DNA from: Oikopleura dioica
Lineage: Eukaryota > Animalia > Chordata
Direction of reading: 5' to 3'
Assembly (NCBI GenBank): GCA_907165135.1
Contig: OU015569.1
Coordinates: 9,610,001-9,674,000, forward strand
Length of the DNA: 64,000 bases
This document shows positions 1-64,000 of this stretch, in pieces. Position 1 is the stretch's first letter, and every line of letters begins with the position of its first letter. The notes under the pieces are model-generated. The model had not been told where the DNA came from, made no database searches, and worked only from the letters and a program-made list of their open reading frames with translations. A program made the translations under genes and the position numbers.

Positions 1-339
1 GGGGTCTCTGTGTGGGGTGTAGGCTGCAAAAGTGTGGGCCTGGGCTGGAGCTGGGCCCTCCTCCGTAATATAACCCCCGCTGTGGAGAGCAGCCAATCAG
101 CAGCGCGGATCGACCCATGCCTACGCAACGAGAGGAACGAACCATCGCACCAAATGCGCGAAATGAGTCATCACATTGGAGAGCGCGCGACGCAACTCTC
201 TCTGGTAGAAAATAGACAGAGCGGAAAATAGACATGATTACGGTCCCCAGGGCACAGAGCTGGAAGAGCAACAGTTAATATCTAACCAGTCGATAAAGAG
301 ACAATAGAGACCCATCAACCCCGGCGCCGCACGAAAACG

Positions 340-3263
340 ATGAACGGCCCGATTGACTACATCAGCGACGGACATGGACAGTTCTCATCTACCACCGCTA
401 GACATTCTAGCGTCCCGCACAAATCCAAAGGAACCAGTTCTTCTATAATCAGACATAGTCAGGGTGCGTTTAGTAATCTTTATTCGAAATAGTTAAAAGC
501 CCTTTCTTTCTCGAGATTTTTCTATCCTTCCGGCCTTATCGTTTGAAATAGCGAAGAGTAAGAAGGAGGTTAATTCAAAGATCGTCCCCAAATATTGTCT
601 TAGGATTATCTAATAGTTATTTATTAGTGGTAATGGCTGGACAATAGTATTCTTTTCTTTTATTGCTTTGTCTGGGGCAGTAAATCAGTTCCGTTAGCTT
701 ACATTCGTACATTTTTTTGTTAAATATAGACAGAGAAATGAGCACTGAAGGTAAAAAACTGGATGAAGGGAAAGGAGAAGGAAAGTCCCGGAAAGATGCG
801 AAGCCATGTCATGATGAGGCTCAGAAGATCATCGACTATCTCCAGAAGAAGTATAACTACCACCATTTGCCGTACGGATCGTCCGCCGACGATGGTCACC
901 AGACGATCTTGACAAAGTGCAAGAACTTGCAGAAAGAGATTCTCTCCGTCTGCAGAAGAATCAAGCGAGCGAATCGCTCTTCAAAGTCCTTGCTCGACGT
1001 GCTCAACAACGAGGACGAATCCATCTGCCTTGTTATCAAAAGGAACCAGGTAGGAAGCGCAACATAAACAGTGCTCACCAACAGCGGAAGCTGGCATAAT
1101 ATTACTGGCATAATATTACATGCACCGTCACGTATTCAACCCGTTAAAATCTCGTTTCATTTAGGATGGTAGAATTCAAGTCGATGGAAGAAAAGTCTGG
1201 CCCCATGCGTTTATGTTTCATCTTTACGCGCTCTTCATCAAGGTCCGGGTTTCAAAGTGTCAGCAGGTCACTTAGTATCTCTCATTCATGGGTGCTTGAG
1301 TTCGATGGAACCTGGAAAAGGGGGACAACACCCGTGAGCAATGTGGAAATCATTCTGAGTTGCGAACGAAGGAAAACTTGAAAACTCCATGCAGCTACCC
1401 TTTTGCGGCGGAATGGGCGAACGGAGAAAATCTGCTTTGCATCAACCCTTTCCATTACGAAGAAAAACTAAAGATTGAAGTAAACTCGCTGGTTAAGCGA
1501 ACACCACTCACGAAAGGTCCTCCTTCGCGGCCGTCAACAGCCTCGTCGGTGAGAACCGAAGCTTCAGGAAACTCTTTGATGATAGACTCTAATTGTCTTG
1601 AGAAGCTTTCGCTCTCCAAGAATCTGTGGGAAGTGCCTAACAGACGCGAGCGCAAATTCGGCGATGATGAGCTGAAGAACGCCAAGGGTATCATCAAATT
1701 CGAAGAGACAGTCTCGAAGGCACACGAGAAAAGAAACATGCACAACACGAGAAGCAGAAGTCCTAGGTAATTTTTATTATAACGTTCTATTTACTAAAAT
1801 GTACAGAATTTCATTAGCACTTTTTGTTATTGAGTAGGCAGAACTTGCTTAATATATAAACATATTGCTTTAATAAATGTTAGATGAGAATCAATTTTTG
1901 AAGAAGGTCTATAATTTTGTTGTAGACAATGTAACACAACCGGTCGTCAAGTTGCGTCAGATTTGCTAATAAACTATTGACTCAATAGCTACGAAAGCTT
2001 GCTTTATCAAAGAATTTAGACAGGGACGACGCAACCCAGCATGTGTGACTGATTGTGAGCTGATCAAGCTTTCTTTGCAGCCTGTAAACACGGTCAATGA
2101 AGTGAAAAGTCAGCTAGAAGACTTCTCTTTCATGGAAAACGCATTCAATGACGTCCAGGTTGGAGATGTCGGTGACGTAGCCGGGCTGCAACAGATAGAA
2201 GATCAGTTAGGGCTTCAGCCTACGAATGCAAACCAGAACGGTAGCCACGATAATTCGGAGTACTCAATGGTGACACACCCAATTGTGCTTCGCGAGGCAG
2301 CGGAGAAACCTTGGTGCAACGTTTCCGTGTACGAGTGCAACAACAAAATCGAGGTCTACTCAACGGCGAAGACTCAGCTCGGTGTCGAGTACAAGGCGGC
2401 CGATGTAAATAGATACGCCAAGAAGGAGACTCTCAAGGGCAAGGACGCTGCCCAAACGGATATTTTCGACTTGTCCAGCATCTCCAATGTAAATAGGTAA
2501 GAACATATTAGTTTCATTTATGTTTAACACATTCCACTCTAGAAGTACAGACACTTGGGACCTGTTGGAAAAGCTTCAACGAGGCTTGACACTTGTCTAT
2601 GACCGAGAGAAGCGCATCGTCAGTTGCCACAACAATTGCAAGAACCTGAAGATATACGTTCTCTCCTACCTTATGAATGTAGAATGTGGAAAACACGAGC
2701 AATCACTGATCCAAGTAGGCCCAGGTGCGTCTCGTGTCGTTTATGACGGCTACCAACTTGCGAAGACGATCGAAGGCGTCAACTCGACCACACAAAATGA
2801 TTTGCAAAAGTGGGCTCTCATCAGTCAATACGCGAATTACTTTACTGTTTTCCGCATATCTTTCCAACCATGGGGTCCGGAATACACGAAGAAGCGTCTT
2901 ACTGGTAAGCATCTTTTAGTACTTCATCTGAACTCTAGTTTAAGGATAAAATTAATTCACAACTTATTATTATTAGTCATAAGAATGAATTAAAAAATCT
3001 CTTTAGACTGCGATCTGTGGTTGGAAATATTCATGCGTGAATACCTTGACTGGATAAACCAGATCGAGCACCACTATGAATACGTCGTTCACGATGCCGC
3101 ATATGATTCTCCAGAAACGACCCCTCAATATGACCAGATTCAAAATTACGCGCCGGTACAATCACCCGACCCGACCCTACAGCCGGTGCAATCTCCCATG
3201 TCTCAACACCCTATGTCACCGTATAACATGGCCATGTCGCCTAACAACTTGCCTCTTCAGTGA
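340..3263 (+). CDS. Highly divergent SMAD-family protein (MH1 + linker + MH2) without a C-terminal SSXS; multi-exon
   Basis: Exon 1 runs from ATG340 to 463 and splices in frame to 730. MH1 motifs: ICLVIKRNQ|DGRIQVDGRKVWPH and GNHSELR..CSYPF..LCINPFHY (cf. [22 protein letters not shown] and VCINPYHY). MH2 motifs: PWCNVSVYE, LSSISNVNR, RISFQPWGPEY, WLEIFM..LDWI. Confidence 0.88.
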
Positions 3264-4132
3264 GGACATAACACTCTTCTGCTCAACTTTTTAGGGTGCA
3301 CGCTTTATCTCTGATACTTTTTCTTGTTCGCAAAGTCCCTTAAGCGTAAAGCTGGGTCTAATTCTGCATTCTATATGTATTCTTAATAACATTTTCATTC
3401 TCGCGTCCTTACATGTAAATGTATCTACGTCGCCAATTCCCCAATTCAAGTTCAAACCCGTTATGTTCCTTTAACTCAATAACCAGCTTCTACCTGCGTC
3501 AAATTAATAATGTTAAAGCTTCCTCTTATACTTTTTGTTGTTTTAAAGCTTGTAGTAGGCCTTGTACATTGCCTAATGCATTTTGACGTGCAGCAAAAAT
3601 AACCACTCTCGGTGCTTCAATAAACCCGCAAAGTTCAGACACTTGCTTATTCTTTCGGTATAATTATTTTAACACTTGTTTAGCAATAGATGGCGGAAAT
3701 TTTTGCCATCTCCTAAATTTTCGAAATTGTCATGTGAGTATTCTCTTTTTAGTTTATTCGTTGTTAGAGCAGAAATAATTTATTCTTTGTGAACTAGTTT
3801 TTTGTCAGATGGTCAGTTTGAATCTGAAATAATAAGTCATCAGGCAGACAGGAGGGCAGGCTGAAAAAAGAATTCAGTTTTTTTGGATAGGAGTATCATA
3901 TAGCTTGATTAGAGCGGGAACTAGTAATATTATAACAGGGCCCGCCTGAGTTGTCACTTGGATATCATAGGAGTTAATATAAGATATTAATTCTTAGGAA
4001 GAATAATTCAAGGATTATAGCCTTGAGCACGAGCAATGTCACAGACATGCCAATGTTGACATAACCAACTGATTAGTTTGTTTTTCATTTTCGGTGAAGC
4101 ACTGGGATATTTGAAAGAGACTAAGATTTTCT

Positions 4133-7100
4133 TTAGCCATTCTGGGATCGCGGGGTTGAAGAAACAACGAGTTCGCCAGGTCCAACTGACTTTTGTAGTT
4201 TAACACTTTTGTTTTTCGAGACTTTTTTGCGTTCAATCTCCAAGATAGAACTGAGCTCGCTTTCGATCTCTCCCAATTTTAGACGTTCGTCGGGCTCCAT
4301 TTTCCAGCATTCCTTTGATTTATATTAGAAAATGAACATTTTACTTTTTATTTACCTGCATCAGAGTCCACATTCGCGGGTCGAATTTCGTCAAATGTTC
4401 AGGGCGTGCACCTCTTCGAACGGCGTTCCAGAGGGCTTCTTTACTCGAGCAGCGCTCAAAGTTCTGAGGCAATCTTGTCGATCCAGAGCAGATGTACCAG
4501 AGCTAAAAGAGAAGATGAAGGCGATGTTTGATAAGTAATTAAAAACTGCTCCAGGCTCGTTAGGCACAATCGAACTGGCTAATTGAAGCATCAAGTGGAA
4601 AAATTACCATTATGCCGAGAGCGTAGACATCAATTGAGGCATCATAAGCGCCCTTGAATAGCTCAGGAGGCATGTGAATAGGTGTTCCAACTACCGAGCC
4701 TGAAAGCATCGCGCCTGGTTTACAAAATCCCAAGTCAGAAATTTTCGCGCGATTGTTCCCATCCAGCAAAACATTTTTCAGTTTAATGTCGCGGTGGACG
4801 AGCCCACGGGAATGCAAGTAGCTAAATGAATTTTAAAAAAGATAATAGTGAATAACCCTAACCGAAGTCCATTCACAACATCAAGGGCAACTTGCAACCT
4901 GTCGCAATAAGAAATGCCTTGCTTGATTGCCGTGTAGAGGTCTCGTCGAAGCCTCTCCATTATTAAGAGTACGGCTGGCTGGGAGTTTTCTTCGGGCCCA
5001 TAGGAGTCATAGTCAATAAGAGAACCGTACAGCTTCACTATGTGAGGATGAGGCTCTAGCCACCATTTCGTGTAATAGAACTCAAGCGAGAGATCTCCCC
5101 ACTGCCGATCACCGTCCGGAATGACAGATTTGACGGCGACTCCAATCCTATGCCCCCAGTGATCGGACTGAGCAACAATTCCATATTGACCTGAATACTT
5201 CGTAAAATTCTGCTTGCCAATAACTTGTTTTTACCTCTACCGATTTCACGGCCAATTTTTGGCATTCCATACATAATTAAGTCGCGGAAGGAAGAGTTCT
5301 CGAGCATAAGGCGACCTAGGCGTGGGCACACGTGTCTGCGCAATCGTAATTTTGTGTTTTCAACCTTGTTCAAACGGTTTTGATGTTTTTGATCCAAAAG
5401 CACCATTGAGGTAATAAAGTTCTCGTGAGCTTCGTAAAGACGGTCTGAATATGGAATAAATGACTCGAGAAACCGTTGAGTACAAAATATTCAATCTTGC
5501 CCGCGTTCCGAAAACAAAAAAGGGCGCCTTTCAACGGATACAAAAAATCGACTCTTTGTGTTGCAAGTAAATAGCACTGCCGCATAAGGACAATAATTGC
5601 GAGTCAAATTCCGTTTTTTCAAAGATTGGGTCACCTGACCCCTTCCATCATCGACAGGAAAAACTTACTTTTTATTTGGCGGAGGAGAGCAGTCCCGAGC
5701 TTCCGTGGGCAAAGCAATGCCATCAAATTTGCTACATGCGTTTGTGCCCAACTTGTCGCGGAATTGTCGGCGTCAGCGTGCGTTTTCGGCTGAAATACAC
5801 GTTTGAAGCGGCGAGTGATGACGGCAGAGGTTGGAAGCCCGTCATCAATAGCAAGTGTATGTCCATTAGGCGCGTTGAGCAATTCTGTCAATCTTACAGA
5901 CGGTCGACTTTCACTTTGCTTGTATTCAACCTAAATAAAGTTGATAGCTTGAACACATTATTTAAATTAAATTACCTTCGATTCTAGTAGTTCAAGCGAG
6001 CGTTTTAGTGGTCCTTTATCACCAATATTTTCCAAATTACAAATGATCGAACTGCTTTTTGAAGAAATTTGGTTCAAAACATACTGGTCGACAGTATTAA
6101 TACGCTCATCAAGTTCGCGATTCGACATCCTAGCTCCCTTCTTCCAGTTATTGAGCAATATTTCATGTTTTCCGAGCTCCACTTCTTCAAGAACCATTGC
6201 TATTGACTTCACAATGGCATCATTTACATTTTCTAATGTTACGGAGCTAAAATTTATTCATAATCTCAGAACTTGAAAAAGATATTACCGGTAGAGATCG
6301 AATATTTTCTGTTCTTGCTCTTCTGCGTAGTTGAGACGCTTTGGCGTCATCGTTAAGTCCCTGGACATGTCCATGCATCTGTTCAGTAACTTCGACATAC
6401 ATGATTCTAGCAGACTGATCAAGTGAGTAGAAGCCTAATAAATAACAATTCACAGCTCCCAGGTTGTAACTATTTTACCTGGATCAGATATGCGCGAGCT
6501 TGGCGTCTAATATTAGGCTCCAATTCCACATGAAAGTCAGTGAATGAAGGCAAAAATTGACAACGACTGGCGCGATTTAGCCAGCTCTTAGTTGTGAATC
6601 CCTTTGGATTGAGGTAACCAATATTTTCGAGTTGATCTGCTAGCTCAGACTCCTCTTCATTTTTTGCAGAGCGCACGAAGAGGACAGCTGAGTGAGGAAG
6701 TCTCTTTTGAAGGTATTTTAGATCTTCGAGCTCTCTATGCGTAAAGCTCGCTCGCTCGATTGCATAAATAACGAAGGGGAGACAAACATCCATGGCGGAG
6801 TCGACGATTTCGTCGATTCCAAAGCTGCCGCCACTCGGAGAAACCATGACTGTTGAACCATCTTTCAGCAGAATATGATTTAAGCTGACTTCAATCGCAG
6901 ACTCTTCTATTTTAGACAGTTGACCCTCTTTTTCCGGCAAAAGGATGAGCTCTTTTTTGGCAAGCCCACTTTTTGACGAGCCGTTTGAATCTTCCGAGTA
7001 AGCTGACTCAACAGAGTTTGGAAAGAATTCCAAGTTGACGTAACTTCCACTGTCTCCAACTGTCGCATAATTCTCGAATCCATACTTGATGCGAATCATG

Positions 7101-7649
7101 CGGCCCTCGGTGATTTCTGTTGTTTCTTGCGATACAATAGTTTCTTTGAATAGTTCGTTCACGACAGAGCATTTCGCCTAAAATAATATTCCTTGTTGAT
7201 TGCAGTCCAAGAAGTGTCGCGAAGTGATCGATTCTTGCTACGATTTTACCTGGTAAGTTTGACCGAAAATAGCAATTCCAGATGGAATTCTATCTTGGAT
7301 TGCTTGCAGAATCGGACAAGTGACACTGCCAAGTGCAGGCAACTCTGGAAAGTTGTTTCGCAGCGAGTTGATCTAGAACTCCAAGTTATCATTTGAGCGC
7401 TCTAGTTCATAGAATCACCTGATGAAGAGTGCTGTCATATGATTGTCGCAACTCGTCGGCTTTTCTTCCGAAAACATTGAGCGCTTTTGATATGGGCACG
7501 TTGACCATTGATGATGGCCTTGACTGTAGCTGCTGGAGAAGATGGGAACCTGAAGGACCCACGTCTGAAGGTCCACGCCATCCAGTGGGCGGTGTGTCCA
7601 ACTGAGTTGGAATGGAGAAGCGTGTTTGGTAAGCCAAAGTCGCCGTCAT
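4133..7649 (-). CDS. DSTYK: Dual serine/threonine and tyrosine protein kinase (Dusty/RIPK5); multi-exon
   Basis: [43 protein letters not shown] and [35 protein letters not shown] match the DSTYK kinase domain. The long N-terminal region has a degenerate P-loop ([19 protein letters not shown]). Stop TAA at 4133-4135. Confidence 0.93.
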
Positions 7650-9188
7650 TAAAACGCTTTCAGCGCTCTTCCAGGTTGAGCTTGTGCAGAAAAAGTATGA
7701 TTTCTCCTTTTATGGGCTTAGCAATTGCATGATCACATGTTTGTCCGTTATGTCTCTCTTTTTTCGATTTTTGAAGAAATAAAGATCAAGAGCCCTTCCT
7801 GTTTAAACAACGGGATACCACTCAATCAGCTGGCCGCATAGTAGAAGTCGGTGTAAGTCATCATCTCTGGCAAATAAAGTTCGCTGCTGATTTGTGATGT
7901 TATAAATTTCTCGAAGACGAGCAATGTCTCGATTTTTCAGTCTAAAAAAGCCCATAAATATTTCGAAACTTTGGCCTAAACCCATCCCCGCGAGCAACCT
8001 CTTTTATGGCTTTTTAACGAGCTAGTGTTCTTTGAACCCTGCCTATCTGCGTTGATCTTCTTCTAAGGCTTTAGAATCCAAGCTTCTAAATTAAAACCAA
8101 TACTGAATAGGTTCTCCTCTATCCGTCTCTTTCGGAAATTCGTTGGCAAAAATATAGCTAGAAATGGGGAAAAAGGTCTAAAATTAGTCTTCGTCGCCCA
8201 AGGGTAATAAACAAAAAGTCCTGTTTATTCAATTGTCCCGGATAAAGAGAGACCCACTTTAGCGATTAGCCATTGACGGATGGCTGACCAATTTTCCAAC
8301 ATTTTTCCAAAAAGACGTAAATTATGAAACAATGACAATGTTTTCTCTCTGTTATCATGAGGAATTCTCCATCTTTCAATACTGAGAAAAAAATAATGAT
8401 AAAATCAGTTCTGCTCTGTTTCTCTAAAAAAATCTCGATTTTGTGGATTCCTTTCCTCAGTGAAAATGTCAAACAATACCTCTTGTAGAGGCCAATTTTT
8501 GTCCGAATCAATTATTTGCATTTCAGCTGCGATTTGAAACAGTGATACACTCAAGACTTAAGATCTCTATCTCTCTTCTCTCTGACTATGGCCGTTGCTC
8601 TCTGTTCTAGGCTAGACGTGTACCTTGCTGGGGGGTTTGATAACTTTAGGTCTGAAAGACTGAAAAACCTTAAAAAGGTGTGAATTCAGAAATGACACAT
8701 CTAAGATATTATCAAAAAATCCCTGCTGCGTCGACCGCTAAAGAATGTAATTGAAGAAAAAAATGTTTCACTTTGTTGAAAAAATATTATCTTACGGAAG
8801 CGTTCTGTTGAAAAATCGTGACCGCCGTCGATTACGAAGCTAGCTCTCTTTGAAAATTCGTATTTGAGTTCTCCTTGATTTCGAAAATTTGAATTTCGGT
8901 ACGAGCGCGCAATCTTCCCGCTCAAAAAGTTTGGGAGTACGCCTGGTGGCGCTGTCGAGCTCGATCTCTTTCCGATTTCTGAAAGGAAAATTTTCCACGG
9001 AGTTTTCCCACTGAGTACTGTACTCCCAGCCAACACAATTGTTTGCCCAGTCAGACTTTGTCTACTGAAAAAGGGATTAACTGAAACCAATTTCGCGCTC
9101 GAAATTGCCCGCGATTTTCAACTCTACTGAAGCCTACTGTGTTCACTATCAAAAATGGCTTGAGCTATCTTACTAAGTTATTTTGTTT

Positions 9189-9998
9189 TTGACCTTTTAT
9201 TTGGCTTCGAACTTTAATGTTTAACAACAACACTACACAACTAATGTTTTTGGGAATCTATCAACATCGGAAGAATAACGACAGAACTGTCAATTTTACG
9301 AGAAGTGAACATTCACAAACTATCATAATCGATAAAAATCTACTTAGACTCGTTAAAACTAGTTAGACCTAGAACTGACCTCAAAACCGTCGCTGGTTTT
9401 TCTGTTTCTTGCCGTTGAAAATATTTAGCGAGGGAAAATAAAAGAAACAAATATTGCCAAGAAATAGCTAGACAATGTTAAGAAGTCAAACACCTTGGCG
9501 AGGTCAGAAGCTCAAATCTGTGTCAATCTTTTTCTTACATAACTAGTAGGTAGTTATATTGCTCTCTCTCTCTGTCTCAAGAAAAAGAAAGCTACCAACA
9601 GTGATTGTCATCCGCTTTAAATCAATTTATGTGGATTTTCTAAAAAAATATTATAAAGAATAATGGGTAAATGAATGGCATTATCTTACAAAGAGGAAAC
9701 CTAGACTGTGTTCTGTAATCTCAGTGGTATTTATGAGCTTAAACGCAATAAAGAATCAAAGTGTTTACATTTTTAAACAAGTTTCGGGGTGAGTGATTTG
9801 CTTGACCTTTGAAGTCGTCTTTGAAATTCGCTCTATGAAAAAGCTCCTCAAAAGATCTGGGTCGATGGTAGCCTGATCTGGGTTGAATTGAAACGACCTA
9901 AAAAGCCACCGCGGCTGGATACTGTAAATTTGAACCATGGGCGCTTGATATCATGCTTTGTTTGTAAAGCACACGCCGTAATTACGAACACTTGACCT
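9189..9998. promoter_or_regulatory. Cluster of five nuclear-receptor half sites (TGACCT/AGGTCA) in a non-coding gap; candidate enhancer
   Basis: TGACCT at about 9190, 9376, 9803 and 9993; AGGTCA at 9501. No long ORFs in the region. Confidence 0.3.
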
Positions 9999-10569
9999 TC
10001 ATATCCAAGTGGAGATGTTGAGCTCTTCTAGGGCCAAGTTTTGAAATCAGAAAATGTTGCTGATAATTGCGGCTAAGTCACTACTCGCAAAAGCGGCCGT
10101 TCTCATCAATTGTGCGATAATGGGCACTTGGCTGTAAAAGGTACGTTCCAAATTTTTCGTAAAAAAACTGGCTGACAGAATTTATGATGCGTAGCAGATC
10201 ACAAAAGCAAACGAGAAATCATTTCTGGCTTTTGATTCAAGTCAGGCGCGAAGAAAGGTTCGTTTTTTATTTAATTGGGTCTTTATTGTACAGCAAGGCA
10301 ATATCAACAACGGAAGCACGGAGAACTTCATTTTAATAGTATCTCTAAATACAGAATATTTTGAACCGAAAGAGCAACTTTTTTGTACTCCAATTTTTGC
10401 AGGCTTGCGATAATTTCTAAAAATCGGAGGTAAAATTCCGATTACGCGAGCGTAAAATTGACATTCCCAACGAACATGGCGGCCTTGGTCATCTTTTCAT
10501 ATATTTAATCATCCTTTCATTGTAATATTGCAAAGCAGCAGACGTTATGCTTTTGATTTTATTTTACAT

Positions 10570-11806
10570 AGAGAATGTACTAACTTCGAGCTGCAACAGA
10601 ATTAGAGGCGAGCATGGTGAAATAAGTTCACAGCATCCATACAGGAAGCGTTTTTTTTATCAAGAATTCACGATATTGTTTTTCTGAAAAGTTTCTTTGA
10701 AAAAACGCACATCAAGTGGCGGAGAAAACTGGTGTATATGGGTAAAATCGCAATGCCAGGAATGGTTCTTGAGTCAAGAAATCTTGACTGATGAACTGCT
10801 TTTAAAACTTTAAAATTTAAAAGAAGAGACCATCAAGAGCTAATATACAGGCCGGTCTTATTTTGACTGTGAACCAACTTGAACTCACTAATTGTACAAC
10901 AGATGTCCTTACTATTTCCACCAAGCAAGACACGATCAATTTTTGTCAGGGCGAAGTCCGAATCCCTGAGCAGCATTTTCCAGGCAGAGATGATAAATTT
11001 GAGAAAATCCTACCTTTACTGAGTCTTGCTCGCATTCTTACGGATTCATCTAATAAAAAGATCGGGAATTCATTCTCGAGTTTAAATCTGGCAAGATGAG
11101 CGGTGATTACGGATTCGATGTTGCTTGGCGATGCAGTATAAAGGAAGAAAAACAGGAAAGCCATTCATAATAATTCCGCTAACGAAAACTCGCGAGCGTA
11201 CTATTAAACCTCTGCTTAGAAAGCCGCATCAGTATCAATCGAGAGGAACTTGAAGGTTCCCAAAACATTTGAAGCTCTGGTGCTGAAACAATTCGATGAC
11301 ATCATTGAAGAAAACAAGGAATCGATCAAGAAAGCGAACCGAGTTCAAGCAGTTAGAAACTCCTTTGAAAGAATGTGCAGAGACATCGAGAAAGCAACAA
11401 ATAGAAAAGGAAAGAATCACTACCACTACTATTTTGGAAAGGCTTTGTGAATGAAAGTACTTTAGATCGGGAACGCCAGTGTGCAGACTTATCCAAGGGA
11501 AAAGAATTCATTCAAAGTAAACTTTCGGAACAGTCACCTGTCTCGCCAATTGACGCTCTTCAGACTTTTTAGAAAAGAAAGGGCTTGAATCAGATCAGCG
11601 CTAGAATTTAGAACAGCATATACTATATAGTGAGTCACTTTTCGTGATATACTTGTGTCCGGACTCCGGAGTGTTGGGAGATAGACTTTTCAAGCAATTG
11701 ACAGTACGTAACTGCTAGATTCTTGGAATGCAATCATGGAGGAGGATGGGCTTTTGCTCGTGTGAAGACAAGAGTTCAGAAACTGCACGACCTGATAAAT
11801 GCTTAA
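10570..11806 (+). CDS. CUB-domain protein with a helical C-terminal region, probably secreted; start not resolved
   Basis: Exons read SCNRIRGEHGEISSQHPY, NWCIW, LILTVNQLELTNCTTDVLTISTKQDTINFCQG and FILEFKSGKMSGDYGFDVAW, which follows the CUB consensus. They continue through ORF 11250 to ...KLHDLINA* (TAA 11804-11806). Confidence 0.55.
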
Positions 11807-14245
11807 GATTTCCATCAATCTTTCTTCGTTTTTTTGTATATAATTTCCTGCGTGCACCAAATAAAATCGAAACAAGTTGACACTTTTCTTACTTTCTCCT
11901 CGGAAAAATTAAGAAATCATTATTTCTGCGTTATCTTGTTGAATTCAACTTTCAAACATGGGCGGGTTAACGATCGTTCATATTTCGAATGGTCACATTG
12001 AAAACGGCGAAGATTGCGAAAAGTAACCCTAGATCTCGTTTCTTAGACCCAGAATGGAATAGTGGAGGAGCTAGAACATACACAAATGCTTCGAAAAGTT
12101 AAGGGAAGGAACATGAAAGCTATCACGTAAGGAGTGTAGTTAAAAAGCTGGTCACCACTGAGGGTCATTACATTCACAGTTACACCTGGGATGATCGAGC
12201 AAGTACAGAGTAACATTCATCATGTAAACGAATATACTTGACGAAAACGAAGGTTTTTACCAGAAAGCCCTACGATTTTGCTTATTATTATTGAATAAAA
12301 TGCGAATATAATTGAACTTTTGGATTGCTCTTTCGTCCGGAAGTCGCCTCGAAGGGAATAGTGCTACTTTGAATGTGCCGGCGCGGCGAGGAAAGAAAGG
12401 GAGCAAGTCCAAGGTTAGATGAATTATAAAAAGAGGAATTACGAATTCAAAGAAGGCCACAGGAGCCTATGTAAAAATGGAAAAAAAATAATGAAAAGTA
12501 AGTAAAGAGCAAAGACAGTACTCGAGGTGGAACGGAAGGAACTAGCGATAACACTCAGTGTGAAACTGACAAAGAAAAAGTTTATTCAGAAAACAAACTG
12601 TAAATAGTCGCACTTGATAAATAAGGGATCAAAACTTCCTAAGATAATGTTCTGGTCACCGAGTGTTGAGAGAAATGTTAGCCTAACATAAAAAAAAAAC
12701 AGTGCCAGTGCGGGCACAGAGCTGACAAGGTACGAAGAATGGTCCGGTTTGCACCCGCAGTGGCCAGAAAAACCGTGAACCACTGAAAGATTCAGCGACA
12801 CCAGTTTTATAGGTGTCCGGGTCTTTTCAACTTTTGAAGAGGCCCTCGCTTTGAGAGATTTTTTAAATCTTACAATGGCCCAAAAAGAAGCTAGCTGTAT
12901 AGGAGTAATGATTAAATCATTAAGTTCGGATAGATACTTGCTTTAGGATATGAGAAAGTAAATAACATTAATGAGTAGAGAAAGGTTACCGAAGAAACTG
13001 AATATGTAAGCCTTTTTCCAAATAATTTTTTTGCAAAACACTTTCGTTTGCCTTTTTTAAGAACTTGAAATGATATCTTTTAAAGTTTGAGATGAATAGA
13101 AAAATTATACTAAGGCAAATGAATGTCTGAATAGGGAAGTGTGGGTGTGATCCAACCGATCATGAAAAGCAAAATTGTTTGATGGCTTCAATTGGGAGTC
13201 TATTGAACTATGAGGAAGACGACTCCGACCAAAATGATCTGGCTGGGTCAAATCCAAACGACGCGAAGTGTCAAAATTGACAGAAAATTTTAGCGATAAA
13301 AAGGCAAAATGCGCCAAATTAAGAAAATATCAAAATTTGAAGATTTGACGAGGGAGAAAATGGATCTTTGGATCGGTATGGAAAAGGACCCAATTTTGTC
13401 GGGGTTGAGAGAGGAGTTAGAGGTGACTAAATTTTAAAAAATATTAAAATGCGGGTGAACGTTCGAACAAGGACATAGGAGAACAACAGATTTCGCCATT
13501 TCTACAGTTCTCGCGGGAAAGAAGCCGCAGCGTGCGCGTTACCCAAGTGCTGCCCGGAAAATGAACAGAAAATTGAAAAAATGAATGAAGACGAAGACCA
13601 CCTCGCCCAAGAGAGCACTGAACAGGGATCAGCCTGATCGCTTTCGGCTGAAACTGTCTAGGGCGTCATTTTGGTGGGCTCCAGTGGTTGATGTTAATCA
13701 ACAGTCGCAATGACGATTTGAAAAGGTCATTGCGAAAAGTACCGATGCGCAATCGAAAGCGATTACGCTTAAGCAGTCGTAAGTTTTTAGGGAGCTTTCA
13801 CTAAGTTATGGGTGGGCGGCACTTTCGTGGGCTGGCGCAGGAACACGCTGCGGGGCGCGAATCATGTAGAAATGGCGAACGGCTCGACAGTGTCTAACAA
13901 TACCAACGACCGGGGGTTGTGCGAAGGGCCAAGCTGTTTCGAAAACTGGCGCTGATGTCTGACGGATGTTTACATCCGTACGCGGCGCCAGACGAAAAGT
14001 GGCAGAAGTTGCAGTAGTGGTTTTAACCAAGATATGATATGGTAGCATATTAAAATAAGACCCGGTCGTTTCTTTCGGAGATTTTAACCCTTACAAACAT
14101 GAAGGAGGAACGTTGGGAAAAACCTACTCATTCATAAAACAATCGATAAGTTTAAGTAAATGGCCTGAATAAAGGAAAAAAACAGGGAATAATCGAGCAA
14201 ACCAGTAGGAACGGTCCTCGAGGACTTGGAAAGTCTGTTACCGAC

Positions 14246-15801
14246 TTAATAGTAATCGACGCCGCGGCGATTTGGCTGCATGAAGTAGTCCTCGTTTGGC
14301 GGCGAGTTGGGCATGTGCCAGCAGACAGGCGATGATGCGCCGAAGGATTCGGGAATGGTAAGAGAGAGTCCCTCGCTGAAAACATCGCTAATCAACCTGG
14401 CTCCGTTTGATCGACTTACTCATTGAGGATTTTCTTGATTGGTCGAACACCGCTTGGACGCGAGCTGTAGTTGTTTCCCGTGAATCCGTTGTTGGTAGTG
14501 GACGCAGGCGCAGGCTGGGGCTGCTCGTAGCCAGTGTTGTCGCTAAATGATCGTTGGTAGATCGGTTGAGGCTGCTGGCGGCTCATTGGAGGAATAATCG
14601 AAGCCTGCTGCTGCTGCTGGGAGACAGGCTGAACTTCGCTTCTTGACACAGATTCGTATCGCGGGATCGGCATGCTTTTAATAGGCTCTGGTTGGTACTG
14701 ACTCATTTGAGGGGAGGTTTGAGGAGCTGGCATGCTTTGATTCACGCTTGGAACTGGCGGTGGAACACTCTGCAACACAGGCGACACGGGTGGTTTGATC
14801 ATCGACATGTTCGCGAAGGTTAGATCCAGCGGAACGGTTTCACTCCCGCTTGATGAGCCGCTTGAGTCTGAGTTGAAGCTTGAGGCTTTTGTGTCTTTGA
14901 TTGCCGCCAGTTGCTGCTCCTGATACTTCTGTGCCATGAGGACCTAGCAGTGATGTTTAATGAAATGGTCGTTAACTTTAAGCTTACATGAAGAATACGT
15001 GTCTGCGTGGAGTCTGGCAAGTTCTGGAAGATTTCGAAGAGTTTCTTCGCCTGTTCCTGCTCACTGAGGTGCTTGTAGCCGCTGGAAGCGGTACTTGCGT
15101 TCGCAGCATTGGGAGATTGACCATTGGCGCCCTGGTACGGCTTTCCCATCTCGGGTTTCCACTCGCCCGTTTCGAAAATGGGAGATGGTGACCTAGACGG
15201 AATCGTGGGCTCAGAGGGTGCTTGACTAGACCAGTTGGTATTGGAGACCTTTTCGGTGTCGAAAGAGTTCCTCCGGGGCATAAAAAAAGCAGCTCGAACA
15301 CTAGAAAAAGAATCGAACCAATTCGTGCCGTCATCTCTTACCTGAGTGGCCGGCCTGGTTCGATTTCGATACCAGCTTTAGCTGCTTCGATGCAGTTCTG
15401 CGCGTCGCCTTCATCGGCAAAAGTAACGAAGCCATAAACTTTCTTCTGTCGTCGTCCGTCGCGATTGTTGACTTTCAATTCGACGTTGTATACCTTCCCC
15501 CATCGGGAAAAGTACTCTGTCAATCTTTCGTAGCCGAGCTAGAATTCGTCCATTGACGCCGAGTTATTCAGAAAAACTCATCTCACCTTTTCTATTCCAG
15601 CTCCTTCTATGTAGATTCTGTTGTTCACGTGAACCTTTCTGTGAAACTGGGGCGCTACCCACTCGTTTTCCTGAATAAGCATGTAAATCAACTCTCTCCC
15701 GAAGACACGAAACGAACCTTTGCGACAACTTTCGACAGCGGGTTCGGGCTAGTCGACTGGGCTCCTACTGTGGTGTTGGAAAGCGTGGCAGCAGTACTCA
15801 T
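14246..15801 (-). CDS. Single-RRM RNA-binding protein with a P/Q/S-rich tail; Boule/DAZ-like
   Basis: APQFHRKVHVNNRIYIEG..LTEYFSRWGKV..YGFVTFADEGDAQ resembles Boule (APRYGTVIPNRIFVGG..FFSQYGSV..GYGFVTFETQEDAQ). The last exon follows a 30-nt GT-AG intron and ends ..RRGVDYY* at 14246. Confidence 0.7.
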
Positions 15802-16913
15802 TGCTTTCTGAAGAAGACATTTTTATTACTGAAAATTACAGGTTGCATTCGATGAATAGTATCTGAGGACGCGATGAATATTATTTCCTTATTTACGTTC
15901 AGCAGTTTTTCTAACATACCTTTTCACAGTCGTTTATTGGCAACGTTACCATAACCGGCCGGTTGGCCCGATCGAATCTAAAATAAAAAACTTAAGAATC
16001 TTCATCCGTTGAAATTTGAAAATCAGAAGAATCTGATAAGGAGCAGCGAGTTGAACAAGCTCTATCTCTCTCTAACGCAATGGCTTGGTTCTATGGAGAA
16101 ATTTTCTGTTTAGAGGAATGTATTTTGAGGCTTTCTGGTGCGTCTCCTCTGGTGGTAGTGAAGAGAGGACAGTACGCACGATGGGATGGAGCGGGCGATT
16201 GAGCGCGTTTTGGCGAATGGGAATCGCCCAAAGCAGCCGCCCACGACGCAAAATTACGTGACGGGCGCGGTCCACCCCGACTCCACTACGACTTGTTGCT
16301 CGGCCACAGAGCTTCGGCTGTGAGACCCGATTGGCAAACTAGCGCAAAAAGTAACTGAATGTTGAATCTCAGAGCTTGAAAATATCTATTCCAAGTTGGG
16401 TAGAGTCGAGAACGAAAAGACGGGGAGACAATGGGTTCACTGTCGATTCGCTCTTTCTCTCATTGATAAAAAAATCGAATCCAGATAGTAGGGTTCAAGT
16501 TCGACCGCTTTTTCGATTCGCTGAAATCGATAGCTCGGGCTGAAGTGACCAGTGCTGAATCTTATGTAATCTGTCTTCAATTTTCACTAGTGGAAAAGTT
16601 TCGACACTCAAAAGTATTGGTCGTCTTCTTTTTCAGATTAGATCAATATGAAGTTCTGATCCTCTGGTGCAATGTGTTTGCTATAAATTTAAAGTGTCCC
16701 CGCTCAGTCGTAACTAATCTTGAATATTATCTAGGGTTCACTCAGCCATAATGGGAACTCAGATAATTACGCTCCGTACTTCCGATAATAAGTAACTGCG
16801 CCGATAGATGGCGTGGAATAATAAATCTGTATTTTATCAATTAACTGAAGCTTTAGAAAGGTAGTATCCATCAAGATGTCACAGTGGTTAAAGTTGTCAG
16901 TTGGAAAGTCTTC

Positions 16914-18413
16914 TTAGTCCAGCATTGGCTCCTCTTGGAGGATGTAATGGAGAGAAGAGGGTCCCTTCGAAGATATCTTAAAAGGTAAATGCTCAAATCA
17001 AATTGTTATCTTTCAAATAATACCGTTGTAGTTTCAAACTCTCCATTTTCGAATTGAGGGGAAAAATTTTTACAAAAACCGCTTTCAATTTCTGTGAATT
17101 TTTCGTTGAAAGTGAACTCGTATATCCATAGATTGTCGCCTGTGAAGGTAACTGGCTCCCAGCGGATCTCGCCAGTGAACTTGCGCTCTTGTTCTTCATA
17201 ATTCCAGTTCAGAAACTCTTTCCGAGCCGGTGGTCTACTTCCGTCATCGAGCTTCCACCCTTCTGGCGCTTTTTCGTAGGAAATGTAGGGTCCATCCGCC
17301 GCGAAGTGGTAGGACGCACTACCGACACCCAAATCCTGAGCATAGACTTGTCCGATCGGAGAAGTGATTGCTTTTCGCTCAACCCCGGGTATTTCCAAAT
17401 CGGCAAAGAAGAAAATGCTCTCACACAAATCGCAAAATTTAGCCCATTTTCCTACTTGCCCGTAAGGTTTGATGCAAATCTTTTTTTGGGTTAAATAAAT
17501 GCAGGAAAATAAATATTGTGATTTTAATTTTGACCCTTTCCTTGCAGAGCGTGTGCTTGCATGGAAGAGCAACGAGATCTTTTTCTGAGTAGCAGGAAAA
17601 GCAGATTCCCTTCAGCGCTTTATTCAGAATCGCCATAAGTTTTTCTCTAATAAAGAGAGAATAACAAAGCTCCCGTCTCTCACTGTCAGGATTTCTCGTA
17701 GGAACGAAATCGGAGCTCCAGAAGACTGTCCCATTCTCGCGCAACATTTCACAAGTCCCAGACTCAATTTTCAGGAAATCTTCGCTAAATTTGAAATCGT
17801 ATCTCCAAGATCCGCATCGCTCTATAAGGCGCACTTCCCCTTCCCAAAGTATAGTGCCGCTAAATCGACGGGTTTCTTGATCGTACTCGACATCAACGAA
17901 ATACTTCGTAGCTGGGGGCTCACTTCCGTCGGTCATTCGCCAGTGGGATCTTGCAAAGTCGCTCAATCAGCTATTAAATTATGCAACTCATCTCAGGAAA
18001 AAATTTTCAATAGCCTTTCCTGTCGTAAGAAATGTAGGCCGTGCGTTCGTCGACAAAATGATAAGAAGCGATGCCCAGCTCTGCACTCGGCATCTGTATA
18101 TACGCTTGGCCCCATGGTGAGGTAAACACCAAAGAGCCCTGTTCCTCGTCGAATTCAAGCTGAGTTGTTTGTACTTTTCCCTGACAGTACGGGCAGGCGA
18201 ATACGACTTTATCCCTTGCCCATCTGGTCAGACACACGATGCAGAATTTGTGGCCACACGCTAATATTGAAATTGAATAAATAAAAATAACAAAAATTGG
18301 GCAAAGATAAATTAACTATGAAGAATATTTTTACCTGTTTCTACTGTTAGTTTCGGAAGAAGCCTCCTGTAGCAGATCGGACAGTCGGGGTCTTCATCCC
18401 CTTCGCTGGCCAT
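16914..18413 (-). CDS. Protein made of two tandem [C3HC4 RING + unnamed aromatic beta-rich domain] units; putative E3 ligase
   Basis: RING1 is CPIC..CGHKFCIVC..CPYC and RING2 is CFSC..CKHTLC..C..CDLC. Each is followed by a TSPxGQxYxQ..ASYHF..YISY..W...DGSxPPAxKxF...Y....RxFxGxIxW....WxYxFxF.E.F..IESGxC unit. Confidence 0.8.
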
Positions 18414-18939
18414 TCTGAGTCGTTCTACATCTGAAAGGGTCTGTTATCCGGGGCATTGGTAGATGATTTTTATCATGTCAGTCAGGAAAAGGAAGCGTTT
18501 TAGTTAGACAGGGTGACTCGCGCGATCGGAGTTCTAAGAGCAGCATGAACAAGAAGCAATCTCCCCCGATAATAAGCGACAGTATCGACGGTATCGCTCT
18601 GGAAGTTCTACCGCTGAATATTGTCATTTACGATCAGAGGAAAAACATGGCGCAAAGAGACTAAAAAGGTTAAATGTAAAACGATCGGGTTTCGGTAATT
18701 ATTACTGAATTTCAGACTGGCTGTAAGTTGATTTTTCTCCACTGAGAAAGGATTAAGAAGTAAAAAGTAACCGTAATAAGCTGAAGCCTAAAGGTCATAC
18801 ATGTATCTGCGCTGGCGTTTTCAAAAGGAGGCTTTTTAAATATATAGACGAGAATAAAACGATTTGGGAACTTTGATGCATGGATTGTTGGGCGGAGTCA
18901 GGTGCAGTTTTTTGTCCATTTTTGGTTTACAACTCATTC

Positions 18940-21900
18940 TTAGTCGGAGTTTGTTTTTGAAAGGGGTCCATTTCGGAATTGATTCACTGCGTATTCTTTC
19001 GGGCTCGAGACGACCTGTAGATATTCGAGGTTGTTCAAATTGCAATTCTTCTCGAGGCGGAATATATCCATTTCTGTGCCGTCACTTAGGCGAATTTTGA
19101 AAGTGTCGAAATTCAAAAGGCCTTCTTCCTCGTAATGCTTTTTCGGTACTTGATCTTCTTTCTTGACTTTCACTTTTTTGGCTGCCCTTTCTTTCTTTTC
19201 CTTCTCTTTCGTCGCTTCTTTCTCTTTAGCCCCTTCTCTGCCCCTTTTCGAATCTCTGCCAAAAACTTTCTTGCTCTTCCTTGGAAACTTATCCTTCCTC
19301 GCGTCAAATTCTTTATTTGCATCTTTACCATTCTTCGGTACCCAGCTTGGATCATTATCCGTCGTCGAGTCGGTTTCAGATGCGGGAGGAAATACTTCTT
19401 TTTTCGCGTGATTCCACTTATAGACAATGTAGACCTACAAACCAACAAATAAGATCTCAGAAAAATACTTTTTATCTTACGCTAGATAGGTGATCTGGAT
19501 TAGCGGTCATTGTGGCGGGATTAAAGAGAACTTGTTTGTCTTTGTGCATAATTTCTACCGTCCTCTTGAAGCGATCATGATGCGGCCCACCGCTGTAATG
19601 AAACAAAACACGCGCGGACTTCGAATCTGGAATCTTCATGAAGAGCACGGCCATCGGATCAAGTAGTATTTCACCGACCTAGATATAAGGTAATTCCAAG
19701 AAAGCGAGAAATAGTAGAATTACCTCCCGCGAAGAACCAGTGTAAAGTTTTTCGCTTAGCTCGAATCTGTTCTCGATGCTCAACGAAACATACACGCTTC
19801 TCCTGCCGTGATTTTTTAACCAGACGGAGTAGTTGAGCTCTATGCCGTCCCTCAGCTCTTTGAATTGATTCTCGTCGTTGGCAACACGCATGTTCAGCTC
19901 AAGATCGTAGTCGTCCTTTCTACTGATTTTCTTTAGGTACTGCGAAATTGTATTCATATTTTCTTTGTACGAGTGCGAGCAGTGTCGAGGCATGCGGCTC
20001 GGTCGAATACAGTATTCGTGTGACGGATCCTCTTTCGAACTCTTCAAGCAATACTTTCGTGCGTAGTCATCAAAATCTTTTTTCATCAGGTTGAACTTTG
20101 AACTGTAAGAGAACTTACTTAGGGATAAATAGAGAGTCACCATACTATGGTGTTCACAGTACGAGCAAAAATAAATGCCTTATTTGATCCCTCTCCTGAT
20201 CCTTGACTTTTTTACACGGATCATAGTTTTTTTCGTCGTCTTGGTTGCAGCTTGCAGGTTTGATCTTAATTCGTGAGAAGACTAGCGGGAACTCCTTGTC
20301 CTCCTTCCATTCCTCGGGGCTGGTTTTTTCTTTGGCCATTTTGAGATTGTCAGAAAGAATATCTCCTGACCATGGAAAGTAGCAATAGAAATTGGAATGG
20401 ATAAACGCTCTGCTCTCCATCGATTCAGTTTCGCTCTTTTTATCCGTAACTAAAAGCAAGCTTGCAGAAATTATAATTGATTTAAAAAGACATTATCATT
20501 CACATATCTTGAAAATGCGTACATACATCGAACGAATGAAATCACGCCCCATGTGGCCGCCTTGTTTAATGTTTGGTCGTTTGTTTCAATATCCTTTAAG
20601 TCTGGGCAATTAGGATCTTTATCTGCGGTTTTGTTGTCCATAAATACAGTGCAGTGGTTGGGGTTGATGCTGAATAAGTTTAAACACTGCGATGATTATT
20701 CTTCATTACCAGTAGCGCGCCATAGATTTTTCGTCGCATTTCGCCCATTTCTCATTGACCGTGTTCTTGACAACTTTCTCATCTTGGAGAATATCTGGGC
20801 GAAAGAACTGGACAATGGTTAGTCGAATTTCTGCAATGTGGATGTCTGCGTTTTTTCCTTTATGTGCGGGCGGAAATTTGATGTAGCAGCATTCACCGAA
20901 CATGCGCGAGCCGCGTTTGCACGAAGACAGGTTGATTTGGTAGAGAATGGACTCTTTAGCTAAAAGCTGCTTCCGGGAAATTGAAATCTGGTCCATCTTT
21001 GACTCTATCTCCGTCAGATTCTTCTCCTCTTCCTGGAGATTCATGTGACTGGCCACAGCGTCGACGAACGAATTAGCAGAAGAGTTTGGGCCACAGAGAA
21101 AGAGACTGTAAATAGTGCGGCCCCACTTGTCAAGATCCTTGTTGAAGTTCGCTCGCTTGAATTCCTTTGGATTCATTTTCTCGATTATCTTCGACAGATC
21201 ATGTTGAAATTGTTGTCGAGTGAGCTGAGGGTAGTAATGCAACGGATTGAAGCAAAAGTAGCTCTTCTTTCCCTTTTCGTCGTCATGTCCGTCGTCTTCG
21301 CAGTATCGCGAGAAAATTTGGCATGGTTTGGAGTAATCCGTCTCTTTCAAATACTGGACGAAAGGGTTGAAGAGAATGTAAATCATGTTCTGCGGGTAGA
21401 TTTTCTTTATCTAAAGTGGTGGAGTAAGTAAGTGAAATTGAAATAAATGCCACTCACTCTGTCATCTGTCGTCCAGTGCTGCACTTGGACCCTGCCATCG
21501 GCGGTGCGCGGCACTTTGATGCATCCCACTTCTCTCAACTCGCGCAGGATTTCCTCCTTATCGTCTTTCTTGGTAATATCGGTACATGCGTCGACGATAT
21601 CTTCGCAGAGCTTGAGAAACTTGCCAGATTCTCCGTCTCGGCCCGATTTCTGGTTGACGCGACGTGTATTATTTCGGAAGCTCCGTGCCAGCTCCCACAG
21701 CTGTCTGTCACAAAGCCTCTTTGAGTGGTTATAAATATCAGTTTTTGAAAATACCGTACTGCTTAAAATTTAGAACCGCGTGGCGAAAAGAAGTCGTGCT
21801 TGGGCATCTCCAGAGGGTGCATTTGCTTCGCTGCCGCGATAAATTTCGAGACAAATTCCTCCTCTCTCCGTTTTTCCTCAGTTTTGGTAATTTCAACTAA

Positions 21901-22511
21901 TTTAGCTATATTTTCCTTTTCGCTTGTGTCGATCGTGGTCTCCGTCTCGTCTTCCGGTTCTTCCTTCAATTCTTCAGTCTGCTTTCTCATTTCCTCCTCA
22001 AGTTCTGCATCTATCATCATGTTGTGGCGCACCGATTCACGGTTGAAATCGGTCAGCTGCAGCTGACTGTACTCGCTGGGACGGTAGTGGGGGAGAAAAG
22101 TCGGTTCATTCTTCACCACGTCGAAAATAGAAGAGTCTGAATGTTCAATCTTCAAGATCAAAAATGCTCAACTACCTGGGCTGTAAGAGGAGCTGTGAGT
22201 GGAACTCGTCAATGAGAGCTCTTGCATAGCCTGAACACCGATAGGCATCAGGCTGGAAGATAGAACGTCTCTTCTTTCATCTGACTCGGTTGTTGAAGTC
22301 TTCTTTAGCGGGTTGACTTTGTTATAAGATTCCGAGCCTCTAGAACCGTCTACTTCGGCGGTAACTCTTTTCGGCCGCCTATTATGGAGGATAACCCTAG
22401 AAAGCATCGTTTTCGAATACTGAGATGAGTGGTGGAAACTTACGGCTCCTGACCGCTCGCCACTACAGATCGCATGATCCCGGCTTTGTCTCTATTTTCA
22501 TCTGCGCCCAT
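18940..22511 (-). CDS. Large protein with tandem SMAD MH1-like domains, no MH2, and a K/E-rich C-terminus; 5' end uncertain
   Basis: The first MH1 reads GCIKVPRTADGRVQV..KKIYPQNMIYILF..YCEDD..FCFNPLHYY. A second degenerate copy reads CCYIKFP..QFFRPDIL..KCDEK..FSINPNHC. The coding frame ends ...SKTNSD* at 18940. Confidence 0.72.
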
Positions 22512-23342
22512 AAACTGGCGCGTTCTGTCTGCTCAGAAAAAAAGTTAACGTTTGGTAGTAAGTGTCGTAAGATCCTTTACGGAATTTTCGACGGTCTTTA
22601 TATACTGATCGATATTAACCCACGCATGAAAGCTCATGCGCTCTATAATCCCGCCCATGATGGCACATGATCCCGATTTCTAATGAGTGAGTTTGGCACG
22701 ACCCAACAATGAAAACTTCCACTAATCATGTAATGGACTCTACTCTTACTTATTAAAGGGGCCTCTTGTGAACCTATTTCAGTATTCTCTCTATGCACAT
22801 AATAGTTATTTAGAAAAATAATATTAAGTATATATAAATATGTGTTTATCAGGGGATGGAATTTCCAACCCCGCGGGCAGTTTTCTATTCCCGTCAATTT
22901 CATTCAAATAATGTCGTCAGTCAGTCGGAAAAATCGTAATACAAAATTTACCTGTAGATCAAGTGTTCTGGAGCATTTCCAGAGTGGCAATGAAATTGTT
23001 CTCTCCCTTTTTCCTTTCTTTGAACGTTTTTCCCGACAGGCCCCCGATCCACGACGACCAATGAGTCACCATTTTTCCTTTTCGAACAAAAAATCGCATT
23101 TTCGCTTCGCGTCTTCTAAAAATCTCAAAATCACTATCTTCGTCAGGAAGAGAAATGTACAGAAAGAGAGAACTAAGAAGAAATTAAACACAAGGGGAAT
23201 TACTCCGACCGTGTAACCGTCTTATATAAAATCTGGTAACCAGAAGTGCGACACTGGGGAAGGTTCTTTTCTCTCCGAGTTCTTCCCAGGGCTCGGCCCG
23301 AAGCAGATTTTATATCAATCTGATAATTTCACTTTATCAGAG

Positions 23343-25806
23343 ATGGCGCCGCGGCCCCTCTCTCTTCTCAAGCTTCTTGCCTTTTTCGTCATCCTTTCTG
23401 TTCTCTACACAGGCTATATCTTCAAGGATGGTTTTATAAATCTGACAAATATCTATCCAAAAACTATCCGCTCCTCAGGCGGTCTTTTTCGACTCCAATC
23501 GCTCGAGCCAATCATCAAAAAAAGCAAAAGCTTAGTAAAAGAAGTCAACTAAGTGCCAATTATGTCCTAGAAATAGTTTTCGATCGCTTTTTTTATAAAA
23601 CTATCAACAGTCGCTTACTTTTCGAAGACGATCTTCTCTTTCCTACGACTCCAAGAACTTCTATCTCGGAGAAGAAGCGAGCCAACTTCTATCAGGCTCT
23701 GTTCACTACTTCAGAATTCCGAAGGAAAGGATCTCGATTAATGATTTTCGGCCTTCTTGATCAGTTTGTGATTCCCGATAAAGAAATACTGGCACGATCG
23801 ACTGGCGAAAGTGAAATCGGCGGGCCTAAACGGAGTGACAACGTATGTGCCCTGGAATCTGCATGAGCCGGAGCCTGGCGAGTTTCACTTCTCCGGCGAC
23901 TTGGACCTTGTTCACTTTATCAACGTAGCAAGAGCTCTTGATCTATTCGTGATTCTTAGGCCTGGGCCTTACATTTGCTCGGAGCTGGAGTGGGGAGGCC
24001 TCCCTGCATGGCTTCTCAGGGACTCATTTATGAAGGTGCGGACAAATTACCCGGGCTACATTAGCGCAGTCAAACGCTATTTCGCCGAGCTTCTCCCTCT
24101 TGTCAAATACCAGCAGTCCAAGTACGGTGGGCCGATCATAGCCGTGCAGGTCGAAAATGAATACGGACTGTACGCTGGCCAAGACCCCAACCACTTGAAT
24201 ACCCTTGCAGGACTTTTAAAAAACGAAGGCATCGTTGAGCCACTGTTCACCTCAGACGGGTCGAGTGTTTGGGAAAGCGAGAAGAGCACCATTTACGAAG
24301 ATGGACTGAAAAGTGTGAATTTCAAAAGCAACCCAGAAAAACACTTGAAATTATTGCGGGGGCATTTTCCAGATCAGCCACTCTGGGTGATGGAGTACTG
24401 GGCCGGTTGGTTCGACTGGTGGGGCGAAGGGCGCAATCTCTTCGACACGAGCGAATTCACAAGGAATCTCGATATCATATTAGACCAGAAGGCGTCCGTC
24501 AACTTTTACATGTTTCATGGTGGCACTAATTTTGGTTTCACTAATGGTGGTCTTACTATTGCCAGGTATTTGTATAGTTTAAAGTGTAAATTAAAGAGTT
24601 TATTCAGAGGGTATTACACAGCGGATGTGACGAGCTATGATTACGATTGCCCGATTTCAGAATCGGGGGCTTATGGAGAGAAATTTTACGCTATACGGGA
24701 GAGCTTAGTGTCACACGGATTTCCCGTGCCAGAAGTCTACCGCTCATCTATCACCAAGCCGAGAAGTTATAAACCACTGGAATACAAAGACGGATTTTTT
24801 AGTTTATGGGATATGCTTCACCTTGGTGCGTACAAATACATCAAACACTTAAAAACACTCAATTAGTTGAAAACGCAACTCTAAACGAGCCAATGCCGAT
24901 GGAAATAGTGAGCTATCCGAATGCGATCGGACAAAGTTATGGCTACATTTTCTACGAAATGAACGTTGATTGTGCGAAGAGTGGCGATGTTGTCGTATCT
25001 GGGCTGAAAACAAGACTGCGAGGACGAGCTCATTTCTATCTCAACAGGAATGAGGTTGGGAAGCCTATTCTTTACGAAGACGAAGGAAAGGTTAAATATC
25101 TGCCAATATGGAGCATAAAACTTAAAAAATATGCTCTGGATTATATTTAACCGGAGCTAGCCTCAACGCAGCAAGATAGCTCCTCGTGGGAGGTTATTCA
25201 TTCGTCAGAAATGTCCTTCGATCTTGGAATCTTAGTCGAGAACCCAGGCCGCGTCAACTTCGACAATATCTACGGCTTAGATGGGCAATACAAGGGGTTG
25301 CTAGGAAATATCGTTCTTTCGGGCTCTGCTGGTTGTAAATTCAAAGGGCAAGGCGTATCCGCTTTTCGCTTGGATATGAACTCAACAACGATAGCACAAT
25401 CAACAAGGAGAACGGGGCGCTGGCGAGAACGGCCCGGCTTGCACAAATTTACACTTCATCTCCGACACGAGGCACACGATACTTTCGTCGATCCAGTATC
25501 TTCGGGCTTTAGAAAAGGAGTCGTTTTCGTGAATGAGCGCAACTTGGGGCGCTATTGGGAAATTGGCCCACAGAAGGTAACATTTACCTTTCAATTACCA
25601 TTTTCAAAGCTCTAATGAGCTCAAATGAGCCTCGCTAGTATAAACTGACATGAAATCTTTAGACGTTGTATTTGCCAGGTCCATGGCTTCGCTCCGGCGC
25701 TAACGAGATTATTGTCTTTGATGAGTATCCTCAGCAAGAAGCTCCAAAAGTGTTGATCTTTAAAGATGCCCCTGATCTTGGCGTCAAAAATGACAGAGAC
25801 CCCTAA
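23343..25806 (+). CDS. Beta-galactosidase, glycoside hydrolase family 35 (GLB1/GLB1L-like), with an N-terminal signal/anchor
   Basis: SGSVHYFRIP, TYVPWNLHEPEPGEF, LRPGPYICSELEWGGLPAWL, GGPIIAVQVENEYG, MEYWAGWFDWWG, NFYMFHGGTNFG, TSYDYDCP, LVENPGRVNF, KGVVFVNERNLGRYWEIGPQ. Confidence 0.95.
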
Positions 25807-25979
25807 CTTAGGGACAGAAAACAACAAGCTTATCTATCACTGCATATTCAACTTTTTCATTGCTACAGTTCGAAATCTATTATACAATCAGTTCTGCTTT
25901 AAATTCAATAAAACAAAGAAAAGCAAGTTTTGTGCAGTATGTCCAATACATTTATTTATAACTTGTGCATAATTTTCTT

Positions 25980-28929
25980 TAGATTTTTTTCGAATTTTGT
26001 CGAGCATATCAGCAGCGAAGGCGGTAGCTTTTCTGTCTTGTGTTTTTCGGAATTTCGTTTGGCTCGTAGGGTCACAGGATATTTACATTATGTTACTTAC
26101 CGGCCCATGTCATTAAGAATACGAATAATTGAAAAATTTTAAATTTTCTGAAATTGTTTGAAATCTGAAAAGAGAAAAGAAAAATTTGGGCGTTTGGTGG
26201 CGAAAGAGACTGGCGAGGAAGGATGCATCATCGATTGCTCTTCAATGGTAGACGGTTCTTTCCATCTCAAGAACGTTGCCTAAAAGGGCGTAAGAATTTC
26301 GACCTAGCTTTGACAGAATGGAACCCCCAATTGACGGGCTCAATTTCACCTAATGCGATCCACCTGAACGCTAACTGTTCAAGCCCTTCAATATTCGAAT
26401 GAATCTCTGTCAAACGAACTCTAATAATTCTGGCTCGTTGAACTTTTTGTCCATGTTCGGCTTAAATGTGGTCTGCTTCTTGCTAGGCACTCGAAATTCA
26501 ATTTCCGAGCAACTGCGCGAATGTCAAATCTCGGCGGCAAATAAGACACTTGATGCTTTCATTCTTTTCCCAACGCTTTACAAAGCCCCTTAGAATATGC
26601 CGCCTCAAGTTCAACCTTTATGATTAAGCTATTCGAATCGCCAGGATACACATAATTTGCAGCTTAGGAACAGGACCTGTCGGCCGTGCTAGAACCCGCC
26701 AAGCTACCGCAAATAAAATATTGTGTCAGTACCGTTATCGTCGAAGTTCCATCCGGTTTGGAGGTAGAATGGATAAGCCCGTTCAGGCAGCACATAGTCG
26801 ATCGATGCCAAATCTCGTTCTGTCCGGCGCAGGAAAAGGCGATTTTGCTAAAAAATACGTTAATAGATATTTTCGGGTTGTTTTTTAATCTTCTGGACTC
26901 ATAGTTTAGTAATACAGTGCTTCCAAAGACTCGAACGACAGTGGAATGTACAATTCATCCCACGCGGTTTTCAAGTTGGACGCTTGTGGATAGGCGTACG
27001 TCTTGCGGTCGAGCTTTATCTCTGCAATATGCCTCGTCAAACATTTCGACCTGCAACTGTCCAAACAGTTTTTTCCTTCTTTATCAGTAAACGATGGCGA
27101 CTCTATCGGGTGCTTGTCCTGTTCAAAGGATTTTCTAAAAGCCGGACATTGGAGTGTTTTTCTTTTAAAAAATCGCAATTTGTGTTGTTATGGAATAAGA
27201 AACCGAAAATGGATTTGAGCTCGGGTGAGGTTTCGGCGGTGAGGTTACGGCAAACGTGGCGCGGTAGCCTAAGTCGAAACACTTAATCAAGTTGCTGCTC
27301 TGGTCGAAGCATCCGGTTTGAAATCGGCCGTCTTAGAAGCTGACCACAAACACCGGGAGGCTAAATCAATCACACGAAATCGGAAGCAACGACAAAGACA
27401 TTCGACCGTACTAGCAAAGCCAGATCCGAGCTAGTCCAATAAGTGGATCAGCGTTTTCAGCGCTCAATTCAAAACGATACCGAAACACAAAGAGGCTTCA
27501 GTCATTTCGGAGTCAAATGTCAGTTCCGATTAGAAATGTCGGTCTCAATCGCAAGGTGACATTCTCGCTTGCGGCTAAGGCTTTCCTCATACGTAACGTG
27601 CGTTTTTTCACCTCATCTGCTTTTTCCCCGGCAATGTTTATACACAATTTGTTTGTTATTTGGTTCATGTCAGAAGTTATCGTTCGCGGTGTAAATATTT
27701 TCGCTCTTCAATAACGTGGTGCGAAACACGTTCCCAATAAATAAATTCTGGACCGCTAGCTTCAATTAACCGCCCATGCAATTAATAATCATCGCTTATC
27801 CACGAAAGTAGTATGTGTCTTTTCTTTCTTTAAAATCGCCACTTTTGCGACGCATTTGCTGTCGCTGAGAAGAAAAATATAGACTCATGCGAATAGCAAC
27901 CGCATTCTTTACATCTCGCTAGACCTTGAATTTTGTTCTAGTCTGATCGGAGATTAGGTTATTATGCGAGAAGATTCCTTTGATTTTTTCATAAATTTAA
28001 CCAAATTCATGTTTTCTCAGAAGCTGTGTTAATCGAAAAGCCGCGAAAATGAGCGACGTTGAAGAACAAGGTTTCAGATTTACGAAGAAAAGTAAAGACG
28101 ATTTTTTGCAGAGAAAAATAATTGCTACAAGCTTAAACAGCAGTCCTTGTGGACACACGCAAAAGTAAAGCAAAGCAAAACGTAACATAATTACCATTTT
28201 TAGTTGCATTTATGTTTTGCGTCTTTAAAAAAAGCTGCTGCTGCTGATTACATATAATTAGAAACGAACTTGGGCACAACCCCTGTTAGAAATGTTTGTT
28301 TAGCTACTTAAAGTATCTTTGAAAAAAAAATCTCAAAGTTTGGTAAATACTGACTAAAAATGACTAAAATAGGCGACTTTTTTGCTGATTCATTCGAAAT
28401 AGTACTTGCTCTCCATTTCGGGACTTTTTGACCTTTTCTTAAAAGCTTTCAATTTCAATTTCAAATTAGCTAATTCCTGAGTAGACGCTTTTTTCCATCG
28501 GAAGAAAGGATCCCTCTTAGTAATGAGAATCTTGTTATCATGAGGAGTGATGTTTACTCCACGACAGATAAGTACGTTCATCCCCTATTTTTCTAATAAT
28601 AATTACACTCGCTCCACACGGCAAAGAAGACCACAGCTTTATTTTGCTCTTGATAACAATTGAGAAACGACCTTTCAAAATTCTGTTTAGGGGGTTGGTT
28701 ATCATGTAACTTAGCAGAAAACGAGTCAAAAGATGAATATTCAGAATGCGCAAGTAAGTACCTGTTGGGTAGTGTGCGAATTGAGGTGAACTGCCAAGTA
28801 GAGACAAACGCCGAGCATGATGGACACCCAGAGCTTGGGAATTCTGTATGGCCGGGGTGATCTCCCCTTCACTCGCACAGGAATGTGTCTGACAGACCAT
28901 TCACGAGCTTCGTAGTTCTTCTCCATCAT
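25980..28929 (-). CDS. Poorly resolved multi-exon gene(s) of unknown function
   Basis: Exon-like segments with GT/AG borders: 28929-28762 (hydrophobic LWVSIMLGVCLYLAVHL followed by gtactt), ORF 26906-27178, and a SOCS-box-like VPKLQIMCILAIR near 26640-26680. I could not assemble a clean frame. Confidence 0.3.
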
Positions 28930-31199
28930 CTTTCTGTGTTTCTCTTTTTTATCAAAAAAGCAACACGATCGTCTTGTTCAACTTGACTTCTTTCTCTCTA
29001 TCTTTCTTTCCAGGGCAAAAAAAGAGACTTCACAAACTAAGGCAAAAAAGACGAGAATCAGAGTGACTTGCCGCGTCCGTGGCCGCTGTGGTGGAGGTGG
29101 CGCGACCGCGCGAGGCGCTCCATGCTCTTTTTCTTTCTAGCAAAAATAAACCTTTTTGATGCACTAAATTATCAAAAATAGGCAAAATTTTACTCGTTCT
29201 TTGAGAACAAACTGAGACAATTGTTTCTCATGTGGATAATGGTCCACTGTGAATGGAGCTAAAAGTTCTTTTCGGAAAATGACAAGAATGATAGATAAAA
29301 ATTAAATTTACCATTTGTATTTTGAAACAATCAAGTCTCGTAAAAAGGTTGTTTCAAAATTTATAAGTCGCAGACAAATTTGAAAAATTTTGGTGATTTA
29401 CGACTTTTGTAATTCTAGCTTTGCGCGTGTGCATAAAATACATTATTTTTGGAGCAAATACTGACTCGCTTAAAAACAAATCTTATTTTAGCTCAAACAT
29501 GTTTCAGTATTTATGTTACGTCGGATTGAACACGGATAAGAATCTCCCTCGCAGAAGAAAATTATACTTTCGTGAAAAAAATTAAGCTGCTCGTTCAAAA
29601 ACTGACTAAAGTTCTCGGAACTGAAGCGCGTTGGGGTTAGGGTTGAGAAGGAGAAAGCTGAAAACTACAAAAAAACGAATTCGTGAATACTCAAAAGGCT
29701 CCAGCATCTCGAAAAGTTGGAATGTTTTCACGAGCCAGATAGTTCAATTCAAAAACCAACGTGCGCCAGAATTTACAATGAAAACATCGAAATCGAAATC
29801 GGCGTCTTCAAAAAAACTAAATTTTTGACTAACTCTATCCACATGAAAATTGCCAGATTGAAATAAAATATTCCTCGATTCGAAAGCTAACATTTCAAAA
29901 CGTCAATATACTTAGTTTCTAAGCGTAACTTTGCCACGTGCACCTCCGTCAAAATTGTCACTCCTTATCAAAAACACCGCCCTTCCCTAGATTTTTAAAG
30001 ACTATTTTTCTGAAAAAAAAAATAAAAGTCCCAAGTTCGCTTTTGTTTTGTCGAAGCCCCAAAAAGCGGCTTGTGGATCAAATAATTTGTTAAAAGAAAA
30101 AAATTAAAACGAGCGGCTCTTTTTCACTTTTTAAGCTGGAAGCCGCAAGCGGCTTCTCGTTTTTTCAATATATAAAAATTCTAAAAGCGGGAAAAATAGC
30201 TAAGAAGAGTGGTATATTTTGGATTCGTGCGATCGTGACAGCTGCGAATTTTTTTCATTTCATTTTGATTGAAATTCTTCAATCCAAGGAATCGAGAGAT
30301 CATCTTGCAGGCGTGGTTCCGGAGTCCTTTCATTATTCATTAGCAGAGGCTTTCATCTTTTTGCTTCACGCAAGATGACGCGCTGCAACATTTTGTCAAC
30401 AGGTTTCTAGTTCTAAACTCTCCGTATCGCTTATTTGAACCAAAAATAGACCTTCAACAACGCGTCTTATTTTCCAGCAGAAGACAACTTATAAACTATG
30501 CGATTTCATGAAAGGCAAACGGGTTTTTCTTTCAAGAGAAAATGCTAGCTTTCATTTTTGAAAGCTCTTGAATTCGTGAAAGAGTGAGTCTGAATTACTA
30601 TCTAGTCCAAGGAGATTCCTAGAGACATTTTTCCGTGGAGCTCTTGATAATCAGACGCAAATTTAAGAGAAATTCAGAAACTTAGAATTTCTCCGAAACT
30701 TGTTGTTTTCGAGGGTTTGGGCGAGTTGTCGTGGGCCACGACTCGTGGCGAAACTCCTCGAAGCTCGTAAGTTCCACGCGCTGGAATGTTATCGAGACTT
30801 GGCTTCTCTATCTCGTAAATGTGTTCTTTTTGCGTCCCGAGATTTGAAAAATCCGTTTTCAGGAATAGCAAATATTCATCGAAAGAGAGAAAAAATACCC
30901 GCAGAGAAAGCATTTAGTAGTGCTTTCGTATTGTCCGTTGCCTTGACTCAAACCACGTGTGTTTGAAACGGCGAATTTAAGTCGCGGTCAGAGCCTCGCT
31001 GGTCGACTTTTTTGTCCAGTTTGATTTTGCGCACCAGCTTATTTTCGCTAAGTTCACCAAATGACTGTGCGAGTCGAGAAGCTAAGCAACTCTCTGGCAC
31101 GAAAACTTAGATGTTCTCTCGGCTAGATAGAGAGAGCGAGATGATGTGAGCTGATATTCGCTAGAATGGTCGATTCTACGTAAGAATGTCAAGTTTAGA

Positions 31200-33808
31200 T
31201 AGTACAAGTGTGGACAAAGTGCTGCCAGCGCGCTGTGGCTACTGAGCTATTCCCTCCAAGATTCTAGCGACAGGTGTGGCGGCGTCCAGGATTATCGGCG
31301 GAGACGTAGCCATGGGCCGCAATTCTTATGTAACACCTTTGATGTGCGTCAGTTAACATGGCCTGTCGGAATTGCGATCCGCTTCTAAGTTGAGCCGCAC
31401 TCAGAGCCGCACATCGTCTCTTTGCAGCAATCAAGCCACGGATCTAAACATCGTATTACTTAACAAACGCACTAAGAGCTCTGTCGATCCAGTGTTTCAG
31501 CCAGGTGCCATGAAGTTTCAATACGATGTGTTTATTTTCTAGCTTGGCGCACGTTCTCACTTTTGCGGCGGCTCAATACTCGCTCCAGAGTGGATTCTTA
31601 CGGCTGCTCACTGCTACAAGTCTGAGTCAAACGATATACGGGATTATATTGCACCTTGCGCGCATTAATCACCTCTGAAAAAGCAATTTTAACTCTGACT
31701 TAGTAGATAGCTCTGCCCTTGAATTCATGCATTAATCCCTCTCAGTGTAAGATTTAATTACTTCAGTTGCTTTTCTTCAAATTCTTCTTCAGGAGCTACG
31801 ATCGGTTGCACGTTGTTGCCGGTCTTCACAAGAAAAGAGCTAAAAGTATTTTTTTTTGTGTTGGATTCTAGGACAATTCTTACTAATTTGAAGATATAAA
31901 TAGCTCGTTATTAGCTTTGGATGTAACATTTTTCAGACACGAATTTATTCCGCGGCTTATTATGATATTTTCGTTTGAAACATGGTCACTATAGTAAAAT
32001 ATTAACTCAATTCACGTTTTAGGGATATAACGTGAGTCAAAATAAACAACTTTAGCTACTAGTACTTAGGAATGCTTGATTAGGAACAGTTACAAAAGTA
32101 CGAATTGTGTGCTTTGAGTCCATTCCAGCTAACTTTAGATAGCGAGCGCGGCGAATTAAAGTTACATCCGCGTTTGTAGGTGAATGACTCCGGAATTTGC
32201 GAAACAACTGTTTCAAAATTCATCCGCCATCCAAACTATGCCACGGATATTAGTTGCAGTGCCGACGTTTATCCCAAATAAATGTCGCGTGCGCGTTTTC
32301 CATCCCAGTCGAAAATAGAACAACTCGGTCATTCCACTGTTTTATGAGAAAAGTTTTAATTTGCGGCGGGAGAGAGTCTATTAGACATTCGTCATTATTC
32401 CTCCGCTATCTTAATGGACTGGTCCAGTTAATTGACAGTGGGAATTGTCCAGCGCGACTCGATAAGATAAGTCATTCGAATTTAATCGTCATGTTGAAAC
32501 AAGATTTAGCTGCGTTTTTCTAAATCGAAGATTTGTTCTATCCATAAATGTCCATCTTGTTCATGCAACTTATTATAACGTAAACACGTTTTCTTGGCCA
32601 TAAATTCGCGTTACTGCAGTAAGCTGAATATCCGTTCAAGATTCAAGAAACTTCAAAGGCGACATTTCACTCATCAAGGAGAGCTCTCTTTTATTCGAAA
32701 ATAAACTTGATAAATTACTTTGAAAGAGCAGAAAATAGACACGTGACTATTTATCCTTCTCGGATAACGTGAAGCCTATTTCGTGGCCTGCACAAAAGGA
32801 CGCGTTTTGGACAGATGAATTGGAAGCAACCGTCCGTGTATGTGGCTGGGGGAAGGAAATAGGGTTTTTTAAATCGTAAATCTTTATATGAACAATATGA
32901 AACCTCCCAAAGACTCAAGTACGTCCGGAAGTCTACCCAGAAGAACTAAACTGTGTTGACGTTGATCTTGTTGACAGGTTAGAATTTAGATCATAGAAGA
33001 TGAGATTTAAACTTCGTGTAATTTGCGCAACAAATTCATTTAGTGAGTATTGCAACTCCGTGATATCGTACTCTGGTTGGGTCTACGAGGGAATGTTCTG
33101 CGCAGGGGTGATGCCAGACGGGGGTAAAGACGCTTGCCAGGGCGATTCAGGTGCGTTCAATCAAGAGAGTAGACCTCGAATTTCGAATCTTTCTTTTAAC
33201 ATTTTTGTCGTATTCGATTTAGCAAATTGACCGATTTATTAGGAGGTCCAGTTAGAATGGACGACAAAGTAATTGGAGTGACATCTTGGGGCCTCGGCTG
33301 CGCGCAGGTAAATATATTCTTTTATTCAAATCTCTACTTAATAGATACATACGGTATGTAACATACCAAAAAGAACAGGATTCATGAGTCATGAGTCATG
33401 TTCGTTGAAAGATTAAAGTTACTGTAATAGAACTCCGACTAAGCGCAAAAGGGTCTTTGGCTCAATGCCGTTTCCATAATTCTAATCGATCGATTTAGAA
33501 GTTAGTTAGTACTGAAAATGCAATATTTCGTAGTCAATATCCTCCGAAAATGTCAATTTTAAAGACGGCAACGGCGACTTAGAGACGGCCAGTGGTATTA
33601 TCAGATCTTATGAATGTTATACTTTAAGTTAGCAACTTAGAGACCGTCTCTTTTTTCAGCCACATAAAATGCTCGGCTGCTTTCTTCAGTTTCAAATTGC
33701 GCCTGAAAGTTCATTTCTTCCAATTTATTTAAGGCTTTCCTCCCTGGTGTGTATACCGATGTGGGCTTTTACAGTACCTGGCTGGGCGACATTATGAACC
33801 AGTATTGA
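31200..33808 (+). CDS. Trypsin-like serine protease (family S1), many exons; start not resolved
   Basis: Activation site R-IIGG, then [59 protein letters not shown] and PGVYTDV. The catalytic triad and the Asp189-type pocket are intact. TGA at 33806-33808. Confidence 0.92.
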
Positions 33809-33970
33809 AAAATAACTGTCATACTGTATTCTACGCTTGAAACAAGAACCTTTCTTCCAAAAAGAATATTGTGATATTTTATTTGTTGTATTACTATTCA
33901 TCGTAACTTTATTTGAACAGTGAGATTTCAAAAGAAAAGGTGATCATTTTAATTGATGTTCGAGAAGCTT

Positions 33971-36920
33971 TTAAATCGATTGCTGAGCGATTAAAGTCTC
34001 TTCGTCTCTTGAGGATATTTGGCGTTCTCCTGGCGGAATATTTTGACGGGGATTGTTGAACTGCCGTGAGCAGATCCAGCGTTTGATGGCGGCACCAAGT
34101 TCCTCAGAAAGAAAACAAACTAGTACCGCTACTATTAACATGGATCGAGACAATCTTATCAGCAAAGAAAATAGTTTCCTTCCAGAGCGCCGCGAGGCGA
34201 TGAACTTTTGAAATCAAAAGTTGGAACATTGGAAGTTTATCCACTTTCCTACGAGCCCATGTGAAGCAGTGAAAACTACAGAAAGAATCTGTGTAATTCT
34301 ATTTGACTTGAGCAGCGCTCAAAAAAGGTTTCGATGGCATCTTATTTTTCTGAGTCGCGTGGCTGATTAGAAATGTTCTTCAAGAAGGTACAATTACTCG
34401 AAGAACCCCCTCTTCGTCGAAACCCTTCCTAAAATTGAATATTGTACGCCAAGGAGCGGCAGCAAAGTGAAGAACGCTTTTCCGGTTTTTGGGACGTAGA
34501 AGGTGTAATTTTCGTTTTAGCTTACTTCACGCTGCTCATGGTACAAAAAGGAAATATGCACATTGCCTAAACCGATAGAATTATGTCACGAAATTATAAA
34601 AAGAGCAAAAACCGGACCTTTGGAGAATTTCGATTTCACGTTCGGCAGGTGTCGATTTGATCTGAGCGTTTTAATAGTCTTGCTGGGGCGAAAAAGTGCT
34701 TACAAAAATTTCCTGGCAAAGTCGCAAACAACTATCACGAAAATTACGGAAGAGATAGACACATTCGTCCAAATAGCGATAAGCAAGAGCTCCTTAAATA
34801 TTCGAGCATGAGACCATAAAACTACCCAAATTCCACTCACCATATCGTGTCCCTCGAGATAACAGAAATTGAGGGAGCCAAGAAGAACTCTCAGCGAAGT
34901 TCGAATCTACGCTCTTGAATAAATAGAAATGTTTTCCTTTTCGAACCCTTCGACTGGAAGAATCCACGAATACACAACGAATGGAGCTCGAAGTGAGAAG
35001 GTCTTAATAGAGTTGAATTAAAAGAAATTGATAGGAGATCGCGGCGGATCATCGTCTGCTTGAGATCGAGCGATCATCCATCGAACTTGATTTTTGCCCT
35101 AGCAGTGTCGCTTACCAATTTCCAGGCGAGCGCCAAAAAGTGCACCCCTTCGCACACAAGCCAATGGAAGCAGCAGATAATCGACGTTCCTTGGAGTGCA
35201 GAGAGAGATTTTTTAACCCGTCGACAAAAATAGAATTCGCAATAATTAATTATTGAAAATCTCTGCCAATAAAGAATCGCTACGGATGCAAAGTTGGTAT
35301 GGAATATTCTTTTTGACGTTTACCTCAATGTACTGCTGATCAACAATCTCCTGCTGAATTGGCAGACATATCGACCTGAAAAAAATTGTCATCGATAATT
35401 TTGTGATGCTATATCAATAATACAATACCTGATGGTATCATAAGTCAACGGCAAGACCTCTTCTCCAAGCATCTTTCCATCCCACGTGCTGGCACGAGAT
35501 TAACTAATAGATTCCTACACGCAATTTTCACAACACATTATTTGGAAATCCCGCGACTGAGATACTCAACTTCGTCTAAAATGAGTCTAATCAATTATCT
35601 CGAAATGTCTAAATTTAAGTTATTTTGACTCTTTCCTTCGAGTACCAGTAGCTGATTTTTGATTTTATCAAATTATTTATCGTCTTGTGATAAAAAATTA
35701 AAATTTCATTTGAAATCCTGACTGGGCGCGGGTCTTCGTGCGAGCCAATATAAAATAACCGAGTAGTAAGACAGCAGAGCGGAAGAAGAACGCGATCAAA
35801 AGGTTGAAGTGCACGAATACACGCGGCGACTTACGCAAAATTACATAAACAGAAATTTTAATCACCTAATTTTAAAATTCACCTCAATGTTGAGAAATGA
35901 GCGCATCAGTACGAGCGCGATGGCAGTTGCAAGAAGAGAACAGAGTGAAATTGAAAGCATCAGTGGAAGAATGATTGAAATCTCTGCTTGACTCTCTTCT
36001 GATTGCAACTCGATTCCAAGGTCGTAGTCTGCGCTCAAAGATGCTTCGTCAAAGGTAAAGCAATCCGGCAGAAGACTTCTATTTACGAAGCTTTCCATGT
36101 CCTCCCAATTTCCACTGCTGGTACATTGTCGAGAGGTCAACTGGAGACTTCCAGAGAAAGATTCGCACGGCACCTCTTGGAAAAGATTCGCATTTATCGA
36201 CTGTAGGACTGTTCATTTTACGAGCAGCTTTGACTTAATCAATAAGTGTTCAAGTTGATGAAATGAACCGATGGCTTCTGAGAGTTTTTTTAGCGTTAAT
36301 TGATAGCGAAAAACTAGATTAAGAACGTAGCTTGGATGTAGTAGTAGATTAGATTAAGAACGTAGCTTAGCCATAATAGAAACAACCCATTCCTTGAAAC
36401 AGAATCCGCTTTCGTAAATAGTTGGACAGGAATCCGGAATATTCGATGCGAGCACGGGCCTCTTATCCATTAAATCAACCAACTTTATTGAATTTTAATT
36501 ATTAAAAAAAAACGTCAGGCAAGTTTATTTGACGTTCACAAATTATTGTTGCGAAAATAAAAAAAGTGACATGAAATTTGGATGTTTCTCAAATTCATTT
36601 TCATTGTTCAGTGAACTTTAGTGTCATTCTGGCCAGTGCGAAAAAACACAATCGGAATTATGCACGTTTAAGAGGCCCGTACTTCTATCGCGGCATCATC
36701 CACTGGCTCGTCGTACGTCAAGGTTCTCAAATTGAACGAGCCTTAAAGGATTTCGCGAAATCCCCGCCGCGCGGAAGATCTGCGTTTGCAACGCCAATTT
36801 TGTATGAAAAGTTCAAGTTTCCGTTTTTCTACTTATTTGATAACCTTTGCTTCAAAGCACCGTTGGATCTGGCTGAGCTGTTCGCAGTAGTAGCTCGCGT
36901 CATCGAATAACGCGTTCTAG
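33971..36920 (-). CDS. Class B (secretin-family) G-protein-coupled receptor; 5' end uncertain
   Basis: Ectodomain cysteine motifs (SCPTIYESGFCF, RQCTSSGNW), TM2 RVFVHFNLLIAFFFR, TM3 FHWLVCEGVHF, TM6 KAFFTLLPLLGVQY, TM7 SHGLV..AVLVCFLSEE. Confidence 0.85.
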
Positions 36921-37901
36921 ACCATCACAATTACAATCTATTACAACTTGCCCGTACTTTCCTGAGTGTTCTTCAGCTGTAGATCCATCTCTTTTAAAGC
37001 AAGAACGAACATCTGGTGAAAACCATGAAGACGAAAGACAGCAGGTGCCCGCGGCTAAACGCACTCGTCTCAGTTCTACGAAAACATTGTTTCTAGCTGA
37101 ACTTATTCTAATTGATAGAATTCGAATTTTTCAGCGTTTATTCAGGTCAAGTAAGATAAAAGATAATTGTGGAGGTCGGGACGGAAGCATCAATATTGTA
37201 AATTCAAAGCTGAATTATTGTGTCGATTCTTATTCTAATGTAAATATATGAATTATAATTTCATCAGCTTCGCTTTACCTCTTTGCTGGCACCAGAAAAG
37301 AAGCGGCTCAGCTCTTGTTTATCAGCGATCACGATTCGGATTTAGCACTTTGGTCACTCCGCTAAGGATCAGCCGGATTCGCTGACCCTCCTTGCTTCAG
37401 CTCAGAACTAAACGATCGTCTAAAGCCAATCACCTCAGTCATTTATGGAAAAGCCTCATTCAGCAAGTAGCACTCACTAGCTACATATTACTTAGATACT
37501 GTACTTTTAGGCGATAAAATAGCATGCAAAAATATCGAATGAATTTGGAATAAAAAAAGGGACACCAGTTTTTAACTACGATTCGTAGTCTACGAATGAT
37601 AGACTCTTTATTGTCGAGAGTCCGGACATCAGGCCATTAATCATTCTGTTTTAAAAGTCCGAATAATTAAGCGACTGCTAATGATAATCAATTGTGTCTT
37701 TATTAGAAAATTGACTGCCATAAAAAGTAAAAGCTTTTTGACGATAAAATTTTGCCTAATCCGATGTGCCTAAACCTCAAGGGCGCCCTCCGCAAGCGCC
37801 TTCTACGCTACAACACTTTATTTCTAAAGGTCATTTTAAGATCATTTTCCACCAAAGTATATTTTTGAAACCTTCTTACCAAAGAGAGAGATATCCGAAA
37901 A

Positions 37902-40540
37902 ATGGAGAGTGACGAAAATATGGAATTTAATTTGAGTACGGTGGCGAACATACGTTTGGGAATTTATGGATTTACCTGGATTTTTGGTCTTGGTGCAAAT
38001 TTTTTAGGAATAGTTTAGACAGCATCAATTATTGACTTCAATTAGACCATTGACTTATTATTAATTTGAATTTATAATAAATTATTAAATAATTGTATAT
38101 AATATACAGTATATTATAATTGGAAAATAGTTATTCAAATTTAGTTATTATCATCAAAACCTAGCGAAATTAAAACTAAAAAAGTACTGCTGAGTTTATA
38201 CCTTCACAAAAATCGCTCTGTAGGACAGGATGACGCCATAAGTCAAGTTAAGAACTTCCAATAAAAAATATCTGGGAGAACCATTCGAGCATAAGCCTGT
38301 TCGTAAATGATTAATGAAGTCTATCTCCTTTTCCGTTTTTTCATTAAAAGCGTATGAAACGCATCGAACTCTAGAGGCCAAATATGAATGAAGCGCATCT
38401 GAAAGGCTAGCAACCTTCAGTGACCCATAGTTGGTTAGCCAATTAATGGAATGCCATGAAAGGTCCCAGCACAGCTGTAATCAGAATCCTTGGAACTTTT
38501 TGTTTTTATTTTTGCGATCGGAAAATTGGATCGCGCCTTCTGCGTGCCTAATATGCGAAATCCCTGAAAAGCTGTCATTCTTGTGGCGAACCTGGCTTTG
38601 GCGGATTTTCTCTTTTCGATCAGGTGCCCGATTTTATAATCAAAATTGATTTTCTAATCGCTTATCTCCGAAGATAGGACCCAAGTCTACACTGCAAGTT
38701 GATCACTTAGCATCTAATACCACGTGAAATATTTATGATCATTCGGGCATCTCAAGAACAGTGCACGATGCCACTTTGGATTGCTGAAATAATCAACGGG
38801 GAGACATGGATCTTCGGCGTTTTAATGTGCAAAATCACCACATTTCTCAGCTTGGAACGGATTTGTCTAGTCTTGCAGCAATTTACCGATCAGCATGCTA
38901 GTACAATCAGCTCAAATCCACGTATAGATTAACTTCTACGGCTCAACATTTTTCTTGGTCGCCATATCGCTAGATCGTTTCTTTGCTATTGCATATCCGC
39001 TGCAGGTTTTTGACGGAGATTTTTAATCATAAACTTAATTGTCGACCTTAGACGTTATCTTATCGTTCTGCCAGAAACGCAGTGTGGATTTCCGCCTCGA
39101 TTTGGGTGATTGTTTCCTGCGGCTCTTGCTTAGCGCTTTTTCACAGAGTTCTGGTTGAATGGCGACTTGAAGGAACTGGCTAACTCTTTACTTTATCCCA
39201 GGAGTAACTGAATTCTCCCGCCCGGTATTTTTATTTTTTATGCATAAGCCGATTAACAGAAAATTCAAATGAATGGACGTACAGTATTTGTCAGCGAAAT
39301 TACAAAAGAGAAAATGCAACGCCGTGTTACTGCGTCTGGAAAGACGAGTTCAACGAGAGATATTCCAATTTCAGACTCATTATTGGATTTATCTCCTTGT
39401 TTCTGGTTAGATGAGTAGTTTTTCAGCAAGCAATTAACTTTTAAGATTTGCGCTACTTATGTTTGGATTTTGTGCAAATTGAAAATATTCAAAGTTTCGG
39501 GCGGCCAGTCGTTAAACTCGTCTAGTTCACAAGCAAGGAACGCGCCAAAAAGCTAAAAACATGTAGTAAGAAGAGATTAGATAATAAATATACTTTTTAA
39601 TCCGCATTTTCTAACGCATTTTGGAACGCACTAAAGGGACGCAAACAGACGAAACATTACAATACAGTTGAGCATCATGACGTTCACTTTCTTCGTGTGC
39701 TGGCTGCCAAAAAATATTCTAAGGAAGAGGTGCGCCTGATCAGCCAGGGATGAGAGCTGGCTCAGCCGACGGCCGGGCTTGGCTTTGGTGAGTCGAGAGA
39801 AATTTGCGCACCCTCAACAGCCTCTTGAAAATAATTTATCCGGAGCTGATAAGTTACCAAAATCCCATTCAGATTTCAGGTAAACTTAAATGTGTATTCT
39901 TACACTGATTAGAGCTCAATCTCTAATTCAGTCGCCATCGCCTACATGAATGCCGCTTTATCGCCCATCTGCTACCTCGGTAATTCATCACTACCCCAGT
40001 TAATTACAACCTCGGTGCAATTATCGCTGCATCCCTCTTCCTTTTATCCCAAATTGGTTCCGAATAATCACAATTTTTGTAGAATACACGGTCCATTATA
40101 TAACTTATTTTAACTCCTTTCGGTTCATAAATTTACAAATAATTTACAAAAGATTCTTTTTAGTTTTATCAAAAAAACTGTCAAGTCTTTTGTCCACTTG
40201 TGTTCTGAATACGATAAAATGTTACGATTCCTCGCTAAATGTAAGTGACTCTTTTCGAATTCTCCAGTTCTGGTTCAGAATATAGGAGGAGCTGATGGCG
40301 CGGAGTATAAGTTGAAGATTGATGCTGATGAAATTGAAGAAACCGTCTCCAGCAAGCTACAATGTGCGTTTTCTTCTTCACTGCCACAGCAGCAAACCAA
40401 GCGACCCTAACTCAGCCCATCATTCCGCCTCACTTCTGCAGAGCTTAACTCATTCCCTCTCCTCGTCAGCCAAATTTGATCAATTTCAAACGCTCGAGGC
40501 CCCGATTGCCATGTAAATAGAAAATGTACAGCTTCTAATA
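37902..40540 (+). CDS. Class A (rhodopsin-like) GPCR of peptide/chemokine-receptor type; 3' end approximate
   Basis: TM1 IFGLGANFL, TM2 VANLALADFLF, WIFGVLMCKI, TM3 NFYGSTFFLVAISLDRFFAIAYP, TM6 FFVCWLP, TM7 AYMNAALSPICY. Confidence 0.85.
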
Positions 40541-40737
40541 AGAATAAAGAACTCTAATGATATTCAAAGCTGTACTCATGGCCAGAGAAACATGCGTGTT
40601 AAAAATGACCGGATTTTAAAACACACGCTATTACAACTCCGGAAAGGACGTGTTTTATTTTCCTCCCAAATGATTCGGGGAAGTCGTCGCAGTGTTTAGC
40701 AAAGAAAAACTTGCGCAGGATCAAGTAGCTTAAATTT

Positions 40738-41808
40738 TCAAGCACTTTTGCCTTCTTCTTCTAGTCGTTTAGCTTCAAGTCTCTTCTGACGAAGTCTTCG
40801 GAGTTGATTTATCTTCCACTGAGGAAGATGAGACCACGGGCCAGGTCTTTTAGTTGTAGGGGTCGAGGAAGTTGATGACACAGCGGAAAGTCTTAAGGGT
40901 GTCAACATCGATTTTGGCGTTTTTAAGAAAGCTAGAAAAAACAGCCTTTCTTACCTAGGTAGGGTTTTTTTGATTGGTACTTTAGCAGCTGTTTTTTTCT
41001 TCGACGGCATGGTTTTCGGTAATTTTGTAGTTGTAATCGTTTTCATTTGAGCACGACGAATGAGAGCTGGCTTCTTTATTGTTTCAATTCCCCTGTAGTT
41101 TTCTCTGACTCGGCCATTTTGATCGACATTCAATGAAAATCGCATGTCCTGTGATTTCTGTGGTGTTGTCTTTGATCGGTTTCTGAGCTGCATTTTTGGT
41201 CCTTCTACTATCGTACTAGTCCTTCCAAAGTGCGTCTTAGGAGATTTCGGTTTCCTTTCCGGAACTTTAACTTGGGTCCTTTTGACGGGCGACTCATTTT
41301 CTTTGTGAAAAATAGAAAAGTCAATTGAGAAAGGAGACGAAAAAGGGTCGACAAAATTCTTGGTGTCGATGTTGCGCCATTCTTCGAAGTCTGTAGGCAC
41401 CCACCCATGATTACATTTAGAGTCAGTGCAGCAGGTTCGGCAGACGGAGTTAAGAGTTGCTCGACTTGGAGAAAAGATCTTGCATTGATGCAGGTTTGGA
41501 TTGTCCAGCGAGACGATCTCGCCCCGGAAAGATGCAAAGTTCTGCTTCACGTTCGCAACACAAGTGTTCAGCGAAGAGCATCCTGCTTGAACCACTTGGA
41601 CTTCTTTCGCAAGAAATTGAACGTCCATTGTGCATGCACCTGTTGGACAGGATTTCAGTTCGCCGGAAAGCCAGCATTCATCAAAGCTCTTCTCGTGGCA
41701 GATCCAGCATTCTGTTGACAAATCTCCACTATTCGATGCTCTCTGTTGACCGAAAAAGAATCCGGAAACTACGTCTACTGATAAAATCTGAAGAAGCTTC
41801 ATTTTCAT
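40738..41808 (-). CDS. Secreted protein with an oikosin-1-like Cys-rich domain and a basic T/P/K-rich tail
   Basis: Signal-like N-terminus, then ECWICHEKSFDEC..C..C..GC....C...NF....QC.....SVCRTCC...CN, a spacing I recall from Oikopleura house protein repeats. The 3' end is approximate. Confidence 0.65.
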
Positions 41809-41988
41809 CAGTTAAAAATTTAAAAAATTCAGAATATGAAACATTTTGGCTCACGCAAATTTGGTTTATATACGCGTTGTAGGTGGAAAATGTTGTTTAC
41901 AACTATTTATCCCTTTTGTTAACTCAAATATTTGGAAAAGACGGCGGAAATGTCCTTCGGGAGACTCTTTTTTTCGATAGACGAGAAA

Positions 41989-43852
41989 ATGCTTTCGAAG
42001 TTTTTTACTTTCTGCGCTCTTTTGAAACTAATCGACTGCTCAAAACACGCGTATGGGTGACAAAAAGTGGCGATAGATAACAACCTTTTTAGACACCATC
42101 GTCAATTCTGCCCAGGAACCGTTCAACTACATCTTCAATCGGACGTTGACTGTAAGTTGACCGGTATTAGCCGTGACTGAAGAATCTAAATGGTGGAACG
42201 GGAATCAATGGTTAGGAAAGAGTCAGCTTTGTTGCTTTAATTTTGATTAACGGCAACGTTTGATTACTTGTTGGAAGAATGCATTGCTATAAACAGTACC
42301 ACGTGGACCGTCATTCAAAAAAGAACGCTCTCGCAAGAATCAAGTATCAATTTTAATCAGGTAATCATTGCCCGTGCATGTAAATATAGAAATGGTAACA
42401 CTGAAAATAATAATTATCTAATTAATGATGTCGTTATCTCATGTGTTTAGTAGAGCCTCAATAAGCTGGAGCAAAATTAATCGCTATCAAATAAATAAGA
42501 TTACAAATCACTAATCAAAATGTTCGAAACTGACTGTTTCAGAACTGGAATGAGTACGTAACTGGATTCGGAAACAATCGATCGCCTGTCATTACGTTCA
42601 ACTCGTCTCTTCAGTACTGGATAGGACTGCGCCAAATTTCAAAAATGACCAAATTTAGTACTTCGCTGAGACTCGAGGATACGTCTCATATACATTCATA
42701 TAAAGAAAATTTCATATTTATTTATTTGCGACGCGAATATGAATATTTTTAATATGTCTGCTAACCTTACCAAATATGATATGGTATTTTTAGTATCACA
42801 TGCTCACAGATGCCCGCGTATTTCGTAATTTTCAATGCAATACAGACATTTTAGGACACACTGCTTCCGACAAAGACATCAAATTATCATATTATTGAGA
42901 CGGTAAAGCTTATGTTAGAAAACGGAGTCTTAAAATTCGCAGAGGAAAGAAGTTTCATCAAATATAAACACAAATTTACTCTCAAATTTGTTTAAACTCG
43001 GAAAGTATGACGACTTTGCTATTTCTAAAGAAAAAGATCTCTTTCGATTAAAATCCCTGGGAAATTGTAAGGTCGATTAATCAGGCCTAAAAGCCCCAAA
43101 AAAAAACTTTAGTTCACGGGAGTGGAGATGATGTGGGAGATTCTTTACGCGGATTTAGTGATGGTTTGCTTCTCAATTACGGAAAAATGTTGCACTGAAT
43201 AGTTGAACATTCCTAATAAGATTTGAAAACAAATTGAAGAACGAGCGAATGACAATGCACGAACGAATGTTTTTCACGACAAAAGATAGGTACCTTCTTT
43301 TTTCGACAACTTGACAAATTAGTAATGTGACATTACCCGTATCTCTACGGTAGAGACTCTACCCTTTAGAGATCACGATCTATTTTTCTATTTTCGTCAC
43401 TTTATTTTATTGTCCTTTTTCTTTGTTTCCTTTACAGTACTGTAATAAATAGAATATACAAAAAAATGGGCAGATGGAAACTGTGCTGATGAAGATGGTG
43501 GCGGCTGGTGGTACAACAAGGGCTCTATAACTGCTCGTTGTGTTGTGTATCAAGTTGATTAGTATTATTCTTTATGTGTGTTATTACAGCAAACATAAAC
43601 ATTGCAGTAAATGATAACAAACGTGGTAACTAGCGGTTTTTTACCAGAAGTATTCATAATAAGGTTTCCTATTTAATAGTCCTTCATTAGTTAGTCCTCA
43701 ACTAGTCGTGGCCAATTCTTAATCTTGAATTGAGTCCTACTCTAAGCCGATGCTCCGCTGCGAATCTAAATGGAGAAAATACAATTCTATGGGCTTCGAA
43801 CAAATTTATTTTCAAGATCAGTGCCTCCCGGATGCTGCTCAAGCGGAATTGA
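41989..43852 (+). CDS. Fibrinogen C-terminal domain (FReD) secreted protein, many exons
   Basis: Signal peptide MLSKFFTFCALLKLIDCS, then WTVIQKR, NWNEYVTGFG, YWIGL, MFFTTKDR|DHD, NCADEDGGGWWYN, CSAANLNG and ..RMLLKRN*. Confidence 0.85.
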
Positions 43853-43947
43853 AGTTATTCACTCTCTTCGGAGAGGCGAAATTTTGCGGATTTAGTAAGG
43901 ATAATATCTTCGCTTAAATTAATTTTATTGCGTCAATGGAATAAAAG

Positions 43948-46389
43948 TCACGAAAGTCTTGAGATTACTAATCCCAGCAGGAAGATCGCAGCTGTAGGAA
44001 GGTTTCCGTAGCCATAGAATTGAAGCGCAAAAGGAGCGAAGACAGAAAATCGTAAAAGCTCAATCCACGCGACAGACGTTGATTTTGAAAACCTAGCGCC
44101 GCAAGACTAAAAGTATTTTTATGAAAACATCGTCACATATTTCGATCACACGGTTAAGACGCCTATCTTAATTTTGATCATTTTCTTCCTTTTTTTTTCG
44201 GGAGCCTTTGCCGAAAAGTTTATGCATGCTACGGCTTAAATATATTCAAGGCCATCATAGCAGTATAGTCTATACTGTATAGATCAATGCTTAGTATCCT
44301 TCTTACCATTAGTGTTAGTGTTGTCCCAACGCAAAGAATCAAATCTTCTGCACTAAACATTCTTTCGTCAGAGCGCTGAACTGTTTTAATGTGCTCTAAA
44401 AACATGTTTCGGGCATTCAGCAGCAATTTGTTCTACCTTCGATAATATGTGTGTTGACCAGAACCTGCGTGAATGCGCATACTTTAGAAAAGGTAGAAAT
44501 CTTTACGTCGTACGGAGTGTATTTCACGTCGGGTGTTGGAATGTGCGAAGGATTTCCTAATCTAGAAGAAGCTGAGCGCTCAGTTACGAATATTCGGAAT
44601 TCACCTGTACTCTGGCTCTTTCTCGTCATACCCCGGCCCGTAGAAAAGGGCACGCAGCTTGGGACCGATTCCGCGCGCAGAAGCAAATTTCGAAATCACG
44701 TACTGAACTCATGTACCAGTAGTTTCAGATATTTGCTTTCATACCTTCGTATAATCGAACTGGAGTGGAATCACATCAAATGTATTGGCAGGCTGCACAA
44801 GACCATACTAATCTCCTGGGTATACAAAAACGCTCGTACAAAAACTAACTCTATGCTGAATACTCGAGCCTGAATTTTCTCATCTGTCGAGTCCTCTGCT
44901 GCGAATGTGCCGAAAATTCTATCCCAGATTATCAAAACTCCAGCGTAATTCTTGTCAATACAAAATGGATTTCTTCCATGGTGGACACGATGATGACTCT
45001 ACTAGATGAAAGATTTCGAGAGCTTTTCGATGGCTACCGGAGTGTTGAAGATGAGTTCAAAAGGGCCAAGTGTTCTTATTATTTCCGTGTGGATCCAAAA
45101 TTGAAACGTCAGATTGATGCTGTAGTGCGTGTAAAACATAGTCCAGTGGATTCCAAGAAGCGCACACGGCAGGAGCAGGATCTCATTGTACTGTCTTGTG
45201 GTCAGAACGGGTATAAACCTTACTACGCTTTTCTAAACGTGCCAACAACATTCCTGAAGTTGAATGACGCTCTGCCGCAGCGCCGTTGTCAAATTGTAAT
45301 CTTCAGACGAGTGATGAACTAAAATTTTGATCTAACCACAACGACATGTCTACTTATTCAGTACTCATATTGGGTGTCTCAAGCATCTTCCGAAACCGAA
45401 CAAATCAGAATTATATGTTTATTTATGCATATTCGTATTTCATAGAGAGTTTATTTCTCTTGATTAAAGTTATTTTCGGGCACCCGATCCTTGAATGAGC
45501 TGCCCAGCCGATATTCCATTCGTGAAGAAATCTATGTGCCCAGTAGTAGAAAAAGTCAACAACTATCGCAGCAAAAATCCAATGCTCCTTTCCGTAAGGG
45601 TCTCAGTTTTTGCCTCCACATAGTAAGCTCTTACGGTAGTAAGGATGATGGAAATTATATACGAAGAAACATGCATCAAGGACGATGAAAAATCGTCTTT
45701 TTGTTGGAAATAATCCGATGGAAAGTCTTCTTCTTATCCGAAAGCGCTTTTGGCGTGAGGACGATTTAGAATTTTTTATATAAAACGAGTCGTATGGAAA
45801 ATTTCTACAGAGCTTTCCTTGCCATTTTTCCTTCCTCCATTTGCTGGGGAATCATTCTTCCTTTATCTTAGACCTTTCCTTAGAGTAGTAGTCGAACTCT
45901 AGAAGTCGATAATCGTAGACAAGCGGATAGATGTAGTACCTTAACTCTCCGGTAAAAGATTGTGAAATAGATTATCAACCTAATAAGTTCGAATCTAAGA
46001 ATGATCGGAAGACGGCCAAGACAACCCATCGCAACGTTGGTCGCCATATCATTCATTCGATTTCGGTAGCCAAATATGCCTTTATTTAGATACAATTCCA
46101 CCACTTTTATATGGTCGACAAAGACTTCTACGATAGAATTCTTTCAAATATCTTTCGGACCAAAACATATAAGCAAACCAAACAGCGGACCTGACAGCTC
46201 CAAAAAGTCAGGATCTCGCGCAAAAGGCTTCGGAGTCGATTCTTCAGGTGTTACAAGATAGAACCATGCTCGAACAGGAAGCAAGACGTTTTTCGAAAAC
46301 TTTTCATACAGCGCTTAAAGTTGATTATAAAAACTCTTCTTTTTAATCGAAAAAAATGCACGAAAATTACCTTCATTGGTGTCATTCAT
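43948..46389 (-). CDS. AGMO: Alkylglycerol monooxygenase
   Basis: [69 protein letters not shown] and [11 protein letters not shown]. The eight-His fatty-acid-hydroxylase motifs are typical of AGMO. Confidence 0.93.
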
Positions 46390-46754
46390 TTAGGTCTACT
46401 CTTGATCTCTAGGTACTTGTATTTGTATTTGAAATTTCACGGTCTTCAATGTTTTCGAAACTTCCATTTTGTTCGGTAATAATGTGCTAGAAAGCAAACA
46501 AAACGCCTTCAAAAACAAGCACAAGAAATTTCTTCTTCTTTTTTTTTTCACGTCGATAAAATAGTTTCTGCAGAAGAAGAATTCCAGTCTAATAATAATC
46601 TCCAGAACATGCAATTGTTTATCGAAAGGGGACTCGAAGCAATGTAAACAACAATTCTTGAAAAATCTCTAGAAGGTTGTCTCCCGCACCGCGCTACCTT
46701 AGCTATATAAGCAACCGCGAATCGTCATTTCCCTCACAGTCTTAAAAACACTGA

Positions 46755-47174
<420 letters not shown>

Positions 47175-47198
47175 GTTTCGACTTAGTGAATCAAAACC

Positions 47199-47214
47199 GG
47201 CCCTTTTAAGGGCC
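47199..47214 (+). terminator. Histone 3' stem-loop (H3)
   Basis: GGCCCTTTTAAGGGCC followed by ACAAA, 24 nt after the stop codon. Confidence 0.93.
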
Positions 47215-47599
47215 ACAAATATCTTAAAATCTCACCTCATAGCATATCTTATGCTCGCAACTGGTGAAACAAACAAAATTGTTCTCGAAATGAGGACAAC
47301 TTATGTCTTTGATGATGCATGCTCTTTTCAGCTGTCTTGCTTTTTTTTTAAATGTCGTAAAATTTAGAAGGTAAATGCAATAAGAAAGCCACGAGAAGCG
47401 TACAGCAATGAGATTGCGATAGTGAATGTTTGTGATGGCAATTAGCATATTTTTAAGTAAATGGCAGTATTGGTTATTGAAATAAATTTACCACTTCTGA
47501 TTTCAGAGTCGGGCATCTTCGCTCGTGTCTTCGTCTAGTCAGGATCTTTATCCGCTGTTTGTAGTATTTCTTCTCTCTTTCTCCTCTTTGCACGGCTCC

Positions 47600-47965
47600 C
47601 ACTTTGGGGATGCGGATTATTCTTGTAAAAGTGCCTTTTCTTGTAAATTTGAAGAATTTTTTTCTAGAGGGATAAAACGTAAGAAAAGTATCTGAAACGA
47701 AAGTTTAACATGTTTTACGTCATCTGATATGGAAATGTATCTTTCTGACACCTCAGAAACAATTTTAGGGCAAAAACAAAATTTTGAAATTTTTCAAATT
47801 TTGATTTTTTTCGGAAAAAATTATTTTAAACGATCAAAAATGACGATAGAAGAGGCATTTAGTTCGAAAAAATATATAAGGAGTGTTATTTGAGCGTATT
47901 TAGTGCTTTTTCAAATTTACAAGAAAAGGCCCTTTTACAACAAAAGTCCGCGTCCCCCCACTTTG
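47600..47965. mobile_element. Degenerate MITE-like element with imperfect terminal inverted repeats of about 50 bp
   Basis: ggggatgcggattattcttgtaaaagtgccttttcttgtaaatttgaa (about 47607-47654) pairs with ttcaaatttacaagaaaaggcccttttacaacaaaagtccgcgtcccc (about 47910-47957). The interior is AT-rich and non-coding. Confidence 0.55.
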
Positions 47966-48361
47966 CACTACCGCACCATTTTAAATGGTCCATTTACTTG
48001 ACAAACTTGATCTTCTCTTTCACACCACTTATGATTACGACTCATGAATCATGAGTCATGATTTCCAAGCATGTGGAGTCCACACTGTGGAGCTTGCTTA
48101 CCTGGAACATCTGGATATAGCTGTTCTGGTTCAGCAAGGTAACCGCTTTTATTTTAGGTCATAATACGACCTTCTCATGTGACTCGAATCAGTAATTTTT
48201 CATGAAATGATGGAAAGCCACAGGCAAACAGCAGTCGACCTTAATATCATGCATTCGCTGTCGGTATTCTTCCTTTGAATCAAAGGCTTTAATGCTAGAA
48301 ACTCAGCCGGTAGCCAAAGCTTTTCAGTCTACTCTCGTAGATGAAAGCTTTGTTAATTTGT

Positions 48362-48377
48362 GGCCCTTAAAAGGGCC
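48362..48377 (-). terminator. Histone 3' stem-loop (H2B copy 1)
   Basis: GGCCCTTTTAAGGGCC on the minus strand, downstream of the stop. Confidence 0.92.
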
Positions 48378-48402
48378 TGTTTTTAAGCGTCAAGTATAAA
48401 AA

Positions 48403-48741
48403 TTACTTAGACGCGGTGTACTTGGTGACAGCCTTAGTACCTTCGGAGAGGGCGTGCTTGGCAAGCTCTCCGGGGAAGAGGAGTCGACAAGCAGTCTGGA
48501 TCTCCCGGGAGGAGATCGTCGACTTTTTATTGATCTTGGCGAGGCGGGAAGCTTCACAACCGACACGGTCAAAGATGTCACACACGAACGAATTCATGAT
48601 TGACATGGCTTTGGAGGAGATTCCTTGGTCGGGGTGGACCTGCTTCAGCACCTTGTAGATGTAGGTCTGGAAGGACTCCTTTCGGGCCTTTCGGTACTTG
48701 CGGGCGGCGGCGGCGGCGGGCTTGGCGGGAGTTTTGGCCAT
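48403..48741 (-). CDS. Histone H2B variant, copy 1 (112 aa)
   Basis: [58 protein letters not shown]. The true ATG at 48741 lies downstream of the TATA box. Confidence 0.97.
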
Positions 48742-48779
48742 TTTGGTGTTTTCGACTTTTTTCAATTGTCGGAATGTGA

Positions 48780-49000
48780 AAATCTCGCTCAGACGCGGCC
48801 TTATATACACATTGCTGGGAAGGACCCGCCTACGCTCCTCTAGAAACTTTCTCGAGAGAATTTGTTTTTCTCTCTGCGCTTTCCAGAGATTCTGCGCGTT
48901 GGTCGTTGTTGTTTTTCTCTTTTCAGGGAAAAAAGTTTCTAGAACGGGCTGTTGTTCTTCCCACCCGTGCCTATATAAAGGGCCCGGGAAGGCGGGGCTG
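48780..49000. promoter_or_regulatory. Bidirectional H2B/H2A promoter with two TATA boxes (second copy at about 50975-51190)
   Basis: ttatata near 48801 (minus strand, for H2B) and ctatataaa near 48971 (plus strand, for H2A). Confidence 0.7.
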
Positions 49001-49034
49001 CTCATTCTCACTTTTGACTCTGAAAGTGCAAGAC

Positions 49035-49403
49035 ATGTCCGGACGAAAATCCCTCAACAAGAAGACCAAGGCTGGCAAGAAGAGCCGCTCCGCCCGCGCT
49101 GGACTCGCGTTCCCCGTCGGCCGAGTGCACCGAATGCTTCGCAACGGCAACTGGGCTGATCGAATCGGCGCCGGTGCTCCAGTCTACTTGGCCGCCGTCC
49201 TCGAGTACCTCACCGCCGAGGTGGTCGAGCTGGCTGGCAACGCCGCCCGGGACAACAAGAAGAGCCGAATCAACCCCCGACACATCCAGCTCGCCGTCAG
49301 AAACGACGAAGAGCTGCAGCGACTCTGCGGCGGAGTCACCATCGCTCAAGGTGGTGTCCTCCCCCACATCAACCCCGTCCTTCTTCCCAAGAAGAAGAAC
49401 TAA
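49035..49403 (+). CDS. Histone H2A variant, copy 1 (122 aa)
   Basis: [43 protein letters not shown]; stem-loop at 49433-49448. Confidence 0.97.
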
Positions 49404-49432
49404 GGACGTCTTTTAGGCGCTTCTTCGAAACC

Positions 49433-49448
49433 GGCCCTTTTAAGGGCC
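49433..49448 (+). terminator. Histone 3' stem-loop (H2A copy 1)
   Basis: GGCCCTTTTAAGGGCC. Confidence 0.92.
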
Positions 49449-49801
49449 ACAAACAAACAAAATCTATTCTCATCTAGAGAAGTGCCCCATCGTCAAAATG
49501 ACGATCATCTTCTTAGATTATTGGCTTCCTTTTGAATAACCAGTAAAACACTGCTACAGTATCTTCATCTTCGAAACGTGTAATCCAAACAAATGCTCTT
49601 CTAACACTTCCGACCTTTAGTCACTGTACAAATCGAGCGGGTTGCATGTAGGAATGAGCATTGGAAAGTCGATTATTGACATGTATTCAAGTTCCATTGC
49701 AAAAATGGAAACCCAAATTTACATCTTCAAGTGCGTGCCTTAAAAGCCTCGATTTCGTTAAAAGATCATCAGATCTAAAGGACTGAAAGAAAAATCAATA
49801 C

Positions 49802-50440
49802 ATGCATTTTTACGAAGCAGCAGAAGCCGACCCGAGATATGGATATTGCTCGATTACGTATTACCTGATCAGTGAAGGGATGATCTGGGTTATCTTCGGT
49901 TTGGTCTTCGTTCTCATAATTTTATGTTGTGTGCCTCTCGTTTTTCAAGTAACGAGCTTTCAAATTGGACTATCAGGAAACAAGAGCTCTCGAGCTCAAA
50001 TCTACGTCATTGCCAGCTTTGATTTTCTCGCCACTTTGACCTTCTGCATCGGATGGTACTGGACCGAGAGTTTGGAGAACTACACTCACATTTTCGCGTG
50101 GTTTCTCATTGGATTTGTCGGTTTCGTCTCCCTCGGCAGCTTTTTGTATCATCTTAGAATTCTTCTCTCGAATAATTCTCTGATACATTTTTATGCCTCC
50201 GAAGAATCTTACCAAAAAGCTTCCTCTCCGGTGATACCGCAATCGACTGAGAAAACAGCCATCCCTGTAGTTCAACAAACGAGTATTGTCATACCACCTG
50301 AAGCAAGTGAGCTGATTTATCTTCAGGCAGAACGAAAGTTTGCAATTTGGATGACTGTGATCATGTTTTTGATCATGTCTGCTAGCATCATTTACATGTA
50401 TTTTATATTCAATTGTGCCTGGAATATTGTTTTGAACTAA
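49802..50440 (+). CDS. Intronless protein of unknown function with about four transmembrane segments
   Basis: 212-aa ORF with four hydrophobic segments; AATAAA near 50462. Confidence 0.7.
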   Translation: MHFYEAAEADPRYGYCSITYYLISEGMIWVIFGLVFVLIILCCVPLVFQVTSFQIGLSGNKSSRAQIYVIASFDFLATLTFCIGWYWTESLENYTHIFAWFLIGFVGFVSLGSFLYHLRILLSNNSLIHFYASEESYQKASSPVIPQSTEKTAIPVVQQTSIVIPPEASELIYLQAERKFAIWMTVIMFLIMSASIIYMYFIFNCAWNIVLN

Positions 50441-50521
50441 TCTGAATTTCAAGAAGAAAACAATAAATTATTCATCAAATCAACAATCAAACGAGTACAA
50501 ATGAGACAAGATTTTGTTTGT

Positions 50522-50537
50522 GGCCCTTAAAAGGGCC
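50522..50537 (-). terminator. Histone 3' stem-loop (H2A copy 2)
   Basis: GGCCCTTTTAAGGGCC on the minus strand. Confidence 0.92.
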
Positions 50538-50566
50538 GGTTTTGAAGAAGCGCCTAAAAGACGTCC

Positions 50567-50935
50567 TTAGTTCTTCTTCTTGGGAAGAAGGACGGGGTTG
50601 ATGTGGGGGAGGACACCACCTTGAGCGATGGTGACTCCGCCGCAGAGTCGCTGCAGCTCTTCGTCGTTTCTGACGGCGAGCTGGATGTGTCGGGGGTTGA
50701 TTCGGCTCTTCTTGTTGTCCCGGGCGGCGTTGCCAGCCAGCTCGACCACCTCGGCGGTGAGGTACTCGAGGACGGCGGCCAAGTAGACTGGAGCACCGGC
50801 GCCGATTCGATCAGCCCAGTTGCCGTTGCGAAGCATTCGGTGCACTCGGCCGACGGGGAACGCAAGTCCAGCGCGGGCGGAGCGGCTCTTCTTGCCAGCC
50901 TTGGTCTTCTTGTTGAGGGATTTTCGTCCGGACAT
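50567..50935 (-). CDS. Histone H2A variant, copy 2 (protein identical to copy 1)
   Basis: Same 122-aa translation as 49035-49403. Confidence 0.97.
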
Positions 50936-51226
50936 GTCTTGCACTTTCAGAGTCAAAAGTGAGAATGAGCAGCCCCGCCTTCCCGGGCCCTTTATATAGG
51001 CACGGCTGGGAAGAACAACAGCCCGCTCTAGAGACTTTTTTCCCGAAAAGAGAAAAACAACAACGACCAACGTGCGGAATCTCTGGAAAGCCCAGAGAGA
51101 AAAACAAATTCTCTCAAGAAACTTTCTAGAGCAGCGTAGGCGGATCCTTCAAGCAAAATGTATATAAGGCCGCGTTTGAGCGAGATTTTCACAGTCCGAC
51201 AATTGAAAAAAGTCGAAAACTCCAAA

Positions 51227-51565
51227 ATGGCCAAAACAAGCAACAAGCCCACCGCCGCCAAGACCCGCAAGTACAAGAAGGCCCGCAAGGAATCCTTCGC
51301 CATCTACATCTACAAGGTGTTGAAGCAGGTCCACCCCGACCAGGGCATCTCATCCAAGGCGATGTCAATTATGAACTCCTTCGTTCGTGATATCTTCGAC
51401 CGTGTCGGTTGCGAAGCTTCCCGCTTGGCCAAAAACACTAAGAAGTCCACTATCTCTACCCGAGATATCCAGACGGCCTGCCGTCTCCTTCTTCCCGGCG
51501 AGCTCGGCAAGCACGCTGTCTCTGAAGGTACGAAGGCTGTGGCCAAGTACATGGCCTCCAAGTAA
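51227..51565 (+). CDS. Histone H2B variant, copy 2 (112 aa)
   Basis: [41 protein letters not shown]; stem-loop at 51591-51606. Confidence 0.97.
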
Positions 51566-51590
51566 ATTTAATTTTACTGGAGAAGAAACA

Positions 51591-51606
51591 GGCCCTTTTA
51601 AGGGCC
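51591..51606 (+). terminator. Histone 3' stem-loop (H2B copy 2)
   Basis: GGCCCTTTTAAGGGCC. Confidence 0.92.
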
Positions 51607-51904
51607 ACAAAAAACATGACCTAAGTCTTTAATAGTCTTCAAAAGCTTAGAAGGCTATCCGAGAGTTCCACTTAGTAACGAAACTTACATACTCGTGAAA
51701 AGAAAACAGATGTTATTTTTATTGTGGTATTAGACTCTATTAGAGCAAGAAAAGAAACGCATGCGAGTTGGGTTGTGTCGTCTTCACATACGATAAGAAT
51801 CAAGCTTAATCGCTGAAGGCCTCCTTTTTGCTATCTGATTGTGTCCACTCTGAAAATATAGATTTCTGAAAATCCTTTTTATGTTTTTATAATTGAATGA
51901 AGAG

Positions 51905-52360
51905 ATGCTGAGACGTTTCAAAAGGTTTGCAACTACTTCGTCTGCGTGAAATCTAAATATTTCTTTAGTTTGACATCGTATTGATATGCATCTCCTCGCT
52001 TCTGCTTATCGCTGGAGTTCTAAGCATCGTCCTAAGTTTCATATTCAAGGACTACGGTTGTATGTCTTGCGATTTCACCAAAGGAACTGATACGGTTTCA
52101 ATTTTTGATTAATTTTTCGAGTTTTACTCTCCGTCCATCAGTTCATAGATGCAGAAGTGCATAATGAGTGGAGCTTTTGGATGGGCGAGCTTGCACTGAT
52201 TCTTTTCGTCTCTGGCATTTTTCTTTTCACTGGATTGCTGATCAAAAACTACCGCCCAGACTGGTATCAAAAATACGAAAAAGAATATTACGGGAGATAC
52301 ATCGAGAAAGACGAGATCGATCCACCTTCGGACTCCGCCTGCAGATTACCCGACAAGTGA
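51905..52360 (+). CDS. Small two-TM protein of unknown function (3 exons)
   Basis: MLRRFK|FDIVLICISSLLLIAGVLSIVLSFIF..|..WMGELALILFVSGIFLFTGLLI..; AATAAA follows the stop. Confidence 0.55.
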
Positions 52361-52917
52361 AGTTTTGGAATGTAATAAAGTGAATAATCGGCGGACCGCG
52401 ATAGGATTAAATTAAGGATCTGTTAACCCGAGCTCATTAGCGTTCGTAATCCTCTGTCTGCATCAAAACTCGTCCAAGGCGTTACAATGTCCGAAGCTGT
52501 GCCTGAAGCAAATGTCCTTCCTCCAACTCGATTTGGATTTTGAACTACAAGAAGTTAAAGTTTCAGAAGCTTCACTGAGATCTGATCAGAGTCTTGTTAA
52601 ATAAAGTGAAGTCCGCAGATCAAATGATTCCTTCTAATGCAGAAAATTCATAACGCAAGTTGCATAGACTACGCATTCGTTGACGATATGAAAGGGAGAA
52701 TAAGAATACAAACAATACATATATTTATTCGCTCGTAAGCATAACATCACAAGGGTCAGCTGTTATTTTCTGTCCTCTGTGGCGACAGGGTGGGCTGTAT
52801 TGTGCGCCCCCATGTGTTTCTTCCTAAATAACTATTTAAAAGGCGGCGTTTCGCTTCTCGATCGTCGCAAAGTTTTAATAGAAATAAAGAAAGCCTGTTC
52901 ATTTACTTTCCAGCACT

Positions 52918-53290
52918 ATGAAGTTATGCACTTTTTTCGCACTACTCTTTTGCTTCGCTTTTAGCGGTTCCGAAGGCAAACCACACAGACGTTTCCGCGT
53001 TTCTGATCGAGACCAAACACTTTCCCTGCAGGAAAGATTCGAGCAACTTGCTCTGCGACTGCTCGAAAATGGTGGAAAGCGAAAAACAACACTCCCGTTG
53101 CTTTTCTAACTCCCGTCACAATTCCCTTGTCACCAGACAGCGCAATGTCTCTTCTGTAAAGCTGAACTAACTGCACTGTACACTAACTCTTGCTCCTCTC
53201 TTAATTATCCCCAATTCTATTCTTATAATTTAGAAATCATTTCAACTAAAACTCGTAATTTAACTTATAGGTGGCCAAATAAAATATTAA
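52918..53290 (+). CDS. Small secreted peptide precursor
   Basis: Signal peptide MKLCTFFALLFCFAFSGSEG, then KPHRRFR (dibasic site) and a helical segment. Probably splices to a terminal GGQIKY* exon. Confidence 0.55.
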
Positions 53291-53446
53291 AAAATAGGAA
53301 ACTTCTTCGTATCTTATCAATCAGAAAAATCAAGTTATTATCTATACAGCGTTCGATGGTAGAGAGAATACAGATTGAGGCGCCCGGAAATTTTCCTGGC
53401 TAATGCTGAGCCGGAAATCCGTTCGATTTGCTTGAGAGAACAGAAT

Positions 53447-54511
53447 TTATTCAGATTTAAGTTTGGATCTAAGCGATTGAATGCGCTTCTGTCGCAGAGA
53501 ATCGGCAGATTTATGAGCTTGTTTAGAGGACTCTGTTAATGATGCTGAATGCTCGATTTCATCGGTATTCCACCGCAGTTCGTACGTTGTATGGTCACGG
53601 TTGAAATCGTCCCGATATTTATAATTGTGCACTCGTCGATCTGAAATACGCGTAGTTCGTCTTCTAGCCAAAATTAATCTACAGAAGCAGATCCATATAT
53701 AAAATATATTTAATGCATAATCAGAATATTACTGTTTCTCCTTTATGAACACGAAATATTAGCCCAAAGGAGAAATCGTCACTGTTAAAAATCTTTACCT
53801 AAATACTGATCATGCATTTCTTCGATATAGCTTCGATCAAAGCAGTTTTCCCCCTCTTCTGCAGGATCTACAAGTTTGTTTTCTCTTATAAGCCAGCCAG
53901 TTAGGGGACACTGAACATGACCACTGTGGCGGATGATGTCTTGAAGCTCGTGGGTAGCAATAGGACTAAGTATAAGTCTTAGCTGAGAGCTTGGCCAGAT
54001 GGTGTACCTGTTTTCGTCGATTTTTCTAGCAAAGATATAATCTCCAGGACAGGTTTTTCCGTCATCGACAACGGCTACAAGTGCTTCCTCATGATTGAAG
54101 CTGTGTGTTATGTATAAATACTCAGCATCTTGTACTAAGACCTAGAAAAAGTTATTTGCTTGATCGTCATAGAATAAAAACCTCAACACGATTGGAGGCG
54201 ATTCGTTTATGAACTGTTCCCAAAACAAATTCTAGCTTTTTGAATTTCTGTTCATCGACGAGTTCAGAAAACTTTCCAGTGCGAATCCAACGCTCGAGAT
54301 CTCGCTCATTTTCAAAAAGGTACTCTCTCTTCACATCGGCTGGATGGCTCGGTCTAGTCCACATGGAGTCAACGGGTTCACGGCGTCTTTGGAAGGCACG
54401 TTTCTTTCCAGATTTCACGATTGACTTGTAAATCGAGGGACTGTTCTGATAGTCCACCTTTCGTGGAACTTGTCGAGTCGACTTCAGCGAAATCGATGTC
54501 GCCCGTAACAT
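53447..54511 (-). CDS. MRPS17: Mitochondrial ribosomal protein uS17m-like with a long N-terminal extension; 3' end uncertain
   Basis: FVLGTV..RVEVLV..SFN..CPGDYIFAR..HELQDIIRHSGHVQCPLTG (cf. MRPS17 HELAEIVFKVGKVIDPVTG). Presequence-like MLRATSISLKSTR; TTTTTTCAG lies just upstream of the ATG. Confidence 0.6.
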
Positions 54512-54583
54512 GTTCTGAAAAAAATATTTTGAGCAAGACTCCAAATATGGCAGGAATGAAGTGAAATAAATAACAAGGTTGGA

Positions 54584-57174
54584 CTAAGATGAGATTTCGG
54601 CAATCAGTCGAAGCTTCTCCTCAGAGGGAAGCGATGACAACTCCACCAAGACAGCTCTTTTTATGAATCCGTCTGGGAAGGATTTTGTGAAACTCTGGTT
54701 CCGTATCGCCTTCATAGTTTCCATACGACTGTAAACAACATTTCCACCCAGAGCGACGGGTATCGAAAAGCAGATTCCTGAATGAGAAATCAGCCACTCC
54801 ACCGACGGAATATCTTTACCTTGAACAAAATTTTTCACGACACTGGATCCCGTCCTTGACAGTCCGTGACGAATCATTGGAATGGAAAGGAGAGTCATCC
54901 CGCTTACAACAGGATGAAGACCATACATATCGTAAAATAGCTAATCCAGGATTTCATTGAAATTTTCTAAGTCTGAGAGCGTGAGGAAAGTTTGACGAAC
55001 GAAGTTTTAGTACTTTATTTTCACAAATCATGGCTTGGCGTCTTGGTAAGCTCGACGCGAATTCATTATCTCTCTTCCAATAATTTCGTAGCGCTCAAAC
55101 ATTCTAAAAGAAATCTTCTTTTTTTTGTGAATTAATTATAGCCTATAAATTTTATTACTCTTCACGTTAATCTTCTTAAATGAATTCATTTTTGCAATCA
55201 TTTCGTCTTCAGAATAAAATAGTGGTTCTTTATCATCTCGAAATATGGAAGAGCTGGATTTGTTATATGACGACAACGGCATGCCATGTGTTTCAGCCAA
55301 CTTCTCTAAATCACGGGTTAGGAACTGATTCCTTATTTTAAGGAAGCTCCTCAAGTCAAAACTTAAGTTAGTTCACCCCAAGTTGGGGTCCCCAACTCAT
55401 TTCTTACCCGATGCTGCACTGGGAGCATCTGTTGCTCCTTCGCAAACAACGTTCGCATGGCTTTTCATTCGACATATCGAAGGATTATGATCAAGATCCT
55501 GTTCATCGGTCCCCCCAGCCGCATGGAAAACAAGATCTTGTGCTTTCTTTGACGACAGCATCCGTATCTCTCCTTCCGTTAACGCGTGAACCAAGTTTGA
55601 CTGGAATTACATGTGTGTTGAGTAATTTAAACTCAGCCTACCCCAAAGACATAATTGCCGTAAGTCTCGCATGCCACTAGTGTTCCAGCCAAGACAAGTG
55701 TATTTGTCAGGACTAGCCTTCTATAACTTCCTTGCTGTTCCGTCTTGTCCAAAGTTTTGATCTTCTGCCCTATCGTCAAGGATCGTCTGTTTCCGAAAAT
55801 GCTCGTTCTCTAATAGAAATGTAGAATACGGAATTTTCCGAAAACTGAAGCGTACCAGCTTTCTTGCCCGGTAAAAGCAAACACCTGTGGCAGCTATCAT
55901 CGATGCTGGAAAAAGTTTTATAAATGATTATTGCGTCTAGGAGTGTCTGACACAGCAGCAAAACTTCATTTAAGAAATTGAAGAAGGCTGCGAGGAGGAA
56001 GGAATTAATTTAATCATCGCAATTCAAACGTTCCTGTGGTGATAAGACCGAATTCACGGAGTCCGAATTGGTCATAAAGCAGGTTATACTCTCGCTGCAA
56101 CTCGGAGCGCGAACTAAAGTACACTTTGTAGCCAAGCTTGATTCTCTCCAGGCTTGATGCTTTCTTTAGGGTCTTTAAAATTCCCAGTTTAGGAAAGTAA
56201 CGAAGGTTTAAGACCCAAAAATAAATGTTCCCACATTCTAAAATCATGTGATTAAAAGTTAATCGATGGAAAAGTAAATCAGTCCAAAATCTTCCCGAAG
56301 GAATTTCCGCCTTGAAGCTAGATACAGTAATGATCGCGAATACGGAAGCGGTAGTGCTCTAGATGCGCGAGAGGACGAACTAGTGGACCCGGATGAAACA
56401 AAAAGTCGACCTCCTTGGATAAATTCCGGATGAAGGAGTGCTCCGGAGAGTGCTCTGCCAGAAAGCGAGTCTTCGTCTCGCAGTCGCCAGACATTTCAAA
56501 CTCAATAAGTGAGCGCGTGACGGAAGAGTCAAGTTGATCCTTCAGTTCTCCATTACGACAAGCGGCAATCAAATTACCCTTAACTCAGTTTTTTTCCTTT
56601 GATCTTTCCGCTCTCATTACCGACAAAGTCTGATGAGCATAAGTTTGGAGTCCGAGAAGCGAAACTGTGGAGCCGTAAAAAGAGTTCGTATACGACTTTG
56701 CACGTGTTGTCGGATCAATAGGCAGAGTGGAATATTTAACAACGAAAAAACCGCCGCACGGTGCCACAATCTCTCATCAGCTTTGAATCAGTTTTGAAAC
56801 CCTTAATCCCAAAATAATAATAAGATTTTAAAAGCCTCTCCCAGGACTGAAAATGTCTTTAATCCTCTCAATTTGCTCCCGTTCTCTTTTTGGAAGCCAT
56901 ACTGACGCCATTCTGCAAAAAAAGGAGTCGAATGCTTCGTTTTTTATGAATGAGCTTAGAAAAGCTTTGATATATTTGAAAGAGGATATTTTCGAGGAAC
57001 GAACGTGGAGCAGAAAGGCGCGGAGAAGAAGCCGCAGTGTCCAAAGTTGATCACAGTGGTGAATAATAACGCGGGCCGAGTTTCGCCCGGCCGGCGGTTA
57101 GCAGCACTCAAATTATCACAATAATTAAAATAGGGAAGTAAAACTGGAACTATACAGCTAGAAAACAAACGCAT
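54584..57174 (-). CDS. One or two multi-exon genes of unknown function (weak DCAF17-like resemblance in the 5' part)
   Basis: A chain of same-strand exon ORFs (56956, 56585, 56318, 56014, 55397, 55136, 54584) separated by short introns. Confidence 0.5.
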
Positions 57175-57186
57175 TCAATCACTCCG

Positions 57187-58338
57187 TCACTGCTCAGCAG
57201 CCGTTTGAATACATCTTTTGATGAACATGTCTACTTTGTATCGAAGCTCGTTTTTGTGGAGCCTTTTTCCTAAGAAAAATCATTATCTCGGCTAGGCAAA
57301 TTTTTCTCCTACCTTTGCATATGAAAAGAAGACGTTTTTGAAGTAGATTTCGTAAAGCTGTCTATCCAACACATCGCCGTCAGCGCCCAAGAATCGTTTA
57401 TCGATTCCTGTTTTGTAAAAAAATGCAGTAAGTCCCTCCATTGTCTGAATTCAATCATCACTCGCGCGAGTTTGACTGCTCAACTTACCTGTTGAACTTT
57501 AGTGTACTCTTGAAGAATCAGCAGCGGTAATTCGTCGTAGTTCTGGGCGTTCGTTATCAGCAACGCACTGGTGACCGGTTTGCGCATCTCACGAAGAACA
57601 GTACAACCATTGATGCACTCAACACTAAATCTTCGCGTTGTAGATTGTTCTTTAGTTGCGTGCGTTTACCTGAACTTTCCATCTCGAATATGATTGCTCA
57701 AGTCTTCGCTAATCGATGGATCATCAAAGTCGCGAACCCAAAAGCCCCGGATGCGCAAGACGTCTCGAATGTTTCGCATCACGAGTTCAAGTCTTTCTTT
57801 CGTTCTTCCTCCTGAAGGAAAAATTAGCTATTTCATTCAGCTTCATTTCTAGTCTAACCAGACGAAGGGCAGACGACCGAGAGTAACCTGTCATCGTTAA
57901 TCTCGTTTCCCTCTACTTTCGTTAGAGGCACTTCTTTGTTGAAGATTTGCGGGCATGGCACCATCGAACACTTTTAATAGTTTAAATAAACAATAAGCAA
58001 GGGTTCAACTTTCGGAATCATAAATTTCATAAAAGAAACTATCCGGCTCGCACACGGAAACATACCTTAGCACCGAGTTCTTTAAGGGGTTCGATAATCA
58101 GGTAGCTTTCCCAGAAGGTCTGCGTGTTGAGAATAGCGTTGTCGTCCTCCCAGGTGAAGTTCAAATTGTCTGCGTTTTCTGCTGCTCGGCGAAGACTGTC
58201 CAGAGCGAGAATTTGTGCTTGAATGCGCGTTGACTCGATCTGGTCTTCAATGCTGAACTTGTCCAACACCTCACTGACTTGCTCTTGTGCTTCTTCACGG
58301 TGGACCTCGGAATCTTCCGGAACCACTGGGCGCTGCAT
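57187..58338 (-). CDS. Uncharacterised multi-exon protein
   Basis: ATG at 58338 follows TTTCAG. Exons run MQRPVVPEDS..ELGAK|CSMVPCP..|..IKRCIQTAAEQ* (TGA at 57187). Confidence 0.65.
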
Positions 58339-58559
58339 GCCTGAAAGAAGGTTATATAAAAGTGTGAGTCTGTCATACTTCCAGAACACAAATCAAACGA
58401 CATTTAATACGGAAAAAATATTTTCCGTCGTATTTTTGTTTTGTTGATTAAATTTTAAAATTGATACACTGAATTGAAAATTCTACCGTTCACACTCGGA
58501 ATTATAATAATTATCCGACGGTGTCAAACTGCCAGGGCAAATGTGCTAATTTTTCCTAA

Positions 58560-58958
58560 AGTATTCTAGCTGTTAGCAGTGCAAGACAAAAGATAGATGT
58601 TGGCAGCGTTTCCAATCTGGGACATTTCACGCTTCAACAGTTAAGATTGACAAGTCAAACGAGGTCACTCTTGATTTCTTACTCAAGAGGCCAAAAGGTA
58701 ACTTACCAGGAAAGGGATACAGTAGATTCTGCGTAGACAAGACGCCCAGGCGCATTTCCTTCTCAAAAATTCGTTGCAATTCTTCGTCAGACTTTCCCGT
58801 CAATTTTTTATACTTTGAAAAGGGCTCACTTTTTTGACAAATTCCCTGCAATTTTTTCCATATTATAACTCGAGATGAAAAAGAACCCGTGCCTGGACCA
58901 TTGAGACTGAATTCTTCGCTGTTCCTGAAAGTCCTCTAGAAATCCGACTCGACGACAT
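58560..58958 (-). CDS. Small uncharacterised protein, first gene of the minus-strand run
   Basis: An MSSSRISRGLSGTAKNSVSMVQ exon plus ORF 58627-58851; the model is incomplete. Confidence 0.35.
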
Positions 58959-59049
58959 TTTATGCGGTTTTTCTCTGTTCTGATGTTTTCTTTTGTATTT
59001 TGCGAAAGGTAAGCTTTTCAAGCTTGGCCACAGTGGCCAATCTCTTCCA

Positions 59050-59640
59050 GCTTGCAAGTGCGCTAACTGACTTCGAGTCGAATGATTCCGCGGTCGGCTC
59101 GAGACGAGTCGAAAAACTTTAGTTTCGCGCTTCAGATTCGCGCGAGCGGCGGGGGCGGGGCCCAAGCGCGCTCCTTGCCTCAGCGCAAACGCGCATCCCT
59201 TTTTTCCCAAATCGAACTAAACCAGCCAACAAAACAACAAAAATAGGTTCGAACTGTGTTTACCTGGTCTTAGCGCGTCCCACTCGTTTACGATCCATAA
59301 ATTTTTTAAGTCAGTTCCCAAATAAATTTACATTCTCCTCAATTCTCCGAATATCTTCGAAAACTACTGGAAGAATTATTAAGAACTATTAATTGCGGAT
59401 ATTATCATGTTTAATACTTAGATAAGATTGAGCAGAATCCATTTGAATAAAGAAACTTGCATCTCCCGCGGCGTTTCCCTCCGAAGAGGGAGCATTTGTA
59501 AAACTGGGCGCGACATTCAAATGCTCTCACCGCGCTCGAGTCAAGGCCGCGTGGGTTTTTTCACGACGCTGCCAGGCTGTGTCACGCTTCTGAACATACC
59601 CTCGAATTTTCCCACGAACAAACATACAGTCCCTTCAGAA
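59050..59640. promoter_or_regulatory. GC-rich bidirectional promoter with E2F-like and CHR-like motifs
   Basis: TTTCGCGC at 59123, TTCGCGCG at 59137, GGCGCGA near 59507, TTTGAA at 59442 and TTCAAA at 59516. It lies between divergent gene runs. Confidence 0.45.
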
Positions 59641-60016
59641 AACAAGAGAAGTCCAACTTGACTCCATGTCGAAGCCTATTCAGGAACGGGATTTCAAGAA
59701 AATAGAGAATATTGATTGAAATTTAAACAAGTAACGGAAGCTTTTCGAAGCTTAGAACATGCTCGACTTTACAATCGATCGGAGACAACGGTCTCGAGAA
59801 AGGTGATAATTGCATCAGAAAGCCCGTGATAAGATGTCGAAGAAACCCTCAAAAGTTGATGAGGCAGGCTCCTTTCGAAATTGATCTTGTATTTTACCGG
59901 GCATCCCACGGGATCGGCTCTGAATCTTCTCGCCCATTTTTGATCACTCCTAGTCAGATTTTTTTCTTTTGAGATTTTCTGCTAGAAAGAGAAAACGCAA
60001 ATATCAGTAGAAAATA

Positions 60017-60675
60017 ATGGCACAAGAAAATAAAATTGAGGAGATTGAATTTGGTATTTTTAGAAATAAAACACAGATATCTTTTCTAGAGTACTTTTTT
60101 TGTTTTGAAAGGCGTTTTAGTGGAAGCCGTTGGCTCCCCTCTGGAAGTTGCTCGAGTTGGACTAGCACCATCTTACTTCACAACCAGAAGAACGCGAACT
60201 TTATCGGCAACGGCGCGGATCGACGCCGCTGATCTAGAGACCGGCACAGGTTAATTCGCAAAAACTGCGCTACTAAGTCCTAAAGTGGCCTTTAGTTGCC
60301 GCTTTCTCCAGAACAAAAGGGCATGGCTTCTTGAACTCTGAAGACGGAAAGCAGGAGTTTTTCCACGTCTCTGATGTTGTTTCTCAGGTAAAGCCAGTCT
60401 TGATCGTCAGTCGGCTCAAAAAATATTTAGATCATTCCAAAAGAGGGGGATTTAGTCAAGTACAGAGTGATTCCCATTCCTCCAAAGTTCGAGAAATGCC
60501 AAGCAGTTCAGGTGATCTACTGCGATCAATTAAAAAGCGTTTTTAAAAAGAACTTCAGGTGACGCTCGTGGACGAAGAAAAGCTGGTTGCGGACGGTCGC
60601 GCCACTTGGTCAAGCTGTGGGGAGTCGAAAGAAACGGCTGGTACGCCCGTGACCCCGCCGCCCACACCTAACTGA
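60017..60675 (+). CDS. CARHSP1: Cold-shock domain protein CARHSP1/CSDC2
   Basis: TRRTRTLSATAR, FSRTKGHGFL, FFHVSDV, IPKEGDLVKYRVIPIPPKFEKCQAVQV, TWS. Confidence 0.9.
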
Positions 60676-60856
60676 TGCGCCAAGCAACGATTTACATTCT
60701 TCCATTCCCCAAAATAAAATCTTCCCAATCTGCTATTTTCGAAGGAGATTTTTACCATCCCTCAACAGTACAGTTAAACCTTGACAATTGTTACCATCGA
60801 GAATTTGAATGCAGCGAAGCTTCGGTTTGAATTCGCCTTTTTAGAAATCGGTCGAA

Positions 60857-62762
60857 ATGGATTTGAACGGGGAGATCGACTGGCATGATTTTTTGGATGG
60901 TAGTGACTTCGAGGAAGATGAAGAAGAGGAACAAGAAGAAGATGGACTGTTTAGCGACTTTCTGAAGCAGGAGGTTGATAACCCACTTTATGAAAGAAAC
61001 AAAGAGCTGATGGAGGTGAACGCGGAAGTAATTCAGGCGAATATCGAGCTACGAAAGAAAGTGCGAGCGTTGACGGATGAAAAGACAGCACTAATGGCAG
61101 AGATGTTGGACATGAGGTGCGAAGTGGCTCTCAAAATGGAACAATACGAAGCCAGCAGAACGCAAAATGTGACTCTGGAATCTAATTCTTCATCCGCTTT
61201 AGGTAAACTCAAAAAGGGTCAAAGAGGGTTATCTTTATTTAGGCGATTCATTCATCAACGAGACAAACTCAAGACCGGGATCGAGAGGTGACAATTCTCG
61301 ACCTAATTCAGCAGAGCCAGAGTTCGTTGGAAGTAAAATGAAGCTGCCTGGGCGACGGACGACTGCCTTCAATCTTGATTTTGATGAAACTGCGGAATTC
61401 AAGTCGCCCGAAGAGCCAGTGCAACAAGGGACGAAGATGAAGCTGCCAGGAAGGAGAACGACTCGCTTCAAGCTTGATCTAGATGAGACGAATGAGGAGA
61501 ACGAAAGCCCAGTCGTCCAGAAGCCGCTACCAGAGCGAATAAAACGGCCTTCCCGCTCTAAAGCAACCAGGTAGAGAACTAGTCAACTAAGTACCCTTTA
61601 AATAATTCTTCTATTCAGGAAATCAAAGTACAGACAGACAATGCTCACTGTTGAAGAAGATCGCGAGGTAGAAACGAGCAAGCTTCCTTCGCCCGATATG
61701 GGCTTGCTCAAAATTGGCAAAACGGCAACTTTCGCTTTCGAATATGATGAAACGATCGATGGAAGTCCGATAAGGAACGAGGGCCTATTTTTATTGAATA
61801 ATTCTTTTTTAATAAAGTTACTAATGACACAAAATAAGCCCAAAGAAGAAGCCCTAGATCTACGAAAAACAGTCCAAAGATTAAAAGCCCTGGTAGTTTG
61901 TGCAAGAGTCCGCTAGCAAGTCCGCTCTCAGAAAAAGAAGAAACGACACCAGGCCGACGTCGGCGATTCGAAAAGCCCGAGATTCAGGGAGCGAAAATGA
62001 AGATTCCCGGCAGAAGGACGACAACTTTTGGGTTTGATTTTGATGAGAGCAACGAGTCGCTGAAAGAAGAAGAAGCAGTAGCTAGTCCTTCTGTTCTTTT
62101 ACGCCATCGCCGAAGCCAGCCGGCTCAAGAAAAGCAAAACGGCAGAAAATCTCGTCAGGACCTGAGCATGATTCGTTCTCGTCGTCAAGTTTCTTCACTC
62201 CAGAAAAAAGACGGAAATCAAGCAGTAAGCGAGGCTCGCTTTCAAAACCGGGGGGTATTTTTGGAAACATCAGTGCAACAACGGAAACGATATCAGTTCC
62301 TGATTTAAGCTTGCAAGAAACTGCAGCCTATGAGGGAGGTAATAAGCAATCTTCCTTTTTCGTGCTTGCTTAAAAAATATTTTAAGTGTCCAAAGACAGG
62401 CATGAGGAATCGAATGAGAATGCTGCTACGGAAATTTCAGCAACAAAGAAAAAAGGAAGACCTAAGAAAAACGCGCAGCCCGTTACACCACTGAAAGAAC
62501 AAAACGGTCCAGAACCGTTGGTGAACATCTCTGAGCGAGTCAGTCGCCGCGCTCGAAAAGTCGTCAGCTACAAGGAACCGAGCACAGGGTCGAAGCTTCG
62601 CCGTGGAGATGCAAATACAGACTCCAGCCTCTATAGCAGCTGGTCACCAAAGGCCGGTTTCATAGAACTTTTCAAACATAGCAAAGAAAAATCAAATATG
62701 TGTAACCCTAAAAGAATTCTACTAAGAATAGCGCGAAGAAAAAACCGAAAAAACGAGTATAA
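60857..62762 (+). CDS. SGO1: Shugoshin
   Basis: N-terminal coiled coil (NKELMEVNAEVIQANIELRKKV) and a C-terminal SGO motif, RRARKVVSYKEPSTGSKLRRGD. The last exon probably follows a GC-AG intron; unspliced, the ORF runs to 62838. Confidence 0.9.
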
Positions 62763-62920
62763 GCGCGCATATTCTGAACAGTGTAAATTTCACATGCATT
62801 TTCTATTCACCAACTCACTATTTGCAGACTGCCTTTAACTTTTCACCATTCCAATTATGAATATTTTGACATTTTCGTATACGTCCTTATAATTTTAGAG
62901 ACGGCAACTTCGCAAAAGAA

Positions 62921-63395
62921 ATGGCGGAACCGGAGTTTATGCAGATGGGCAAGGCATTTGTTGGTTTCTACTATCCCGAATTCTCAAAGGACCGATCGGC
63001 AAATGGTCAACTTGCCTCTGTTTACACTGACCAGGTATTCTTGTCCCAGAAACTCAAAAACAATTCTACGGTTTAGAGCTGTTTGACCTTCGAAGGAGCG
63101 CAATTCCAAGGAAAGGCGCCAATTTTGGAAAAACTTTCATCCCTACCCTTCAAGCAAGTAGTCCATCAAGTGACCACAATTGACGCCCAGCCGATCATTG
63201 GCGTCGACGACAACAAGGTAAGAAAGCAGAGAAAAAATGTTTCCTAGATTTTAGGCTGTCGTCGTGATGGTGACTGGGCAGCTGAAGGCGGATGACGACC
63301 CTCCACACTCGTTTCACCATTCGTTCATGCTTCGGCCGGCCGGGGGTGCATTTGTAATTAGCAATGAGGTCTTCCGCCTGGCGCTCCACAACTAG
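62921..63395 (+). CDS. NUTF2: Nuclear transport factor 2
   Basis: MGKAFVGFYY..SCLTFEGAQFQGK..LEKLSSLPF..TTIDAQP..MVTGQLKADDDPP..SNEVFRLALHN*. Confidence 0.95.
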
Positions 63396-63695
63396 AATCA
63401 AGCACAGCCACGACGAAAGCGCAGGATTATCTTCAATTCACCGCCAACTCACCAGAATTTTTTGATCCCTCTGTATCTCACAATATACTGAGAATTTAGT
63501 TCAAACTTTTGCACCAACAATTTAGCTCGGCGCATTCCTGTAAATTCCCACAGAGACTGCCTTTATAATATATATCGTATTACGCGCTTTCCGCAACAAA
63601 ACGCTTGTTTTCACTGTAAAGACCTACTATTAGCAGCAGGCCAAAATATAAACTCAGATTTTATCAAGTCAAATTATAAGTGGATCTAGTTGAGA

Positions 63696-64000
63696 ATGTC
63701 TGCGTATGATCCAGTGGAAAACCAAGCTGCAGAGCTTGACTTGCTTTATATGACGTACGGAATCTCCACTGCGGCTGTTCTAGGAATCGCTTTCACTGGC
63801 ACTATCGGCACTTTTGGTCTGACAGCGGGAAGAATGAAGTTATTACCTCGTGTTATTCTCTCTCCAACGCTAGGAATCACCTCGGGTACTCATCTTTTCC
63901 TCCTTGATATTATTTGATGCTTGATTTGCAGCAATGGGAATCTCATCGTTTATGTTCGACCGAAGGATAAAGCAAGATATCGCCAGTGGAAAGTTTTTGG
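63696..64000 (+). CDS. Small membrane protein, runs off the window edge
   Basis: MSAYDPVENQ..YGISTAAVLGIAFTG..TLGITS|AMGISSFMF..; open at 64000. Confidence 0.55.

What the first reader, a model, noticed from the sequence alone, without database searches (positions are those of the whole stretch)
18940..22511. Tandem multi-MH1 protein: SMAD DNA-binding domains repeated without MH2
Seen: MH1 copy 1 keeps all four expected Zn ligands (C in CIKVPRTADGRVQV, C in YCEDD, C and H in FCFNPLHY) and has an inserted hairpin (VQVQHWTTDD..KKIYP). Copy 2 follows directly (CCYIKFP..QFFRPDIL..KCDEK..SINPNHC). Two weaker candidates lie further on (KYCLKS..EYCIRPSRM; ..TANPDHL), then an NLS-like K/E-rich tail, with no MH2 motifs. 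Known: MH1 normally occurs once per protein (SMADs; the related CTF/NFI domain) and SMADs gain DNA avidity by MH2-mediated trimerisation. Inference: a signal-independent single-chain multivalent MH1 factor. Together with the SSXS-less SMAD 16 kb away it suggests a lineage-specific radiation of SMAD-derived regulators uncoupled from TGF-beta receptors.
Basis: partly seen in the sequence, partly recalled or inferred. Interest (0 to 1): 0.8.

Follow-up and report, generated by a model that had tools for sequence, protein, structure and literature searches.

The report
Divergent MH1 protein without recognisable MH2
An expressed gene of the planktonic tunicate Oikopleura dioica encodes a ~1,020-residue protein with one demonstrable, very divergent SMAD-type MH1 DNA-binding domain, a second zinc-type module that keeps only MH1's signature motifs, and no detectable MH2, so "four tandem MH1 domains" is not supported.

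Summary
It has ten exons on the minus strand, from the ATG at 22511 to the stop at 18940-18942. It is the orthologue of the uncharacterised Oikopleura dioica protein E4XBK7 and is transcribed in marine metatranscriptomes.

- **Copy 1 is an MH1 domain.** Profile-profile comparison with a SMAD MH1 alignment gives 84-92% probability (P 5e-7 to 7e-6) over the whole domain. Reversed and shuffled controls fail. All four zinc ligands and the hairpin Arg and Gln are kept, and the hairpin tip carries a 7-9 residue insertion. Pfam MH1 is the only hit but stays below its cut-off (17.7 vs 25 bits).
- **Copy 2 is unproven.** It keeps only signature motifs: CC, then F-F-R-P-D-L, then KW..C, then C-x-N-P-x-H-C. 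These are conserved in both paralogues and in all lineages found. No test reaches significance (P about 0.1-0.2).
- **Copies 3 and 4 are not supported.** The "CLNPNR" motif of copy 3 is not even conserved.
- **No MH2 is demonstrable.** Two weak collinear matches (P 0.02 and 0.13) do not survive fair controls.
- **Both AlphaFold runs failed** (pLDDT 39 and 49), so the folds could not be counted.

A second paralogue lies 2.6 Mb away on the same contig, and related genes occur in other marine metagenome contigs. My verdict: a lineage-specific protein family with an MH1 domain and no recognisable MH2. This is a new variant of a known kind, and the multi-MH1 claim remains unproven.

The parts
18940..22511 (-). 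Whole coding region of the gene: ATG at 22511, stop at 18940-18942, ten exons, about 1,020 codons. It is the orthologue of O. dioica E4XBK7 / CBY08982.1.
   Evidence: tblastn of P0006 is colinear over its whole length.
22444..22511 (-). Exon 1, followed by a 47-nt GT-AG intron (22397-22443).
22176..22396 (-). Exon 2, followed by a 39-nt GT-AG intron (22137-22175).
21775..22136 (-). Exon 3, an acidic and probably disordered N-terminal region. Its 3' end (donor) is unresolved: no in-phase GT exists here, and the related cDNA L048 joins ..HDLFY|RLCDRQ.. at a non-GT donor.
21458..21718 (-). Exon 4: the MH1 N-terminal helices, the first zinc Cys (G-C-I-K-V-P-R) and the first hairpin strand (D-G-R-V-Q-V). 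The exon could end at 21452 if the donor used in the Bergen-type cDNA applies here.
21411..21457 (-). Predicted 47-nt intron (GTGAGT..TTTAG) inside the MH1 beta-hairpin. Its 42-nt counterpart is wrongly kept as coding sequence in the database model P0006.
   Evidence: There is no RNA evidence for this junction in the window's own lineage.
20710..21410 (-). Exon 5: the rest of MH1 (zinc Cys in Y-C-E-D-D; Cys and His in C-F-N-P-L-H), a helical linker, and most of module D2.
21222..21637 (-). D1, the demonstrable divergent MH1 domain (this span includes the hairpin intron).
   Evidence: hhalign against the SMAD MH1 profile gives 84-92% probability and P 5e-7 to 7e-6 over 103-111 columns, while the reversed control gives P 0.53. 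In the column-shuffle test the real score is 32.7 and the null is 3.0 +/- 2.3. Pfam MH1 is the only hit: E 0.0043-0.031 on A-type pieces and 0.058-0.11 on B-type exons, all below the cut-off.
20642..21146 (-). D2, a Cys/His module with MH1-like signature motifs: E-K-W helix, G-x-C-C, F-F-R-P-D-[IL], K-W-A-K-C, C-I-N-P-N-H-C. It is a possible decayed second MH1. The core is 20642-20897.
   Evidence: The motifs are conserved in A- and B-type genes. Statistics are not significant: hhalign matches only the CxNPxH columns at P 0.07-0.11, hmmsearch shuffles reach the real score in 61/500, and block shuffles in 22/120.
20670..20709 (-). 40-nt GT-AG intron that splits the Cys codon of C-x-N-P-x-H. The position and phase are the same in the metagenome loci L042 and L046.
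20527..20669 (-). Exon 6.
20196..20449 (-). Exon 7, followed by a non-canonical GA-AG intron (20114-20195).
   Evidence: The loose end of an RNA contig joins ..AAGGATCAG to TTCTCT...
19724..20113 (-).
   Evidence: RNA contigs cover it.
19481..19678 (-). It is preceded by a 45-nt GT-AG intron (19679-19723) seen in RNA.
   Evidence: The joint is, checked.
19396..20557 (-). D3, about 320 residues of unassigned fold, starting at W-G-V-I-S-F-V-R. It has no demonstrable MH1 or MH2.
19132..19395 (-). K/E/R-rich low-complexity tract, NLS-like.
   Evidence: Read directly from the sequence. An RNA contig covers 19217-19426.
18943..19131 (-). Conserved C-terminal domain of about 63 residues with no family match.
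   Evidence: Conserved between the Okinawa-type window and the Bergen-type P0006. It has no Pfam hit.

Best explanation
This is an expressed, fast-evolving gene specific to appendicularians. It has two paralogues in this Oikopleura dioica genome. The protein has six parts, in order:

1. An acidic N-terminal region.
2. One genuine but very divergent SMAD-type MH1 domain (D1). It keeps all four zinc ligands and the hairpin Arg and Gln that contact DNA in SMAD3, and its hairpin tip is 7-9 residues longer.
3. A helical linker and a second Cys/His module (D2). D2 retains the most conserved MH1 motifs, (W/F)-R-x-P-D-L and C-x-N-P-x-H, in the right order and with similar spacing. It is probably, but not demonstrably, a decayed duplicate MH1 whose hairpin has been rewritten.
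4. About 320 residues of unknown fold (D3).
5. A K/E-rich NLS-like tract.
6. A small conserved C-terminal domain.

The most likely mechanism is inferred, not shown. The protein would be a nuclear DNA-binding regulator that reads short SMAD-box-like sites through D1. It would act independently of TGF-beta/BMP receptors, because it has no MH2, no L3 loop and no SSXS tail to be phosphorylated or to trimerise. D2 would serve as a structural, protein-binding or second low-specificity nucleic-acid module.

Sub-confidences: real and expressed gene 0.95; D1 is MH1 0.9; D2 is MH1-derived about 0.5; D3 is not an MH2 about 0.7.
For: - **Gene and orthology:**
- **Transcription and splicing:** RNA contigs at 99%+ identity show one GT-AG and one GA-AG intron. 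The spliced cDNA-type contig L048 carries a 628-codon ORF. The ORFs P0011 and P0013 are spliced.
- **D1 is MH1:** hhalign gives 84.4%, 90.9% and 92.3% probability with P 7e-6, 1.2e-6 and 5.4e-7, full length. Reversed controls give P 0.53. The column-shuffle null is 3.0 +/- 2.3 against 32.7, and 0/60 shuffles reach it. The block-shuffle test gives 0/40. MH1 is the only Pfam hit on independent halves of the domain in A-type and B-type genes.
- **Zinc ligands and hairpin:** the zinc ligands and D-G-R-x-Q align to SMAD C64/C109/C121/H126 and R74/Q76. The alignment is; the residue roles are from my knowledge of the SMAD3-DNA structure.
- **D2 motifs:** they are conserved across A-type sequences (window, P0006/L047, L048, P0002) and B-type sequences (L052, L042, L046, P0140). 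The intron that splits the Cys codon is also conserved in the window, L042 and L046.
- **No MH2:** Pfam finds nothing, the six-frame MH2 scan has no hit inside the gene, and hmmsearch gives -0.7 bits.
Against: - D1 is below Pfam's curated MH1 cut-off: 17.7 bits against 25.
- phmmer against 1.84 billion representatives and against the PDB finds no SMAD.
- D2 fails every statistical test. Its hairpin region is unconserved and 8-10 residues shorter in B-type genes.
- D1 and D2 do not align to each other beyond CxNPxH.
- Both AlphaFold2 models are unusable (pLDDT 39.1 and 49.1), so no fold was verified.
- D3 gives two weak collinear matches to MH2 (P 0.021 and 0.13). A decayed MH2 therefore cannot be excluded.
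- DNA binding, nuclear localisation and receptor independence are untested.
Confidence: 0.6

Rival explanations
1. One reading: a single chain carrying three or four tandem MH1 domains that bind DNA multivalently.
For: NP-x-H-like strings recur four times. By eye, the copy 4 segment (I-K-I-P-D-S..R-V-L-F..G-G-P-L-H) resembles the MH1 hairpin.
Against: D3, which holds copies 3 and 4, gives P 0.17-0.21 against MH1 and P 0.21-0.34 against D1 and D2. The copy 3 motif C-L-N-P-N-R becomes C-I-R-P-S-R in the window and C-I-A-R-S-R in paralogue B. Copy 4 has no Cys ligands. The same copy 4 segment matches MH2 by eye and the Rab27A P-loop region by HMMER about equally weakly (E 0.22), which shows these resemblances are unreliable.
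Confidence: 0.05
2. An extremely divergent SMAD of canonical architecture. D1 is the MH1, D2 lies in an expanded linker, and D3 is a decayed MH2 with large insertions.
For: hhalign of D3 against an MH2 profile enriched with O. dioica MH2 exons gives two collinear local matches. W-C-V-I-S-F aligns to the MH2 start W-C-S-I-[AS]-Y (P 0.13-0.2), and G-V-E-L-N-Y..V..Y-V aligns to G-x-G-V-x-L-Y-Y..V..I-F-V (P 0.021). Both motifs are conserved in paralogue B.
Against: Reversed-profile decoys score 38-42 against 45 for the real pair. Block shuffles reach the real score in 8/90 trials. hmmsearch gives -0.7 bits, with 67/500 shuffles at or above it. Pfam MH2 finds nothing. There is no L3-loop or SSXS motif, and the protein ends ..S-K-T-N-S-D.
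Confidence: 0.22
3. The MH1 resemblance of D1 is spurious, and the protein is an unrelated lineage-specific Cys-rich protein.
For: Every Pfam score is below the gathering cut-off. No SMAD was recovered by phmmer.
Against: The profile-profile match covers the full domain, keeps all four zinc ligands in register, and fails in reversed and shuffled controls. MH1 is the sole Pfam hit on different halves of the domain in different paralogues.
Confidence: 0.06
4. A decaying pseudogene or an annotation artefact made of unrelated exons.
For: The sequence diverges fast: 40-65% identity between O. dioica lineages. One exon junction has no canonical donor.
Against: The reading frame is intact across ten exons in several lineages. 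Spliced transcripts exist. Motifs and intron positions are conserved between paralogues and across lineages.
Confidence: 0.03

Closest known systems
SMAD transcription factors (R-, Co- and I-SMADs; MH1 plus linker plus MH2)
   Same: D1 aligns over the full MH1 domain. It keeps the four zinc ligands, the D-G-R-x-Q hairpin strand and the C-x-N-P-x-H-Y knuckle.
   Different: There is no demonstrable MH2, L3 loop or SSXS tail. The hairpin tip is 7-9 residues longer. The W-R-W-P-D-L motif is changed to L-F-N-P-[FY] in D1. A second Cys/His module and about 500 further residues follow. Total length is about 1,020 aa, against 400-550 for SMADs.
NFI/CTF family (MH1-like DNA-binding domain without MH2)
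   Same: It is precedent for an MH1-type zinc DNA-binding domain working outside the receptor-SMAD pathway.
   Different: No CTF_NFI or NFI pre-N domain was found by Pfam. D1 resembles SMAD MH1, not NFI, in its hairpin and knuckle motifs. NFI dimerises through its DNA-binding domain, and nothing is known here.
Truncated or atypical SMAD-like proteins (for example C. elegans DAF-14 and Drosophila Expansion, which have MH2 only; from my own knowledge)
   Same: They are lineage-specific SMAD derivatives that keep only one of the two domains.
   Different: Those proteins keep MH2 and lose MH1. This family does the reverse.
E4XBK7_OIKDI / CBY08982.1 (unnamed protein product, O. dioica Bergen)
   Same: It is the direct orthologue and is colinear over the whole length.
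   Different: Identity is 40-65%. The database model keeps a 42-nt in-frame intron inside the MH1 hairpin and mis-joins exons 3 and 4, as the cDNA-type contig L048 shows. The collection records no name for it beyond 'unnamed/uncharacterized protein', and Pfam finds no domain on it.

Membership tests
MH1 domain (Pfam PF03165) | Score at or above the curated gathering cut-off (25 bits). | tested here: not met
   The best scores are 17.7 bits (E 0.0043) on the spliced D1 of L048, 17.0 on P0003, and 14.0 and 13.1 on B-type exons. MH1 is nevertheless the only family hit.
MH1 domain (Pfam PF03165) | Full-length profile-profile similarity to SMAD MH1. | tested here: met
   For D1, hhalign gives 84-92% probability and P 5e-7 to 7e-6 over 103-111 columns. 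Reversed and shuffled controls are negative.
MH1 domain (Pfam PF03165) | Cys3-His zinc site (SMAD3 C64, C109, C121, H126). | tested here: met
   For D1, all four ligands are in register in the hhalign alignment. D2 also has candidate ligands (CC, KW..C, C-x-N-P-x-H) conserved in all lineages, but without a significant alignment.
MH1 domain (Pfam PF03165) | The MH1 three-dimensional fold. | tested here: inconclusive
   The AlphaFold2 models of D1+D2 and of D2 alone had mean pLDDT 39.1 and 49.1. The ESM Atlas model has pLDDT 0.30. No fold search was meaningful.
   hhalign matches only the six C-x-N-P-x-H columns, at P 0.07-0.11 against MH1 and P 0.15 against D1. hmmsearch gives 0.8 bits, with 61/500 shuffles at or above it. 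Block shuffles reach the real score in 22/120 trials. Pfam finds nothing.
SMAD family | MH2 domain (PF03166). | tested here: not met
   There is no Pfam hit on P0006, L048 or the exons. The six-frame genome scan finds no hit in 18940-22511. The hhalign local matches (P 0.02 and 0.13) do not survive reversed and block-shuffle controls.
SMAD family (receptor-regulated) | C-terminal SSXS phosphorylation motif. | tested here: not met
   The protein ends ..L-S-K-T-N-S-D and its orthologue ends ..S-K-T-N-S-N.
SMAD family | Beta-hairpin residues that contact DNA (R74, Q76, K81 of SMAD3). | tested here: inconclusive
   In D1, the Arg and Gln of D-G-R-[VI]-Q are kept in A- and B-type genes. A Lys follows the 7-9 residue insertion. 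DNA binding was not tested.
NFI/CTF | CTF_NFI C-terminal domain and NFI pre-N DNA-binding segment. | tested here: not met
   Neither appears in Pfam scans at E up to 10.

The most novel reading that the evidence does not exclude
D2 is a true second MH1 fold. The family would then be a single-chain, two-headed MH1 factor that arose in appendicularians by internal duplication of a SMAD DNA-binding domain and loss or decay of MH2. It would be a receptor-independent way to obtain the DNA avidity that SMADs normally get by MH2 trimerisation.
Probability: 0.3. Interest if true: 0.7.

Novelty: new variant of a known kind. Interest (0 to 1): 0.45.

Why it matters
MH1 domains are otherwise known almost only in SMADs, where they are coupled to MH2 and to receptor signalling, and in NFI factors. 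A chordate lineage that keeps an MH1 with an intact zinc site and DNA-contact residues in a large protein lacking any recognisable MH2, in two paralogues, would show how a signalling-pathway DNA-binding domain can be recruited into a signal-independent regulator. It also fits the many divergent SMAD-like loci the genome scans found in Oikopleura. On the practical side, it corrects the public gene model (a retained intron inside the hairpin and a wrong exon 3/4 join). It also assigns a first domain to a protein that carries no name beyond 'unnamed/uncharacterized' in the sources seen here.

Tried and rejected
1. **Pfam on single exons** gave nothing at first. The six-frame MH1 and MH2 scans of the genome missed this gene.
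2. **phmmer of the orthologue core** against the PDB and against 1.84 billion representatives returned only Oikopleura-type fragments and no SMAD.
3. **Family profiles against PDB sequences** gave nothing for D1+D2. D2 gave a chance-level AWP3b hit (E 0.52). The copy 4 segment gave a Rab27A P-loop-region hit at E 0.22, which I judged to be chance.
4. **ESM Atlas** gave no usable feature hit, and its own model has pLDDT 0.30.
5. **AlphaFold2, run twice,** gave pLDDT 39 and 49. I ran no fold search because low-confidence models give meaningless matches.
6. **Null models.** Relaxed-gap global hhalign looked very significant for D3 against MH2 when compared with column or block shuffles under -M 50. 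I rejected this as an artefact: shuffling alignments made of fragment rows reduces the number of match columns. With -M first and with reversed decoys the signal disappears.
7. **Species-labelled RNA-seq runs** (X6-X8) gave almost no reads on the gene at 90% likeness. This probably reflects another lineage or low expression.
8. **The operon idea was rejected.** The cDNA-type contig L048 carries the neighbouring gene head-to-head, as in the window.
9. **Literature searches** found no paper on Oikopleura SMADs or on tandem MH1 in one chain.
10. The window's exons were never joined into one protein. All searches were made exon by exon, by reference. The database orthologue P0006 and the ORF of contig L048 served as the contiguous references.
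11. **Operators' limits.** Read laying was given 4,401 letters.
Full report
**Organism and locus**

The window is G000:C2:9610001-9674000 of a 64.3-Mb, 19-contig assembly. The largest exon finds public proteins whose cluster includes CBY08982.1 = E4XBK7_OIKDI, an "unnamed protein product [Oikopleura dioica]" of 967 aa (P0006). tblastn of P0006 against the window is colinear from 22511 to 18943 on the minus strand at 40-65% identity. The genome is an O. dioica lineage far from the Bergen reference.

**Gene model**

Ten exons were placed from reading frames, splice motifs and orthologue alignment.

| Exon | Window coordinates (minus strand) |
|---|---|
| 1 | 22511-22444 |
| 2 | 22396-22176 |
| 3 | 22136 to about 21775 |
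| 4 | 21718-21458 |
| 5 | 21410-20710 |
| 6 | 20669-20527 |
| 7 | 20449-20196 |
| 8 | 20113-19724 |
| 9 | 19678-19481 |
| 10 | 19434-18940 |

- RNA evidence comes from a marine metatranscriptome (run X1, contigs at 99% identity or more). It covers 19217-19426 and 19605-20115. It shows the 45-nt GT-AG intron 19679-19723. Through a loose end, it also shows a non-canonical GA-AG intron at 20114-20195.
- The JGI contig L048 carries an uninterrupted 628-codon ORF, 84% identical to P0006, that lacks all introns. It shows that P0006 wrongly keeps a 42-nt in-frame intron inside the MH1 hairpin and mis-joins exons 3 and 4.
- In the window, the hairpin intron is predicted as 47 nt (GTGAGT..TTTAG, 21457-21411). 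The exon 3 donor remains unresolved.
- The three species-labelled RNA-seq runs gave almost no reads.
Searches were made exon by exon, by reference, and P0006 and L048 served as contiguous references.

**Copy 1 (D1) is an MH1 domain**

- Pfam gives MH1 as the only hit on A-type sequences. E is 0.0043 (17.7 bits) on the spliced D1 of L048, with profile positions 33-64 matched. E is 0.0068-0.031 on P0003 and P0006.
- On B-type exons the other end of the profile (76-103) is hit, at E 0.058 and 0.11. All of these scores are below the 25-bit cut-off.
- I built a SMAD2/3 alignment from 24 animal proteins and later added 13 O. dioica MH1 exons. I compared it with an exon-wise family alignment. hhalign gives 84.4%, 90.9% and 92.3% probability (P 7e-6, 1.2e-6, 5.4e-7) over 103-111 columns spanning the whole domain.
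- Controls fail. The reversed profile gives P 0.53. In the column-shuffle test the real score is 32.7 and the null is 3.0 +/- 2.3, with 0/60 shuffles reaching it. In the block-shuffle test the real score is 70 and the null is 38.9 +/- 7.4, with 0/40 reaching it.
- In the alignment, the Cys of G-C-I-K-V-P-R, the Cys of Y-C-E-D-D, and the Cys and His of C-F-N-P-L-H fall on the four zinc ligands. D-G-R-V-Q falls on the hairpin strand that carries SMAD3 R74 and Q76 (the roles of these residues are from my own knowledge). The hairpin tip is 7-9 residues longer than in SMADs.

**Copy 2 (D2) resembles MH1 only at the motif level**

The 40-nt intron 20709-20670 splits a Cys codon (TG|C), so the protein reads ..A-R-Y-C-I-N-P-N-H-C...
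- The same intron position and phase occur in the metagenome loci L042 and L046.
- Across four A-type sequences and four B-type sequences, five motifs are conserved in D2:
  - F-x-C-G-P-[ND]-S..F-[LIV]
  - G-x-C-C
  - [FY]-[FVI]-R-P-[DE]-L
  - K-W..C
  - C-[CIV]-N-P-[DNH]-H-C
- Their order and spacing resemble MH1's C64, W-R-W-P-D-L, C109 and C-x-N-P-Y-H.
- No test reaches significance:
  - hhalign aligns only the six C-x-N-P-x-H columns, at P 0.07-0.11 against MH1 and P 0.15 against D1.
  - hmmsearch gives 0.8 bits, with 61/500 shuffles at or above it.
  - Relaxed-gap global alignment gives 32.0 against a block-shuffle null of 26.6 +/- 5.5, with 22/120 at or above it.
  - Pfam finds nothing.
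- The hairpin region of D2 is unconserved and 8-10 residues shorter in B-type genes.
- I rate "D2 derives from MH1" at about 0.5.

**Copies 3 and 4, and the MH2 question (D3)**

- D3 shows nothing against MH1, D1 or D2 (P 0.17-0.34).
- The copy 3 motif is not conserved. It is C-L-N-P-N-R in Bergen, C-I-R-P-S-R in the window and C-I-A-R-S-R in paralogue B.
- Copy 4 has no Cys ligands. Its segment can be matched about equally weakly to the MH1 hairpin by eye, to the C-K-I-P-P-G-C strand of MH2 by eye, and to the Rab27A P-loop region (E 0.22).
- I tested whether D3 is a decayed MH2. hhalign finds W-C-V-I-S-F at the MH2 start (P 0.13-0.2). With O. dioica MH2 exons added to the profile, it also finds G-V-E-L-N-Y..Y-V against G-x-G-V-x-L-Y-Y..I-F-V (P 0.021). 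The two matches are collinear.
- Early shuffle nulls made this look strong. They were biased, because shuffling alignments made of fragment rows loses match columns. With -M first, 8/90 block shuffles reach the real score. Reversed decoys score 38-42 against 45 for the real pair.
- MH2 is therefore neither demonstrated nor excluded. I give it about 0.2-0.3.

**Structure prediction**

Two AlphaFold2 jobs were run, one on D1+D2 with 10 alignment rows and one on D2 with 14 rows. They gave mean pLDDT 39.1 and 49.1. The ESM Atlas model of E4XBK7 has pLDDT 0.30.

**Family distribution**

- phmmer of the orthologue core against 1.84 billion representative proteins found 7 hits, all Oikopleura-type fragments, including the divergent P0018.
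- A profile scan of this genome found one paralogue at C2:12252741-12253124 on the minus strand (E 1.4e-17; L052/L054). It has the same D1, D2 and W-C-x-[IL]-S-F-I-R organisation and an E-L-E-Y-S-I-Y-V..Y-V-S-L exon.
- B-type relatives occur on TARA and JGI metagenome contigs (L042, L046, P0140).
- The genome also holds about 9 strong MH1 loci and about 13 MH2 loci, including an MH2 at window 2538-2903.
- No paper in the held library deals with Oikopleura SMADs or with tandem MH1 in one polypeptide.

**Conclusion**

The finding is a real, expressed, lineage-specific family of proteins with an MH1 domain and no recognisable MH2. One MH1 is shown, a second is possible, and four are not supported. 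The proposed function, a receptor-independent DNA-binding regulator acting through D1, is inferred from domain content only.

Noticed in passing
G000:C2:12252741-12253124 (-) ; L052:541-2587, L054:6122-9330: A paralogue (B-type) of the gene lies 2.6 Mb away on the same contig. It has the same order: MH1, Cys/His module, then W-C-H-L-S-F-I-R. Its MH1 knuckle reads C-V-N-A-L-H-Y (NP changed to NA). In D2 the intron sits in the F-V-R-P-E-L region instead of the Cys codon.
   Followed up: partly
window 20114-20195 (-): A non-canonical GA-AG intron of 82 nt, supported by a metatranscriptome contig whose loose end matches the upstream exon end.
   Followed up: yes
window about 21719-21790 (-) ; L047:1993-2065: The exon 3/4 intron has no in-phase GT donor. 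Comparing the cDNA-type L048 with the genomic L047 places the donor at ..TAT|CCACTC.., which is an unusual donor, although the two loci come from different lineages.
   Followed up: partly
L048:141-2120 (-) and window 23343-25806 (+): The metatranscriptome-type contig L048 carries two intron-free genes head-to-head: the MH1 gene and a 660-codon gene that starts M-A-P-R-P-L-S.. with a signal- or TM-like N-terminus. The arrangement is the same as in the window. This suggests overlapping divergent 5' UTRs or a bidirectional promoter, not an operon.
   Followed up: partly
L046:1892-1894: An in-frame TGA interrupts the otherwise conserved B-type MH1/linker exon of this metagenome contig. It could be a pseudogene copy, a polymorphism or an assembly error.
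   Followed up: no
L052:2192-2587 (-) vs window 19481-19678 (-): The N-terminal exon of paralogue B contains D-S-E-R-V-L-F-Q-C-G-E-N-Q-F-H-E. This is 9/19 identical to the D3 segment P-D-S-K-S-E-R-V-L-F-H-Y-S-G-G-P-L-H-E of the A-type protein, but it sits at the other end of the protein. It may be chance or a shuffled motif.
   Followed up: no
G000:C1:593955-594161 (-) (L001): This is the best MH1 hit in the genome (63.8 bits), and no MH2 hit is listed nearby. It could be another MH1-only gene, or a SMAD whose MH2 was missed.
   Followed up: no
G000:C4:14232476-14235252 (-) (L020, L029, L031, L034): Two sets of MH2 matches about 2 kb apart suggest tandem MH2-bearing genes, or one gene with two MH2 domains.
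   Followed up: no
window 18943-19131 (-): A conserved C-terminal domain of about 63 residues (..G-L-L-N-F-D-T-F-K-I-R-L..L-E-Y-L-Q-V-V-S-S-P-K-E-Y-A-V-N-Q-F..) follows the K/E-rich tract and matches no family.
   Followed up: partly
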